64,000 nucleotides of DNA from Thecamonas trahens ATCC 50062 (lineage: Eukaryota > Protista > Apusomonadida): the NCBI RefSeq assembly GCF_000142905.1, contig NW_013657656.1:389308-453307 (forward strand), in the 5' to 3' direction. Shown here in pieces: positions 1 through 64,000 of the stretch. How positions within the stretch are numbered: the first letter of the stretch is position 1; each line of letters starts with the position of its first letter. The notes under the pieces were generated by a model that was not told the DNA's origin, searched no databases, and was given only the letters and a program-made list of their open reading frames with translations. Made by a program: the position numbers and the translations under genes.

Positions 1-1
1 C

Positions 2-496
2 AAGGTCGGGCTGGAGGCCATCGGCGGAAGCTCCGGCGAGCACTTTGCGCGGCGGCTCGGCGACGTGGTGTGGGACGTGGCTGCAGTCGGCGCGGCGTTT
101 GCCGCGCTACGGCACACGCTGCGTGGAGCAGAGCGCAGGCCGCCGTTCCCGGCAGGCACCTCGGTGGTCCACCGTGGCTGCCTCGGCGCACTCTGTATTC
201 TGGCGGCACTGCAAGCACCGTCGGTGAGCGGGACGCTGTACCTGGCGGCGGCGCTGGCAGTCTTTGCCTCGCTGGAAGCATCGACGCGGCCGCGGCTGCT
301 GCGCAAGCTGCTCTGCGGCGGCTCTGCTGCGCACGTGGTTCTGGCAGCCACGTACCAGCTCTGGGCGACCGAGCTCGGCATCGAGAGCCGAGTCACTTTC
401 GAGTGGCTCGGCCTGCGGGTCTTTGACGGCTCGACCTGGGCACTCTTCTCGCTCGCCACCCCGCTCAGCGTCGCCGCCCTTGCTGCCGCTGCCTAG
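2..496 (+). CDS. 3' end of a multi-pass membrane protein resembling Piezo N-terminal transmembrane helical units (5' partial)
   Basis: Frame is open from base 2 to TAG at 494-496. Motifs LAALQAPSVSGTLYL, CGGSAAHVVLAATYQ and WLGLRVF match the Piezo repeat pattern (PS..S..YL / H....Y.YQ / LGL..F). Confidence 0.55.
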   Translation, partial: KVGLEAIGGSSGEHFARRLGDVVWDVAAVGAAFAALRHTLRGAERRPPFPAGTSVVHRGCLGALCILAALQAPSVSGTLYLAAALAVFASLEASTRPRLLRKLLCGGSAAHVVLAATYQLWATELGIESRVTFEWLGLRVFDGSTWALFSLATPLSVAALAAAA

Positions 497-2079
497 CTAT
501 GACGCGGTGTTGTAGGTCGACGTGGCGATGGCTGACGGCACGAGTCCAATCGACTCGGCGTCAGTGCCGGTCTCCGCGTGCGCGCGCGCCAGCCGCTTGT
601 GCCACAGTGAACACTGCCAAAACGCAACCATGCACGACGCGATGCCGAGGAGCGCTGCCACAATAGTGATCGAGTCGTGGGCGAGCCGGCCCCAGTGAGC
701 GGTTGTCCACGTCGACGGGTTCGGTGGGCGGAAGAGGGCGCCCGGCTAGCCACAAGCGGCAGGGCCGAGAGCGTAGCTTCGTCCATGGTCGCGTCGATCG
801 CGGTTGTGTTGCTCAGGCCCAGTCCCTCGCCGAGGACCAGCGCCGTCCACTCGAGAACAAAGCAGAGCGGGGTGTTGGCGAGCGCAAAGTCTGGCTCCAA
901 CCGCTCGCGATACGTCGTGGCTGGGAGCGCGCAGACAGTGCTCGCCACCTCACGGAGTTCCGCCAGCGACGGCACGTGCGGCGCGATACTGCCGGTCGAG
1001 TTGACGTAGCTGGCGGCGGCTTGGTAGCCGCGAGCAGCGATGCCCTGGAGCGAGACGTGAGCCGCTGTAAGCGGGGCTGGGAGCGAGATGCCATCCATGC
1101 CGGCACCACTGCTCATGTTGAGAAGCGGTGCTAGCTCGGCAGCGCAGCTGGCACCGTCGGCGGAGGCACCAAGCAGGCCGAGCGGACTCGCCGAGCCGGC
1201 GCCAACAAGCGCGACAAAGGCGGTGGCGGGGAGGCAAGCGGTGGTTTGGTTGGCGTTGGAGGCGCGGACAGCGGCGGTACCAGCGGAGCGCCAGGCCAAG
1301 GCCTTGGCGCCCGGACCAAAGGCCGGCCACGCGGCTGCCATCGACGACACATACGCGCGGCAGGCAAAGGTGAGGGTGGCGTGGGTGTCGGGCAGGCCCT
1401 GCGGGGCGGCAGCGCCGACAGCAAGAAACTCCCAGGAGAAGACGACGCCCGCAACAGACGCGTCGCCGCCGGCACAAACACCGCTTGCCAGCGGATTGGC
1501 GGCCAGCCAAGCGGCAGTGCCCGGAGCCGCCGCCGGCAGCGGCAGCGTCCAATAGCCCTTGTCCTCAAACTCCGAGTCTGCGAGGAAGCCGCGGAGCCGC
1601 ATGGCAGCGGCATCGACCGCCTCCGCCTCAGCAGCGCTCGTCGGCGCAATATAAGTGTATATCGGCGTGGCGTAGCGGTCGTCGAACGGGACGACGGAGC
1701 GAGCGACGGCGAGGGCGGCGGCCAGCGGCGCCGGATCGGGTGCGGTGAACGAGGGCAGCCGGACGAGACGAGCCACGACGACCACCGCGTCCGAGACAGC
1801 CGGCGCAGCCACAAGCGGGAGCGGCGGCGGCTGAGGGTGTGAGGCGGCAGGCAGCGGCGCTCCGGAGCCCGACACGGCCGCCGGCCAGGCTGCCACAACC
1901 AGAGCGGCTTCGCCCTCGTCGGCGGCATCGGTCACCAGCACCACCGCGTGCTGGGTCGCCGGCAAGGTGTCGCGGACCGCCAGGTTGAGCACGAGCACAA
2001 TGACTGCAACCACAAGCCCGCCTGCAGCTGTTCCCGCCCATCCACTCCGCGGGCTCTGTCTCCATCCGCCGCCTTCCAT
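497..2079 (-). CDS. GDA1/CD39 (NTPDase/apyrase)-like two-TM protein, catalytically degenerate; one -1 frameshift near 741-743
   Basis: ATG at 2079 and an N-terminal TM. Degenerate ACR motifs VLVTDAADEG, TPIYTY and AWLAANPL, plus CFVLEWTALVLGEGLG. The -1 frame supplies GALF...ITIVAALLGIASCMVAFW (C-terminal TM) and TAG at 499-497. About 527 aa when joined. Confidence 0.6.
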
Positions 2080-2435
2080 TGTTTTCCACGGCCGGGCGGT
2101 GGGGGGGGGGGGTGGGTGGGGTGGGGTCACGTGTGCTGAGTGGGCTTTGATCACGGTCGCGGTGTTTGATCAAAGGCGTGATCGATCACCGGGGTGAGAG
2201 GTGGTGGTGGTGTGTGTGTGTGTGGGGATGGATGAGGGATGAGGCGAAGAGCCCCTGAATCTGCTTGGGAGCAGGCGCCACTGGCGGGGGTGGCTGCGGT
2301 GGTGGTCGTGGTCGGAGTGGACGGAGGTGGCAGACGCAGGCCAAGACGATGTGACGGACGGGGGTGACGGGCGGCGGTGATCGGCTCGGCTGGCCACTTT
2401 ACGACCTTTTTCGGACGGGCAGACGGCGAGCTGGG

Positions 2436-3860
2436 ATGTCATCGATGGGGCGGACGGGGCTTCCAGGGAGGCGACTCGGACCGCGGCAGGCATGGGGACG
2501 GCTTGTGGGCGCGAGTGAGGCTGGGGCACGTCTAGTCATCCATCTCTTGGCTCGTAAGATTGTGCTGAGCCGGCGCAGGGGCGGGGTGCGGGCAGGCGTC
2601 TCTACCGGCGGCCGCAGAGCCGAGGTGGCGGCGACGGTGGCGACGGCGGCGACACGACGGGTCCACTGGATCCGAGGCGGCGCAGGCCGAGTGGCGGTAA
2701 ACGGGCGGATGCTGAGTCGTGGTGCGGCGCGTGCTCTGCTCCATGGCGACGTGGTGAGCTTTGACGGCGCCGTCCTGGTCTTCCATGACCTGACTGTGAC
2801 GAGCATGCCCGGCGGCCCGGCGGCGGCGGCGCGGCTGGCGCTCTGCAGCAGGGCGCCGGGCCTGCGGCGGACGCTATCGGCGCCACAACCTGCGGCGATG
2901 GAGCCCAAGCCCTGCGATGGGGCCTTTTGGGCGCTCGACATGCGGGCGCTGATGCGGGATGGGGCGCGGGCGCGGGCGGGCAGCAGGGGGGCAGCGACCC
3001 GGCTCATCATCGAGCGGCCACATGTGGCGGAGACGTCGTATGCGGCGGCGGTGTTCAAGACTGTTGAGCTTGCATTTCGTCGCTTTGTCAACAAGGATCG
3101 GGTGTACGTGGTCGATGCGGTTGAGGTGGTCGACAATCCGCAACTCGAGGCTGCGTTTGCCGAGCATGTCGAGGCGCTGGCGGCGCGGTCACCGCCTGCC
3201 ACGCTCGAGCCGCCGGATGGAGCATCGCCGCTGCAGCGCAAGACGCTCGAGTCTCTGGCGGCATCGGTGGTAGGCAATGCGCCTCGCGGGACGCATCCGA
3301 TCCTGGCGTGGCACGGGACAGGGCCGGCGGCGGTCGACGCCATCTGCGCGCAGGGCTTCCGCACGGGCGTCTCGAAGGCGCGCGACAGCGGATGGTACGG
3401 GGCCGGGACGGCGTACCTCACGCAGCTGCCCAACTATGGCATGCTGTACATCAAGGACAACGCGCGTGAGCCTGGAGCCTTTTCGCTCCTCCTTTCTTGG
3501 GTCTTGATGGGCAAGGTCTACCCTGTGACCGAGGTCATCGAGGGCAAGCCGCAGATGGATGGCTTCGACTCGCACTACGTCCTCGTCGACGAGTATGAGC
3601 CGCTGCCCTCGGCCGACGCCGAGCCGACGGGCGACGAGATCGTGGTCTTTGACCCTGCTGCTGTCCTCCCGCGGTTTGTCGTCCACTTTTCGGTCTCGAA
3701 TGGCAAGCCCGAGCTCGATGCCGTCACTGAGCGCGAGGCAGGCGACGCTGGTTCTGGCGGGGAGAGTGGTGATGAGCAGAGTGACGATGAGGAGAGTGGT
3801 GATGAGGAGAGCGGTGATGAGGAGAGTGACGGACCTCCGTCGAGCTGCACCATCTCGTAG
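2436..3860 (+). CDS. Degenerate FHA domain + PARP-like ADP-ribosyltransferase catalytic domain, with acidic tail and CaaX end
   Basis: AWGRLVG...IVLSRRRG and VNGRMLS...LLHGDVVSF are FHA-like. WHGT, GWYGAGTAYLT and DEIVVFDPAAVLPRFVV give the PARP H-Y-E triad. The protein ends in CTIS. The start is uncertain: the ORF is open from 2364 and the first ATG is at 2436. Confidence 0.8.
   Translation: MSSMGRTGLPGRRLGPRQAWGRLVGASEAGARLVIHLLARKIVLSRRRGGVRAGVSTGGRRAEVAATVATAATRRVHWIRGGAGRVAVNGRMLSRGAARALLHGDVVSFDGAVLVFHDLTVTSMPGGPAAAARLALCSRAPGLRRTLSAPQPAAMEPKPCDGAFWALDMRALMRDGARARAGSRGAATRLIIERPHVAETSYAAAVFKTVELAFRRFVNKDRVYVVDAVEVVDNPQLEAAFAEHVEALAARSPPATLEPPDGASPLQRKTLESLAASVVGNAPRGTHPILAWHGTGPAAVDAICAQGFRTGVSKARDSGWYGAGTAYLTQLPNYGMLYIKDNAREPGAFSLLLSWVLMGKVYPVTEVIEGKPQMDGFDSHYVLVDEYEPLPSADAEPTGDEIVVFDPAAVLPRFVVHFSVSNGKPELDAVTEREAGDAGSGGESGDEQSDDEESGDEESGDEESDGPPSSCTIS
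3763..3831 (+). repeat. 15-bp coding tandem repeat (ESGDE-type acidic units)
   Basis: About 4.5 copies of GAGAGTGGTGATGAG-like units in the PARP tail. Confidence 0.8.
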
Positions 3861-3883
3861 GCAGGAAATGACACGAAATAATT

Positions 3884-3931
3884 TGGAGCATGCCGTGGAG
3901 CATGCGGTGGTGCAAGCGGTGGAGCATGCAG
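3884..3931. repeat. 12-bp tandem repeat x4 (TGGAGCATGCNG)
   Basis: tggagcatgccg tggagcatgcgg tggtgcaagcgg tggagcatgcag. Confidence 0.8.
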
Positions 3932-4070
3932 CTGACGTGCTTGGCAGGTGTGGCGTGGCATGCCACGACAGACCTGCCGCGCGGTGCTCCGCGCCGCCCA
4001 CACCGCCAGCCAAGCTTGCGGAGGTAGAGCGTTGGTGTTTGCACATCTCTCTCACACATTGTATCGAGTT

Positions 4071-4988
4071 ATGTTCCGAGTTGCTGGTGGGTGCATGCGG
4101 CTGGGCAGTGGGTTGAGCGCGGCTAGTGGTCGGTTGGCCGCTCAGGTCCACGAGGTGGCTGCCAAGGGCTTTGAGGTCAACATCGATGCGTACGAGCGGG
4201 CGCGGCCGTCTTATCCGGAGGGAGCGGTTCGGGCTGTGGCGGCGGGGCTATGCGCGCGGGGCGGGCAAGGCGCGCCGCTAAAGGTGCTGGAGATCGGGGC
4301 CGGGACCGGCAAGTTTACCCGCCGCCTTTTGGGCGAGTTGGCCGGGCGGGCGGGCCCGGGCGGGGTATCACTGACGGCAGTGGAGCCTGCGGCGGCGATG
4401 CGGGCTGCTTTTGCTGCAGCAGTGGTGGACGCGCCCGGGGTGGTGCCCGATGGTGCCGAGGTCTCGGTGGAGGCGGGGGCGGCCGACGCGCTGCCGGCTG
4501 CTGACGGCAGCGTCGATCTGGTGGTGGTGGCACAGGCCTTCCACTGGTTCGCCAACGAGGAGGTGGTGGCCGAGATGGCGCGGGTGCTGGCGCCGGGCGG
4601 GCGGTTGGCATTGGTGTGGAACATGGAGGATCGGACGGCGCCGTGGGTGGCCTCGCTCCGCGACGCTTACGAGGTGTACGAGGGCAGCGCGCCGCAGTAC
4701 CGGCAGGGGAAGTGGAAGCAGGTGTGGACGACGGCGACGGCGAAGGAGGCTTTTGCGCCGCTTGCACACGTCCAGGTGGCATGGAGCATGCCAGCAGACC
4801 TCAAGACGATCTGGGAGCGGATCAAGTCCAAGTCGTACATCTCGCTGCTCGACGACGCGAGGCGCGAGGCGCTACAGGCCAAGGTCACCGCACTTGCGCT
4901 CGAGGCGCACCCGCAGCTGGCCGAGCAAGCTGGCGCCTCGGTGGCGTATCCGTACCACACCGACGGCTACATCACGCACAAGCTGTGA
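4071..4988 (+). CDS. Class I SAM-dependent methyltransferase (Methyltransf_11 type), possible mitochondrial presequence
   Basis: YERARPSYP, VLEIGAGTGKFT, SVDLVVVAQAFHWF, RVLAPGGRLALVWN. The Arg/Ser-rich N-terminus from ATG 4071 lacks acidic residues. Confidence 0.9.
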   Translation: MFRVAGGCMRLGSGLSAASGRLAAQVHEVAAKGFEVNIDAYERARPSYPEGAVRAVAAGLCARGGQGAPLKVLEIGAGTGKFTRRLLGELAGRAGPGGVSLTAVEPAAAMRAAFAAAVVDAPGVVPDGAEVSVEAGAADALPAADGSVDLVVVAQAFHWFANEEVVAEMARVLAPGGRLALVWNMEDRTAPWVASLRDAYEVYEGSAPQYRQGKWKQVWTTATAKEAFAPLAHVQVAWSMPADLKTIWERIKSKSYISLLDDARREALQAKVTALALEAHPQLAEQAGASVAYPYHTDGYITHKL

Positions 4989-5005
4989 GGAGAGTGTTAC
5001 ACGGC

Positions 5006-6373
5006 TCAGCGCTTGAGATTGTCGGCGAGCTCGGCAAGGGCGTCGTAGTAAAGGTCAGACGAGTGGTCCTTGAGCATGGTATTGGAGAGAAGCAAGTTCT
5101 CAAATGTGTCATTGGGCACCTGATGGAGTCTGTACGACTCGGAGCCGATGCAATGCAGGTGGTAGACCTTGCCGGGCGGGAAGAGATTGGTCACCTCGTC
5201 GTCTTCGAGGTCGTCGTCGTCGTCGTCAGGCCGCGGCCCGCCGCGCGGGCGAACGGCACCGGCAAGGCGGCCGGCAGCCTTGCCTGCGGCCTTGGTGCCA
5301 CGGCTTGCGGCCTTGCCTGCAGCCTTACCTCCGCGAGCGGCAGACTTGCCGGCGGACGACTCGCCGGCGCGCGAGGCGGCGCCGGCCAGGGCCTTGCCGG
5401 CTCGGGTCTCCTTGGCGGCCGCCAGGGCCTCCTGCTTCCACGGCGAGTCCTTGACCTCTTGACGGAGGTTGATGAGTGCCCGGGTGGAGGCGCGTGGGAC
5501 GCAGTCGTCGGCGTGGACAACGGTGGTGACGTAGTCTGCGGCAGCCTCGGCGAGGTCGAGCGAGACGGCACAAGCCGGGGCAAGGACAAACGACTCGACG
5601 TCCATAAACTCTTCCTCCTTGAGCAGAATGGCAAGAAGAGCCGCTGTTCCACCGCCGAGCGAGTGACCGACAGTCATGACCGAGTACCCGTCGTGATCAT
5701 TGAGGAGGGCGTAGATGTCGTCGAGGATGTTGTTCATGAACCACGAGGCGGCGGTGTAGATGCCGCGATGGGCCTTGCCGGTGAGGCACGGCTCAAGAGC
5801 AGCGGCAGCGTCTGTGATGGCGTCTGCTGCCGAGGCGGTGCCGCGGATGCCGACAACCACCTTCTGTTTGTCGTGATCGAGGGCGAGAAAGTAGGCCGGG
5901 CGGGACTTTTGCGAGGTCCAATCGGAGCGGACAATGTCATCGGCGCTCCATCCGAGAGCCTCGACAACGGCCTCATCCGAGCCTGAGTACGTGGCGAGGA
6001 TGACGCGCGACCAGTAGAGCATGTGCTTGACCAGAGCCTTGTCCTTGATGGGCTTCTCCTTGAGATACGGATGCTCGCCCGAGGCCACGGCCTCCTCCGC
6101 CTTGCGCATGTGGGCCTTGCGGAGAAAGTAGAGACCGGCGGTCAGATCGGATGGCTTCCACGGACCCATATCCCGAGTTGCTTCCAGAATGGCCTTGGCC
6201 ACCGACTTCATGGTCGCATCCTCGGATGGCTCATTCGCACTCGTTCCGGCTTCCTCCTCGGCTGCCGCTGCCTCTCGAGCCACCTTGACCTTGCTCGGCT
6301 TGGGCGGCTTCTTCTTGGGCTTGGGCGGTGGTGGTGGCTCTTCCGGCGGCGGCTTGGATGACCCACATCCCAT
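5006..6373 (-). CDS. Class 3 lipase, diacylglycerol-lipase-like, with N-terminal dual-acylation motif
   Basis: Starts MGCGSS at ATG 6373. Motifs VVVGIRGT, AHRGI, GHSLGGG (nucleophile), DCVPR and LLSNTMLKDH. Confidence 0.9.
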   Translation of the reverse strand: MGCGSSKPPPEEPPPPPKPKKKPPKPSKVKVAREAAAAEEEAGTSANEPSEDATMKSVAKAILEATRDMGPWKPSDLTAGLYFLRKAHMRKAEEAVASGEHPYLKEKPIKDKALVKHMLYWSRVILATYSGSDEAVVEALGWSADDIVRSDWTSQKSRPAYFLALDHDKQKVVVGIRGTASAADAITDAAAALEPCLTGKAHRGIYTAASWFMNNILDDIYALLNDHDGYSVMTVGHSLGGGTAALLAILLKEEEFMDVESFVLAPACAVSLDLAEAAADYVTTVVHADDCVPRASTRALINLRQEVKDSPWKQEALAAAKETRAGKALAGAASRAGESSAGKSAARGGKAAGKAASRGTKAAGKAAGRLAGAVRPRGGPRPDDDDDDLEDDEVTNLFPPGKVYHLHCIGSESYRLHQVPNDTFENLLLSNTMLKDHSSDLYYDALAELADNLKR

Positions 6374-6614
6374 ACTCCTTCCTTCCTTCTCGCCTGGCAG
6401 GCTGGCCGAGTTGGGTCTGGCTCGGCCTCGGCCCCTGCTGTTCGCTGCCGACTCCTGCCCTGTGTCTCGCTGTCTGCCAAGATGTCCGTTGAATGACGGC
6501 TGAAGTCGAAGTGAGAGTGAAGTTGTTTCGGGGGGAGGGGGGGGGGGGGGAGGGGAAAGGGGATGGATGTATGTGTGTGGTGTGGTTAGTTGTTGGCTGA
6601 TTGACTTGGCTGGT

Positions 6615-7865
6615 TTAGCTGCTAAAGGCAGGGATGCCGGTGATCTGGCGGCCGAGGATGAGCTTGTGGATGGTGTCAGTGCCCTCGTAGGTCTTGACGG
6701 CCTCGAGGTTGAGGACGTGGCGGATGACGTGGTACTCGTCGGCGATGCCGTTTCCGCCGAGCATGTCGCGGGCCTCGCGGGCAATGTCGATGGCCTTGGC
6801 GCACGAGTTGCGCTTGATGAGCGAGATCATCTCGGGGCAAAGCTCGCCGGCGTCGATGAGGCGGCCGACGCGGAGCGCGGACTGGAGGCCAAGAGCGATC
6901 TCGGTGTTCATGTCGGCAAACTTGACCTGCGAGACCTGGTTGGCGGCGAGCGGGCGGCCAAACTGCTTGCGCTCGAGCTGGTACTCGACAGCCTTCTCCA
7001 TGCAAAACTCGGCGGCGCCGAGGGTTCCCCAGGCAATGCCGTAGCGAGCCTTGTTGAGGCAGCCGAACGGGCCGCCAAGGCCACGCGCGTTGGGCAGCAG
7101 GTTCTCGGCAGGCACCTCGACGTCGTCCATGGAGATCGAGCCGGTGATCGAGGCGCGGAGCGAGAACTTGCCGTCGATCTTGGGCGCGGTCAGGCCCGGC
7201 ATGCCCTTCTCCAGGATGAAGCCGCGGATGACGCCGTCGTCGACGGTCTTGGCCCACACCACAAACACGTCGGCAATGGGCGAGTTGGTGATCCACATCT
7301 TGGAGCCTGAGAGCTTGTACGACGAGCCGTCGCTTGACGGCACCGCCCGGGTCTCCATTGAGCCCGGGTCCGACCCGTGGTTCGGCTCGGTGAGGCCAAA
7401 GCACCCGATGAGCTCGCCCGTCGCCAGCTTGGGCAAGTACTTTTCGCGCTGCGCCTCGGTGCCGTACGCGTGGATCGGGTGCATGACCAGCGAGGACTGA
7501 ACCGACATGGCCGAGCGGTAGCCCGAGTCGACCCACTCCACCTCGCGGGCAATGAGCCCGTATGCCACATGCGAGAGCCCTGCGCACCCGTAGCCGTCGA
7601 TGGTGGACCCGAGCATGCCCATGGCGCCCATCTCGGCCATGATCTCCGGATCAAACCGCTCCTCGCGGTGCGCCTCCAGCACTCGCGGGAAGAGCTTCTC
7701 GCGCGTGTACCGCCGCACCGAGTCCATCACAGACACCTCCTCTTCCGTCAGCTGCTCCTCCAGCGCCAGCGGATCCTTCCAGTCGTACTTGCGCAGCGAC
7801 GACGCCATCCGCGCTATCCGCCAGTACCACACCCGCACCATCATAGCATTACTGATATGAGTCAA
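6615..7865 (-). CDS. GCDH: Glutaryl-CoA dehydrogenase
   Basis: [73 protein letters not shown]. The true start may be a downstream Met. Confidence 0.95.
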
Positions 7866-8483
7866 TCGTCCCTCGCCCCATCGCCTCCATCACCTCCACG
7901 CTCCACCATCATTGGCTACTGAGTGCGGCGGAGGAGGCTGGGCCAGAGAGGAAGGACCAGCAGAGCACAAAGGCTCTGCCCGCAGTCCACCGCATGCCAC
8001 CACAGCCCATCATGACAAGAAGTGTTTCCACCCTTGTAACAGCGACCTCTCTCCCCTTCCCCTCCCTGCCCCCCTTGAACCCCCTCTTCCTCTCTGCCTT
8101 CCCTGTCCCCCCCCCCCCCCTGGGCATACACACCTTCCCCGCCAAGGATCGTCCGGCTGACGTGTCAGGGATCGCCACCTCCTCCCTGCGCCCTCCCTTG
8201 TAGTTCCAAAGGTCGCAGCCCGCACACAAGCACCAACGCCAGCAAGCATGTTGAGACGAGTTGTGCCGCGTTGGCTCTGGGTGGGGTTCAGCCAGCTGAC
8301 TGGAGCTGTGCGGGGCAGTTCCCCCCCCCCCCCCCTACCTCGGGGAAAGGGGGGGGGGGGGGATATTCGAGATCGGGGTTGATCAAGTGACGCCAGAGAA
8401 GAAAGGGGAAGAAGACGAGAGGATGGTGGTGGGGACGGCTGCTGAGGGGTAGCTGGCTTGATGTCTGTCGGGAGCGGACGGAC

Positions 8484-8543
8484 GGCCGGGTACTGGCCGG
8501 GTACTGGCCGGGTACTGGCCGGGTACTGGCCGGGTACTGGCCG
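8484..8543. repeat. 11-bp perfect tandem repeat (GGCCGGGTACT) x5.5
   Basis: Directly visible in the intergenic region. Confidence 0.95.
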
Positions 8544-8864
8544 CTTCGTCTCTGATTCCCGGTCGCTTGATGGCGCTTGTGGCTATTGCTTCTGGTCTCG
8601 GATCGAGCTCTCGCCTGACAACATCTTCCGATCAACCGGTGGCCGTATCGGCTCACTTCCTCGGATCTGCTGGTGCTGGCACAGTGTAGCAGCTGCGACC
8701 AAACTGCACCCTTCTCCACGACGGCATACTCGGAGAGGTCAAAGGCGTAGTCGTCGTCATCATGATCAACCTTTAAAGCCATCGATCCGATTGGTCGTCT
8801 TCATGGACGATCTCGTTGAGACGGCGGCGCGAGGACAATCAAGCACACTCGACTCGAACGCGCC

Positions 8865-9819
8865 ATGCCGAAAGCCAAGAGCGGACGAGCCAAACGCAAG
8901 GCAGCCGCGGCCGCGGTGATGCGGCGGACGACTGGACCGTCTCCTGCGGCCATTGCTACAGCTAGCACCATGAACGAAGATGAGAAGAAGCACGCTGGCC
9001 TAGTCTCACTGAGAGACGTGTTCGGTGTACGTACCGTCCGCTGCATCTCCTCCCTGCCCTGCTTACATGCTCCCTTCCCCACCGAGTGGCGGATGGGGCC
9101 GAATGATGGGCGCTCGCCTCCCATCCCTCCCCCGTTGGCGGTCATCATGCCCTGCCGACTGCACGGACTCTGCCACTCCGGACTGTGACTCACGTACATG
9201 CGAACTGGGGGAGAGAGTGTAGGTCTCGGAAGTTGGAGCTGCAAAGGACGCACAGGATGAGCTCGAGGGCGTGGGTAACATTGATCTCTCCATCCTGCCC
9301 AAGCGTGAGCGGCGGAGGGTCAAGGCCGCGGCGTTTGTCAAGCGGCTGGAGATCGAGGCGCAGCTGGCGAACGCCAAGGCTGAGATGCCGCTTGACCTGG
9401 CGGTCATGACCTCGACGCTTGATGAGATCCAGTCCTCGCTCGAGGAGGTCGATGCCGTCGGCAAGGCAAAGTCCGCCAAGGACTTTAAGGGCGCTGCTGT
9501 GGCCAAACACGGTCGCACCACCCTCAAGATGCGCTCGCGGACCCGCCGCCAGGGCGTGGATCACTTTGCTCTCGTTGCTGCCCACCCGGTCTTCCGCGAC
9601 GATCCGCTGGCTGCCATCGAAGGCCACGTCCTCGCCACCGTCAAGGCCCGCAAGCCCACCCCGCGCAAGGGCAAGACAAAGTCTGGCATGGGCAAGGGTA
9701 AGGGCAAGGTCCAGAACACCCACCGTTCTGCATCGGTCAAAACCGCCCGCGCCACGCCGGGTTCTGCCCCATCGTCGCGCCGCAAGAACTTTGGCAAGTC
9801 GCAGCGCAAGCGGCGCTAA
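8865..9819 (+). CDS. SLX9: Ribosome biogenesis factor SLX9/FAM207-like; two exons (8865-9026, 9223-9819)
   Basis: Phase-0 intron 9027-9222 with GTACGT donor, ACTCAC branch-like site and TAG acceptor joins the frames. C-terminal HFALVAAHPVFRDDPLAAIEGHV is the SLX9-type motif. The protein is basic and about 252 aa. Confidence 0.75.
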
Positions 9820-11841
9820 GCTCTGGCGCTCGTGCGCAGCCCCAAGACAGATCAAACGCCATCGCATCGGCCTTTTTACCTGCTGCAGAAAGTGTTGCCG
9901 CGACTGCTACGAGTCGCTAACACTCGCGGCCGGAGTCACAGCCCTGAAAAAGCGGCATAACTACATGAAGGACGGTGTCGTGAGGAAAGGGGGGAGGGGA
10001 GGCCGTCGACGGTGATGATGGTGATTTCCCCGGGCCGCTGGCTCGGCGGTTGTTGCACGAAGCCCTTCATATCGTGTGTACGCGAGCTATCGATGGGCGT
10101 TCATGTACACGCGGATCACCGTGCCAATTGCCATGATGTGCTGGCAAAGATGGTCAGCACAGTAAATGCGAGGAAATCTCACGCCGTCAAGCCAGCGGAG
10201 CGACCGCTCGGCCGGCGACCGAGTGTGTGCTCAGAGTTGGCTTGGGCAGCTTTCGCCGTTCTGCAACCTTGCAAGGAGCGAGGACGACTGATCACGTTTT
10301 TTTCACAGTCACCTGCAGCGAGCGTGTTGGTACTGGTAGCGGCCAACTTTTGGATCTGTACGACGACAACTTGCCATCGCCTACCTTGCAGTTAACGAGA
10401 CCTGGCAGCGTTGTGGATGATGGTAGTCTGGCATTCATAGGCTATGGCTACAGCATTGGGTATCGGGAATGATGGAGGGGGACGCTGAGGCTGGGGGGGG
10501 GGGTCGGGAAGATGGGGAGGGGTACCGGCAGGGATGGGGAGTAGGGAACGGGAAGCTGCAGGCTGGGGCCTGGCCAAGTGTGGGCAATCGTCGAGTACCG
10601 GCTGGTGCTCACTGAAGCGTGATCGTTGAGAGTGTGACGACGACGCGATCAAGCCATGGAAGCACACGCCGTGTCGTGACGATGCGGAGGATGTGAAGGG
10701 TGGTGGTAAGAGCGATGGGGTGGTAGGGAGAGGTGGAGAGATGGAGAGGTGGAGAGGTGGCGTTTGGTTGATGGGCGGGTGTCCGATCAGTGGTGGCGGC
10801 GAGCGGGAGCAGACAAAGATGATGGTTCTTCTTCGGGGCGCCGCGATTCGGCTTGAATGGAAGGATTGGCCCTGGACAGGCGACATGCTCAACACACTGA
10901 CTGCAGGCATACTTTGCAGCGCGGTTCCATACGCATGCGTATAAAAAGCGGGTTATCCACGTTTGGGACGGTGAAGGGGGCTAGATGGGGTTTGAGGTGC
11001 CACATCGAGGATGGAGTATGGGCGGTTCCCGCGTGCGGGCCGCCACGTGCACCTCGCTCACTCACCCGACCGACAGAACGGAGAGCGTCATGGCCGAGAC
11101 AGCGAGGAGACGGGCAATCCAAAGGCCAAAGCAGAGCGGTGGGCGGAGTTCTGAGAGCTTGATCTCGTTCTCAACAGAGTCGCAGTCGTTGTAGTTCTCA
11201 AAGTCGAGGTGATACGTCGTCGACATGGTGATGATGATACTTGCTGTTTGACTTGAAGCGAATGGAAATTTAACGCGGTAAAGTGCGGTGTGGCGGTGCG
11301 AGTAGCTGGGTGCGAGTGGCTCTGCCAGACGGGCGAAAACGACACCATTCAAACGTTTCGAACCGGCCAGATATCATCATCACGTCTTCCTCTCCCTCGC
11401 AAGGCAGTATCAAACACTGCACGAAGAACATGGTTGATAGAGGAAGTCAATCAAGGAGGACACTCACTCTATCTTCTTCCCCCAGGCCACCTTGAAGATC
11501 ATCAGCATCAGCCAGGCAGATGGCCTGCCAGTTGGATCGGTTCGTGTGGCATGAGATTTGTTCATTGCAGGATATTCGCCCCCTCACAACCGCAGTCTCC
11601 TCCCCCTCTCTCCCCCCCTCCCTTTCCCATTCAACCGCAGCCTAGCAAGCGTGACTATAGTGACCACCTCTCGCCCACCAACCACACCCCCCCCCCCCCC
11701 CCCCTCCTCCTCCCTCCCCTCCCCTCCCCTCCCCTCTCCCTCCTCCCTCCCACTCCTTCCCTACCCCCCCCCCCTACCCCCTCGCTCTCCCTCCGCCTCA
11801 ACACCCTTCTCCCCTAACCCGCTTCGCTGACTCTGCCGGGT

Positions 11842-14800
11842 ATGACGGACCGTGTTCTGCTGGACCCGTCGACAGTGATGGAGGTGGAGACGGCAGCAGG
11901 GGATGTGTTCCCTGGCTCTTCGGCTACCTTTACCATGCTCATTGATGATCCGTCGCCTGCTGTGGAATGGTACCGGAATATGTTCATTGGTCGTGATCAT
12001 GTTCATTATGTGGCAAGCGATGACGAGGCCCTCGGTGGTGTGGTCATCTTCTCGGTCATGATGACGGCGGTGCAGAAAATCGGTGTCCAGTATCGGATCA
12101 TTGTCTGGTCGGTCAAGTCGATTGTACGCAAAGTCATCGAAGCGCCAGCGCCAATGTCGTTTCCCGACCTCCTCACTGCCGTCGACCCGCACCTTGGCGC
12201 CCATCGCAAGCTCTTTGCCAAGCTCGACCGCGCGCATGTGACCTCGCCCTCGGCGCAGAACACGCTGCTCAAGCTCGAGAATGATGAGCCCAAGCTCCGG
12301 ATCAAGATTGGCGTCCTGTTTGCCAAGCAGGGCCAGACCGAGGAGACCGCCATGTACCAGAACGAGCACGGCTCGCCGGCGTTTGAAGAGTTCCTGGATC
12401 TGTTGGGCGACCGGGTCCGCCTCAAGGGCTTCACTGGGTACTCTGCCCAGCTCGACACGTCACACGACGGCTCAGGCACCCACTCGGTCCACCGCTCCAA
12501 GTTTGCCGGCTACGAGATCATGTTCCACGTCTCGACGCTGCTGCAGTACGACCCGACTGACGAGCAGCGGATCCAGCGAAAGCGGTTCATCGGCAACGAC
12601 ATTGTCATGATTGTGTTTATGGACGGCGACACGACGTACAACATCGAGTGCATGGCGTCACAGTACACCCGGGTTGTCTTTGTTGTCCAACCTATCGACC
12701 ACCCGGAGCTCGGCCCGGCCTACGCTGTCGCCGCAGGTACCATGAAGGGCCTCCGCGCTTTTGGTCCGCCGGTCTACTCGGTCTACCCGCGCTCCGAGGC
12801 CTTTATCGAGACTCTCCTCGCCAAGTGCATCAACGGCGAAAAGGCGACCATGGCGTCGACCGAGTTTGTCATCCGTGACCGCCGAACCCGCAAGGGCTAC
12901 CTCGACATCTTCCACGCCGACTACGCAAACCCCAAGGCGCTGCGCAAGAAGCAGCTGCGCAAGGACAACTCGCTCGAGCTCATTCCGGTCTACACCCAGG
13001 ACCTTGCGGCGTCGACGGCGTCTGCGGCTCAGGCCTTTACCCTCGAGCTCGCCATGGACGCCTTTCCGCACCCGATCTCGGCCGTCGAGACCCACGGCGA
13101 CTCGCTGCTCTTTGGCACGCCCGAGGGTCTTTACATCTCGGCCATCGGCTCGCTCGAGTGTCACAAGGTGGTCAACATGCCGTCCATCTCGCAAATTGTC
13201 GTCTCACCGACCACCGACTCGCTCCTGGTCCGGACCAACAAGCTCATTGTGGCACTCTCGCTTTCAGCTGTCCTCGCCGGCGACTCGCCGGGTGTCGCCG
13301 TGGTCCCGGCGCGCAACCCGTCGGCGGTCGACGTGGCCACCATTGGCGAGACCACGTTCATTGCCGCCGTCCAGTGCTCGGCTGCCGGCGCCTCGGCCAC
13401 CGACGGCTCGTACTCGCTCGAGGTCTTCCATGCTGCTTCTGGTGACATCACTCTCGCAAAGTCGGTCCCGCTCCGCGGCGCGCCGACGGCCCTGGCCATC
13501 GTCCCGTCGCTCCGCGGCGCGCTCATCGGCCTCGACCTGGACTTTGTCTTTGTTCCTTTCACCAACTACTTCTCCATGCCGGTCTGCACCCTCGCTACCA
13601 CCAAGCCGATGCGGACTCGCCTGCTGAAGCTCCCCGATGACGCCATTGCCGGCGCCGGCGCCGCCGACCGTGCCTCGCTCGACTCGGCCGCTGTCGCCAG
13701 ACTCCTCGCCGCCGACGCCCTCACTCCCTCGGCGGCCCACGGCGTCTTTCCGCTCGCAGACTCGGGCGAGACGCTCCTCTGCTACGACACCTTTGGCGTT
13801 GTCCTCAAGTCCGATCTCCAGCTCGACCGCAACCGCATCTTTGAGTGGGTCTCGCCGCCTGTCCACTACTTTGTGGCATCCAACGCCCTCCTCGTCGTCG
13901 TCTATCGCACCTTTTCCGAGGTCTACTCGCTCCGCAACGGCTCATGCATCGAGTCGCATCTCGTCACCTCGCCTGCAGAGTACTTTTGCCGCGGAAACTC
14001 GCTCTACCTGCCGTCATGGGAGCCGCTCACGTCCACTTGCTCGCTCTACCGCCTCCTGCCCAAGCCCTCGCCGTTCCTCGCCGCCAGTGCAGGAAACGCG
14101 CCCCCACCCCTCGCGCGGGCGTACTCCCGCTTCCCGGCACAGCAGTCGAGACCTACGCCTCGGTCGGCGATTGCGACTCGCTGCCGGATGTTGACCAGCT
14201 GAAGAGACCGAGCGGCGCCAAGCCGACGACCGTGGCTGACAGGCTTAAGGCCCGCGCGCCACCTAAGCGGACTCGCTCGGCCTCGGTCTTTGACCGAGTC
14301 TCGATGTTCCAGACAAAGGCCGAGGCCGCAGCCTCGATGCAGGCCCAGCCCAAGAAGCCTACCGCCGCACCGCCTGTCGCTTCGCCGCCGCTCAACAAGT
14401 CGTCGTCATCGCCGTCGGACCTGGCCTCCAAGCTCGAGGCCGCGCGCGCCGCCGCCGCTGCCGACACCGCAGGCGGCTCTGCCGCCGCCCGGACCGTCCC
14501 ACCGCTGGTGCCGTCGGCGTCGGCAGCCTCAGTCGTGCTGGCCAAGCCGTCGTCCAAGCCCACCACTACCCAGCCGTCTTCGCCGTCGTCGCCGTCGTCG
14601 CCGTCGGCCTCGTCGTTTGCCTCCAAGCTCGAGCGCTTCAACTCGGAGGCCGCGCCGGCCCGGGTCCAAAAGGCCGCGCCGCCCGGACGCATCTCCAATG
14701 CCTCGCGCCGCCGCGACTTCCGCTCGCGCCGCCAGCAACTGGCAGTGGCCAAGACCACACGGTCGGCCTCGTCGTCACACGCCCACACTGACGCAGCTGC

Positions 14801-14939
14801 TGCTGCCTCGTCCTCGGCCGCCTCTTCGCGCCAAGCAGAGCGCCAGTCCAAGCGCGCCACCATCAATGACGCCGACGCCTACGACATTGACATCGAGTCG
14901 CTCACCTCCAAGTGGGAGAGTATGGGCATGATCTCGTGA
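11842..14939 (+). CDS. Rap-GAP + CNH domain protein (GARNL3-like) with Ser/Pro-rich tail; one -1 frameshift near 14101-14110
   Basis: KIGVLFAKQGQTEE, FEEFLDLLGDRVRLKGF, EIMFHVSTLL, KRFIGNDIV (Asn thumb). A CNH-like beta region follows. The -1 frame continues to TGA at 14939. Confidence 0.85.
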
Positions 14940-15172
14940 TAAACAAGTCCTCCCCTCAAAAGTTGACAAAGACTTGCACTGTTGTAAACTTTAGTCGTCG
15001 TTGCGGCGAGTGCGACTCGCCCGAGTTTCTGTGTGCCCTGCGACGAAAGTGTGCCGTAACGTCGCCGCATGGAACGTTTTCGTTCCTTACTGCGGAGCAA
15101 TTCACAACGGACACGCGACATCATCACTTGACTCTGCTACTGCACCCGCCAAGGACCATAGTCAACACCATC

Positions 15173-16204
15173 ATGTCGACTCGTGCCATCCGTAGTCTCA
15201 CTCTTGCTCGTGGGAGCATCCGTGTCCATCGAGTTGCAAAGCGCTCGATGTTGACGTTTGGCAACGTCTCCAACGGCAACAACTTTGAGCGCAAGATGCG
15301 ACTCTACGTCGCCAAGGACGACTTGAACCGGTCGGAGAGTATGCGGGCATGTGCCAAGTTGCACCGCGTCGACCACATCAAGGCCTATTATGGCCGCCTT
15401 CAGACCAAGATCTCGGTCCCGCTCTGGGAGTCGGCTTGGAGCCCCTCCCGCAACGGCCAGCTCCCTGGCATGGGTGAGACCGTTCTCATCGCTGGAGTTC
15501 CTTACAAGGTCATCGATGTTGTAGTGAGCCAGTCTCGTAAGAACTTTGTTGTCACCATGCGGCAGATGGCAGAGGACAGCGCGTTGGTCGATGGCCAGGA
15601 CCAGACCCCAGCCCCGGTGTCGTCCCCGCCGGTGGTCGAGGTGCCGCAGCGCCCCCATCTTGTTGCCGATGACGACCACGCATTGTTTGCCACCACGCCT
15701 GACGGAAGTCAGCATGCGCCAAGCTCGCAGCTGCGCCTACAGCCGTCTTCGCCGGTTGCGACTGTTGCGACCGGCGCAACGACGAGCATCGCAAACGACT
15801 CGGCGGCGAGCGGCACGGCTGACGCGCCGATGAGCCGTCGATCGCCCCGCAAGCGGAAGCAGCGTGTGCTTGACAACGTCGCGCCGTCGGTGTGCAAGAA
15901 GCGCAAGACCAACCGAGGGCGGCGAGCAGCACCGGCATTTATCTGGCGTGCGGAGCAGGCCGATGTTCTCCGCGATGTCTACAACTTGATTGCCGTTCGC
16001 GACCCAAACGTCGAGGAGGAGCGCGACATAGACGATGACGATGTCACTTACGCCGCCGAGCTTCTGGCGATCGCATGTGCCAACGTCGGCTGCGAGGACA
16101 ACGAGGAGGCGTTCAAGTTCTGGATGCGCCCGACCTCACGCAAGCGCATTCTCAACAAGCTCAAGCGGATCCGTAGCTCCCTGCAGTGGAAGCGCGCCAG
16201 CTAG
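15173..16204 (+). CDS. Hypothetical nuclear protein with C-terminal homeodomain/Myb-like helical region
   Basis: 343-aa ORF from ATG 15173 with coding-like codon use. NLS-like RKRKQR and KKRK. C-terminus reads FIWRAEQADVLRDVY...TSRKRILNKLKRIR. Confidence 0.6.
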   Translation: MSTRAIRSLTLARGSIRVHRVAKRSMLTFGNVSNGNNFERKMRLYVAKDDLNRSESMRACAKLHRVDHIKAYYGRLQTKISVPLWESAWSPSRNGQLPGMGETVLIAGVPYKVIDVVVSQSRKNFVVTMRQMAEDSALVDGQDQTPAPVSSPPVVEVPQRPHLVADDDHALFATTPDGSQHAPSSQLRLQPSSPVATVATGATTSIANDSAASGTADAPMSRRSPRKRKQRVLDNVAPSVCKKRKTNRGRRAAPAFIWRAEQADVLRDVYNLIAVRDPNVEEERDIDDDDVTYAAELLAIACANVGCEDNEEAFKFWMRPTSRKRILNKLKRIRSSLQWKRAS

Positions 16205-16680
16205 GGTCTCGCGCCGATGTGGAGTACCCTCCAATCATGCTCAACTGCACCCGTACACACCGACATCTCATCTTTGAAACAACATAAATGCACCACCACC
16301 ACAGTAAGCTAGCTTCTCGATGCGCGACTAGACGATCCCCCCCCCCCCCCCCCCCCCCCCTCCCCCCTTTTCCTGCATGCTCGTAGGATGATCGGTCCAG
16401 GCGTTGGGCGGGCGTTGGGCGGGCTTTTGGGCGAATGGGCAAAAAGGCGACTGGGCGACGCCTCGGGTAGAAACGAGGAAAAAAGGCGGGAAACGTGAGC
16501 GAAAAATGGCGCGAACGGTAGCGGGTGAATGGTAGAAGGTAGACAAGACGGGGGAAAGGCAAGGAAGGTGGGGGAGGGGGGGGGAAGCCGGGGAAGGGCA
16601 CGGGCACGGGTACGGACAAGACCTCACTCTGGTTGAAGAGACCAAAAGGGAGGGAGAGAGAGAGTCATTACCCCTTTGGC

Positions 16681-18065
16681 ATGAGCAACAGCATGCGTGT
16701 TGTGTGTGGTAGTCGGTGCATCCCCCTCGGTGAGGCCAACCATGTCGTAGGTCATGTCGGAGGTCACCCTGTCCCTGTCTACCTCCATAGCGACTACCAA
16801 GCACTCTATGAACAAACTGCGGGTGACATGAACGAACTCGCAGCAGAACTGGTGGATGTGTCGGGTGATAAGGCCATGGACTTGGTCCTCCATACCGGCA
16901 TTCACCATCCCCTGTACAAGGCCGTGGCCAAGAATGCTACCACCACAGCCGCCAAGACCACCAAGACGGCCAAGACGGCCGAGACTGCCGCCACCACGGC
17001 TCGTACCACCACAAACACTTGTTTGTATGGCTCGGCTTCTGCCTCTGCCTCTGCTACAGGATCATTCAAGGTCGACTCGGCCAAGCGGACGTACCCCATC
17101 GGCGACTTTTCTTTGGTTGCTACTGGCTCCTCGACCTTGCTCCCGAGCCTGGCTACCTCACGGCTCGTATCTGTACTTCTCCCGCGCCTGGTCCCTCGCC
17201 GATGGTGGTGGAAAAATCCGCCGTGAGTATGGCGGGCAAGTCGATGGCCAAGGGTGGTCTCAGCTCAACCTCGACATCATCGGCCATGGCGAGCATCATG
17301 CCCGAGCTGCCGCCGACGGTGGCCAAGAAGACCGCACAGCTTGCTCTCTCTCCGCTGGATTGGCTTGCCTCTGCCAGCGTCCTGAACAAGGGCGCTGCCG
17401 ACGACGGCATTGACGACGCGGGCTTTGTCCGCCGCTCCACCCGCAAGCGCAAGCTGGCGACCGACGACGACGGCGACGACGCCGGCCGGCCTGGTGATCG
17501 TGCCGGCAGCGACGACGACGACGAGACTGCCAGCGAGCCGCCGGCGGTCAAGAAGCACAAGGGTCTTGCAGCCGCTGCCGGTAGCAGCGACGCCGAGGCG
17601 CCGGTGACCAAGGCCAAGGCCAAGTCGAAGGCCAAGGCCAAGGCCACGTCGAAAGCCAAGTCCAAAGCCAAGTCCAAAGCCAAGTCGCCGTCCAAGACGT
17701 CGGCCAAGAAGGTCAAGCCGACCAAGACAAGCCGCAGCAAGGCGACCGGCAAGACCAAGGCGAGCGGCAAGACCAAGGCGAGCGGCAAGACCAAGGCGAG
17801 CGACAAGAAGGGCAAGGGCAAGGGCAAGAAGGGCAAGGGCAAGAAGGCGGCGTCGCGGTTCCGGTTCGAGCCCGAGCACGTCGAGCTGTTCAAAAAGTAC
17901 TACTTCAAGTCGTTTAACCCACGGTACGCCGTGTCGGACGCCATTGTGGAGGCCATGGCCAAGTTTGTGTCGACCAAGATCGGCAACGACGAGCTGCCGT
18001 ACACCAACAAGCAGATGCGCGGGTGGATCACCTCGTTCCGCCGCAAGCAGGAGATGGGCGCGTAG
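16681..18065 (+). CDS. Putative DNA-binding protein: Lys/Ala-rich (H1-tail-like) linker + divergent homeodomain; one -1 frameshift at 17107-17110
   Basis: One added T joins ORF 16633.. to ORF ..18065. C-terminus RFRFEPEHVELFKKYY...YTNKQMRGWITSFRRK follows the homeodomain helix 1 / helix 3 pattern. An 18-bp repeat encodes GKTKAS x3. Confidence 0.65.
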
Positions 18066-18174
18066 TCCCCTCCTTTGACCCTAAACGGTACGGTCGTTCG
18101 GACGCGTTGTCGCGCGCGTCTCAAAGTGAACAACTCGATGATGCTTGACTTCCAGCTCACCAGCCGACGCCGTG

Positions 18175-19080
18175 TCACGCCTGCTTGGCCTGCGGCTTGA
18201 GGTGGGAGGCGCGCCCGCACGTGATGGCGGCCGACACGTAGACCCCTGCCTGAAAGATGCCCGAGTTGCCGTCGCGGTGACGGACGCCTGGGAGCATGGG
18301 CGGCGCGCGAGGTGCCGTACCGACGACCGGGAAGGAGACCATCAGTGAGTTGAACACAGCGGCCGGACGGGAGAGCGCGAGGACGTTGTGGATCTTCTTG
18401 CGACGGACGAGCTTGCCGGTCGGCGTGGCCGATGCCGACATGAGGAGCGAGGACATGAGGCGGAAGCGCGCGAGGAGTATCGGGTGCTCGACGTCCTCGC
18501 CGAGGCCGACGACCGCCTTGCTCGTGCCCCACTCGGTGAACTTGGTCGAGAGCTTGGGGTCGCCCTTGGCGATGAGCGAGGCGACGATGTCGGCAATCGA
18601 CACCCGTCGGTGGTCGTTGGGCTTGGGCTTGTAATCGCCGGCGATGACGACCAGGCAGTTGGCCAGCGAGAAGGGTGCGAGCTCGCGGGGGAGCTTCTTC
18701 TCGGCAAACTCGGGCGCCGTCGAGCCCTTCTGCTGCCCGTACTTGGCGCGCTTCGGCGACGGGCGCCGTGCGCACGCCTTATCGCCACGCGCCAACTGCG
18801 CGTTGACTCTGAGCATCGTGAGAACCTTGTCAAGGACGAGCATGTCGCGCGACGCGAACGCGCCGGCGAGCGCCGAGCTGATGTCGAGGACGTCCGAGAA
18901 GACGCCCGCGACCGAAAAGTCGACAAAGACGTTGGGGAGCGTACCGTCGACGACAAAGCCCGAGTCGGCGAGCGAGGAGACGTCGTCCAGCGTCGGCGCC
19001 GCGCACGGGAGCGTTCCGTCGGCGAGCGCGGCCTTGAGGTCGGCAAATATGTCCACTCTGGACCGTATAGGGTTAAACAC
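18175..19080 (-). CDS. Hypothetical protein, in frame with and directly after the IQUB stop
   Basis: About 300 codons with strong GC3 coding bias. The first ATG is only at 18843. No family recognised. Confidence 0.55.
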   Translation of the reverse strand: MFNPIRSRVDIFADLKAALADGTLPCAAPTLDDVSSLADSGFVVDGTLPNVFVDFSVAGVFSDVLDISSALAGAFASRDMLVLDKVLTMLRVNAQLARGDKACARRPSPKRAKYGQQKGSTAPEFAEKKLPRELAPFSLANCLVVIAGDYKPKPNDHRRVSIADIVASLIAKGDPKLSTKFTEWGTSKAVVGLGEDVEHPILLARFRLMSSLLMSASATPTGKLVRRKKIHNVLALSRPAAVFNSLMVSFPVVGTAPRAPPMLPGVRHRDGNSGIFQAGVYVSAAITCGRASHLKPQAKQA

Positions 19081-19116
19081 CAGTTGTTTCGCTACTACTG
19101 CCCAGAGGCAGCGGCT

Positions 19117-21233
19117 TTAAGCCAGTGGGCGGGTGTACTCTGAGCGCGACTCGGGCCGTGGCCCGCGGTCTGTAAACGGCGTGGTCGTGGCTGGAGTGGA
19201 GCCTGTGCGCGAGGCGCGTGACGAGGCGCGCGAGGTGCGCGAAGTGGGGCGCGAGGTGGGACGTGACTTGTTGCGCGAAGAGGCGCGCGAGGCGCGCGAT
19301 GAGGCACGCGACGACCGCGACGGCGCGTCGGGCACCACGTTGGGCCGCTTGAGTAGGCCCTCGGGCACGCGCTGGAAGCGGGCAGACTCAGGATTGAACT
19401 CGGGCGTCTCGATAAACTGAAGGAAGAGGTTGAGGAGACGCTTTCGGAGGCCGGCGAGCGAGGCCGGCGAGCGGCCGCGGTTGAGGAGGTCGGCCTCGCG
19501 GTCGATGAGCTCGACAATGTCGCGGGTGAGGTCGCAATCGAACTCCTTGACGGTCCACTTGACGTGGAGTAGCACATCGAGGCGTTCGTCAAGGGTGAGG
19601 TGTGTGAGGCCAAGGCCATGGTACAGGTCGCCGAGCTCCTTGGCGCGGATGGTGAACGGGGTGTGGACCGAGGCGACGGAGCCGTCAGAGAGGCCCCAGA
19701 GCTTGGGCTTTGCCATGAGCGAGAGCGTTGCGTCGATACGGGCCTCGCGGTTCTCGATGTTTGCAGTGTTCCGCAGCCGGTCGATGGTCTGCAGTAGCTT
19801 GGTCTCCTTGGCGAGGAGGTCGGACATGGCGCGCTGGCGCTGGTCAGGAGTGAGCTCGGTGGCGTTGATTTTTGCGATTTCTGCGAGGCGCCAGGCCTCG
19901 AGCTCGTTGTACAGCAGCTCAAAGTCCTTGGCGGTCCGCGGGTGCATGCGGCGTTCGATCTCAACCTGGCGGACGATCTCGGCCTCGCGGAGGCGCTCAG
20001 CCTCCCGGGCGGCAATGATTTGGCGGCGCTCCTCGAGCTCGGCGCGGAGCTTGCGGGCGAGCTTGCGGGCAAAGAAGCCGCGGACGTACGACTGGATCTT
20101 GGTTGCATACTCGATGCGCATCTGGACGACCTCGTCGGCGGTCACGTACTTGCCGCGGGTGAGGACGCGATCGTTGCGGTCGTCGACATACACCGACGAC
20201 GTCGTCATCTGGGTCCCGGCCTCGCGCTGCGACTGCGTCCCGTGGCTCACCACCTTGACGGTCTGAGTTTCACGCGAGAACTTGACCGACGGCTCTTTGT
20301 ACACCTGTTCCTCGCTCGGCCCATCGACCTGCGTCGAAGCGTTGTGGAACTCGACACCGGTGATGCGGTGGCGGAAGCCGCCGAGGAACGGCTTGCGGGC
20401 CACCATCGAGCGGTCGATTGGGCAGTGCGCCGTCGGCTCATCGTTGCTTGCGGCGGCGGCAGGATCCACCACCGGGACGGCGAGAACGGTGAGCGCGACC
20501 TGCGGTGTCGAGTTGGGCTCGATGCCGACCTCAGAGAGCGTTGCGGCGTTGGGGAGCGACTCGCCGCCGTAGGCCAGGGTCAGCTCGGCAGCGCCGAGAT
20601 CGAGCTCCTGGCGGAGCATGGCTTTGACCTCGGCAACCCGCGAGCCAACGCCGACGACAAACCGGCAAGAGTAGCCTGCGGGGAGGACAAGAACCGAGAG
20701 GGTAGCTGGCGGAAGGAGCGCCTCGGCCTCGACCGCCATCTCGCGCTCTACCATGACCGACACCTCGTCATTCGTGATGGCCACCCGCTCACCGCCTCGC
20801 AACACCGTCGCCGCCACCTCGGCTCGCCCACCGCATCAACCTCGAGCGCCTTGTTCCCGTCACGCATGGCACCCGGGGCCGACTGGGCACGGTCGTCGTC
20901 ATTGGCGCTGTGCACGTGATCCGAGCTAACGTCTGTGTTCTCGACCGAGTTGATGTCTGTGTTCTCGGCCGATTTTGCGTCTGCATCTGCGTCAGCATCT
21001 GCATCTGCGTCTGCGTCTGCGTCTGCGTCTGCGACGGCGTCGTCGACCGAGTATGCGTCTGCGTCTGCGTCGTCGGCGTCATCGACCGAGTTTGCGTCGA
21101 CCGAGTTGGTGCTCACGACCGAGTTGCCCACCGAGTCGTCGGCCATAACCTCCTCTGCCTCCTCCTCAACCAGTTTGTTGCTCTCGCTCATGTCGCTTCC
21201 AGAGCCGTCCACGTTCTCGTCCTGCCCCGCCAT

Positions 21234-21266
<33 letters not shown>

Positions 21267-21425
21267 GTCGTGGTCGTTGCTGTTGTTGCTGTTGTCGTTG
21301 TTGTCGTTGTTGTTGTTGTTGTCGTCTTTGGCGAGCAGCTCAGCGGCAGCCTCCCCACCCCCCCCTCCACCACCCGTCAAGGCATGGGCAGGAACAGCTG
21401 CTACTCCCTCGTCCTCGCTACTCAT
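19117..21425 (-). CDS. IQUB: IQ motif and ubiquitin-like domain protein (ciliary radial-spoke associated); one -1 frameshift near 20821-20824
   Basis: Ubl region, KPFLGGFRHRITGVEFHNASTQ, IQ motif IQSYVRGFFARK, RRMHPRTAKDFELLYNELEAWR, RLDVLLHVKWTVKEFDC, FIETPEFNPE. The acidic N-terminal ORF 20748-21425 joins via -1, giving about 769 aa. Confidence 0.9.
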
Positions 21426-21571
21426 CCGGGTCTATCTTGCTGAGAGTAAGGTGTGTTCCCCCGTTGCCCCCCCCCCCCCCCCCCCCCCCCTCGGCCAAAC
21501 GGCTGACTCTGGGCGTTGAGCAGCGAACGGTTGCTTGGCCGCTCTCGCCGTTTTGGGGCTATTGCCATGAG

Positions 21572-21800
21572 TTCCATTGTGGTCAGTCGTGCATCATTAA
21601 TTCCATCGTGGTTAGTCGTAGTTTATGGTTGTCGTTGTGGTTAATCGTGCATCATTAATTCCATCGTGGTTAGTCGTAGTTTATGGTTGTCGTTGTGGTT
21701 AATCGTAGTTTATGGTTGTCGTCGTGGTTAATCGTAGTTAATGGTTAATGGTTGTCGTCGTGGTTAATCGTAGTTTATGGTTGTCGTCGTGGTTAATCGT
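21572..21800. repeat. AT-rich 29-bp minisatellite, about 8 copies, with two unit variants
   Basis: Core GTGGTYARTCGT recurs every 29 bp. Units end in GCATCATTAA or AGTTTATGGT, and there is one 7-bp TAATGGT slip. Confidence 0.9.
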
Positions 21801-21895
21801 GGCTCATCAACAGTGGCATTGCGCGCCCAGCCCTATCTATTCAGCCGGCTTTCTCTCTCTCTCTCTTATCCCTCTTGCGTGCGTTTTACGGCGCA

Positions 21896-24800
21896 TCACT
21901 CGCTCCCGGCAAACAGGCGCCAAACCCGATGAGGCACGGCGCGTGCGGCACGGGAGCTCAGCGAGTGAACCAGGATGAGAGCCATGCTCCCGACGTAGAT
22001 GGCACACATAGTGCCGTTGATCACCACCAGACCCCAAGCCACCGCTTGGGCGTCCCACGCTGAGCTGCTGGCATTGGCAGCCTCGTTGGCGAGCACGATG
22101 CCGCCAACGTACGAGAAGAGCGTCAGCGAGATGCTTGCCTGCTCAAGCGCGTTGTTGGCGCTGGTGGTGAACGGCCGCACTGCACCTTGCAGCCAGGAGG
22201 CAGAGCCCAAGACAGCCACCACGCTCAGCGGAAGAAATGGCGAGCCAGCGTGGACGAGCGAGACCAGCGCAGCAAGTGCAAGCCGCCGCCCAAGGATCGC
22301 AACGTCAAAGTACCACGCCCGCGCCCGGAACGTCTCGTACACAAAGCCGAAGCGCACCTCAAACTGCTCCACCGCGGCGTGTCCCACAGTCTCGGGCGTC
22401 ACGATGGCTGCGCGGTGCCGCCATAGATACGCCACCAGGCACGTCATGGCGACACCGTACACCACTAGCCACCCGAGAGACATGAACATCCACCCATCCC
22501 AAACACACTCGACCCAAGGCTCGGTCGCTGAGAACCGTTTGGTCGAGCCCGGCACAGGATCCGGAAGGCAGGTAAACCGCTCGAGCGAGACCGTTGTCAG
22601 TTCCATAAACACCACGTAAAAGACAAATACAACCGCAGAGAGAACTCGATCCCAGGTCTGGCTGGCCACGGCCGTGACGGTGTCCTTGTCGCGGCTGGTC
22701 AGCCAGGCTACCGCGATGCGGCACACTCCAAGCACGCTGAGCACAAGTGCAAAGCCGAGCGGAAGCGAGACGACAACCAGGTACTTGCCGTTGTACTCAA
22801 ACGCCGACGAAAAGCACTCCAGGCCCTCCGCCCGGATCCCGACCGTCGAGAGCTGCCGCCGGAGCGCCACAAGCGTCGCCGGCCACGCAAAGGTCGAGCC
22901 GAGCAAAAGCTCGGTGGTCTGGATAAAGACAAGGAACGACTTGAAGAGCCCCGCGAGGCTCGCCAGCCCGTCCTCAGTCCCGAGCATCGGCCGAGCGACT
23001 GCTTCTCCGGCCGCCTTGCGGAGCTCCTGATACTTGGCCGACGCGAGGTAAAGCGTGACAAAGAGGAGCGCAAGCAGGACCAAGAATACGTCCTCCATCG
23101 ACGAGGCGTCGATGGTGAAGAGCACCACGAAGAGGAGGACCTCGCTGAGCGAGAGCGCCAGGTACGGCCACATCAGCCCGAGCATCGTTCGCCAGGTGAC
23201 TGGCCACGCCACGCTACCATGCCGCTCGGCTGCGCCCATCAGAGGGCTGGCAGCATCGATGCTGTTGACGCTGCTGTGAAGCCCATCCTCGGCGCGAGAG
23301 CCGCTTTGCGGGTCGACGCTCTGAGCGGATCGCCCGCAGACAACGACAATCATGACAGCGAGGACGAGGACAGCGACAGCCACAAAGAGCGTAGTAAACG
23401 CCTTGTTGCACTCGATGCACTCACCGGCGGTGTTGGCATACCAACCGTCGTCGCACCGGGTACAGAGTCGGTCGCGGTAGCCGGACGCGCAGAGGGCATC
23501 AGCGGAGCACTCGACTGTGCCCGTGGTGCGATAAATGTGGCAGACCGCTTCCCCGTCGACATTGCAGTGGGCTGTCCCGTACTCGACGTTCTCACACGGT
23601 AGCACGTAGAGCTGCTGGCCGGACTCGGTGACCGTGGGCCAGTGGCCGCGGGCAATCCGAACCTGGGTCGCCGTCAGCTCCTCGATGCAGGTGTCGGAGC
23701 CGCCGGGCGAGAGGAGGCAGATGTCGTTGGTCGATCGGCACGGCGGATTGCCATTGACAAGGCCGAAGTAGCCGCGAGCACACAAGCAGAGCGCATAGTC
23801 GTAAAACGCGGGTGAAATAGAGATGTGGGCCGACGGCTCATGGGTAGCGGTCAGGTCTGGGCAGCGATACGGGGCCGGCGAGACCTCTTTGCCCCCAGGA
23901 AAGTACTCGGTTGTCTCGGCGGTGGAGATAAAGTTGGGAAGCGGCGGGAGAAGGCGATTCGTGTACGCCAGTCGCGAGTACACTTGAGTTCCCGAGAGGT
24001 CGAGGTATCCGAGTGGACCGCCGAGCGCCGGTGCAAACGAGCGAGGAAGCGTGCTCCGGATCGCTCTGTTGCCCGCGAGCGAGAGGAACATCATGTTGTT
24101 GGGAATGATGAACGAGGGCAGCTCACCGGTCAGCGCGTTGTTCTCCAGGCTCAAGTACATAAGCTGCGGGGCATACTCAAAGATGGGCCCGTCGACAAAG
24201 GCGCCGGTCACGTTGCATTGATCCATCTTGAGCAGGCCAAGCTTGATGTACGTTGTTGGCGTTCCAAACCGGCTTGTTCCGCGCGAGAGAAACGTGATGC
24301 CGCTCATGTCGGCGAGAATCTCAACCCACGGCTGGCCGCCAAAGTCGTTGAATGAGACATCGAGGCCAGTCAGTGCTGGGAGCTTGTGGTAGAGATCGAG
24401 GCGCGCGTGCGAAAAGGCGTTGCCGCGAAACGAGGCAAACTGGAGCGTCGTCGAGCTTGGGTACTCGCCAGAGAGGGCGTTGGACGAGACGTCGAGCGAA
24501 ATGAGCGAGATCGCGTTGGTGACGTCAGGGACAGCACCCGAGAACCGGTTGGCGCGAGTCCAGAAGACCTGAAGCTTGGGCAGATCGAGCGCAGGTGGGA
24601 GGCTGCCCGAGAGCCTGTTGTTCGCAACAATGAGTGTGACGAGCGAATCTGCGATGTGATCAAGCTGCGGAAGGCTGCCCGAGAGCTGGTTGTCGCGCAG
24701 ATCTAGGAACGCGAGCTGGGTGTGGCCGACGGGCGGGATGGTGCCTGTGAACCCGTTTTCGGCGAGTGAGATAGTGTTGAGGAGCGGCGGAAAGTCTGGA

Positions 24801-25960
24801 ATGGCGCCGGTAAGCCCGCATGAGGTCACGGCAATGTTAGCCAGATTGGCCGGGAGCGCCGGAAGCGTGCCTGTGAGCTCGTTATTGGAGAGCAAGACGA
24901 ATGAGAGTTTCGAGTCTGGGGCAAACGGCGGGATAGTGCCTGTGAGCGAGTTGTTGGAGGCGAGAAAGAGTGACATCGACGGATGTACAAAGAGGTTGGC
25001 GGGCAGGGTACCCGTGAGAAAGTTGTTCTGCAGCGCCACCATGTACAGCTTGCTATTCGCGCCAAAGTCAGGCAGGGTGCCTGTCAGATTGTTGGCGTCG
25101 AGCGTAAGCGTCTCCAGCCGCGGGAGCTGACTAAGGTCCGGGATGGTACCCGAGATGTCGTTGTACGACATGGAAAAGTACTTGAGATACGGCAGCGCAC
25201 CGAGCGGCGGGATGCTTCCGCGGACTGTCGAGTACGAGACGTCAAAGTCGACGATGAACTGCAGACTGCCGATGGCGGGCAGCTCCGAGTCCCACGGGTT
25301 GAGCTGGCCATCAAAAGTGTTGAGAAAGGCAAACTCGTCGATGCCGTCGAGCGAGACCAACGAGTTGTTAGCAACAAGAAGAAATGCCATGTACGGCAGA
25401 TCAGCAGCCATGGACTGCCAGTCCACCTTGCCAGCCATAGTGTTGTTGAAGAGGCGGAGGCCGACGACATGCCACAGCTGATCATCAAGGACAGTGCATG
25501 CCACGCCGAACCATGACCCATCACAAGGATCCTGACTCTCACCCCAGCCGGTTGCGTTCAACCAGCGGCCTTGATGGCCGCCAGTTTCCTCAAAGAACGC
25601 CATCAGTCCCCTGAGCTCATTCTCAGCCGCTGAATCTCGAGTGACGCGGATGTGATGAAGCGGTGGCGATTGATCGGGACGACTCTTGCCGCGTGCAGCC
25701 TCCAGTGCGTTATCTCCATACCAATCGCTAGCACTGCCATCATCTAGTGTGACACCAGCATGGTCATCACCAGTTCCCTTGATCACACCTCGCACGTGCC
25801 TTCTGCCAGCTCTTCTTGCCCACGCCACATCGACAGCTTCTGCCGCCAACCCAACCTCGTCCAACCTGGTCTCCGTACCACTCACCACGACCAGTGAGGT
25901 GGCCACCACTACCAGTAACATGATGGATGCCACCACCATAACCAGCTCGACTCGGCCCAT
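21896..25960 (-). CDS. Cell-surface LRR receptor-like protein with Cys-rich stalk and ~11-TM C-terminal module
   Basis: Signal peptide. LRR N-cap W..SQDPCDGSWFGVAC. Many plant-type LxxNxLxGxLP repeats. CASGYRDRLCTRC stalk, then about 11 hydrophobic helices with FGFVYETFR..WYF and PF...NNALE motifs. Confidence 0.9.
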   Translation of the reverse strand: MGRVELVMVVASIMLLVVVATSLVVVSGTETRLDEVGLAAEAVDVAWARRAGRRHVRGVIKGTGDDHAGVTLDDGSASDWYGDNALEAARGKSRPDQSPPLHHIRVTRDSAAENELRGLMAFFEETGGHQGRWLNATGWGESQDPCDGSWFGVACTVLDDQLWHVVGLRLFNNTMAGKVDWQSMAADLPYMAFLLVANNSLVSLDGIDEFAFLNTFDGQLNPWDSELPAIGSLQFIVDFDVSYSTVRGSIPPLGALPYLKYFSMSYNDISGTIPDLSQLPRLETLTLDANNLTGTLPDFGANSKLYMVALQNNFLTGTLPANLFVHPSMSLFLASNNSLTGTIPPFAPDSKLSFVLLSNNELTGTLPALPANLANIAVTSCGLTGAIPDFPPLLNTISLAENGFTGTIPPVGHTQLAFLDLRDNQLSGSLPQLDHIADSLVTLIVANNRLSGSLPPALDLPKLQVFWTRANRFSGAVPDVTNAISLISLDVSSNALSGEYPSSTTLQFASFRGNAFSHARLDLYHKLPALTGLDVSFNDFGGQPWVEILADMSGITFLSRGTSRFGTPTTYIKLGLLKMDQCNVTGAFVDGPIFEYAPQLMYLSLENNALTGELPSFIIPNNMMFLSLAGNRAIRSTLPRSFAPALGGPLGYLDLSGTQVYSRLAYTNRLLPPLPNFISTAETTEYFPGGKEVSPAPYRCPDLTATHEPSAHISISPAFYDYALCLCARGYFGLVNGNPPCRSTNDICLLSPGGSDTCIEELTATQVRIARGHWPTVTESGQQLYVLPCENVEYGTAHCNVDGEAVCHIYRTTGTVECSADALCASGYRDRLCTRCDDGWYANTAGECIECNKAFTTLFVAVAVLVLAVMIVVVCGRSAQSVDPQSGSRAEDGLHSSVNSIDAASPLMGAAERHGSVAWPVTWRTMLGLMWPYLALSLSEVLLFVVLFTIDASSMEDVFLVLLALLFVTLYLASAKYQELRKAAGEAVARPMLGTEDGLASLAGLFKSFLVFIQTTELLLGSTFAWPATLVALRRQLSTVGIRAEGLECFSSAFEYNGKYLVVVSLPLGFALVLSVLGVCRIAVAWLTSRDKDTVTAVASQTWDRVLSAVVFVFYVVFMELTTVSLERFTCLPDPVPGSTKRFSATEPWVECVWDGWMFMSLGWLVVYGVAMTCLVAYLWRHRAAIVTPETVGHAAVEQFEVRFGFVYETFRARAWYFDVAILGRRLALAALVSLVHAGSPFLPLSVVAVLGSASWLQGAVRPFTTSANNALEQASISLTLFSYVGGIVLANEAANASSSAWDAQAVAWGLVVINGTMCAIYVGSMALILVHSLSSRAARAVPHRVWRLFAGSE

Positions 25961-26026
25961 AGGTTGGGATGATGTGGTGGAGAGAAGTGCTGGCGGTGGC
26001 GGTGGTAGTGGCGGTGACCGGTCGCG

Positions 26027-26362
26027 TGTGTGAGTTGGGCGTGCGTGACAGTCGGCCGAGCGCCGGGATGTGATGGCGAGGGGCGCACAAGCTTGGGCGC
26101 GCGGGAGTGCTGTCGGGCAGGTGCTAGATCAGGCCAGATCAAGCTGTTCTTGCGAGGGTGTGGGGGGTGATGCGTAAGATCATATCTCGATATGTGTGAG
26201 TTGGGCGTGCGTGACAGTCGGCCGAGCGCCGGGATGTGATGGCGAGGGGCGCACAAGCTTGGGCGCGCGGGAGTGCTGTCGGGCAGGTGCCAGATCAGGC
26301 CAGATCAAGCTGTTCTTGCGAGGGTGTGGGGGATGATGCTTAAGATCGTATCTCGATATGTG
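26027..26362. repeat. 166-bp tandem duplication (2 copies, few mismatches)
   Basis: TGTGTGAGTTGGGCGTGCGTGACAG... starts at both 26027 and 26193. Confidence 0.95.
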
Positions 26363-26670
26363 CGACTCTTGCCTAGATCAGACGCGGCGGGCGTTGCCAT
26401 GGACATCCGATGGCGGACTCGCGAGTGTGCGCTGGACCAATGCGCGTGACTGATGTCGCCGCCAGTGCTGGGCCCTGTCCATCTAACGGTGACGCTAGAC
26501 TGAACACAGAGTGATCGAGTGCCTCACGATGAGTACACGTGCCAAATTGCGTGGAGTGATGTGGTCAATCCGTGATGTAGATCCGATCGACGCGCTGCTG
26601 AGCCTTCCTTCCATTGTGCTCGGCTCGAATCAGTTCTCTGGCGTCACCCACTGCTCTCCCCGCCTCACCT

Positions 26671-27828
26671 ATGGCGGCTTCCAACTCATGGACTGCCGCA
26701 CATGCGACGAAAAGGACGTACGAGCTCGAGGTAGCTCCCGATGGCCGACAAGGAGCCGGATTGGCGACCGACCCGGCGACCGAGCGGTTGTTTGTCTTTG
26801 GCGGTCGATGCTCGCGCCGTCCTGGCGTCGACGACTGTCGCCGACGCCTGACAAACGATCTCTGGGTCCGGAGCAGATCTGGCGATTGGACGCAGCTTTG
26901 GGAAGGAGATGATGTGTGTGCAGGAGATGTGTCCAAAGACATGGATACGGCGTCGCTTGGTCGAGGCGATGGACCTGTTGTTCGTCACAATCATGCGCTT
27001 GTCTTTGTAGCCGCTGGTCATGACGTGCCGGGCGTCGACAATGGTGACATTCTCCTTGTCATCGGAGGCTCGACGCATTGGGCATACTTGGGCGATGTCT
27101 GGGTCTTTGACTTGAAGACGGGATCGTGGACGCAGATGATTCCAGGCGGTCCAGGCCCTGTAGCCCGGCACGGCCACGTCGCTGCGCTCGTCGGCTCGAC
27201 GGTGGTGGTGTTTGGTGGCCACTCAGGCATGCAGTCACGCCCATCCACCCTCACTTACTACAACGATGTCTTTTCCTTGGATCTGACGTCCTGGAACTGG
27301 ACGCGCTGTGCGACCACGCTCAGCACGCCGCGCTCCTGGATGGGCGTCGCGGTCGTCGGCGCGCTTGTTGTCGTCGCGGGCGGGTACACCTTTGACGTCA
27401 CTGCGCGTGACGAAGTCTACTTTGACGTCATCGAAGCCTATGATGTGGCCAACGATGTCTTTCTCTCCCTTCCTCCCGATGTTACACTTGCCTCTCCCCG
27501 CAATCGCGTGTGCATGGCATCGTGCGCCTCGACGATCGTCATCTTTGGCGGCAACGCGCTTCTTGCCGACCGCGGCGATGTTTTCTTCTCGGACATCGCT
27601 GTTCTCGACGCTTCGTCAACATGCGTGTCGAACTGGACGCTCTCTGTTGCCAGTCCTCCGACTCCACCGCTCAAAGGTCGCGGCCACGGGTTGATGCTCA
27701 TTGCACCCGCCGCATCCACCTCGTCGGGCGCGATGGCGCCCCTCCATGTCACTGTTTGGGGTGGAGAGCGTGCAGGCGCCCGTCTCTTCGACACGCTCGA
27801 TCTCGTCCTCTCACCGCACCCGATCTAG
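26671..27828 (+). CDS. Kelch-repeat beta-propeller protein
   Basis: Repeated LFVFGG, LLVIGG, VVVFGG, VVAGG, IVIFGG and VTVWGG with R..H and W motifs. First ATG at 26671. Confidence 0.9.
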   Translation: MAASNSWTAAHATKRTYELEVAPDGRQGAGLATDPATERLFVFGGRCSRRPGVDDCRRRLTNDLWVRSRSGDWTQLWEGDDVCAGDVSKDMDTASLGRGDGPVVRHNHALVFVAAGHDVPGVDNGDILLVIGGSTHWAYLGDVWVFDLKTGSWTQMIPGGPGPVARHGHVAALVGSTVVVFGGHSGMQSRPSTLTYYNDVFSLDLTSWNWTRCATTLSTPRSWMGVAVVGALVVVAGGYTFDVTARDEVYFDVIEAYDVANDVFLSLPPDVTLASPRNRVCMASCASTIVIFGGNALLADRGDVFFSDIAVLDASSTCVSNWTLSVASPPTPPLKGRGHGLMLIAPAASTSSGAMAPLHVTVWGGERAGARLFDTLDLVLSPHPI

Positions 27829-28008
27829 CAGAGTCAGCCGTGGCAGGCGCCGCCCGCGGCTACTTTGCTGAAGCGATGACGGTCGTAGAAACCCGTAGCG
27901 TACCGATCGAATATACATACGCTGCAATCTAGCGCCCTGCCTACATGTGTGTGTGTGTGTGTGTGGCTATCTCTGAAGCTGTTTCAGGCGTGCGGTAGAG
28001 GCTGTGCA

Positions 28009-28629
28009 ATGATGTGCAATGAGAGCAGGCGACGGTTTCGGCCGACCTGTCAGGTGACAGGCGAACTCGAGCACAACGACGAGGTGATGGCAGCGCATGC
28101 AACGGGGCATGTTCCGGAAGGAAGCAGCAAAGAGACGGCAACCCGACTGGCAAGCGAGCTGGGTGAGGTCATGTCGGAGAGGGCCGCCGCCGAGGGAGTG
28201 ACAGTTCAAGTCGTCGATGACAACCTCCGACATTGGCATGTTCGACTTGCGGACTTTGACTTGGAATCACAGCTGGCGCAAGATCTGTTTCTCTACGATT
28301 CGGCCCGACCCGGAAGGGATCATGTACTGCTTGAGGTCATCTTTCCGCATCGGTATCCAGGACGTCCACCCTTTGTTCGTGTTGTCTATCCGCGCTTTCA
28401 TCAGTGGACCGGCCACATCACGTCGGGAGGATCAGTATGCGTTGAAGAGCTCACGCTCTCGGGCTGGACCTCCGACTTTATGCTCTTGCCCTTTCTGATC
28501 ATGATTCGGAACGTGCTGCTGGAAGGCGGAGCGCTCATTGACATGGATCGCGCCGGCGACGACTACACGCAGGCCGAGGCCGAGGAGGCCTTTATCCGGG
28601 TTGCCAAGGCACACGGGTGGATCACATGA
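28009..28629 (+). CDS. Ubiquitin-conjugating enzyme E2, UBE2Q family
   Basis: FPHRYPGRPPFVRVVYPRF and GHITSGGSVCVEELT (active Cys). Ends AFIRVAKAHGW. Start uncertain. Confidence 0.88.
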   Translation: MMCNESRRRFRPTCQVTGELEHNDEVMAAHATGHVPEGSSKETATRLASELGEVMSERAAAEGVTVQVVDDNLRHWHVRLADFDLESQLAQDLFLYDSARPGRDHVLLEVIFPHRYPGRPPFVRVVYPRFHQWTGHITSGGSVCVEELTLSGWTSDFMLLPFLIMIRNVLLEGGALIDMDRAGDDYTQAEAEEAFIRVAKAHGWIT

Positions 28630-29044
28630 ACGGTTCTCCCTACCCTACCCTCCCGGCTCCATTACGCGCCACTAGGCTGCCGCCCATCGCCCATCGTCCG
28701 CCGCCTGCAGCTCCATCCACCCATCGCCCATCGTCTGCCGCCTTTCCTCCCCCTGCGCTCAGCCGCCCGATCACCAGCGTCCTCCCTCGCCCTCGCCATC
28801 GCACTCGCCCTCGCCACCTCCTCCCCAACCTCGCCCTCGCCACCTCCTCCCCAACCCCCCCCACTAAACAAACCCCCATCTCCTCAGCCATCTCAATCAC
28901 ACGTCGCGCTCCCCCACTGCGAACTCTCCGCCGGCTGGCCAACCGCTCAGCCGCCCGCTCCCCCCCCCCCCCCCTCACCCCTCCCCGACGACGACGACAA
29001 CTGCCGACGACCACGCCACGCCACTCCACGTCGACAGCGACTAT

Positions 29045-30853
29045 ATGGGGTCCAACCTCTCCCGTCGGCTGGCAGCTGGTGAAGAGAGTGGCTCTATTGA
29101 CCTTCGTGGACTCTCGCTCTCTACCATACCTGGCAAGGTATGGTCGTTGACCCATGTCGTCCGCTTGCATCTTGGGTGGAACTCGCTCAAGACACTGCCT
29201 CATGCACTTGGTGATCTTCCATCACTCGCTGTTCTCTATCTCAATCATAACTCGTTCTCCATATTTCCTCGTGCTCTCCTCAAGTGTACTCGCTTGCGTC
29301 GGCTCTATCTCAACTCGAACGCTCTCTCATCGCTTCCTGATGAACTGGGTGATCTCGTCTACCTCAAAGTCCTCGCCGTCTCGGACAACTACCTCACAAC
29401 TCTGCCTCCTTCGGTCTGCAAGCTCAAGCTTCATGAGCTCTACTTGTCGCAAAACAAGTTTGAGTTGCTTCCCGAAGCGCTCGGCGCTCTCACAGACTTG
29501 CGCACCCTCGCCGTCGCTGGTAACAACCTCAAGGCGCTGCCCTTTGCCGCTCTCCTTCGCCTGCATGATCTCAAGGCCATGCCGCGCGACGGCAATGTCG
29601 ACCTCGGTGAGCTGGCCTCCATGCCGCTGCGCGAGCTCATGGTCTTTATGCGCAAGTCCGTCACCTCGCACCACCGCCACATGCACGACTCGTCGTCGTC
29701 GATGTGGCGGACCCGCTCGTTTACCGAGGCCGACCTCGCCCATCTCGGCTCCGAATCGGAGACTGACTCGGGCGACGACAACATGGATCCGGTCGTGGTC
29801 AAGCGCCGGCGCAAGGCCAAGGAGGTTGTCGGCGCCAAGGGCTCGGTCGAGGGTCTCAAGAAGCGGACTCTGGCCGAGATCATGGAGGCCGCCAACCAGC
29901 TGCCGGGCGTCGAGTCTTCGCTGCACCCGCTGCTGCCGCTGCCCGAGCCAGCCACCGCTGCTGCCGATGAGCTTGCCTCCGCCGAGCCGGCCCATCCGGC
30001 GTCGGCGCTCGCGGCTCGCCCGCGGCAGAAGCGGCTCTCGACCGCGTCGGTGGCGTCGTCGCGCGCCTCGACCGCCACCGGCTCAATGCCGCCGGCCATC
30101 GCCCGTGTCGCCCGTGGCCGCTCGGCCTCCATCTCTTGTGCATCGACTGCAAGCCCGCTGTTGGGCTCGGCAGGCGGGACAGAGGTGGGCGGTGACGAGT
30201 CTGCCGGCGCGCTCTCGCAAAAGGGTTCCTTCTACCGCAAGTCGTCCAAGCTGATGAACACCGAGGACGTTGTCCGCACCATGCGGGTTCTCCTCGACGA
30301 GTCCATGGTTCACAACACCGAGCTGATGGAGAAGCTCGGCAAGGTCGAGTCTCTCCGCGGCGAGGAGCGCTCGCAGTTCAAGGACACCCGCCACACCCTT
30401 CGCACCCGCATCGCCGCCGGCGAGGAGCGTGTCGCCAACTTACTCAAGGCCATCAACTCGCTCCGCGGCTCGGGCAAGGTCCCGCAGCCAACGCCCACCC
30501 ACTATTCTGAGCCCGACGGCTATTCGGCCTCGCTCCCCCGCAACGACTCGCTCTCGGCCGCCCATCACCCGGACGACGACCCCATGCTCAACTCGCGCCT
30601 CGTCACCCCAGCGTCGGGCCTCTACTCGCGATCGTCGCTCCAGTGGGCGCCGCCGACATCTCCCAACCGCCGCCACACATCAACCCGCATCCCGGCCCCA
30701 AGTTCGCGTCTGCGGACCAGCCTGCGGACCGGCCCTCGCACTGGCCCTCGCCCAACCTCGGCCTCGGCCTCTCTCTCCAGCCACTCTCGTCCCCGCTCTT
30801 CTGCCCGCGCTCGTCGTCGCCATCCGCCACGCCGTCGCCAGCCGCCGACATGA
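29045..30853 (+). CDS. Intracellular LRR protein with N-myristoylation motif and coiled coil
   Basis: Starts MGSNLS, then about 7 LxxLxLxxNxLxxLP repeats, a Ser-rich linker and a heptad region. A possible -1 shift near 30804-30806 would extend it to 30936. Confidence 0.85.
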   Translation: MGSNLSRRLAAGEESGSIDLRGLSLSTIPGKVWSLTHVVRLHLGWNSLKTLPHALGDLPSLAVLYLNHNSFSIFPRALLKCTRLRRLYLNSNALSSLPDELGDLVYLKVLAVSDNYLTTLPPSVCKLKLHELYLSQNKFELLPEALGALTDLRTLAVAGNNLKALPFAALLRLHDLKAMPRDGNVDLGELASMPLRELMVFMRKSVTSHHRHMHDSSSSMWRTRSFTEADLAHLGSESETDSGDDNMDPVVVKRRRKAKEVVGAKGSVEGLKKRTLAEIMEAANQLPGVESSLHPLLPLPEPATAAADELASAEPAHPASALAARPRQKRLSTASVASSRASTATGSMPPAIARVARGRSASISCASTASPLLGSAGGTEVGGDESAGALSQKGSFYRKSSKLMNTEDVVRTMRVLLDESMVHNTELMEKLGKVESLRGEERSQFKDTRHTLRTRIAAGEERVANLLKAINSLRGSGKVPQPTPTHYSEPDGYSASLPRNDSLSAAHHPDDDPMLNSRLVTPASGLYSRSSLQWAPPTSPNRRHTSTRIPAPSSRLRTSLRTGPRTGPRPTSASASLSSHSRPRSSARARRRHPPRRRQPPT

Positions 30854-31304
30854 ACTCCTCCCTCTCTGCCTGCCTGCACACCTTGATCGGCCTCATCCAA
30901 GCGCCAATCAGCCTCTCCCGCCCCGCTGCCGTGTGACAGCCGACCACCAAACCTGCCGCCCCACCGCCCCCCCCTTCCCCCCCTCCTCCACGCCTGCGCC
31001 CACCACATCCCTTACAACCTATACCCGTCTCCAACCCCACTGGCTGTACGCTTCCCTTTCCCCTCCCCCCCCCTTCCCCTTCCCATGCACCCATTGCAAG
31101 CTACCTACCTCGCCAACCTCTACCTCGCCACCCCCATATACACTTACTACCTTTTCTTGCCCCTCTACGTTCGCCTACTCCCCCCTTCCCCCCCTTCCGT
31201 CCCCCCTTGGCAATGCTTCTGTCGTGGTGTTCGATGGGCTGGTCCTGTGACACGGTCTGTTCTGATCAACGTGGCTTTGATCAAACACCGGCGCCCGCCT
31301 ACCC

Positions 31305-31320
31305 GCCCCCCCCCCCCCCC
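31305..31320 (+). promoter_or_regulatory. Poly(dC) tract upstream of a start codon (representative of many in the window)
   Basis: Long C run about 30 bp before the USP ATG. Similar tracts precede most genes. The regulatory role is inferred. Confidence 0.35.
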
Positions 31321-31347
31321 GCCTCCCCCCATCACGACATGTGACAG

Positions 31348-34300
31348 ATGCACCTTCGCCGGGCATATCAACCACGAGAGGTTGTCTTTCTTGAGGATCG
31401 TGCCGACAATGAACGGTATCTCAAGTCGTACTGGGCCTCACTGGACATGGCCATCACCACCGACTCGGCCAACCCTACCAACCATCTGGCCAATGCGCTG
31501 GAACACCTGGAACGTGCTGTGGCCGAGGTCGAGGCTGGAGAAGGCGAGACGGTCTTCTCGCGGGTCTTCTTCAACTATGCCATGCCGCTGCTCGCTCAGA
31601 CGCTGCTTGAACGGACATACCCAGTGCCGGCGTGGATGGTGGCCGCGCTCGACTTTGAGCGTCGCATCGCCCAGGTTGTTGTCGCCGCTCTCAAGGCCGG
31701 GACCGCCACTGACAAGATGGTTCGCGCTCTCCGGCGGATGGTCACTTCGTCGATGGAGTTTTACGAGGAGCACGGGACTGTCGACGACACCGACCACCTC
31801 CGGGTCCTGTACTACCCCGAGGGAGCGCCTCCTGCGCCCGAGGACGCTCCCAAAGTTGTGGACGAGGCCGAGGCCGAGGCCGACCCGCCGCTCACACCCG
31901 AGCAGCTCAGCCTCACGGTTCCGCCGGAGTTTGTGACACTCTCGCCGACTGACCACGCGACGTCGATCTTTCTTCTTGATGCCATTGAGACGCTCGGCGG
32001 GCTCGGCCTCTTTGACCATCTTGTGGCGGCACTTGGCGCCGACGAAGCACCGCCTGTCGACGGCGATGGCGACGACGCTCAACCGGCAGTGCCCAAGCTC
32101 GCATCGTCGACCCTGACTGCGATCTGCCGGGTTGTCGGCCTCTGCGCCAAGCACCTTGCGCCGTCGTTCTGGGATCCGTACTCGGCGCAGCTTCTGACCA
32201 AGCTGCGACGCCACATCGATGCGCTGCCGCAGGCTGCGCTCCGCGACCAGTCGCTGGTCGACCTCGTCGACTGCCTCAATGTGTTGGCTCGGACTGCGGC
32301 GCGCGCCGGAAACCACAAGCTTAACCGCGACATCCAGGCGTACAAGCTGGCGCTGGCGTGGCGCTATGTTCAGCTGCCGTACCTCACCCAGTGTCTGCAG
32401 GGCGTGGAGGCCATGCAGCACTTTATCGCCGTGGCCAAGAAGGAGGTCAAGGAGAATTCAACGCTGCGCAAGCCAAAGCAGACCTCTCGCTGGATGTCGG
32501 CGACCGGGACGGGCTTTGGCGTCATGTACTCACGCGCCGGCGGGACCGCGTACAACGTCGGCAACTGGTCGCATGCGAGCGCGCAGCAGACGCGCGCAGC
32601 CGTCTCGGAGGCGCTGCCGGACCCGCGCTCGACATGGACTACCTGCTTGGCTGGTTCGACGACAACGACATTTTTGCACGGGTCCTCAAGTTTGAGAACG
32701 CTGAGGTCCTTGCCAAGGGCTGCGAGATCATTCGCTTTGTTGCCACCCAGCGTGGGCTCACCACGCCCGAGCTCGATGCCATCTGGCACGCAGTCACCAC
32801 CGTCTTTGAGTCGCTTCAGCTCAAGCTCTTTGAGTTTGTGCTTGACCTGGTCGGCGCAATTCCGTTTGAGCAGGTCTGTCACCTCGACGACAAGCTGTGC
32901 GAGCTCCCGCCGTCTGCATTCAACAACCAGGTCCTCACCTTTGTCTCGGACTTTACCCGCAAGGCGCTCGAGGCCGCGGGGGCGTCTGCGCCTGACGCGC
33001 TTGACGACGCGCTGCATGACCAGCGGCTCTTTGGCCTGCAGACGCTGTGGGACCTGGTGACCTCGGGTGCGAGCTCGGGCTCGTCCAATGGCACCGTCGC
33101 TGAGGCCTGCGCCCACCTGCAGTCGCTGCTCCACGAGTTCCCAGCCCATCGCGAGTACTTTGTGGCCAAGGTCATGGCCAACCTCGAGTCAGGCGTGGCG
33201 CTCTCGCCGACGCTGCGCATTCTCATTGATCTGGTCCGCGGCGGAGCCGACGACGAGATCACCCGCGAGTACGTTGAGGAGCTTGACGCACGGTACAACC
33301 TTGTGCAGCTTCTAGTCAACGCGTTGAGTGCGGTGTCGAGCGGCGACGAGGCCGAAGGAGTGACCCAGGCTTGCCTAGCTGCGCTCGAGCATGTCATTAC
33401 CTCTTCGGCGCTCATCCTCTCGGCAGACGCGGCGCTGGCGCTTTGGGACGCACTCGAGGCGCGTGGCGCCGTTGACGCCGCCGCGGGCTGGCTTGCTAGC
33501 CTCAACTGCGAGGAGCCTGTCATCGATCCGTACACCGGCGCGGCGTCGTACCCGGCGTTCACCATCGACGAAGCGACAGCGCTGTACAGCTCGCGGGTGC
33601 TCCCGGCTGTACGGCGCGACCCGGCTATGGTCTCGCCAGCGCTCTCGGCGCTCTTCTGCACGCTCTTTGCGTTGGTCAACACTAGCTCGAGTGCGCTGCG
33701 GAGGTTGACGGCGCCGTTTGAGACCAAGACTCGGTCGTTTGAGGCACTGGTTGGCATCGACGCTCTCGAGGCGCTTGCCCTCTCTGCATCCGACGACGGC
33801 GTTGCCAACGATGCGCTGTACATTCTTGCGAGGCTTTACACGCATGTCTCGACGCTGGTGGACGCGCCTGCCGTCGGCGCTGTTCGCAACGCGTTTGTGC
33901 GGGCCAACCTGAAGCGGGTGCTCGATGCGGCGCCTGCGCCAGCGCCGCGGCCGCTCTTCCTCGCTCACGCAGTCCTTGTTGCCGAGGCGCAGCACGGTCT
34001 TTTTGCGCCGCACGGAGGGCGGGCAAGCGCGCCGCTGGCTGTGCCACCGGCCGAGCATGCAGCGCTTGCCGCCGGAGTCAGCTGCGTCCACGACGCTGAA
34101 TTGATGGACGCGCTCTTTGGACTTCTCGCCAACGCACCGCTCCGCGACGGCATCTGGTCGCTCCTCTGCGCGCTCCCGACCGAGCCTGCGGTGGCGTCTG
34201 CGGTGGCAGCGCCGACGCCCGAGACGCTTGCGCGCGCTCTGGGCGAGGCTTCGCCAGGCGGTACACACTCGGTCTTTCGGGTTCTCTATGGTGTGCTCGC

Positions 34301-37300
34301 GCTCGAGCACGCGCTCGGCGGCGGCGTGGTGCCGGATCCGCGGGCCGAGGTCGACGCGGCGGGCGTGACTCCGGCGGATGCCGCCGCCGCTGTGACTGCC
34401 GCCGACGGCTTTGCGCTTCTCACTCGGCTCTTTACTGCCGACGAACTGCTTGACAAGGGATCCGACGGTTTTGAGTACGGCAAGAAGGCGGCGTCGTCTC
34501 TCTCTGCGCTCATCAACTCGCTCTTTGCCGGCGGCGACGTGGAGGTTTCGGCGCTCGACGGTTCGTTTGTGCAGGGTCTTGTCTCGCAGATCCACGAGCT
34601 GGCCGGCGCGGCTGGCGAGCTCGCAAAGCCCACCGGGACATCGTCGTCGACTGGCTCGTCGGCAGCGGTGGCGCCGGGCATTCTCTCGATTCGGTCTATG
34701 AACGCGGCCGAGGCGCTGTCGGGCACGGTGCGCGGGACGCGGATCGCCAACTGCCACTACGGTGCGACGCAGACGCTGTTTGAGTTTGAGGTGTCCGGTG
34801 CGTCATCGTACCGTGTCGCTGTCTACTGCGTCGACTTCAACACCCACCGGCGGCACCAGACGATGCTGGCGTTTGTGGGCGACACGCCCGAGCTCGCCGA
34901 GTGCGCGCCGGAGGGCTCGGTAGTCGCGCTTCGCGGGCTCGACTTTCACAACGGGTGCTGGGTGGTGTGGGACGTCCACGCCGAGACCGAGGGCGAGGAG
35001 CAGGCGAGCCAGTTTAACTTGCTCATCGACAACGCCGATGCGTCGTCGCCCAACTGGACGCTCTCGGCGTTCTTGCTTGACCCGCTGCCGGCCGACAACA
35101 TGCGCGAGACCTCACACTACCCAACGCTTGTCGAGATCGACACGAGCTCGCAGGGCCGATGGCACGGGCGGTACGGCTCGGCCGGCGGCGTGCTGCTGGG
35201 TCGGGTCGATCTCGAGGTTGAGGCGCGTGTGCCGGGCCCGCGGCTGGTTGCGTTTGACAACGACTCTGCGCTCCGGTACGAGTGGGTGGAGGAGGCAACG
35301 TCCGACGAGCGGGCGCTGCAGCCGCCGCCGCCATGCGGCGGCGACATCGAGGTTGAGGCTGTTGAGGCCGAGGATGAGGCGAGCCGGGCGCGCCGGCTTG
35401 TGGTTCTTTCGGTTAATGCGCCTGCGGCTCCTGACGGCGATGAGCCTGACGCTGCTGAGCCGGGTACCCCCGAGTCTGGCTCATCCGAGGCCTCGCTTGG
35501 AGATGTAGACGCCAGCAACTCGCTGTCAGACGATGATGGCATTCCTGTCCAACAGGCGGTTGTTGTCTCGTTTGGCGACGAGAAGGGCAAGGATGACGAC
35601 GACGACTCGTTCCTTATCCGGCGGCGGGCCGGGTCGGGCGCACGCCGCAAGAGCAAGAGCAAGACCAAAGTGGCCGGTTCAGGCGGGGCGTGCCAGGCAC
35701 TGCTGGACATGTTGTTCACGACGCTCGACGCATCGCCGTCGCTTGTGGCTGCGCTAGAAGCAAGCACCGAGCTGGAGGCCTGGCTCGAAGTTGTGCTGGC
35801 CAAGTGCAGCGTGGCGGCGATCCGCGAGAGCGCGGCTGCGCGGCTGCCGGGGCTTGCGGTGGTGCACCCGCCGCTGGGCGCGCGGATGATGGCGACGCTG
35901 CTGCAGGTGACGCAGCGTGGCGAGGCCGGGCGGGCGAGCGTGGCGTCGTTTGAACAGGCGTTTGAGGTGGTGCTTGCGCTCGCGCGCGACGGGGTGGCGT
36001 TTGATACCAGCGCAGCGTTTGCCGCGTGGGCGCGCGACGTGATGGCATTAAGCGTGGTGGAGAGCGATGACGACGAGGCCGTCGACAGCCTGCTCGTGGG
36101 CCTCCTCCGCGGGCTCTCGACGTGTCTGCGTGTGGAGCCGGCGCTAGCGAGCGGGGCGGCCGGCGACGCGCTGCTCGACTACGTGTTTGGCGACTGTCTG
36201 TTCTCGGTGCCTGCCGACAAGACGGCCAAGGCGGTGCCTGTGTGCAAGAGCTACACGGCGCGCGAGGCTGCGTTTGAGGTTCTCCTCCAGCTCTGCGCAC
36301 AGGCCGATGGCAAGAGCACTGTACTGATGGAGTCGCTTGCGGACGTACTGGCGGGCGCGGGGCTGCCGGGGCCTGACGAGTGGTGCGTGGATGTTGTGGG
36401 CGACGGCGGCGACGGCGACTCGGACTCGGAGTACGGCGGCGAGGTGGAGCGGTTCAAGGGCCTCAAGAACCAGGGCTGCACATGCTACATGAACGCGTCG
36501 CTCCAGCAGATGTTCCTCATCCCTGAGCTTCGCGAGTCTATTCTGCGGGTGCCACTAGCGGCGAGCGATGACGAGGAGTCGTTTGCAGGCAACATCATGT
36601 GCCAGCTCCAGCTGCTGTTTGCCAAAATGCTCGAGTCGCGGTCGTACTACGTGGACACGATCGACTTTTGCCGGACGGTCTTCCTCAACGGCGAGGTCAT
36701 CCAGCTCGGGCAGCAGGAGGACGCTAACGAGTTTATCAACTCGCTGGTGGACCAGCTCGAGCCGCATCTCAAGGGCACACCTGAGGAGGCGGTCTTTACC
36801 AATGTGTTTGGCGGGAGCTTTGTCAACCAGATTGTGTCGCAAGAGTGCGAGCACATTTCGGAGCGGCCGGAGGAGTATCTGACGATTTCGGTCAAGGTGC
36901 AGAACAAGCGGAACCTGCAGGAGGGCCTCGAGTTCTTTGTGCAGGGCGACATGCTTGATGGACAGAACAAGTACCACTGTGAAAAGTGCGATACCAAGGT
37001 GGCGGCGCTCAAGCGGTGCGTTATCCAGCACCTGCCTAACACGCTTGCGTTGCACCTCATCCGCTTTGAGTTTTCGTTTGAGACGTTTGAGAATGTCAAG
37101 GTCGACGACCGGTTCGAGTTCCCAGAGACGCTCAACATGAAGCCGTACACCAAGGAGGGACTCGCAGCAGCGGCGGTGGAGGCCAAGGCCAAGGCCAAGG
37201 CCGAGGCGCGGGCAGCTGGTCGCGGCGACGAGGACGAGGAGGACGAGGACGAGGAGGACGAGGACGAGGACGGCGGGGTTGGTGCGTCGGGCGCGAGTGG

Positions 37301-39065
37301 AACCGACGGCATCGAGCGGCCGGACGACTACTACGAGTACCGGCTGCAGGGAATCCTGGTTCACTCGGGCACGGCAGACATGGGCCACTACTACTCGTAC
37401 ATCCGCGACCGGGAGGGCGACGAGGGCTCGGCGCGGTGGTACGAGTTCAACGACCGGTCTGTGACGCCGTTTGACCCGAGCGAGATTGCCGAGCAGACAT
37501 TTGGCGGGCCGTACGAGGGCATGGCATCAGACCACTCGAAGATGTACTCGGCGTACATGCTGTTCTACGAGCGGGTAGGACCCAAGTACGCACCGCGGAC
37601 GTACGGCGGCGGGCTGCTGGAGCCGCCGACGGTGCTGGAGCAGGATCCGGAGATTTTGGACAAGATGTGGCGCGACAGCGTGGCTGCGGCACAGCGGCGG
37701 CACTTTATGAATGCCACCTGTCTGCAGTTTATGTGGTCGCTGGTGGCACAGGAGGCACCCAAGATTCCTGTTTCGACGAGCACGGAGGTGCTTGACGAGA
37801 GCTCATGGGCCGGCAAGCTGCTGACGTTTGGCACGCGGCTCTGCTTTGACCTTCTCGCGCACTGTGAAGACAAGCTTGGCATTGTGGACAAGATCCGCGA
37901 GCTCGGCGACATGTACGTCAAGCACCTGCCGGGCTGCGTGTGGCTGCTGCGGCGACTGGCGGATGCCGAAGCGAGCTGGCTCGGCGACGTGCTAGTGGTG
38001 TGTCCGGACCTGGACATCCGCGAGGCGATGGCGGAGCTTGTGGTGCGGGTGCTGGGCGCGGCCGTGGCGGGCGGGTGCGAGGCCGAGGCGGCACAGTACG
38101 CGGCGGCGGCGCTTGCAACGCTCAAGGCGTGCGCAACCGACCCGACGGTCAAAACGTCGCAGCTGGTCTCGACGGTGCTCGGGTACGCACAGGTGGGTGG
38201 AGTGCGGCAGCTGTGCGAGGCCGGGGCGCTGCGGGGCGCGATCGAGTTGTACGAGTCGAACCGGACGCCGCTCTTCCACCGTGCGCTGCGGCCCAAGCAC
38301 CTCTCGCTCATCGAGCTCATTTCTGTGCTCGGGCGCGCGTACCGCAACCCGAACGGGCCGTCTGCTGCCGACAGCCAGGGCAGCTACATGGAGGGCCCGA
38401 TTGACGACGAGGTGCTCCACCTGCTGTTCTCGAAGCGGTTCCTCACGTCTGTCCTCGCGCAGCAAGCCTACCGCGAGGCTGCACATGGGCTCATCCAGCA
38501 CTGGGTGCCCGGCAACCGGCGTGTGGCAGACGCGGTGATGGATGCGGCGCTCACTGGGCTCGACTCGTTCATGGACAAGACGGTGCTGGGTAATTACACG
38601 GCGGCGATCGACGCGATGCGCGAGATCGACGACGGTGACGGCGCGTACCGTGAGGCTCGCTACGTCGAGGGCCTCATCAAGAGCATGAAGAAGGCGATGC
38701 GGGTGCCGCGGACGCGCAACAACCTCCTGGCCCTGCTTCTCGAGGCTGGGGCCAGCGACGACGCGACTCGGCAGCACATCGAGAGCCACGAGGTGATGGC
38801 GCGGCTGATGCAAACTGACCCTTCGCTGCGGTACTACGTGCAGACGCAGCTGGCAGCCAAGTTTACCGAAGTCTTCCCCGCCCTCGCGGTCTCGGCGGGT
38901 GTGCCGGGCGCCGCCAGCGCGGCGGCAGCTGCTGCCGGCGTCGCCTCGCCGCCGGTTGACGATGCTCCAGTGCCGTCAGGCCACCAGCCGGGCGGGCCGG
39001 GAGCGCCGGTGCCGTCGGGCCACCAGCCGGGCGGGCCTGCGCCTGTCACCGGCGACGACGAGTAA
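31348..39065 (+). CDS. Giant ubiquitin carboxyl-terminal hydrolase, USP9X/USP24/USP34 clade; one -1 frameshift at 32622-32624
   Basis: Cys box GLKNQGCTCYMNASLQQ, QQEDANEF, His box LVHSGTADMGHYYSYI, WYEFND, AYMLFYER. Long helical N-terminus. About 2572 aa when joined. Confidence 0.92.
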
Positions 39066-39091
39066 ACCGACTTGATGGCTGGCAGAGCAAG

Positions 39092-40689
39092 TCACGAGAC
39101 ACAGCAGCAGCAACAGCTCGACGAGACCTTATCGGCGGCGGTGTAGACGTGGCGCTCGCCGGAGAGCGTGTGGAGCGATAGTGTGATGCGATCTGCCGGC
39201 GAGAGAGTGATGGCGCCGTAGTTGTTGTCGCGGACAGCCTTGTCATGGCGGTAGAAGCACCCAGTGTCAGCAGAGACGCTTATGGCGAGATTTTTGTGAA
39301 GCGCGGCGTGGAGAACAGCGTACAAGGGCTCCGGCATCTTCTCGTTGGTGATCGACGACGCCGTGAGCTGCGCCATGGTTTGGGAGTTGGCGCCCGAGCC
39401 GCATGGGCGGGTGAGGGTAGAGAAGACACCGACATGGACATCGCCAGCGACAACAGCAACGTCACGACCGTGCTGCGGCTCGGACGCATCACCGGATCCG
39501 TACTTCCAGTCGAGAAGCGCGTTGACCATGCGGAGCTGCTCGTCCGAGTGGCCGCCGTATGCCCAGTGATCTTTGAGATCACCAAGCGGCTCGACCTGGG
39601 CGGCGGCATCGGTTAGCTTCTTGTTGAGGTAAACAAGCGGGACCGAGGTGGCGACAATAAGGCGGGTAACGTCCTCCGCGCCGAGCCGACCGCCGGATGC
39701 AAGTGCGGCGTCAATGTCGGCCCACTGCGAAGCTGAGAGGTACGGCAGCTCGCCAGCGCCAGCGCCAGCGCCGCCAAGGGCTGGCTCAAACGAGCGCCCG
39801 CCGCGCTGGTCGACGAGGATGATGCCGACACCACCGATGCGGAGAATAGCGTGTTCGAGGTGGCCTGCAGCACCGGGGCTGTGAACGAGACTGCCCTGGT
39901 AGCTGCGGTAGACGTCGCGGGCAATGAGGCCGATCTCAAAGGCAAGCGACGACGGATCGCTGTCCTCCGGGAGTGAGCCCCAGTCGTCGCGGATCTCGTG
40001 ATCATCCCAGATCATGATGTTGCCCGTGTTGGCGAGCACTCGTGCCGTCGCCTCGGACGCCCAGTTTGTGCGGTAGACGGCAGCGTAGAGGTCAGCCACA
40101 GCCGAGTGAAACTCTGGCGAACCACGGGTGTGGACGCCGGACGAGATGAGATCCTCTGCGGCGGCAAAGGCATCATCGCAGTAGACCTGATCCCCTATGT
40201 GAACGATCATGTGAAAGTGACTCGCTCGATCAGCAAGAGTAGTCCAGAGCGAGTCGACGGAACCATCGAGAACGGCCGGCGGCGGCTTGTTGCATGAGAC
40301 AAAGCCAAGGCAGAGGTCAACCCCGCCTCTGCTGGAGTGCGAAAGCCAGCGCTCCTGACCTCGATGGACTCATCGTTGTCATCGATTACAGATAAGGCGT
40401 ACTCGGTCTCTGGCAGCAGTCCATGGAGAGTAATGGTAAGCGGCGCATGAGCCGGAAACTGAGTCAGTGGCGAGAGAGTCTGAGATGAAGAGGACAAAGT
40501 CGACGACGGAGGGGGAGCAGCGGGTGTTGATGATGGTGATGATGATGATCGACCGAGTTGGCCAGCAGGGGCAGGTGCCAAGGCCGTGGCTACCACACGA
40601 GCCGGAGTGGCAGCAGGAAACTCAAAGAGAACCCGAGCAGAGGTCGGTGTCACAACTCCCACAATGGGTCCGAGCGTGGGTCGAGGCAT
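39092..40689 (-). CDS. PhoD-like metallophosphatase with poly-Cys/CaaX C-terminus; one -1 frameshift at 40321-40324
   Basis: GPIVGVVTPTSARV N-domain. After the shift: GFVSCN, HIGDQVYCD, MIWDDHEIRDDWGS, DLKDHW, AGDVHVG. Ends CCCCCVS. Confidence 0.88.
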
Positions 40690-40957
40690 ATATATAGATG
40701 TATATATGGGGGGGGGGGGGTAGGCAGGAAGGTGTGTCTGGACCTCGTCCTCTCTGTGCGGGGGTGGCTGTTGGGCGTTTTTTTCCGCACCGCTGGTTTT
40801 TCTTTGCTCTTTGTTTTACGGTGTGGGCTGCTGGCCGGTGGTGGTCTCTTTGTTGCCTCTGGTGAAGGCCTGGGGCAATGCTGATCATGATAGCAAGCGT
40901 GTGAAGTCGCCTTTTGTTTGGTGTGTGTTTCCTCGCGACAACGTCCTGACTACGCAC

Positions 40958-43900
40958 CTACATGGCATGGATGTCGTTCTCGAGGCCGAAAAAGTTGGAG
41001 ATCTCCGAGACGGAGGTGACGACTTCGTGAGGGATGAGCGAGAGCATGAACATGGTTCTGCGGTTGTGGTGGTGGAGGACGCGGGTCATGGGCGCGAGGA
41101 CCAGGAGGGCAAATGCGGCAAAGGCGACCATTTGCAGGGCGAGGGCGATGCCCGGGAGCGCGCGGTAGATCTCGCGGGTGTGGATGGCGGTGGCGTACGA
41201 GTTGGTGCTCATCTCGAGGCCGTCCAGCATTTCTTTGTGGTACAGCTCCTCGATGACAACAAGCTCATGGACGTGCGGGACGAGGCGATCGGGATGGGCA
41301 ATGACCAGGTCGAGGCCGAGCTGGACGTAGTGCCGGATGAGGTTGGAGAGGCCGCGGCGGGTGGGGCCAAACAGCGGGTCGCTGGAGTCGCGGCAGGTGG
41401 CCGGCGGATAGCGGAGGCATGCGCCGATCTGCTCCAGATGGTCTTGCGCTGGCACCTTGAACGTGTCCTTCTTGTGCAGCAGGATGAACTTTTGAGTGGC
41501 ACGCATGCGTTCGAGAGCGAGCGAGAGTAGCTCTCGCGGCTTTTCAAACTTGGACGATGGCACAATCTTCACAGAGTTGCCCAGGGCAAAGCTCTCAGAA
41601 TGCAGCGCAGGAAAGTCCATGTAAACAAACGGAAGGATGGCCTCTTCAAAGTCATGGAGCAGCGGATACTCGGCGAGGACGTGCTCGATGGCCATGGCGC
41701 GGATGTCCTCGTTGAACGGGAGGCGGAGGCCACCGAGGGCCGTGATGGACGCGACGTTAGTGAGGAACTGGAGCTCAAGGAGCGAGATGAGCGAGAAGCA
41801 GAGGATGATACCAAGGCCGACCATGCCGACGAGGACCCACCGCTGGCGGACTTCGACAGAGTCAGTCTGCATCGACTTAAACAGCGCCTTGCGCGCCGCG
41901 GCCTGGGCATCGGCCTCGGACTTCTTTTTGGCCTTGCGCAGACCACACCAGCGTCGGCCCGAGCGCGTCGACATGCGGTGCTTTGCTGCCGAGGGCGTTG
42001 ACTGCGTGGCCGACTCGACCGACTCGGAGTCGTGTGCTGGCGCCGGTCTCGACTTTGAGTTGCGCCGATCTGAGAGCGGCGCGCCGGTCTCGACCAGGCT
42101 GGAGGCGTGCGCCGACGGCGACTCCTCGACGAGAATCGGCGACTGTTGCGGCGAGACCATGTGGGTAAGCGTTGGACGCGAGTTGAAGCCGACTCGCTTC
42201 TCGACGTCCTCGGTAGCGACAGCGGTGCCGTTGCTCGACGACTTGGCCGAGCCGCCAAACTCGGCGCCACTGCTCACGCTGTCGGCATCACTGTTGTGAC
42301 CACCCGACACGCCGTTGTGTGAAGTAACGGTGCTTCGCGCAGTGAGATCGGCCAGTGGAGTGCCATCGCCTCTGCTATCCTGCTCATCGCCTTCTTGCTG
42401 CTCGGTCTCCGAGCCATAGCTCGAGCTTGAGCCCGAGCTCGAGTCGGACTCGTGTGACGACGACATAGCCGACGAGGAGGATGACGACGACGCTTGCATG
42501 CCTGGGGTGCAAGGTCCGAGCCCGAGCTCAAGACGTCTTCAGCCGAGTCAACCGATTGGTTCGAGGCAGCAAAACGCGATTGTGAGACGTGCGAACTATT
42601 ATCGTCCGAGGCGACAGAGAGTGGGCCCCGCGACGGGCGCGGCGGGCGTGCGGAGCCCGCCGGCTGGTTCGCCGGCCGTCGGGAGATCGGTTGATACGAG
42701 GCCGATCCCCGCAGTGCGTCGGCCGCGTGGAAACTCGACAGAAACGAGGCCGAGTGCGGTGTGTCAGGCACCGCCACTGTCGCTGCAGAGACAGCAGTAA
42801 ACGAAGTCGACTCGGTCACTTCAGGCCTCGACATGGGGACCGGCGCAGTCTTTGTGAGGTCTGCGACAGTCATCTCGCGATCATCGGGGCCGCTAAAGTC
42901 AGCTGCGCGGGCCCGCGAGCGCGAGATCGGCGGCGTGGGCGGGCGGGCCTGCGAGCGCAACTGGGAGCGGGTCGACCGGCCGCCGTCTGCGTCGCGCGCC
43001 GAGAGCTGGATGCCGAGGTCGGAGCCGTCGCGCGACGACATGGAACCTTCCGAGTCGAACGAAGCGACCGAGTTGGTGCCAGCCCCGGCCCCATCACGCT
43101 TGTGCGTGCCGCGCATGAGCTTGGCAACGGCGGTCTTGGGAATGGCGAGAAAGACGGCGATAGTGGCGCGGCGGCGGTGCGAGGCAGCGCGGAAGGCAGG
43201 CATAACAATGAAAAAGACGGCAACAAGGTGCAGGCCGATCATGGCTGCCGAGAGCGAGCAGATGATGGCCAGCGCCTGGAGGAGCGTGGTGCGGACGGTC
43301 TCCTGCTCGAGGTTGAGGGCGTGTTCCAGCGCAACGCGGAGGCCATGGCCACCGTTGAAGAGGACAAAGAGCGCAAGGTCGGCGTCGGCAAAGACGGCAT
43401 CGGAAAGGTTGGTGTCGACCCAGGCTTCGGTGGTGTTTGAGTGCAGCCCGTGGGTCTCGAGCACATGGGCCGAGTATGACCGTGCGGCAGTGCAAAAGAC
43501 GGCGATGGCCTCTTCCAAGTTGTACGCCCGCGGAATGACTCGCATTTCCTCTTCCGGCATGTCCGGGTATGCGTGGAGATAGCCGTCGGAGAGCTCAAAG
43601 TGGTACATCACAATCTGGGGATCGCCCGAGTGGAGCTTGTCGAGCCTGCTGGCCGGATCATAGAGCCCGCTGGTGTCAAGCAAGATGTGGTGGTGCTCCA
43701 GGAGCTCGTCGACGGTGGCATGGACCTTCTCGACGAGGGCAATGGCGAACTCCGGGTTGTAGCCCAAGTTGTCCAGCGAGCCCGAGACCAGCTGGTTGAC
43801 CTCGCGCAAGTACACGTCCGACTTGCGCCAGGCATCGGTGATGTTTCCGTGACAACCTCGACGCGGTCAAGCAAGTACAGACTCTGGATGTCTGAGACGA

Positions 43901-46900
43901 CACGGACGGTCTTCTGGAGGCGGATGGTGGCTTCGCGGGCGCGCTCGGGGCGGAGCTCGGCGCGGATGAGCAGGACCTCGGACATGGCAAAGACGGCAAT
44001 GCAAAGGACGACAACAAGGGCGATGATGCCAAACATTCGGCGCGAGAGGCGGGTAATGTCGTCCGAAGCGGAGCGGCGGAGGGCACGGAGCGAGGTCGAG
44101 ACGTCCGAGTCGGCTTGCTGGGCCACTCGGCGACGGGCGGCGATGCGAGCACGTGCGGCAGAGACCATGCGCTGCTCGGGGACTGAGAGCATCGAGCCGG
44201 TCTCGTCGTCATCCTCGCCACCGCGACCGCCGCGATGACGCCGCGACCGCCCACCGTACATGCCCACCGAGGCGGTGGAGAGCGAGAAGAGCGAGCCTTC
44301 GGCAGTGGACTTGCGGCGGGAGCGGGCGGGCAACGAGCTAGGAGACGCACACGGCAGCTCAGTGTCGGTCACCTTTTCCAGCGGGAGAACCATCGACGAG
44401 TTGGTGTCGGCCGAGTCGCCACGCGAGCGCGAGACCGAGCGGCGGCGGATGACCGAGGCCGGGCGGTCGAGGGTCGACCTGGCGCGGCGGGATGGTGGCG
44501 CACCCGGTGATGAGCCGCGGACCGAGAACCCGTTCCGGCGGCGCGGTGACTCGCTGTTTTCCTGCGTGTGGAAGTGCAAGTCCGGCTCCGATGTAGCGAG
44601 CGTCGGCTCGGGGGCCGACATAATGACCGGCGGCGGCGGCGGGATGGGCGTGCTGATAGTCACTGCATTCGCCTGCGCAGTGAGCGGGAGGAACATGACG
44701 CGGAAGTTGCCACCGACACCCTCGGGCGCAGCGACGGCCGCCATATACACATGGGTGCCTGAGAGCGGATGCGGGCGCGAACGGACGATGCAGATGCCGC
44801 GTCCGGCCTCTGCGCCCGGCACCGATTCGACAAGGAGCGGGAGAGGGCTGGCCGAGTCGCCGGTGCGCGAGTTGGCGACGGCGGCGTGAAGGGCAGCAAC
44901 TTCAGCCGGCTTGCGGAACCACGAGTTGGCGAGCGAGGTGGTGCGCGCAGGGCCGAGCTCCAATGAGGAGAGGATGGCATCGGCGCGGAGCGACGTGGCG
45001 CGAGAGATGGCGGATGGAAGCGCACTCGGCGAGACCTGGGGCGGGATATCGAGAGCGAGCGAGAGGTCCGAGCCGAGAAGCTCCAGCTCCGAGACGCCCC
45101 AAAGGGCGCGGGCGATGGCGTCCGAGACAGCGATAACCTTGCCGCCGTTGGAGACAAGGATGTCAATCGAGTACGAGGCGATGGGCTCGACGACGAGCAT
45201 GCCGATCCAGGCAGCACCCGAGCCACCGAGCCACGAACCGGAGATGACGCAGGGGAGGCGCCTGCCGTTGCGGTGGCGGATGATGCGGACATGCGGGTCG
45301 AGCGAGCCAGAGGTGGCCGAGTCGGTGCCGAGCCACGAGGTGAGTGCAGCCATGCCGCGGGTGTCAGATGGGAAGAGGGTATGCATGGGCGACGAGACCA
45401 GCTGGCGCGGGTTCATCGAGAGCATGGGTTCGGGCCGGCCCGAGCAAGCGGTGACCGAGCCTGCCGGACTGACGTAAAGAGCGATGCGTTCGTCCGAGGC
45501 GGCGCGCGGGCGAATGACGGCGACGTACGCGGCTGACGACGCTGCGGCCTGCCCGGTGTGGCTTGACATGCGGACAATGGAGAAGGAGATGGGAAACGTC
45601 GAGCCGTCGGTGGCGAGCGCATCCAAGAGAAAGACTCGCGGGATGGACGAGGCCGAGGAGAGGATGACCTCATGCCACTCCGAGTACGGCTGGGCAAAGA
45701 GGGCACGGGCAAACGACTCGCCACGGATTTCCTTGTCAGCCGCGTGCGAGGTGTAGCCGTAGAGCTTGCGGGCCTGGGCGTTGAACGACGTGATCTGGCC
45801 CATCGAGCCGAGGGTGACGATGGCGTCGACAGCCGAGTTGACGACACCGACGCCACCGTCTTCACGGTGCTCAGCCTCGGTCTCGGTAGCGTGCGGGCCT
45901 ACGCCACCGTCACCAGTGTCATCAGCGTTGATAGTGGCCACGTGCTTGGCACGGCGGAGGAAGCGGTCGGCGAGGACAGGCTTGTTAGAGACCTGGTCGA
46001 GAAAGGCGGCGTACGAGACAAGCAGGCCGGGGGCGGTAGGGTACTTGAGAATGAGCTCGCGGTAGCAGTCGTTGGCGGAGCGCTCGGCGGCATCGATGCG
46101 GGCGATGAGCTTTGCAGAGCGAGCGAGGAAGTTGCGGTCGGAGCGGAGGAGCGTCCGCCAAAAGTTTGAGAGCGCCGAGATGGCGGCCTTGTGATGGGCG
46201 CGGGCAGTCCGGAGCTTGGTTTCAAACTGGACGTAGGAGATTAAGTCCATGGCGCCGACGGTGAGGCCGTGGGCGAGCTGAGCCTGCTCGACCTCACGGA
46301 GCTTGCGGTAGCGGACAAAGCGCAGGTCGGCGCGGGCTGGCAGCGCGAGCGACTGGTCGAGGTACGCGTGCGCCATGGCCGTGTTGCCGACCGAGGCAAG
46401 GAAGCGGACGTAGCAAAGGAGAATGTAGACCGAGTCTGGAAACTGCTCAAAGCCAGCGCGGAAGACAGCGTTGGCGGCGTCGGGTGCACCGCGTTGGATG
46501 TGCGAGCGGGCGACGAGCTCGACATCGGTGACCAGCCAGAATCTAGGTGCCTGGAACCGCCGGCCACCGACCTCGTCGATGGTGTGCATCGTCTCGTCTT
46601 CGTTGTCGGCAACGGCGGCAACAGCGGGCGAGACGGCGCACGCGGCGTGGCGTTTGCGAAGAAGGGCGAGGCGGAGGTAGCCGACGGACGAGCCGAGCGC
46701 AAAGAAACTGGAGCGAGAGCAGCGGTGACGACAAATGCAATGTTGGCCGAGTCGTTGTTGTCGGTGGGAATGGTGACAAGCGCCATGCCCGAGATCCAGG
46801 CAAGGATGCAAAAGCCGCCGGTGCGGGCAACCTGGAGCTTGAGGTTGTAGATGGCCATGAACAAGACTTGGAGGACGAAAACACCAGAGTTGGCGATAAA

Positions 46901-47746
46901 CATAACGATGCCCAGAATGAAGCGGAACTGCGGAACAGTGGCAAAGCCAAGAAGAAGGATCGACTTGACGAGATGGATGGCGCAGTCGATGCGGGCGTGT
47001 GAGCGAGCAAGCAGATGGCCCGACTGTGGTGAGTCCTGAAAGTAGACCAGTGAGAGGGCTGAGGTCGAGAGAATCATAGCAATGGCAAAAATGCCCGAGA
47101 CCACCTTGTAGGCAATGACCTCGGGTTCCCAGCAGTCCACCATGTCGTAGTCAGAGAGGGTCTGGTCTGACATTGGCGCGGTGTAGTCGCAGGCGAGCGG
47201 GGTGAGGAGGACCGACATGATTGGAATGTAGAGGACGGTGACACCAAAGCCAACCGCGTATCGCAGCATCCGCAGCGGCCAGATACGTGACCGCGAGTGG
47301 TCTCGCAGGGCGAGGCCGACGTAGACAGCATCGATGTAAGAGAAGAGTAACGCGGCGTAGACACAGCCGTTGACGACGCGAAACGCGGTGAAGGAGGAAA
47401 AGACGACCCGCAGGGCGAGGAGGTTAAGCGTCGGGCGGATGGTGGCGTCGGCCCACGAGCCCCACTCAAAGGTGTCGTGGAAGGCAAAGGTCGCGATCTG
47501 TGCAAACTCGATGAGGAGGACCAGAATAGAGACGAGGCGCTTGGACGACGACCGCGAGACAATGGCAAAGAGAGCGTCAAAGCAAAAGGTCTCAATGCGG
47601 GCAAGCAGCGAGCTACGCGCCGCACTGTCCGAGTCAAGGCCCATTGCTACCAGTTCGTTGTCCATGTCTGATAGCAGCGAGTTCTGCGCCGACGATGCCG
47701 ACGTCGAGCGCGTTACGCTCGTCGACCGAGTTCCAAACGACAGCAT
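40958..47746 (-). CDS. TmcB/TmcC (tiny macrocysts)-like multi-TM PAS-domain protein; three -1 frameshifts (about 46706, 43851 and 42505)
   Basis: N-terminal multi-TM block (IEFAQI, LYIPIMSVL, HARID). TPR-like FW..LL...YRELILKYP...SYAAFL. PAS DAIVTLGSMGQITSFNAQARKLYGY plus degenerate PAS repeats. Two C-terminal TM-hairpin modules ending FLAIPK and MLSLIPHEV. About 2260 aa when joined. Confidence 0.8.
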
Positions 47747-48767
47747 CGCGACCCTGTTACAAAACTGGATAGCCGCACGCGTCGCCACTACTGGAGAGTC
47801 CACGCGCGCGTGTGAGTGCGTGGATGAGGACTAGCACGTAAAGCGTGAGCTACTAGACGGATAGGAGTTGAAGGGCGCGAGTTGAGAGGAAACGGGGTCG
47901 AGCGAGGGTGAGCGAGGGGTGTGTGGGCGAGGATGTGTGAGGTGCCGGTGTGAGTGTGAGTAAGAGAGTGCGGAGGAGCAACGAGCCTATTTGTATGCAG
48001 GGGCTTGCAGATTGGACCTCGTGAATGGTGTCAGCTGAGACAAAAACTGGTGAGAGGATATTGGCGGCAAGAGCGGTAGCAGTGCAGCGAAGGCTGATCG
48101 AGCTTGAATTGAGGAATTTTGGAGCTGCGGTTTTGGATACTGTAGCCATGGGTGATATGTGTGTATGTAGTATGCTAGTCATGAAATCTGATTGGGTGTA
48201 GCTTGTCATGAGGGTGATGGTGGTGGTGGTGGTGGTGGGGGAGGGGGGGGGGGGGGCGTCGGGTGGCCGTGGAAACTTATGACACCGAAGACGCCACCGG
48301 GGTGACAGCCGTAGGGGTGTGTGGGAGGTGAATGGCACAGAAGATGTAGTGTAAGGGGTGGGGTGGGGGGAATAGGCAGGTATGATTGAGAGTGCCAATA
48401 CGTACCCGGTGGTAGTGGTGGTAGTGGTGGTGGTGGTGAGGAGGAGGTGGTGGTGGAGGGAGAGGTGGTAGGCGACTTTGCTTGGCCACGGTCCAGTGTG
48501 GGAACAAACCGCCATGCGGTTCAGCAGCGATAGTGCACGCGCCGGAAGACGGATGGTTGACCAGACGACCGGAGATGTGACGGTTGGAGGAGTTCATGGC
48601 AAGGTCTTGAGGTGAGAACAGCCAATATAGTTTACAGAATACGGCGAGTGTACGCAAGGACACGTGCCATCACATACTGAGGTCACTTGGCTTGTAGCCA
48701 TGTTGTAGGTGTGCGTATGGGTGTGGGTGTGACTGTTGGTCGGTGTGAACGTTCGAGGTGCGGGACA

Positions 48768-48850
48768 GCGGTCGGTGGTCGGTGGTCGCCGGTCATCGGT
48801 CAGCGGTCGCTTGTCGGCGGTCGGCGGTCGGTGGTCGGCGGTCAGTGGGC
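48768..48850. repeat. Degenerate 7-bp tandem repeat (GGTCGGY)n
   Basis: About 11 copies in the divergent intergenic region. Confidence 0.75.
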
Positions 48851-49027
48851 GGCGGGCGGCAGACGGCGGGGACTGATCCAGGCCCGAGCCGGAGGTGGCA
48901 CTTGTCTTGCGGCAGACACTGGTGTGGTGTGTGCGCGAGAGCTTGTGTGTATTGTGTTGTGTGGGGGAGGAGATTGATCGAGCACGATATATATATATAT
49001 ACCTAGTGAGAGCGCTCAATATCAAGC

Positions 49028-52000
49028 ATGTCTGAGGGGTTTCTGTCACGACTTGCGCATACGCATGCCTTGCCAGCTGAGGATGCGGTGCATGTGCTGC
49101 AACAGGAGCTGCATGACGTGGCCCATGCGTCGGAGGGAGGAGCCGGTGCCGCCATGCATGCGGCGTATGTGGCGGCTATGGTAGCAACAGCAAGGGCTGT
49201 GGCTACTGGGGGTATGACCGAGGTGGTGAGCGGGCTCTCGGTTCTCTACACCGACGTGGTCGACCCGTACGCCGCCCGGCTGGCCGCCATGGAGTCCGAG
49301 GCTGCCGACGAGCTCCGACTCGCCTTTGCCCACGCCATGCTCGATGTGGTGAGCACGAGCTTGCGGCCGCTGGCAGACGCCAAACCTGGGCTAGCGCCGG
49401 ATCTGCTGCGGCGGAGCAAGGCGATGCTGGAGCGTGCGCTCATGGTCACCATCTCGCTGGTCGACGAGCGGCCGGCCATGCGCGGCAGCGCGTCGCTACT
49501 GCTGCACGCCATTGGCGGCCTTGTGCACGCGCTTCTGGAGCATGCGCCCGAGGCGGCGCGACTGTCGATTCGGTATGCCACGGGCCACAGGCCGGCAATG
49601 GGCTACGCGACGTCGGCGCTCGCGCTTGACGACACGCACGCAGCGCGTGCGGCGGTGACACGGGCGTTGGCTACCTACGCACGGGCGGCGCTCATTGGCT
49701 CGACCGACGCGCTCATCTCGATTGTGGCGAGCGACCTCGCTCCGACGCTGCGCAATACTCCGGCAGCGCAGCAGGACGCGGCGAACCACTGGTTTCACCG
49801 CGCCCGAGTGCTCTACGGGGTCGGCCTCCACGAGCATGCCAAGACCGTGGCACACCACGTGGCGCAGTTTCTTGCCCGCCCCGGCCTGGCGGTTCCGGGC
49901 GGGTACGAGATGCGAGGCAAGGCCAAGGCGCTTTTCCATGCCGCCGTCGGCGTAGGCTCAGGCGGATCTGGGCATGGTGCATGCAGCGGGTCTGGCGAGC
50001 TTATTGAGGACGCCTCTGACTACCCGCATCTCTTTTTGCGGCTCCGCTATGCGGTGGGATGGGTGCGACACCTCATCTCTGGCCTCCTGCTCCTGCTTCC
50101 GCCATTGGAGGGCGTGCCGATGATGCTGGCAGACGATGCCGGGGTCGTCTACCCGCTGCCCGAAGAGCCGCCGCGCGGTCCGACTGACGCCTGTCCGATC
50201 CCGTCAGCGCTGTACAGCGCGTTTGTCAGTCACCTGCACGCCCACAAGCTGCTGCCGGACTCGCTCGGGCGAGTCAGGCAGGTGGTGAACTACCCGACCA
50301 TGGGCACGGCGACGAGCGAGGCGAGCTCAAGCACCGCCAGCGACCGCAGCGGCACCAGCGGCAACGACGACTCGGTGGTGCTGGTGAGCAAGGCGCTGTC
50401 GCCGGCAGAGCTTGCAGCGGCGGTGTTTGCAGCGCCCGAGACGCGCGCAACACTCGAGCTCGCATGTGCGGATCCGCTCTTCCCAGGCTTTACCACACTC
50501 CTGCACTTGCAGCACGCACTGATGCGTGCTCTGCTGGCACACATGTGGGGGCTGACGGACTTGGTCTCATCGACACCTACAGGCGGAGCGAGCCGCGGGA
50601 ACAGCAACGCCAAGACCGAGTACGCGTTTGTGGCGCTCGGCTCGTTTTCACGGATGGAAGCGTGCCCGTTCTCGGACCTCGACGCGATCCTGCTTGTGGA
50701 CCCGAACGCACCGCCGTCTTTCCGCGATGGGCTGGGCGCGCGTGCGAGGTTCTTTGAGCTCCTCGTCATGTCACTCGGCGAGACGCAGTTCCATGTTGTC
50801 AAGGACTGGCACCACCGCGACGTGTCGATCATCGAGTCCGGGTTTGACCTCGACGAGGCGCACCTCTCGCCGGTGCGGACCATTGTGACGCCTGACGAGC
50901 TCATCACGCTCCACGTCAACGCGGCGACCGAGCTGCTCAAGTACGAGTACGATAACGTCGACCCGTTTACGCACGCAGCGCGCGAGCCGTCGCTTGTCTT
51001 TGGATCGGCACGGGTGTTTGCCAGCTACCAGGCACAGCTGAAGCAGCTGTTCACGTCGGCGGCGGCCGACTTTTCGCCCGACGTCGAGGCTGCAGCTGAC
51101 GGGGTCTCACTCGGTGCTCTTTACGCCCTTACTACTCTAGACAAGAACACCGGTCCGGGATCGGCGTTTGCGCCGGTGCATCTCACAACGCGAAGCCGGG
51201 ACGAGCTCTCGATCAAAACCCACGCCATTCGGTTTGTGACCATGACCGTCGGTGCGCTCGCGCTCTACCTTGACGGCATGGGCATCGAGGTACCGGAGAC
51301 GGTGCTTCGGCTCCAACGACTGGCGCAGGCGCGTTTGATTCCGCCACGACTCGCCATCGAGCTCATCCGACTCCACGAGTGGCTGTTCCGGACACGGTTT
51401 GCGCTCCACCTCAGTGCCAGGCGCGAGAACGACGTGGTGAGCCGAGCGGCGCACGGGCCGACGGTGGCGGTGCTGGAAAAAGCCGCCTCACGCATTCTCA
51501 GCCCACTGTACGAGGCTGTACGCGCATTTGTGGCCAGCCGCGAGCCGCGGAACACCATTTCGTCGCTGGTTTACCTACGCGCCGCCGAGTTTTCGGCCCG
51601 GCTGGACGCGGTCTCGGACGTCATTGTGTCGGACGTGTTTGGCGAGGCCGAGGACGGGTCGTTTGATCGGCTCGAGCTGCTGCGATCGGTCGACGAGCTG
51701 GCGTTCATGGGAGTGCGACGTGGGGCGGCGATCCGCCGGCTCCATGCCGACGTAGGCGCGCTGCTCTTCCCAGGCAGCGACGGCGAGAGCCCTGACAGAG
51801 GAGCACCCAACGACGACAGCGAGGTGCCTGGGGTGGAGAGTTTTGGGCGAGCGCATGTAGTGTACGCGCGCGGCGTGCATTTCAAGCTCTACCCACTGCT
51901 GCCAGGCCATGAGATCTCGGTCTCGCTGCTTGCGCAGTCGCTTTTCTCCGAGTACACGCTCACGCCGCTGGTGGACGTGGCGGTTGTCCGGCACGGAGGA

Positions 52001-55000
52001 CGAGAGCATCTATTGCTGATGGGCGAGACCATCTCGCGGTTCAACATGCTCATGGCGCTGCAGACGTCACCGTCGGGCCAGCTGGTGACGGGCAACTCGG
52101 GCCTCCTCGAGGTGCTCCGCGGCACGATGGGCTTTGAGTTTGGCGTGCCGACGCTACCGGCGCCGTTTGCTCAGCTCGGGACAAGCAAGCGGCCACTGGA
52201 GCCGTCGACGAACCCGTCGATGGCGCGCGACGAGCGGATCTGCTTCCGGTCGGCCGACGGCGAGCTCGGCGTCAATGTTGCGCTTGACATGGAGCAGTAC
52301 TCGGCAGCGGTCCTTCTCGCGCTGTGCGTTAATCCGGAGGACGGCAAGCCGGACAATCATGTGGTGATGCTGAGCGAGGAGCTGCCACGTCGGGCGACGC
52401 CGATGGTCACCGAGGTTGCGGATGGGAAGCGAGCGGTGGTGACATACCGGGCTCAGGTGGTGTCTGTCGACAACGAGTACGGGTTTGTGGAGGCGACCAA
52501 GGCATCATGCCCGCAGGTCAAGTCAATTTACTTTTGCATGTCTGCGCTCTCACTTCCGGTCCCTGTCCACCTGCGCAAGGTGGTGACGCGGTGGGATGCG
52601 CGACACGCGCTTGCGTCGTGGCTGCAGCACCTGCAGGCGGCCGAGTGCGAGTTCAAGCACCTGGGTGCTGCAATCGGCGACGATGAGCTCGGAGTGCGGT
52701 TTGTGGCCGGCATTGTGCATGTCCTCTTCCACAAGCTGGCTCGACTGCGGCGAGCGCTGCAGATTGCGCGGGTGACTCACCGCGAGCTGCTGTTTCAAAT
52801 GGAGCGCGAGCTGGCGGAGCACTACCTGTCGGCGTTCAAGGACCCCAAGCTGGCGACGCCGATCGAGCGGATGCTCAAAATTGCGTCGTCCAACTACCAG
52901 CAGCGAACGGTGCTGACGAGCCTGCTGGCGACGGCGCGGCTGGTTGGGCTCTCGGTCCCGAGTGCGACGCCGGACCTTTCCGAGTTTGTCACGCTCACCT
53001 CTGCCGAGACGATCCGCAACTCTCAGGATCGGTTTGTGGCGAGTGGCGGGGCGGGCCCGTCGCAGACGACGTACGACTTTGCGGCTCTCGCTGCAGCGCG
53101 GCAGGATGTGCTGACTCATGGCAGCTCGTCGTCTGTGGCGACGCTTGTCGAGGCCGGGACGGCTGGTGAGCGTGTGGGGCCGGACGAGCTGCTCATCGAG
53201 CTTGAGCTCTTGCAAGAGGGCGAGAACGCACTGGAGGCACTCATCGAGCACGGCGACCTGCGCCCATTCCAGGCGCTACATCTACCGCAGTTCAAGGAGG
53301 CGGCGCTGAAGCGACTGCACCTCGACAAGCTGGGGGCGGAGCTGCAACGGTCGGTGCTCAAGGCGATCGACGGCACGCTCTTTGTCGAGCTGCACCTGCC
53401 GCGGTGCGGCGAGCTGAGCGACTCTGTGCTCAAGTCGATTGTGAGCAAGTGTCCGGCGCTGGTCGAGCTCAACGTGGCACACTGCTCGCGGATTGTGTCT
53501 GTGGGTAGCGTCGGCATCTATGCGCCGCTGCTGCAGGTGCTCGACGTTTCTCACACAAGCGTGACACTCAAGGCGCTGGACGGGATCGAGGCAAGCGCGC
53601 CACACCTTACGTGGCTGAACATAGAGGGCGTGGCGGCCATTGCCGACTCGCCGCGGCGTATTTTTCAGGCCTCACCAGGCTTGGTCTGGTCGCGGCTCCC
53701 ACTGCGGCTGCAGTACGGGCTCGTCCTGCTTCACGAGTGCGCACCGAGTGCACAGGCGAGCGGGGCGGTCGCGTCGCTTGGCAGCATTCCGCTGTTTGAG
53801 TTTTCAGCGGCGGCGCGAAAGCGGCGCAAGAAGCACGACAAAAAGGTGGTGGCGGCGCTGAAAGAGCGATGGCGGTCGATGGCGGCGTCGGGCTCGCGGT
53901 CGCGGTCGGGTTCGCTGCTCTCGTCGTCGTCGGCCGGCTCCTCTTTCATGGCATCGTTCAAGGCCTCGCTCTCGGCATCGTCATGCTCGTCGATGTCGTC
54001 GCTCGAGCCAAGTGTCGAAGTGAGTGAGAGCCAGCAGGTCCAGTTTTCGGTGGACCTCGGGCATCCGCCGATGGCGACGGCGGGGCTGGGCCTGCTTGAC
54101 CGCGAGACAGCGCTGGCGTCGTTTGTCATGCTTGTCGAGTTGGACCTGGTCAACACCGGGCTGCGGGTCCTCCACGCCTCGGTCCTCTGCGAGCTGCTCT
54201 GCGACGAGCGGATGCAACAGCTCCGCAAGCTCAACGTGTCGTGGAACGAGTTGGGAAACATAGGGACGTCGTTGCTGGCGCAGGTCTGGTCTAGCGCCGG
54301 GAGCCAGCGGAGCTTTGTTGGCTTGCAGGTCCTTGACATGCGGTTCAACGCCATCGACGATCACGGGTACGAAAACCTGGCGTCGATCCGCGAGCACGAG
54401 CCGCCGTCGTCGCCGCGGTACATCCTGTTTGACGAGCCGTACAGTCCGCGGCCGCGACTTCTCTCGCTCCATGCGTATGAGACAAGCGAGGCCGACTGGG
54501 AGCTGCTGGCGCGGGCGCGGAAGCAAAAGGTGTCGGCGATGGTGGTGCTTCGAACCGACGTGGTGGTTGTGGGCACACCATCGGGCGCAGTGTACGCATG
54601 GGACGTGCACTCTGGGAGCGAGCCGACCCTGGTAGCCAATCTCCACTCTGCCGTCCACGGGCTGCTCCAGCACCCGATGGACCGATCTCTTGTGGTGGCG
54701 ACGGCGAGCGGGGCGTTCCAGCTCGACGTGTGGTCGGGCGTGGAGCTCAACCGAATGGAGCTTCTTAGCGGAGTGGAGGCGCGCGTGGTGGCGTCGATAG
54801 GGCTGTGTGCGACCGCGGTCGGGTGCAGCGACGGCGTGGTCCGGTTTTGGGACACTGGATCGAACGAGGTGCTGAGCGAGCTGGATACCAAGGGCGGGGC
54901 GGTGACGGCGCTTACGCTGCTCGGCGACGGCACGCTCGCCATTGGATTCGAGTCGGGCACCGTCGAGATTGTGGAGCTCGCCGGCGGGCGCTGCGTGCTG

Positions 55001-55396
55001 AGCCTGACCAAGGGCCACCGTGCGGCGGTGACGAGCGTCACAGACATGGGCGACGGGCACGTGGTGAGCACCGGCGCAGACGGGCGAATGTTGGCGTGGG
55101 ATCTACGTCTTGTGGCACGGTCAACCACCCACCGGGTGGTGTTTGAGATGCGGCGGTCGGCGCCGGCAAGCGCTATTCGCGCAGCTATCCGCCTTCCAGA
55201 CGGTGCGCTCTTTGCGGTTGCCACGCAGCACTCGCAGCAGTCGCTCCACCTTGTCGACATCGACGGCGGGCTCGTCGCTACGTTTGAGGGCGAGCTGACC
55301 CGGTCGGTGTCGGCCATCGGCATGCTCCCGACAGGCGAGCTAGTGACGGCTGCGCGCGGTGGGTGGATGTGTGTCTGGAGGGCGACGAGTGTGTAG
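49028..55396 (+). CDS. Multidomain protein: helical N-terminus, GlnD/DUF294-type nucleotidyltransferase + substrate-binding domain, HipA/PI4K-like kinase, LRRs, WD40 propeller
   Basis: ALGSFSRMEACPFSDLDAILLV (GS...DxD). IKTHAIRF...TVLRLQRL...LFRTRFALH. VHFKLYPLLPGHE, NPEDGKPDNHVV and VSVDNEYGF. LRRs LVELNVAHC and LRKLNVSWNELGNIG. WD repeats DGVVRFWD, GHRAAVTSV and DGRMLAWD. Uninterrupted 2122-aa ORF. Confidence 0.85.
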   Translation: MSEGFLSRLAHTHALPAEDAVHVLQQELHDVAHASEGGAGAAMHAAYVAAMVATARAVATGGMTEVVSGLSVLYTDVVDPYAARLAAMESEAADELRLAFAHAMLDVVSTSLRPLADAKPGLAPDLLRRSKAMLERALMVTISLVDERPAMRGSASLLLHAIGGLVHALLEHAPEAARLSIRYATGHRPAMGYATSALALDDTHAARAAVTRALATYARAALIGSTDALISIVASDLAPTLRNTPAAQQDAANHWFHRARVLYGVGLHEHAKTVAHHVAQFLARPGLAVPGGYEMRGKAKALFHAAVGVGSGGSGHGACSGSGELIEDASDYPHLFLRLRYAVGWVRHLISGLLLLLPPLEGVPMMLADDAGVVYPLPEEPPRGPTDACPIPSALYSAFVSHLHAHKLLPDSLGRVRQVVNYPTMGTATSEASSSTASDRSGTSGNDDSVVLVSKALSPAELAAAVFAAPETRATLELACADPLFPGFTTLLHLQHALMRALLAHMWGLTDLVSSTPTGGASRGNSNAKTEYAFVALGSFSRMEACPFSDLDAILLVDPNAPPSFRDGLGARARFFELLVMSLGETQFHVVKDWHHRDVSIIESGFDLDEAHLSPVRTIVTPDELITLHVNAATELLKYEYDNVDPFTHAAREPSLVFGSARVFASYQAQLKQLFTSAAADFSPDVEAAADGVSLGALYALTTLDKNTGPGSAFAPVHLTTRSRDELSIKTHAIRFVTMTVGALALYLDGMGIEVPETVLRLQRLAQARLIPPRLAIELIRLHEWLFRTRFALHLSARRENDVVSRAAHGPTVAVLEKAASRILSPLYEAVRAFVASREPRNTISSLVYLRAAEFSARLDAVSDVIVSDVFGEAEDGSFDRLELLRSVDELAFMGVRRGAAIRRLHADVGALLFPGSDGESPDRGAPNDDSEVPGVESFGRAHVVYARGVHFKLYPLLPGHEISVSLLAQSLFSEYTLTPLVDVAVVRHGGREHLLLMGETISRFNMLMALQTSPSGQLVTGNSGLLEVLRGTMGFEFGVPTLPAPFAQLGTSKRPLEPSTNPSMARDERICFRSADGELGVNVALDMEQYSAAVLLALCVNPEDGKPDNHVVMLSEELPRRATPMVTEVADGKRAVVTYRAQVVSVDNEYGFVEATKASCPQVKSIYFCMSALSLPVPVHLRKVVTRWDARHALASWLQHLQAAECEFKHLGAAIGDDELGVRFVAGIVHVLFHKLARLRRALQIARVTHRELLFQMERELAEHYLSAFKDPKLATPIERMLKIASSNYQQRTVLTSLLATARLVGLSVPSATPDLSEFVTLTSAETIRNSQDRFVASGGAGPSQTTYDFAALAAARQDVLTHGSSSSVATLVEAGTAGERVGPDELLIELELLQEGENALEALIEHGDLRPFQALHLPQFKEAALKRLHLDKLGAELQRSVLKAIDGTLFVELHLPRCGELSDSVLKSIVSKCPALVELNVAHCSRIVSVGSVGIYAPLLQVLDVSHTSVTLKALDGIEASAPHLTWLNIEGVAAIADSPRRIFQASPGLVWSRLPLRLQYGLVLLHECAPSAQASGAVASLGSIPLFEFSAAARKRRKKHDKKVVAALKERWRSMAASGSRSRSGSLLSSSSAGSSFMASFKASLSASSCSSMSSLEPSVEVSESQQVQFSVDLGHPPMATAGLGLLDRETALASFVMLVELDLVNTGLRVLHASVLCELLCDERMQQLRKLNVSWNELGNIGTSLLAQVWSSAGSQRSFVGLQVLDMRFNAIDDHGYENLASIREHEPPSSPRYILFDEPYSPRPRLLSLHAYETSEADWELLARARKQKVSAMVVLRTDVVVVGTPSGAVYAWDVHSGSEPTLVANLHSAVHGLLQHPMDRSLVVATASGAFQLDVWSGVELNRMELLSGVEARVVASIGLCATAVGCSDGVVRFWDTGSNEVLSELDTKGGAVTALTLLGDGTLAIGFESGTVEIVELAGGRCVLSLTKGHRAAVTSVTDMGDGHVVSTGADGRMLAWDLRLVARSTTHRVVFEMRRSAPASAIRAAIRLPDGALFAVATQHSQQSLHLVDIDGGLVATFEGELTRSVSAIGMLPTGELVTAARGGWMCVWRATSV

Positions 55397-55599
55397 ACGG
55401 GTTGCTGGCGGGTTTCGAGAGCGTTTACCGGGCTGTGAGCCACCAACACTCGCGGCTGGGTGGCGATGCGAAGCGGCTGGTTCCTCACTCATGGAGTGCC
55501 CGCCATCATCGTCGCGCCTCGTCATCCAAGGGTGGGTGGCCTGGCTTCCCGCCCCGTCAAAGATCGGCGGGGGAGGGAGAGAGTAGTCTGCGCGGCGAG

Positions 55600-58500
55600 T
55601 CAGAGCGAGCCGACGACGACCGAGACGGCGTAGGCGAGCATGGCGACGATGACGACAATAACAGTGGCGGCGAGGGATTCGATTGTTGATGCGGCGGTGG
55701 CGGCGTCCATCATGGACACCATGCGGAGGACGACGAGGGTGGCGACGAGCGAGGCGGTCTCGAGCTGCATGGCTCGGCTATCGCTCAGCGGGTGCCAACG
55801 GAGGTGGGCTCCAAGGGCGAGCGCCACCACAGCCGCAAGCCCGCCGCCTACAAACACCGAGTCGTGGGGAACGACGGCCGAGATGGTGGCGATGGCCACG
55901 CGGCGGGCAAAAATGACGCCTTCGAACCACCACACCTGCGACCGGAAGGCCTCCCAGAGAAAAGCCAGCGGGTGATGATGGCTGTGGCCACCCGACCGAT
56001 GCTCGCCTGTGCTGTCCAGCAGCGGCAGCGTGTGCTCGGCTTCGTCGTGGCCACCATCGCGCTCGACAGCGATAGCGGTGCGTGCGATGGTGATTGCGAC
56101 GGTGACAAGGGCGGCAATCGCAAGGAGGACGGTGAGAGCCGAGGCGATCAGGGCAATGTGCTCGCGCGAGCCGCAGGCAACCCACGGCACCGAGTCGAGG
56201 TACGACGCGTGGACGCCCGGAGTCGGGTCGGGGACGCAGGAGAAGTAGGCCAGTGATCGCTGGATGAGAGGAAAGACGAAGAGGTAGCCAAGAGTGCCTG
56301 CAGCGAGGTCCGCACGACGGCGATTTCCGGCGTAGTCGGGGACGAGGCGAAGAACAAGGCAGACGACGACAGGGCCGGCGGTGAGGAGGACAAAGACCCA
56401 AAACTGGCCGAGCTGGTGGGCACCGATGCACCCGATGCCGGTAAGGGTGAGGCTCGCCCGCTCGAGCATGTTGCGGGTGGTGGCGAGCGAGGACGAGGCG
56501 CTGTCGGCAGCGGCTGTCGAGCCAAGGACGACCGAGAGGGTCTGAAGGAAGACGACCATGGTCTTGAGTGCTGCTTCTGCCTGCTCTGCCTTGTTTGGCT
56601 TGTCGATGATGGTGTAGAGGGTGAGGGCGATGAGGGCGCAGGCGATGGCCACCACCTCCCAGGCCTCGGCGAGGCCAAAGACCGCCAGCAGGACGCAGAT
56701 ACCGGCCTCGAGTGCTAGCGACGCCACCACGGTCTTGACTTTGCCCGTCTGCGCCTTCAGCCGCACCCACAGTGTGCTGCTATTGGCTAGTGCGATCTGG
56801 ATGGAGCCGTGGCGCGAGCGACGGCTGCTGCCGCGCGGCGTGAGGATGTAGGCGGCGAGGAGGATGACGACGATGACGCCGAGGGCCGCGAGAACGACGA
56901 TGGTACCGGTGGCAGTGAGCTTGCAGCGGATACACTTTCCGAGCCCAGCGCCCGGGGCGAACCAGCCTGGGGCGCATCGGGCGCAGAGGCGGTCCTCAGT
57001 GCCGTCGATACAGGCCCCGTCGCCAATACAGGCCTCAGGCTCGGGGCAGTGGAGAAAGAAGCCCGGGTTCCCAGTGGGAGTGTAACCCTCGCGAGCACGC
57101 GGGCGTGCGATGCCGCCGTGGCACTCGCCGCCGGGTGGGCAGACGACACAGGCAGCGACCGGAACGGCGGGCGACCAGAACTCGGGCTCGCATCCACAGC
57201 CAAGGGAGCCATCGGCGGCGAGCGGCATGAGCTCGGCGTTGGCGGCGCAGAGGCAGACGAGTCCACCTGAAGGCTGGCGGACCGGCGGACGGCCGCCCGG
57301 GCACGAGGCGAGGCGGATGACGATGGGCGTCGATTCGATGTAGCTCTTCGCTTGCGAGACCTTGAGCACGGCGGTGACGACCACGTCAGTGTCGAGAACG
57401 GTGTGATCTGTGGCGGCGAGGGCGAGCGAGGCGAGCGAAGTGACGTTGGCGGTGGTGGAGACGGCCACGTCAGGCGAACCGCCGTAGGTGGTCACGCTAC
57501 TCGGGAGCACGAGCGAGATAAGCAGCGCGTTGTCGGTGATGACATTACCTACGGCGTCGTAGATGGCCAGCGCAAAGCGCGGCGCGAGCGGGATGCCCGA
57601 GACGACGGTGGAGCCGTTGAGGGCAGCTATGCCGGCGGCCCACTCGAGGCGAATCGGCGACGATGCGAGGCTACCGCCCCAGGTGAGCGAGGTGGAGGTA
57701 GCGCCGAGAGCAGCAAGAGTAGAGGGCGGAGCGATGACAAAGTCTGCGAGTGTGATGGTAGCTGACGCATTGTGCGGCGGGCAGGCCATGGCGACCGAGC
57801 CTGCCGACGACGCCGAGTTGCCTGAGCCCGCGACTGGTCCTGTGACGGAGAATGAGGCGCCGCAGGCAAAGACCAGGCTGCCGTAGACAGCACGATTGGC
57901 TATCAAGACGGCGCCGTCGAGGACCAACTCGGTGGCGCGGATGTCGCGGAAGTGCGGGAGGGCGATGGGAAGGAAGTTGCTCTGGTAGCCGACGCCGTCG
58001 AGTACTGTCCGGGAAGCAACACCGAGCACGCCACCGAGAATGGCGAAGTTGCCGACATAGGTGTTGTCGGTGGCGACGAGGCGGGCGCCCGGAACCAAAG
58101 CAAAGACGCCGCCCCAGATGGATGCGGCAGTGGCTTCGACTACCGTGCCCGAGACGGAGATGTTGACGCCGTGGCCATCGGCGGCGATGAAGCCACCAGC
58201 GACCGACGCTAGCGAGTTCTTCACCCGCGATGCAGTGATGGACACCTTCGCGTGGCTACCCACCGCAAAAGTGGCGCCGTTGGGGGCCTGGTTGTTGGAG
58301 AGGTACGAGTTGGAGACAATGACTGACGACGGACTTGTCGCCGAGCTGGAGACGGCGTAAACGACGCCGCCCGAGGCCGAGGCCGAGCAGTAGGATATCG
58401 ACGAGTTGCGGATGACTACGGTCCCGCCGTCGAGCACCAGTGCCATGCCGCCGTAGCCCACTCCGAGCGAGCGGATAGAAGAAGTGAGGGTGCCGCTGTT

Positions 58501-61488
58501 GAAGAAGGCATCGACAGTTGTGTTGTGGAGCTCGAGCCTGGCGTCGATACCGGCGATTCGCAGCGGGGCCGCGCCGTTGATAGCGGCGATGGACGAGGCC
58601 CCGCTGAGCGCGAGCGAGGTCAACGTGAGGTCGATGCCCTGCGCGACGTCAAAAACAACGCCGCCAGCGGAGGAGCAGGCGATGCCTGCAGACGGCGCGT
58701 CGCCAAGGAGAACACCCGAGCGCGAGGGCGCGAGATGTCGCGAGGTTGGACAGCCGGTGAATGAGGAGGTGACGACGGCAGTGGTGACAGCGCAGCGGGA
58801 GAAGCGAGACATGGCGAGGGCGAGGCAGGCAAAGGAGGCCGGCGAGGCACATGCGGCGGTGTTTGGCGGGACGGCGACAAAGGTGTCCGGGAACGGATCG
58901 TCCAGCCAGGGCGACGGCAGGTGGAGAAAGAGGTCAAACGACGGCCCATCTTGAGCGAAGCCGACCAAGAGCAGATCGAGCCATCCGTTGCCGTCAAAGT
59001 CGCTGAGGGCAAGGCTGATGGTGTTGGGGAGGATGAGATGTGTGGCAGCGGAGACGACAAAGGAAGCCGCAAAGGTAGCGTTGGCTCCATGCGACGGCCA
59101 GACGACAACAATGTCTTTGCAGAGGGCGATGATGTCGTTGCCGAGCCAGTTCCGTGGGTCGACGAGGAGCATGTCGACGACGGCGCAGTCAAGGCCGGTG
59201 TGCGCGAGCGAGGGCGGAAGGGTGAGGATGCGCTGCAGCGGAGAGGATCGCGCTTGCGAGGAGAGGAGGACACGGACGCGAAAGTCCCCGCCTGGCGCAA
59301 GTGCTTGCTCCAGAATGGCAATGTCGTCGAGCGGGTCAGAGCCGGGCATGGGCGGGTCGAGCGGACCGGCGGCGAGTCCGATGACGGAGCCTGTGGCTGG
59401 CGCGAGCGAGGATGACGACCAGGTGAGGCCTGGCGTGCCCGGGTTGGAGACGAGGACGATAGCATTAGAGATTGGGTCGGCGACGACGACGTCTGCGGTG
59501 CCAGGGCGGGAGCCTGCAATACGCGCGACGACAATGGCGGAGACAGCGATGGGACTGAGATCGACGCCAAGGTCGACAGGGGTGACGACTAGGCGCGATG
59601 GATCCATGACCGGCGCGGCAACTCGCAGCAGTGCAAGCGAGTAGAGTGGAAAGGTGTGGGCGAGTAAGAGGGTCTCGATGGGAGCATTATAGAAGAGGCG
59701 GCCAGGAATAGCGGTGGCGTCGAGGAGGGTGTCGAGCTGTTTGATGGCGACAGGGGCGGCGAAGACGCCGTGGCCGAGGTTGGCAGCGTACAGAAGAGCA
59801 CCGGGTCTGGTATCGATGGCGCTGATGGCGACGAGGAGGTCGACAACCGCGTCACCGGTAAGATCAACAAGGGCGATGGCGGCGTCGCTGATGGAAGAGA
59901 TGGCATCCTGGACAAGTGAAGGACCTGTAATGCAGCGGAAGGGCGCATCTTGAGACAAGTCATGGAGCGTGTTGATGCAGGTAAAGATGCCAAAGCCAAA
60001 TGTGAGACCGACAAGGTCGGGCTCAGTGTCGGCGTCGACAAGACCGACGACGACGGCTGAAGTGGAGGTGGGGATCTTGGCCGCAGCGAGATCGGATGGG
60101 AGGAGGAGAGGGATGGGTGAGAGGAGCGGCGGCGGAACAACAGCGTGGAGGTGAAGCACGTAGCCAATGTGCTGAGCGACGATACACTGGACGGCGAGGA
60201 GCGACGGGACGGCGGACGTAGTGGTGAGCGAAGCGGGGAGAACGGCAAAGGCCGGCGGCGACATCATCGTCGCATCGGATTGGTGGATGACAACGAGGGA
60301 GGAGAGAGTGCGGATGCGTGGGCGGGTTTCGGGAGCGGAGATGACGTCAAACGTGAAGACAACCGGGGCGGCAGAGTCTGTAAAGACGCCGGCGACAGTG
60401 GCAAAGGCAAAGGTAGTGGTGTACGGACGCGGGGAGCGCCAGGGTGCGAGGGCGATGGGTGCGGAGAACGAGCCAAAGTTGTTGTTGTTGATCGAGGCGA
60501 CGATGACTGGAACGAGCGAGGCGGGCAGGGGGGACATGAGAATGGCAGCGAGGAAGCCCGTCGACGGATCGGAGCTCGCGATGCCGCCGACGACCAGATC
60601 AAGGGCTCCGTCACTATCGAGATCGGCAACAGTGAGCGAGGTGATGGTTGCAGCCGAGAAGGCAGCCGGCCAGGAAATTGGGAGCATCGGCGGAGGATGC
60701 GCCAGTGGAAGAGCAACAATGGTGAGCGTGTTTCCAAGGCCGACGGCGACAGAGGCCGGGCCCATCGCAGCGACGATGGTGCCGGAGAAGAGCGAAGACT
60801 CTGCAGTGTCAGGCAGGACGGTGAAGGAGAGTGAAGGAGGGGCAGGAAGCGGCGAGGCCAAGTGGAGCGCAACCAAGTGGATACCAACGGGGTCGGTGAC
60901 AGAGTGGCGGAAGACCAGATAGAGACCATCGGCGTTGTCAGCGACGACGGCGGCGGCCCAGTGGTAGTACTGCGGATCACACGAGACGAGGACGTCGTTT
61001 GCGGCATGGCTCCCGAGGAGCAGGGTGGGAGGCGTATCAAAAACAAGCGGATCGGGCGAGCCAGGATAGAGCCACAACGAGCCATTGGTTGGTACGGCGG
61101 TGGTAGCCATGGCGATGACGATGTCGAGGTAGTCATCGTCGTCGACGTGGGCGAGGAGAAGCGGGCCGAAGAGCATGTTGGTTGTGTCCGGCGAGGTAAT
61201 GACTATGTGAGATGACGGTGTGGATGATGATGATGACGATGATGACGATGAGAGAGAATGTGCGGTGACGTATGACACGTATGGACAGTATGCGATGGGT
61301 GCATGTGGTGAAGGCACGCAAGTGGAGAGCGCCGTAAAGGTGGCGGTGGGAAGGGCAAGGGAAAGCGGCGTGGCAGGTGTGGTGGTGTTAGCTGGTGAAG
61401 TGGAGCATGGCGGGAGGGGCGTGGAGGTGGCGGATGCGATGGCGTGAGTGAGGGTGAGGATGAGGATGAGGGCGAGGAGAGGGGGCAT
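55600..61488 (-). CDS. Cell-surface receptor-like protein: FG-GAP repeats, beta-helix (Pmp-like) repeats, Cys-rich stalk, ~11-TM module
   Basis: Signal peptide. DDDDYLDI, ADLDSDGALDLVVG, DLTGDAVVDLLV and DFDGNGWLDLLL. GG(V/F)(V/I/F) plus N.A repeats. CIDGTEDRLCARC stalk. TM motifs AFLWEAFR..WWFE and PL....MQLE. Confidence 0.88.
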   Translation of the reverse strand: MPPLLALILILTLTHAIASATSTPLPPCSTSPANTTTPATPLSLALPTATFTALSTCVPSPHAPIAYCPYVSYVTAHSLSSSSSSSSSSTPSSHIVITSPDTTNMLFGPLLLAHVDDDDYLDIVIAMATTAVPTNGSLWLYPGSPDPLVFDTPPTLLLGSHAANDVLVSCDPQYYHWAAAVVADNADGLYLVFRHSVTDPVGIHLVALHLASPLPAPPSLSFTVLPDTAESSLFSGTIVAAMGPASVAVGLGNTLTIVALPLAHPPPMLPISWPAAFSAATITSLTVADLDSDGALDLVVGGIASSDPSTGFLAAILMSPLPASLVPVIVASINNNNFGSFSAPIALAPWRSPRPYTTTFAFATVAGVFTDSAAPVVFTFDVISAPETRPRIRTLSSLVVIHQSDATMMSPPAFAVLPASLTTTSAVPSLLAVQCIVAQHIGYVLHLHAVVPPPLLSPIPLLLPSDLAAAKIPTSTSAVVVGLVDADTEPDLVGLTFGFGIFTCINTLHDLSQDAPFRCITGPSLVQDAISSISDAAIALVDLTGDAVVDLLVAISAIDTRPGALLYAANLGHGVFAAPVAIKQLDTLLDATAIPGRLFYNAPIETLLLAHTFPLYSLALLRVAAPVMDPSRLVVTPVDLGVDLSPIAVSAIVVARIAGSRPGTADVVVADPISNAIVLVSNPGTPGLTWSSSSLAPATGSVIGLAAGPLDPPMPGSDPLDDIAILEQALAPGGDFRVRVLLSSQARSSPLQRILTLPPSLAHTGLDCAVVDMLLVDPRNWLGNDIIALCKDIVVVWPSHGANATFAASFVVSAATHLILPNTISLALSDFDGNGWLDLLLVGFAQDGPSFDLFLHLPSPWLDDPFPDTFVAVPPNTAACASPASFACLALAMSRFSRCAVTTAVVTSSFTGCPTSRHLAPSRSGVLLGDAPSAGIACSSAGGVVFDVAQGIDLTLTSLALSGASSIAAINGAAPLRIAGIDARLELHNTTVDAFFNSGTLTSSIRSLGVGYGGMALVLDGGTVVIRNSSISYCSASASGGVVYAVSSSATSPSSVIVSNSYLSNNQAPNGATFAVGSHAKVSITASRVKNSLASVAGGFIAADGHGVNISVSGTVVEATAASIWGGVFALVPGARLVATDNTYVGNFAILGGVLGVASRTVLDGVGYQSNFLPIALPHFRDIRATELVLDGAVLIANRAVYGSLVFACGASFSVTGPVAGSGNSASSAGSVAMACPPHNASATITLADFVIAPPSTLAALGATSTSLTWGGSLASSPIRLEWAAGIAALNGSTVVSGIPLAPRFALAIYDAVGNVITDNALLISLVLPSSVTTYGGSPDVAVSTTANVTSLASLALAATDHTVLDTDVVVTAVLKVSQAKSYIESTPIVIRLASCPGGRPPVRQPSGGLVCLCAANAELMPLAADGSLGCGCEPEFWSPAVPVAACVVCPPGGECHGGIARPRAREGYTPTGNPGFFLHCPEPEACIGDGACIDGTEDRLCARCAPGWFAPGAGLGKCIRCKLTATGTIVVLAALGVIVVILLAAYILTPRGSSRRSRHGSIQIALANSSTLWVRLKAQTGKVKTVVASLALEAGICVLLAVFGLAEAWEVVAIACALIALTLYTIIDKPNKAEQAEAALKTMVVFLQTLSVVLGSTAAADSASSSLATTRNMLERASLTLTGIGCIGAHQLGQFWVFVLLTAGPVVVCLVLRLVPDYAGNRRRADLAAGTLGYLFVFPLIQRSLAYFSCVPDPTPGVHASYLDSVPWVACGSREHIALIASALTVLLAIAALVTVAITIARTAIAVERDGGHDEAEHTLPLLDSTGEHRSGGHSHHHPLAFLWEAFRSQVWWFEGVIFARRVAIATISAVVPHDSVFVGGGLAAVVALALGAHLRWHPLSDSRAMQLETASLVATLVVLRMVSMMDAATAASTIESLAATVIVVIVAMLAYAVSVVVGSL

Positions 61489-61606
61489 GATGGGAGTGGG
61501 GTGTGGTCTGGCTTGTGCGGGTGGTGGGCGTGGCCGTGGGCAGTGGGGGGGGGGGGGGGGGGGGGAGGGGGGTGGTGGTGGTAAAATTTGTTGGGACGTG
61601 GAGGCT

Positions 61607-61938
61607 ATGGAGACAGTTTATCGCACGGCGCCGTCCAAGATCAAGGACCAAATTGCAAAGAAGAGAAGGAGAAGCTTATCGCGGTGCTGCAGCAGCGGAT
61701 GCGGCGGGTGATGGGCGATGTGGGCCATGACGAGACAGCGCTGGCGGAGATGTCGGCGCGCCATGCGTCGCAGACAGAAGCCATGCGGTCTGTGCTGTTT
61801 GACGACGGTCTGCCGCTGCGGCACATGCGGAGCGTCGATGAGACGCGGCACGTCAGTGTACCGGCCACCGACGATCTCGCGCTGCTGAACGCGTTGATCG
61901 AGTCATCGGCCGTCTTTGCCACACCAGGTGCTGGATAG
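61607..61938 (+). CDS. Small hypothetical protein; one -1 frameshift at 61657-61659
   Basis: METVYRTAPSKIKDQIA joins KEEKEKLIAVLQQRM... with one extra A. Codon bias is coding-like. It may be the 5' part of a longer disrupted gene. Confidence 0.4.
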
Positions 61939-62170
61939 ACGGCTGGCGGCCGGCACGAGAGTGGGCGCGACGCGCTCGACGTCTGGGTCGACTCTAACAT
62001 GGGCGCAGCTGGCGTACTGGACACTGTTGACCACAGCGGTCACGAGTTGCGGCGAAGCAGGCGGTGGTGGCGGTCGAGTCGGCACCGTTCGTCGCGGAGA
62101 AAGTCGCGAAGCAGTGGAGGGAGTCGGACGCGGCGGCGGCGGCGATCGCGGGATTGACGCACATGCGGCG

Positions 62171-63142
62171 ATGAAAGGGTCGGGCGGCAATAATGGTGGC
62201 TTGGGGTGGATCGGCCTCGACTGCAAGGTTGGGACAGCAGATCTGGAGGCGAGCACCTTCCGCGTGGCCATGCCTGGAGGCAGCACTCTGTTGCGAGCGA
62301 GGGTGCGGTCGGCATGTGCAACGCCTTCCACGGCCATCGCGTCGAACAAGAGCGACACACCGTTCAAGCGGCTGGCATTTATCGGTGACACGGTGCTCAC
62401 CCTTATGGGTCGGATGCAGCTGTTCTCACTCGAGGACAGCGCCATGGATGTGGGTCCGATGGCGAGCGCCATGCAGGACATGGAGTCACGGGAAGCGTGT
62501 CAACAGTATCTCAAGGCCACTGGCATGGATGAAGTTGTGCTTTCGGACTCTTACGATATACAAGCCGAGGCCATCTTGTGTGCCATCTACCTGCTGTATG
62601 GCCTCGACGACACCGAGCGCATCTGGCGTATGTTCGTGTCGGCAGTGGCCTCGGTAGACGATGCGGCGCCGAGCGGCTCAAGCACTTCAGCGCCGAGATG
62701 TGGCAAGCAGGAGAGGCAGCAGACCGTGTCGACTCGTGCGATGGAATCCGTGGCGGCCTGGCAGGGAGCCGAGCTCGGAGTTCCAGACTCTGATGTCAGC
62801 CGGCACCATCGGAGAGGTGATCAACTGCTGCACCCAGCCTTACCCCCCCGACTCGATCGACCGCTCCCGTTCTTGACAGCCCCAACTGCGACCCCCCTCC
62901 GACCCGATCTACAGCCGACCAAGTCGCACGGGGCGGTTGGGCTCGGTGCAGTGGCTACGCGCTTGCGAGTCAGCGCGGTGACCAAATCGAGGCGATCTGG
63001 GCCGAGCAGCTGCCGCCAAGGCGAGCCTCGACGAGGACGTAGCGATCGGCAGACGCGGACGAGGGCGGGCGCGAGCGCCGCGGGCGCAGCTGATGAGGTT
63101 GTCGCGGGCGATGTGGCGGCTGATGACGACTTTGGTGAGTGA
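62171..63142 (+). CDS. Divergent RNase III-domain protein (boundaries uncertain, possibly disrupted)
   Basis: KRLAFIGDTVL at 62366 matches the RNase III signature ERLEFLGD(A/S)VL. DIQAEAILCAIYLLYGLD matches D.FEA..GAIYLD.G. Confidence 0.65.
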   Translation: MKGSGGNNGGLGWIGLDCKVGTADLEASTFRVAMPGGSTLLRARVRSACATPSTAIASNKSDTPFKRLAFIGDTVLTLMGRMQLFSLEDSAMDVGPMASAMQDMESREACQQYLKATGMDEVVLSDSYDIQAEAILCAIYLLYGLDDTERIWRMFVSAVASVDDAAPSGSSTSAPRCGKQERQQTVSTRAMESVAAWQGAELGVPDSDVSRHHRRGDQLLHPALPPRLDRPLPFLTAPTATPLRPDLQPTKSHGAVGLGAVATRLRVSAVTKSRRSGPSSCRQGEPRRGRSDRQTRTRAGASAAGAADEVVAGDVAADDDFGE

Positions 63143-64000
63143 AGCTGATGGCGACAACGTCAGAGTTGGTCTTCTGCGAGGCACGGCGGACGGATGGACA
63201 CGATTGTCGGCAAGGGGGAGAGCGACGATGCTGGCGTGATCGTGCGGTACCGACACTCCTGCTGCGATGCCGTCGCAGCTCGGTGACTGCGCCTGCCTTT
63301 TTGATTGTTAGTATTGTTAGAGCCTTCATCCAACGGTTAGCGGTAGAGAGTGGTGTGAAAGGGTGGTGCTGTCTGCGTCATGAAACATGGGATCGGGCTG
63401 ATGGCCATGGTCCTCCGTGCGGCTGTGTCTGTGGGGGCTTGTGTTCAGAGTAGCTAGGGCGAGGGAGGGTGAGGGAGCGGTCAGCCAGTCGTATGGAAGT
63501 TGAGATGGCGATGGAATGCAGGCATCAGCTTTGTTGAGTCCACAGTGGGGGTTCATGGCAGCCAGGTCGCCGACGAGGGATCTGCGGTCGTCCGACTTGG
63601 GGGAGGTGAGGCCCATGGGATCGGGGTCGTTTGTGGTTGGCATTTTGGCGTCGGCCTTGGGGGCGTCGGATGGGTGGCTGAGAAGGCGATGGGAGGCCGA
63701 CGCGAGGGTGAGGTGGTAGATCGGGCTGGAGAGGATGTCCAGCATACGTGTGTGTGAGTGGGCTGTGTGCTCGTTTGCTGGGAGCTGGCGCGGCATGCGC
63801 GGCTTGGGTGTGGCGATGGGAGAGGGGATGGCTGGGGTCGGACTGAGGCATGGATGTGGTCAGAGCGTGCGCGATCTGGCGACGACGAGTCTATGGAGGG
63901 GTGATGGCATGTGCTCGCTGTCGTCGAGCAACCGGATGTCCCATTCGTCTGGGCGGAGCGGGGCAGGGCGTTGTTGCTTCCGCTGTTAGCTTGATGGCGA

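Follow-up and report, generated by a model that had tools for sequence, protein, structure and literature searches.

A nuclear gene of Thecamonas trahens encodes a predicted DrrA/GlnE-type nucleotidyltransferase fused to an unnamed PI4KII-like kinase domain, LRRs and a WD40 propeller

To our knowledge, every characterised nucleotidyltransferase (NTase) of the DrrA/GlnE/GlnD type uses an NTP to attach AMP or UMP to the hydroxyl group of a tyrosine in its target protein. Legionella DrrA AMPylates Rab1. The Legionella proteins LepB, AnkK and MavQ feature atypical kinase folds that act on host phosphoinositides, with LepB reported as a phosphoinositide kinase (PMC9758233) as well as a Rab1 GAP (PMC3674391). 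In PI4KII alpha, a type II PI 4-kinase, the reference residues are the ATP-binding Lys152, the catalytic loop spanning residues 308–315 and Asp346 (PMC3974213). Here, we describe the annotated but uncharacterised gene AMSG_05709 of the flagellate Thecamonas trahens, the product of which would carry two predicted modifying enzymes, an NTase and a kinase, on one chain.

The window, that is, the whole stretch of Thecamonas DNA that was analysed, covers 64,000 nucleotides, and the features of AMSG_05709 within it are collected in Table 1. The gene corresponds to a single ORF without an internal stop and with no intron needed. At a GC content of ~64%, ~0.027 stops per codon are expected, so that chance does not account for a reading frame that stays open over this length. 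The ORF is identical to the NCBI model over residues 1–2110, with the difference confined to the last 5–12 residues. This confirmed the original prediction of a single polypeptide, including its coordinates for the ORF and for every motif, and the product is probably one large cytosolic protein. For the N-terminal region, we identified no Pfam match at E<5 and no BLAST or phmmer match, even in the paralogs or in 150 family members.

Table 1. Features of AMSG_05709, with positions counted from the first nucleotide of the window.
Feature	Position	Strand	Residues	Basis
Whole gene AMSG_05709	49028..55396	+		Intact 2122-codon ORF
N-terminal region, ~490 residues, Ala/Leu-rich	49028..50494	+		Without detectable relatives
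DrrA/GlnE/GlnD-type (DUF294) NTase core and helical DUF294_C	50495..51565	+	490–846	Pfam, paralog profile, fold model
Kinase domain like type II PI4K, unnamed family	51815..53011	+	930–1328	Fold model, Foldseek, VIA, hhalign
Post-kinase linker and Cys-containing FBXL-type LRR block	53174..53731	+	1383–1568	BLAST, family profile, PF23622
Ser-rich low-complexity linker with basic KRRKKHDKK patch	53732..54115	+		Translation, composition table
Second LRR block, RNI/LRR_6 type	54116..54397	+	1697–1790	PF13516
C-terminal WD40 beta-propeller	54500..55393	+	1825–2122	Many beta-propeller Pfam families

The NTase domain is of the DrrA/GlnE/GlnD type and a predicted enzyme with an intact catalytic site. 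The Pol-beta motif hG[GS]-x9-13-D-h-[DE]-h is represented by G538-S539 (at 50639) and D550-L-D552 (part of S549-D-L-D552, at 50672). The third catalytic carboxylate is provided on a later strand by D609 of the G-F-D-L-D-E segment, a position occupied by aspartate in 8/9 aligned sequences, so that all three carboxylates are present. Alignments showed that the G-S pair, the D-x-D motif and the third Asp are kept in four paralogs and in bacterial fusions. The helical domain directly following the NTase core passes the cut-off for DUF294_C (PF10335, 27.6 bits against 22.5) and scores 21.2 bits for PF08335 (cut-off 21). The DUF294 core model PF03445 reaches 18.1 bits in AMSG_05709, under its cut-off of 21, and is passed by the aligning paralogs (36.3 and 27.1 bits). 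A profile built from the paralog NTases matches DrrA (6yx5_B) by sequence with an E of 1.2e-7. In accordance with this, the fold model of the domain (pLDDT 75) gave a VIA Z of 25.2 to DrrA (6yx5_B) and of 20.2 and 19.0 to GlnE (3k7d and 1v4a, respectively), with the next fold class far below at Z ~8. An intact GlnD/GlnE-like protein NTase had been anticipated from the motif, and this assignment stands, with DrrA as the closest structure. The fold shared with the AMPylation domain of Legionella pneumophila DrrA/SidM and with E. coli GlnE/GlnD extends over ~285 residues and spans both the Pol-beta core and the helical domain, with a common catalytic set; identity is only 16%. AMSG_05709 lacks the GEF and P4M domains of DrrA and the ACT and HD domains of GlnD and, unlike any of these proteins, its NTase is embedded in a eukaryotic protein of 2122 residues beside a kinase.

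The kinase domain showed no sequence match in Pfam, NCBIfam or the PDB. PF00454 (PI3_PI4_kinase) had no match at E<5 in AMSG_05709, compared with matches at 17 other loci of the Thecamonas genome. The key residues are K953 of the HFK motif (at 51878), the catalytic loop D1105-G-K-P-D-N1110 (within NPEDGKPDN, at 52331) and D1148-N1149, equivalent to the IDN motif (within SVDNEYGF, at 52463). The K, D, N and D-N residues are invariant or near-invariant in an alignment of 18 diverse family members, and all are found in AMSG_05709. The fold model of this domain (pLDDT 71, pTM 0.74) has a quarter of its residues below pLDDT 50 and a low-confidence insert at approximately residues 1010–1085. Its best Foldseek matches are PI4KII alpha and beta, and comparison by VIA gave a Z of 16.5 with an rmsd of 3.4–3.5 Å over 227–233 aligned residues. 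Nine PI4KII alpha/beta entries fall between Z 16.5 and 15.7, whereas CotH, CtkA, Vps34 and HipA lie ~5 Z units below, led by CotH at 11.7. The HipA/PI4K-like kinase of the original prediction is thus retained as PI4K-like with intact catalytic residues, and HipA is only a distant match (Z 9.5). Alignment to Thecamonas PI4KII by hhalign (E 2.7e-4, probability 42%) brought the catalytic loop and IDN motif into register, together with the C-lobe; a four-sequence profile reached a probability of 0.5. The link to PI4KII is structural, with weak support from sequence, and the domain is a separate, unnamed family rather than a PF00454 PI4KII.

The PI4KII alpha reference residues correspond to K953, D1105...N1110 and D1148 of AMSG_05709; the D1105 loop, D1148 and the C-lobe were aligned to Thecamonas PI4KII, and K953 is equated with Lys152 by motif and position only. 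Common to both are the FK(P) lysine strand, a D-x3-D-N catalytic loop, an activation loop starting with I/V-D-N and then AF, and alignable C-lobe helices. Despite being the best structural match, the type II PI 4-kinases (PI4K2A/PI4K2B) share only ~13% identity with AMSG_05709, and the Cys-rich CCPCC palmitoylation insert is absent from residues 930–1328. The catalytic loop also differs, reading D-G-K-P-D-N in AMSG_05709 and D-R-G-N-D-N in PI4KII. The lysine at D+2 is found in the D-L-K-P-E-N loop of Ser/Thr protein kinases, which makes a protein substrate as plausible as a lipid. An orthodox PI4KII is encoded elsewhere in the Thecamonas genome (L053).

The C-terminal half of AMSG_05709 combines repeats with a Ser-rich linker. 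According to BLAST, the first LRR block and the kinase domain are conserved together in the paralogs and bacterial relatives (P0002, P0076, P0138 and others); the family profile matches FBXL2 (6o60_C) at 6e-35, and PF23622 is found in this block with an E of 4.7e-4. No family match was obtained for the Ser-rich linker. The second block, analysed as an excised piece, exceeds the cut-off for LRR_6 (27.4 bits). In the WD40 region, the best beta-propeller Pfam family has an E of 6.9e-13, and PF00400, at 25.1 bits, stays under its cut-off of 27. Both LRR blocks and the propeller had been predicted at these positions, and all were recovered. Overall, we assign the domain identities and family membership of AMSG_05709 with high confidence.

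We defined the kinase family by the motifs HFK...PELPG.E, NPEDGK.DN and (I/V)DN(D/E)..F followed by a Cys-containing LRR; AMSG_05709 contains the motifs and the conserved post-kinase LRR. A search with the kinase-domain profile, which scores AMSG_05709 at 468 bits, returned 1377 clusters (50% identity), mostly of giant proteins. Giant proteins from protist-dwelling bacteria make up the bulk of the family, with some bacterial members carrying TIR or toxin domains, and the named matches come from Chlamydiae, Dependentiae, Paracaedibacteraceae and Caedimonas, in agreement with the expectation of similar domains in amoeba-associated intracellular bacteria. The closest full-architecture match, with the same NTase-kinase-LRR-WD40 order, belongs to a bacterium that is Parachlamydiaceae-like as judged from its neighbour, and the NTase-kinase-WD40 core is present on two or more further eukaryotic contigs. 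The architecture is thus not unique to this eukaryote. It is nevertheless undescribed, and the kinase domain is without a family name. Full-text literature searches on the kinase family and on the NTase-kinase fusion found no paper on either; both enzyme classes are known, and the fusion and the kinase family are absent from the resources searched.

Thecamonas itself encodes at least five further members on other contigs (at least five contigs), including the paralogs with swapped partner domains that the original prediction had proposed to search for. Their mutual identity of only 28–46% indicates that the expansion within this lineage is old. Unrooted trees of the family call for a minimum of two transfers between bacteria and eukaryotes. 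A domesticated endosymbiont effector, as originally proposed, would represent one of two possible directions of transfer; the unrooted tree shows exchange as such.

We propose that the LRR and WD40 parts would be scaffolds for target binding or localisation, delivering a substrate or membrane to both enzymes. The substrate of the kinase would be a phosphoinositide, or possibly a protein; the NTase would nucleotidylate a regulatory protein, for instance a small GTPase. By analogy with Legionella, the most likely field would be membrane identity and trafficking. We consider it likely that both enzymes are active, and this overall explanation, a two-enzyme protein with scaffold repeats working in membrane identity and trafficking, is in our view somewhat favoured as a whole. 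A role specifically on the Rab/phosphoinositide axis, drawn from the same analogy, is tentative and rather doubtful. LepB, AnkK and MavQ share with AMSG_05709 an atypical kinase fold, and a relation between them is a lead only: AMSG_05709 drew LepB_N clusters at 0.93 in a language-model feature search, LepB_N had no Pfam match in it, and none of the three proteins is among the top structural matches of the kinase model.

Several other readings were weighed against this proposal. It is extremely improbable that the locus is a bacterial contaminant of the assembly or an insertion that is very recent and non-functional. Most relatives are bacterial and the ORF has no introns, but the gene lies inside a contig of 453 kb with a GC of 0.63–0.66, even with that of its flanks and neighbour genes, and the divergent paralogs are spread over other contigs. 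In addition, the nearest relative, P0137, resides on a eukaryotic contig beside an EBP sterol isomerase and a CEP76-like gene. AMSG_05709 is thus a genuine nuclear gene. The original prediction proposed a ligand-gated innate-immune sensor-effector, in which the LRR and WD40 parts would detect a microbial ligand and thereby activate both enzymes, the protein being a domesticated endosymbiont effector directed against intracellular bacteria. C-terminal repeats of this type typically form the sensor of NLR-like proteins, relatives are abundant in protist endosymbionts, some with TIR or toxin domains, and Thecamonas has an expanded and domain-shuffled set of family members. However, Pfam and NCBIfam searches of the whole protein and of its pieces identified no NACHT, NB-ARC, AAA+ or other STAND/switch NTPase, and PADLOC gave no match. 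Just as often, LRR and WD40 repeats serve as plain scaffolding, as they do in LRRK2 and FBXL proteins, and the unrooted transfer tree allows either direction. An immune or ligand-gated role is therefore not supported and we regard it as unlikely.

A comparably low probability is given to the kinase-like domain being a pseudokinase scaffold or catalysing other chemistry, such as AMPylation or glutamylation, in which case the protein would not be a double modifier as proposed here. In effectors, atypical kinase folds frequently perform other chemistry, and SelO uses a kinase fold for AMPylation. SidJ uses one for glutamylation (PMC6858067). A canonical glycine-rich loop is not visible in the AMSG_05709 domain, and the eukaryotic relative P0087 has lost its NTase carboxylates, showing that erosion does occur in the family. 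Against this, the phosphotransfer residues of PI4KII and protein kinases (the lysine, catalytic Asp, Asn and metal Asp) are those near-invariant across the 18 aligned members and complete in AMSG_05709.

The kinase domain, which occurs in over 1,300 sequence clusters, has no Pfam or NCBIfam model and merits one, which would allow thousands of giant proteins now labelled "hypothetical" to be annotated. The family is characteristic of the proteomes of protist-dwelling bacteria (Chlamydiae, Dependentiae and Holosporales-like alphaproteobacteria) and also occurs in nuclear genomes of deep-branching flagellates, and thereby offers a concrete, testable case of repeated host-symbiont gene exchange. 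Should the activities be those implied by the folds, AMSG_05709 would represent a compact system for studying the coupling of AMPylation and phosphoinositide signalling outside Legionella. A broader and rather speculative idea, to which we give little weight, is that the AMPylase and PI4KII-like kinase form an unrecognised toolkit that rewrites membrane identity through nucleotidylation of Rab-type GTPases and phosphorylation of phosphoinositides, and that was repeatedly traded between free-living protists and intracellular bacteria. The flagellate copies would then be either the original regulators stolen by symbionts or captured effectors turned on invaders, and the kinase domain would establish a large new branch within the PI3/PI4-kinase superfamily.

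Two further systems resemble AMSG_05709 in composition. The NEX2 family of Neochlamydia, from amoeba symbionts, combines F-box, sometimes OTU, DUF294 and TPR domains (Domman et al. 2014, PMC4209131). These "eukaryote-like" proteins of Parachlamydiaceae likewise place a DUF294 NTase inside large repeat-bearing proteins; they are set apart by their description, which features F-box and TPR domains and, unlike AMSG_05709, no kinase domain. LRRK2/ROCO proteins are also giant signalling-type proteins with LRRs, a kinase and a C-terminal WD40 propeller. LRRK2 contains a Roc-COR GTPase switch and a canonical protein kinase in the order LRR-Roc-COR-kinase-WD40, whereas AMSG_05709 has no GTPase, places a PI4KII-like kinase before its LRRs and adds a predicted AMPylase.

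AMSG_05709 lies on contig C24 of the 28.7 Mb assembly of Thecamonas trahens ATCC 50062, an apusomonad flagellate; the window covers positions 389308–453307 of this contig. Residues 1–2110 of the open reading frame are 100% identical to the corresponding NCBI protein, which is named "uncharacterized" by NCBI and "DUF294 domain-containing" in UniRef. All of the motifs listed in the original prediction were found at their expected positions, and its single polypeptide is borne out by the unbroken reading frame together with the identical domain order in a bacterium, on which grounds two separate genes were rejected. The GC content of the gene (0.63–0.66) is the same as that of its flanks; contamination was rejected as its source. 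At window positions 55363–55396, the NCBI model ends in ...AARAFTGL, whereas the open frame runs on to ...AARGGWMCVWRATSV before its stop codon, and the difference between the two is limited to the last dozen residues. The open-frame ending resembles a WD-repeat strand, the last one of its repeat; on this ground the unspliced version seems preferable, and the 3' splice of the annotation may be an artefact. A convergent neighbour 200 bp downstream (window 55600–61488, minus strand) encodes 1962 residues with FG-GAP repeats and DUF7630; we saw no link between it and AMSG_05709.

Domains of AMSG_05709 and coordinates of related Thecamonas genes
Feature	Location	Strand	Description
ORF AMSG_05709	window 49028–55396	+	2122 codons, stop-free
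Nucleotidyltransferase (NTase)	aa 490–846		Pfam, paralog profile, fold model
Kinase-like domain	aa 930–1328		fold model and profile alignment
LRR, FBXL type	aa 1383–1568		cysteine-containing; bacterial relatives conserve it along with the kinase domain
Linker	after first LRR		Ser-rich, basic patch
LRR_6 block	aa 1697–1790		Pfam
WD40 propeller	aa 1825–2122		Pfam
Paralog L014	contig C6, 537523–543243	+	~13 kb from L010
Paralog L010	contig C6, 556439–561715	-	~13 kb from L014
P0004	contig C3, L015:30–6560		PI4KII-like kinase at aa ~1050–1400 of 2176-aa ORF, before LRR_6

The NTase domain of AMSG_05709 was matched by Pfam DUF294_C above its cut-off (27.6 bits), by GlnD_UR_UTase at its cut-off and by the DUF294 core slightly below it (18.1 bits against 21), with a faint SidM_N match on the NTase motif. 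The same domain occurs in four more Thecamonas proteins, two of which pass the DUF294 cut-off. A profile built from these paralogs retrieved the Legionella AMPylase DrrA/SidM from the PDB (E 1.2e-7), and the match extends over the helical domain as well as the G-S...D-x-D core. Structure comparison of an AlphaFold model (nine input sequences; pLDDT 75, pTM 0.77) assigned a DrrA/GlnE-type fold, with Z scores of 25.2 for DrrA (285 residues, rmsd 3.5) and of 20.2 and 19.0 for the two halves of GlnE; aminoglycoside NTases and MNT antitoxins followed at Z ~8 or less. The catalytic set is complete, consisting of G538-S539, D550, D552 and the third carboxylate D609, and its equivalents are kept in the paralogs and bacterial relatives. 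As is well established, GlnE, GlnD and DrrA, the characterised enzymes of this class, all nucleotidylate a protein tyrosine. In the eukaryotic relative P0087 (L057:2461–3813), the S-D-L-D motif is replaced by S-N-V-K and the third carboxylate is lost, so that this NTase is probably inactive, as judged from its residues; the kinase motifs of P0087 are retained.

The kinase-like domain found no match in Pfam, NCBIfam, PADLOC or PDB sequence searches, and neither Pfam (2025 copy) nor NCBIfam (2026) holds a model for it. Word-based protein searches with the kinase and NTase regions returned one bacterial match besides AMSG_05709 itself; this method is too insensitive for the family. Against the PDB, the kinase piece and a four-sequence profile gave nothing meaningful (matches to ZapA and rubredoxin were due to chance), and an 18-sequence profile was swamped by the LRR behind the kinase, which it served to type as FBXL. 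Across 18 diverse members, E1104, D1109, D1148 and N1149 do not vary, nor do several hydrophobic positions, and K953, N1102, D1105 and N1110 are nearly invariant (residue numbers are domain numbering plus 929). The orthodox type II phosphatidylinositol 4-kinase (PI4KII) of Thecamonas itself, L053, carries the motifs GVFKP, NTDRGSDNWLV and AAIDNSLAFP, for which the counterparts in AMSG_05709 are HFKLYP, NPEDGKPDNHVV and VSVDNEYGF. A profile of 235 family domains aligned with L053 by hhalign at E 2.7e-4 and a probability of 42%, covering the catalytic loop, the IDN motif and the C-lobe; this larger profile was required, as the four-sequence profile gave no significant alignment.

The fold model of this domain (pLDDT 71, pTM 0.74) placed type II PI 4-kinases alpha and beta first in Foldseek (probability 1.0), and by VIA it matched PI4KII with Z 16.5–15.7 over 227–233 residues (rmsd ~3.4). 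Lower VIA matches were CotH (11.7), CtkA (11.1), Vps34 and PI4KIII-beta (both ~10.7) and HipA (9.5). Of the HipA/PI4K-like kinase originally predicted, the PI4K part thus holds, whereas HipA as the primary class is rejected. A language-model lead to LepB_N found support neither in Pfam nor in the structural ranking, and by profile the domain does not belong to PF00454. Based on the structure matches and the profile alignment, the modelled fold and catalytic equipment correspond to a PI4KII-related kinase.

A kinase profile of the four Thecamonas domains, that of AMSG_05709 and those of three other proteins, was searched against 1.84 billion cluster representatives and matched 1377 proteins at E<=1e-3, 355 of them at E<=1e-30. 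Family members are mostly 1000–5000 residues long, many with two to four domain copies, and partner domains include LRR, HEAT/Arm, ankyrin, TIR, Sel1, Tox-ODYAM1 and WD40. The kinase domain is present in named metagenome-assembled genomes of Chlamydiae, Dependentiae, Paracaedibacteraceae and Caedimonas, as well as in Candidatus Paracaedibacter symbiosus and unclassified Alpha- and Gammaproteobacteria; one member adjoins Tra type IV secretion genes and a patatin-LRR gene. Of the bacterial members P0010 and P0007, one ends in Tox-ODYAM1, a toxin domain known from Odyssella and Amoebophilus, and the other has a TIR domain after HEAT repeats, so in some bacteria the kinase module is combined with overt conflict domains.

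An NTase lies upstream of the kinase in nine of the best 150 of the 1377 matches, three of these nine being from Thecamonas. The nearest relative, P0137, is encoded on a eukaryotic contig that also carries genes for EBP and a CEP76-like protein. P0138 (2161 residues) has the order NTase, kinase, LRR, WD40 in a bacterial rpsB-tsf/dnaK context, and its EF-Ts neighbour is 68–72% identical to those of Parachlamydiaceae and Protochlamydia. The remaining fusions are the bacterial P0114 (neighbours hipBA and moxR-batA), the bacterial P0076 (IS elements and a PIN gene nearby), P0148, with LRR and ankyrin repeats, and P0087, on a eukaryote-like contig. The kinase domain occurs without an NTase in a transcript of the malawimonad Gefionella and in P0151, whose 274 kb eukaryotic contig also encodes a coronin.

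Within Thecamonas, one paralog on contig C6 (P0005) combines NTase, PI4KII-like kinase, LRR and WD40. Read from its ATG, this ORF starts only within the NTase, and the NCBI model (2479 aa) extends it by ~720 residues upstream. The other (C6b) joins a canonical Pkinase to a DUF294 NTase, without the PI4KII-like domain. P0004 lacks an NTase and is annotated "ribonuclease inhibitor", a name that misses its enzyme domain. Pkinase ORF fragments (L057:669–1625 and L060:5848–7786) lie directly upstream of P0087 and P0151 on the same strand, in metagenomic, eukaryote-like contigs, so each true gene may be an intron-containing Pkinase-(NTase)-PI4KII-like-WD40 fusion, reminiscent of the C6b arrangement.

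In an unrooted IQ-TREE phylogeny of 49 kinase domains, most of them without taxonomy, the Thecamonas domains of contigs C24, C12 and C6 (C6a) grouped with P0137 (support 99). A looser grouping (81) joins this set to Gefionella, Thecamonas C3, the family member P0127 and the two chlamydia-like members P0114 and P0138. The eukaryotic-context P0087 and P0061 grouped with the bacterial P0076 (support 100). A single eukaryotic origin, with all eukaryote-context domains in one clade, was rejected by the AU test (p 0.0006). This value is optimistic, as the group was picked with an initial tree at hand; in addition, two of the rows count as eukaryotic from contig context alone. At least two transfers between bacteria and eukaryotes are therefore needed to explain these sequences. 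PI4KII, LRR and WD40 are typical of eukaryotes, and GlnE- and DrrA-type NTases are bacterial; transfer from bacteria to eukaryotes, the reverse, and a chimeric history are all possible. P0002 (L023:10001–15679) and most bacterial members carry two tandem kinase-like copies. The first copies of two-copy proteins form a clade of their own (support 100), and this deep separation of first from second copies indicates that the duplication is ancient. Eukaryotic and NTase-fused members are all single-copy and group on the second-copy side.

AMSG_05709 thus carries two enzymes with complete catalytic sets and repeat scaffolds on one chain, and the conservation of module order across domains of life argues for the parts acting together. 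The LRR and WD40 repeats would serve to bind a target or to localise it, with the NTase nucleotidylating a protein and the kinase phosphorylating a phosphoinositide or a protein. No relatives of residues 1–489 were found, paralogs included, and we saw neither a switch NTPase nor a signal peptide or a transmembrane segment in the protein. The immune-sensor reading contained in the original prediction has no specific support. Full-text searches turned up no paper describing either the kinase family or an AMPylase-kinase fusion; the only related finds were a note on DUF294 in Neochlamydia NEX2 (PMC4209131) and a Legionella pan-kinome survey. Both NTase and kinase are new members of known superfamilies. 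Unlike PI4KII, the kinase domain has no CCPCC insert, and it has in common with Ser/Thr protein kinases the D-x-K-x-x-N loop pattern. In Legionella, DrrA AMPylates Rab1, and LepB, AnkK and MavQ are phosphoinositide kinases (PMC9758233); by analogy with this precedent, a role in membrane trafficking is our leading, if doubtful, guess for AMSG_05709.
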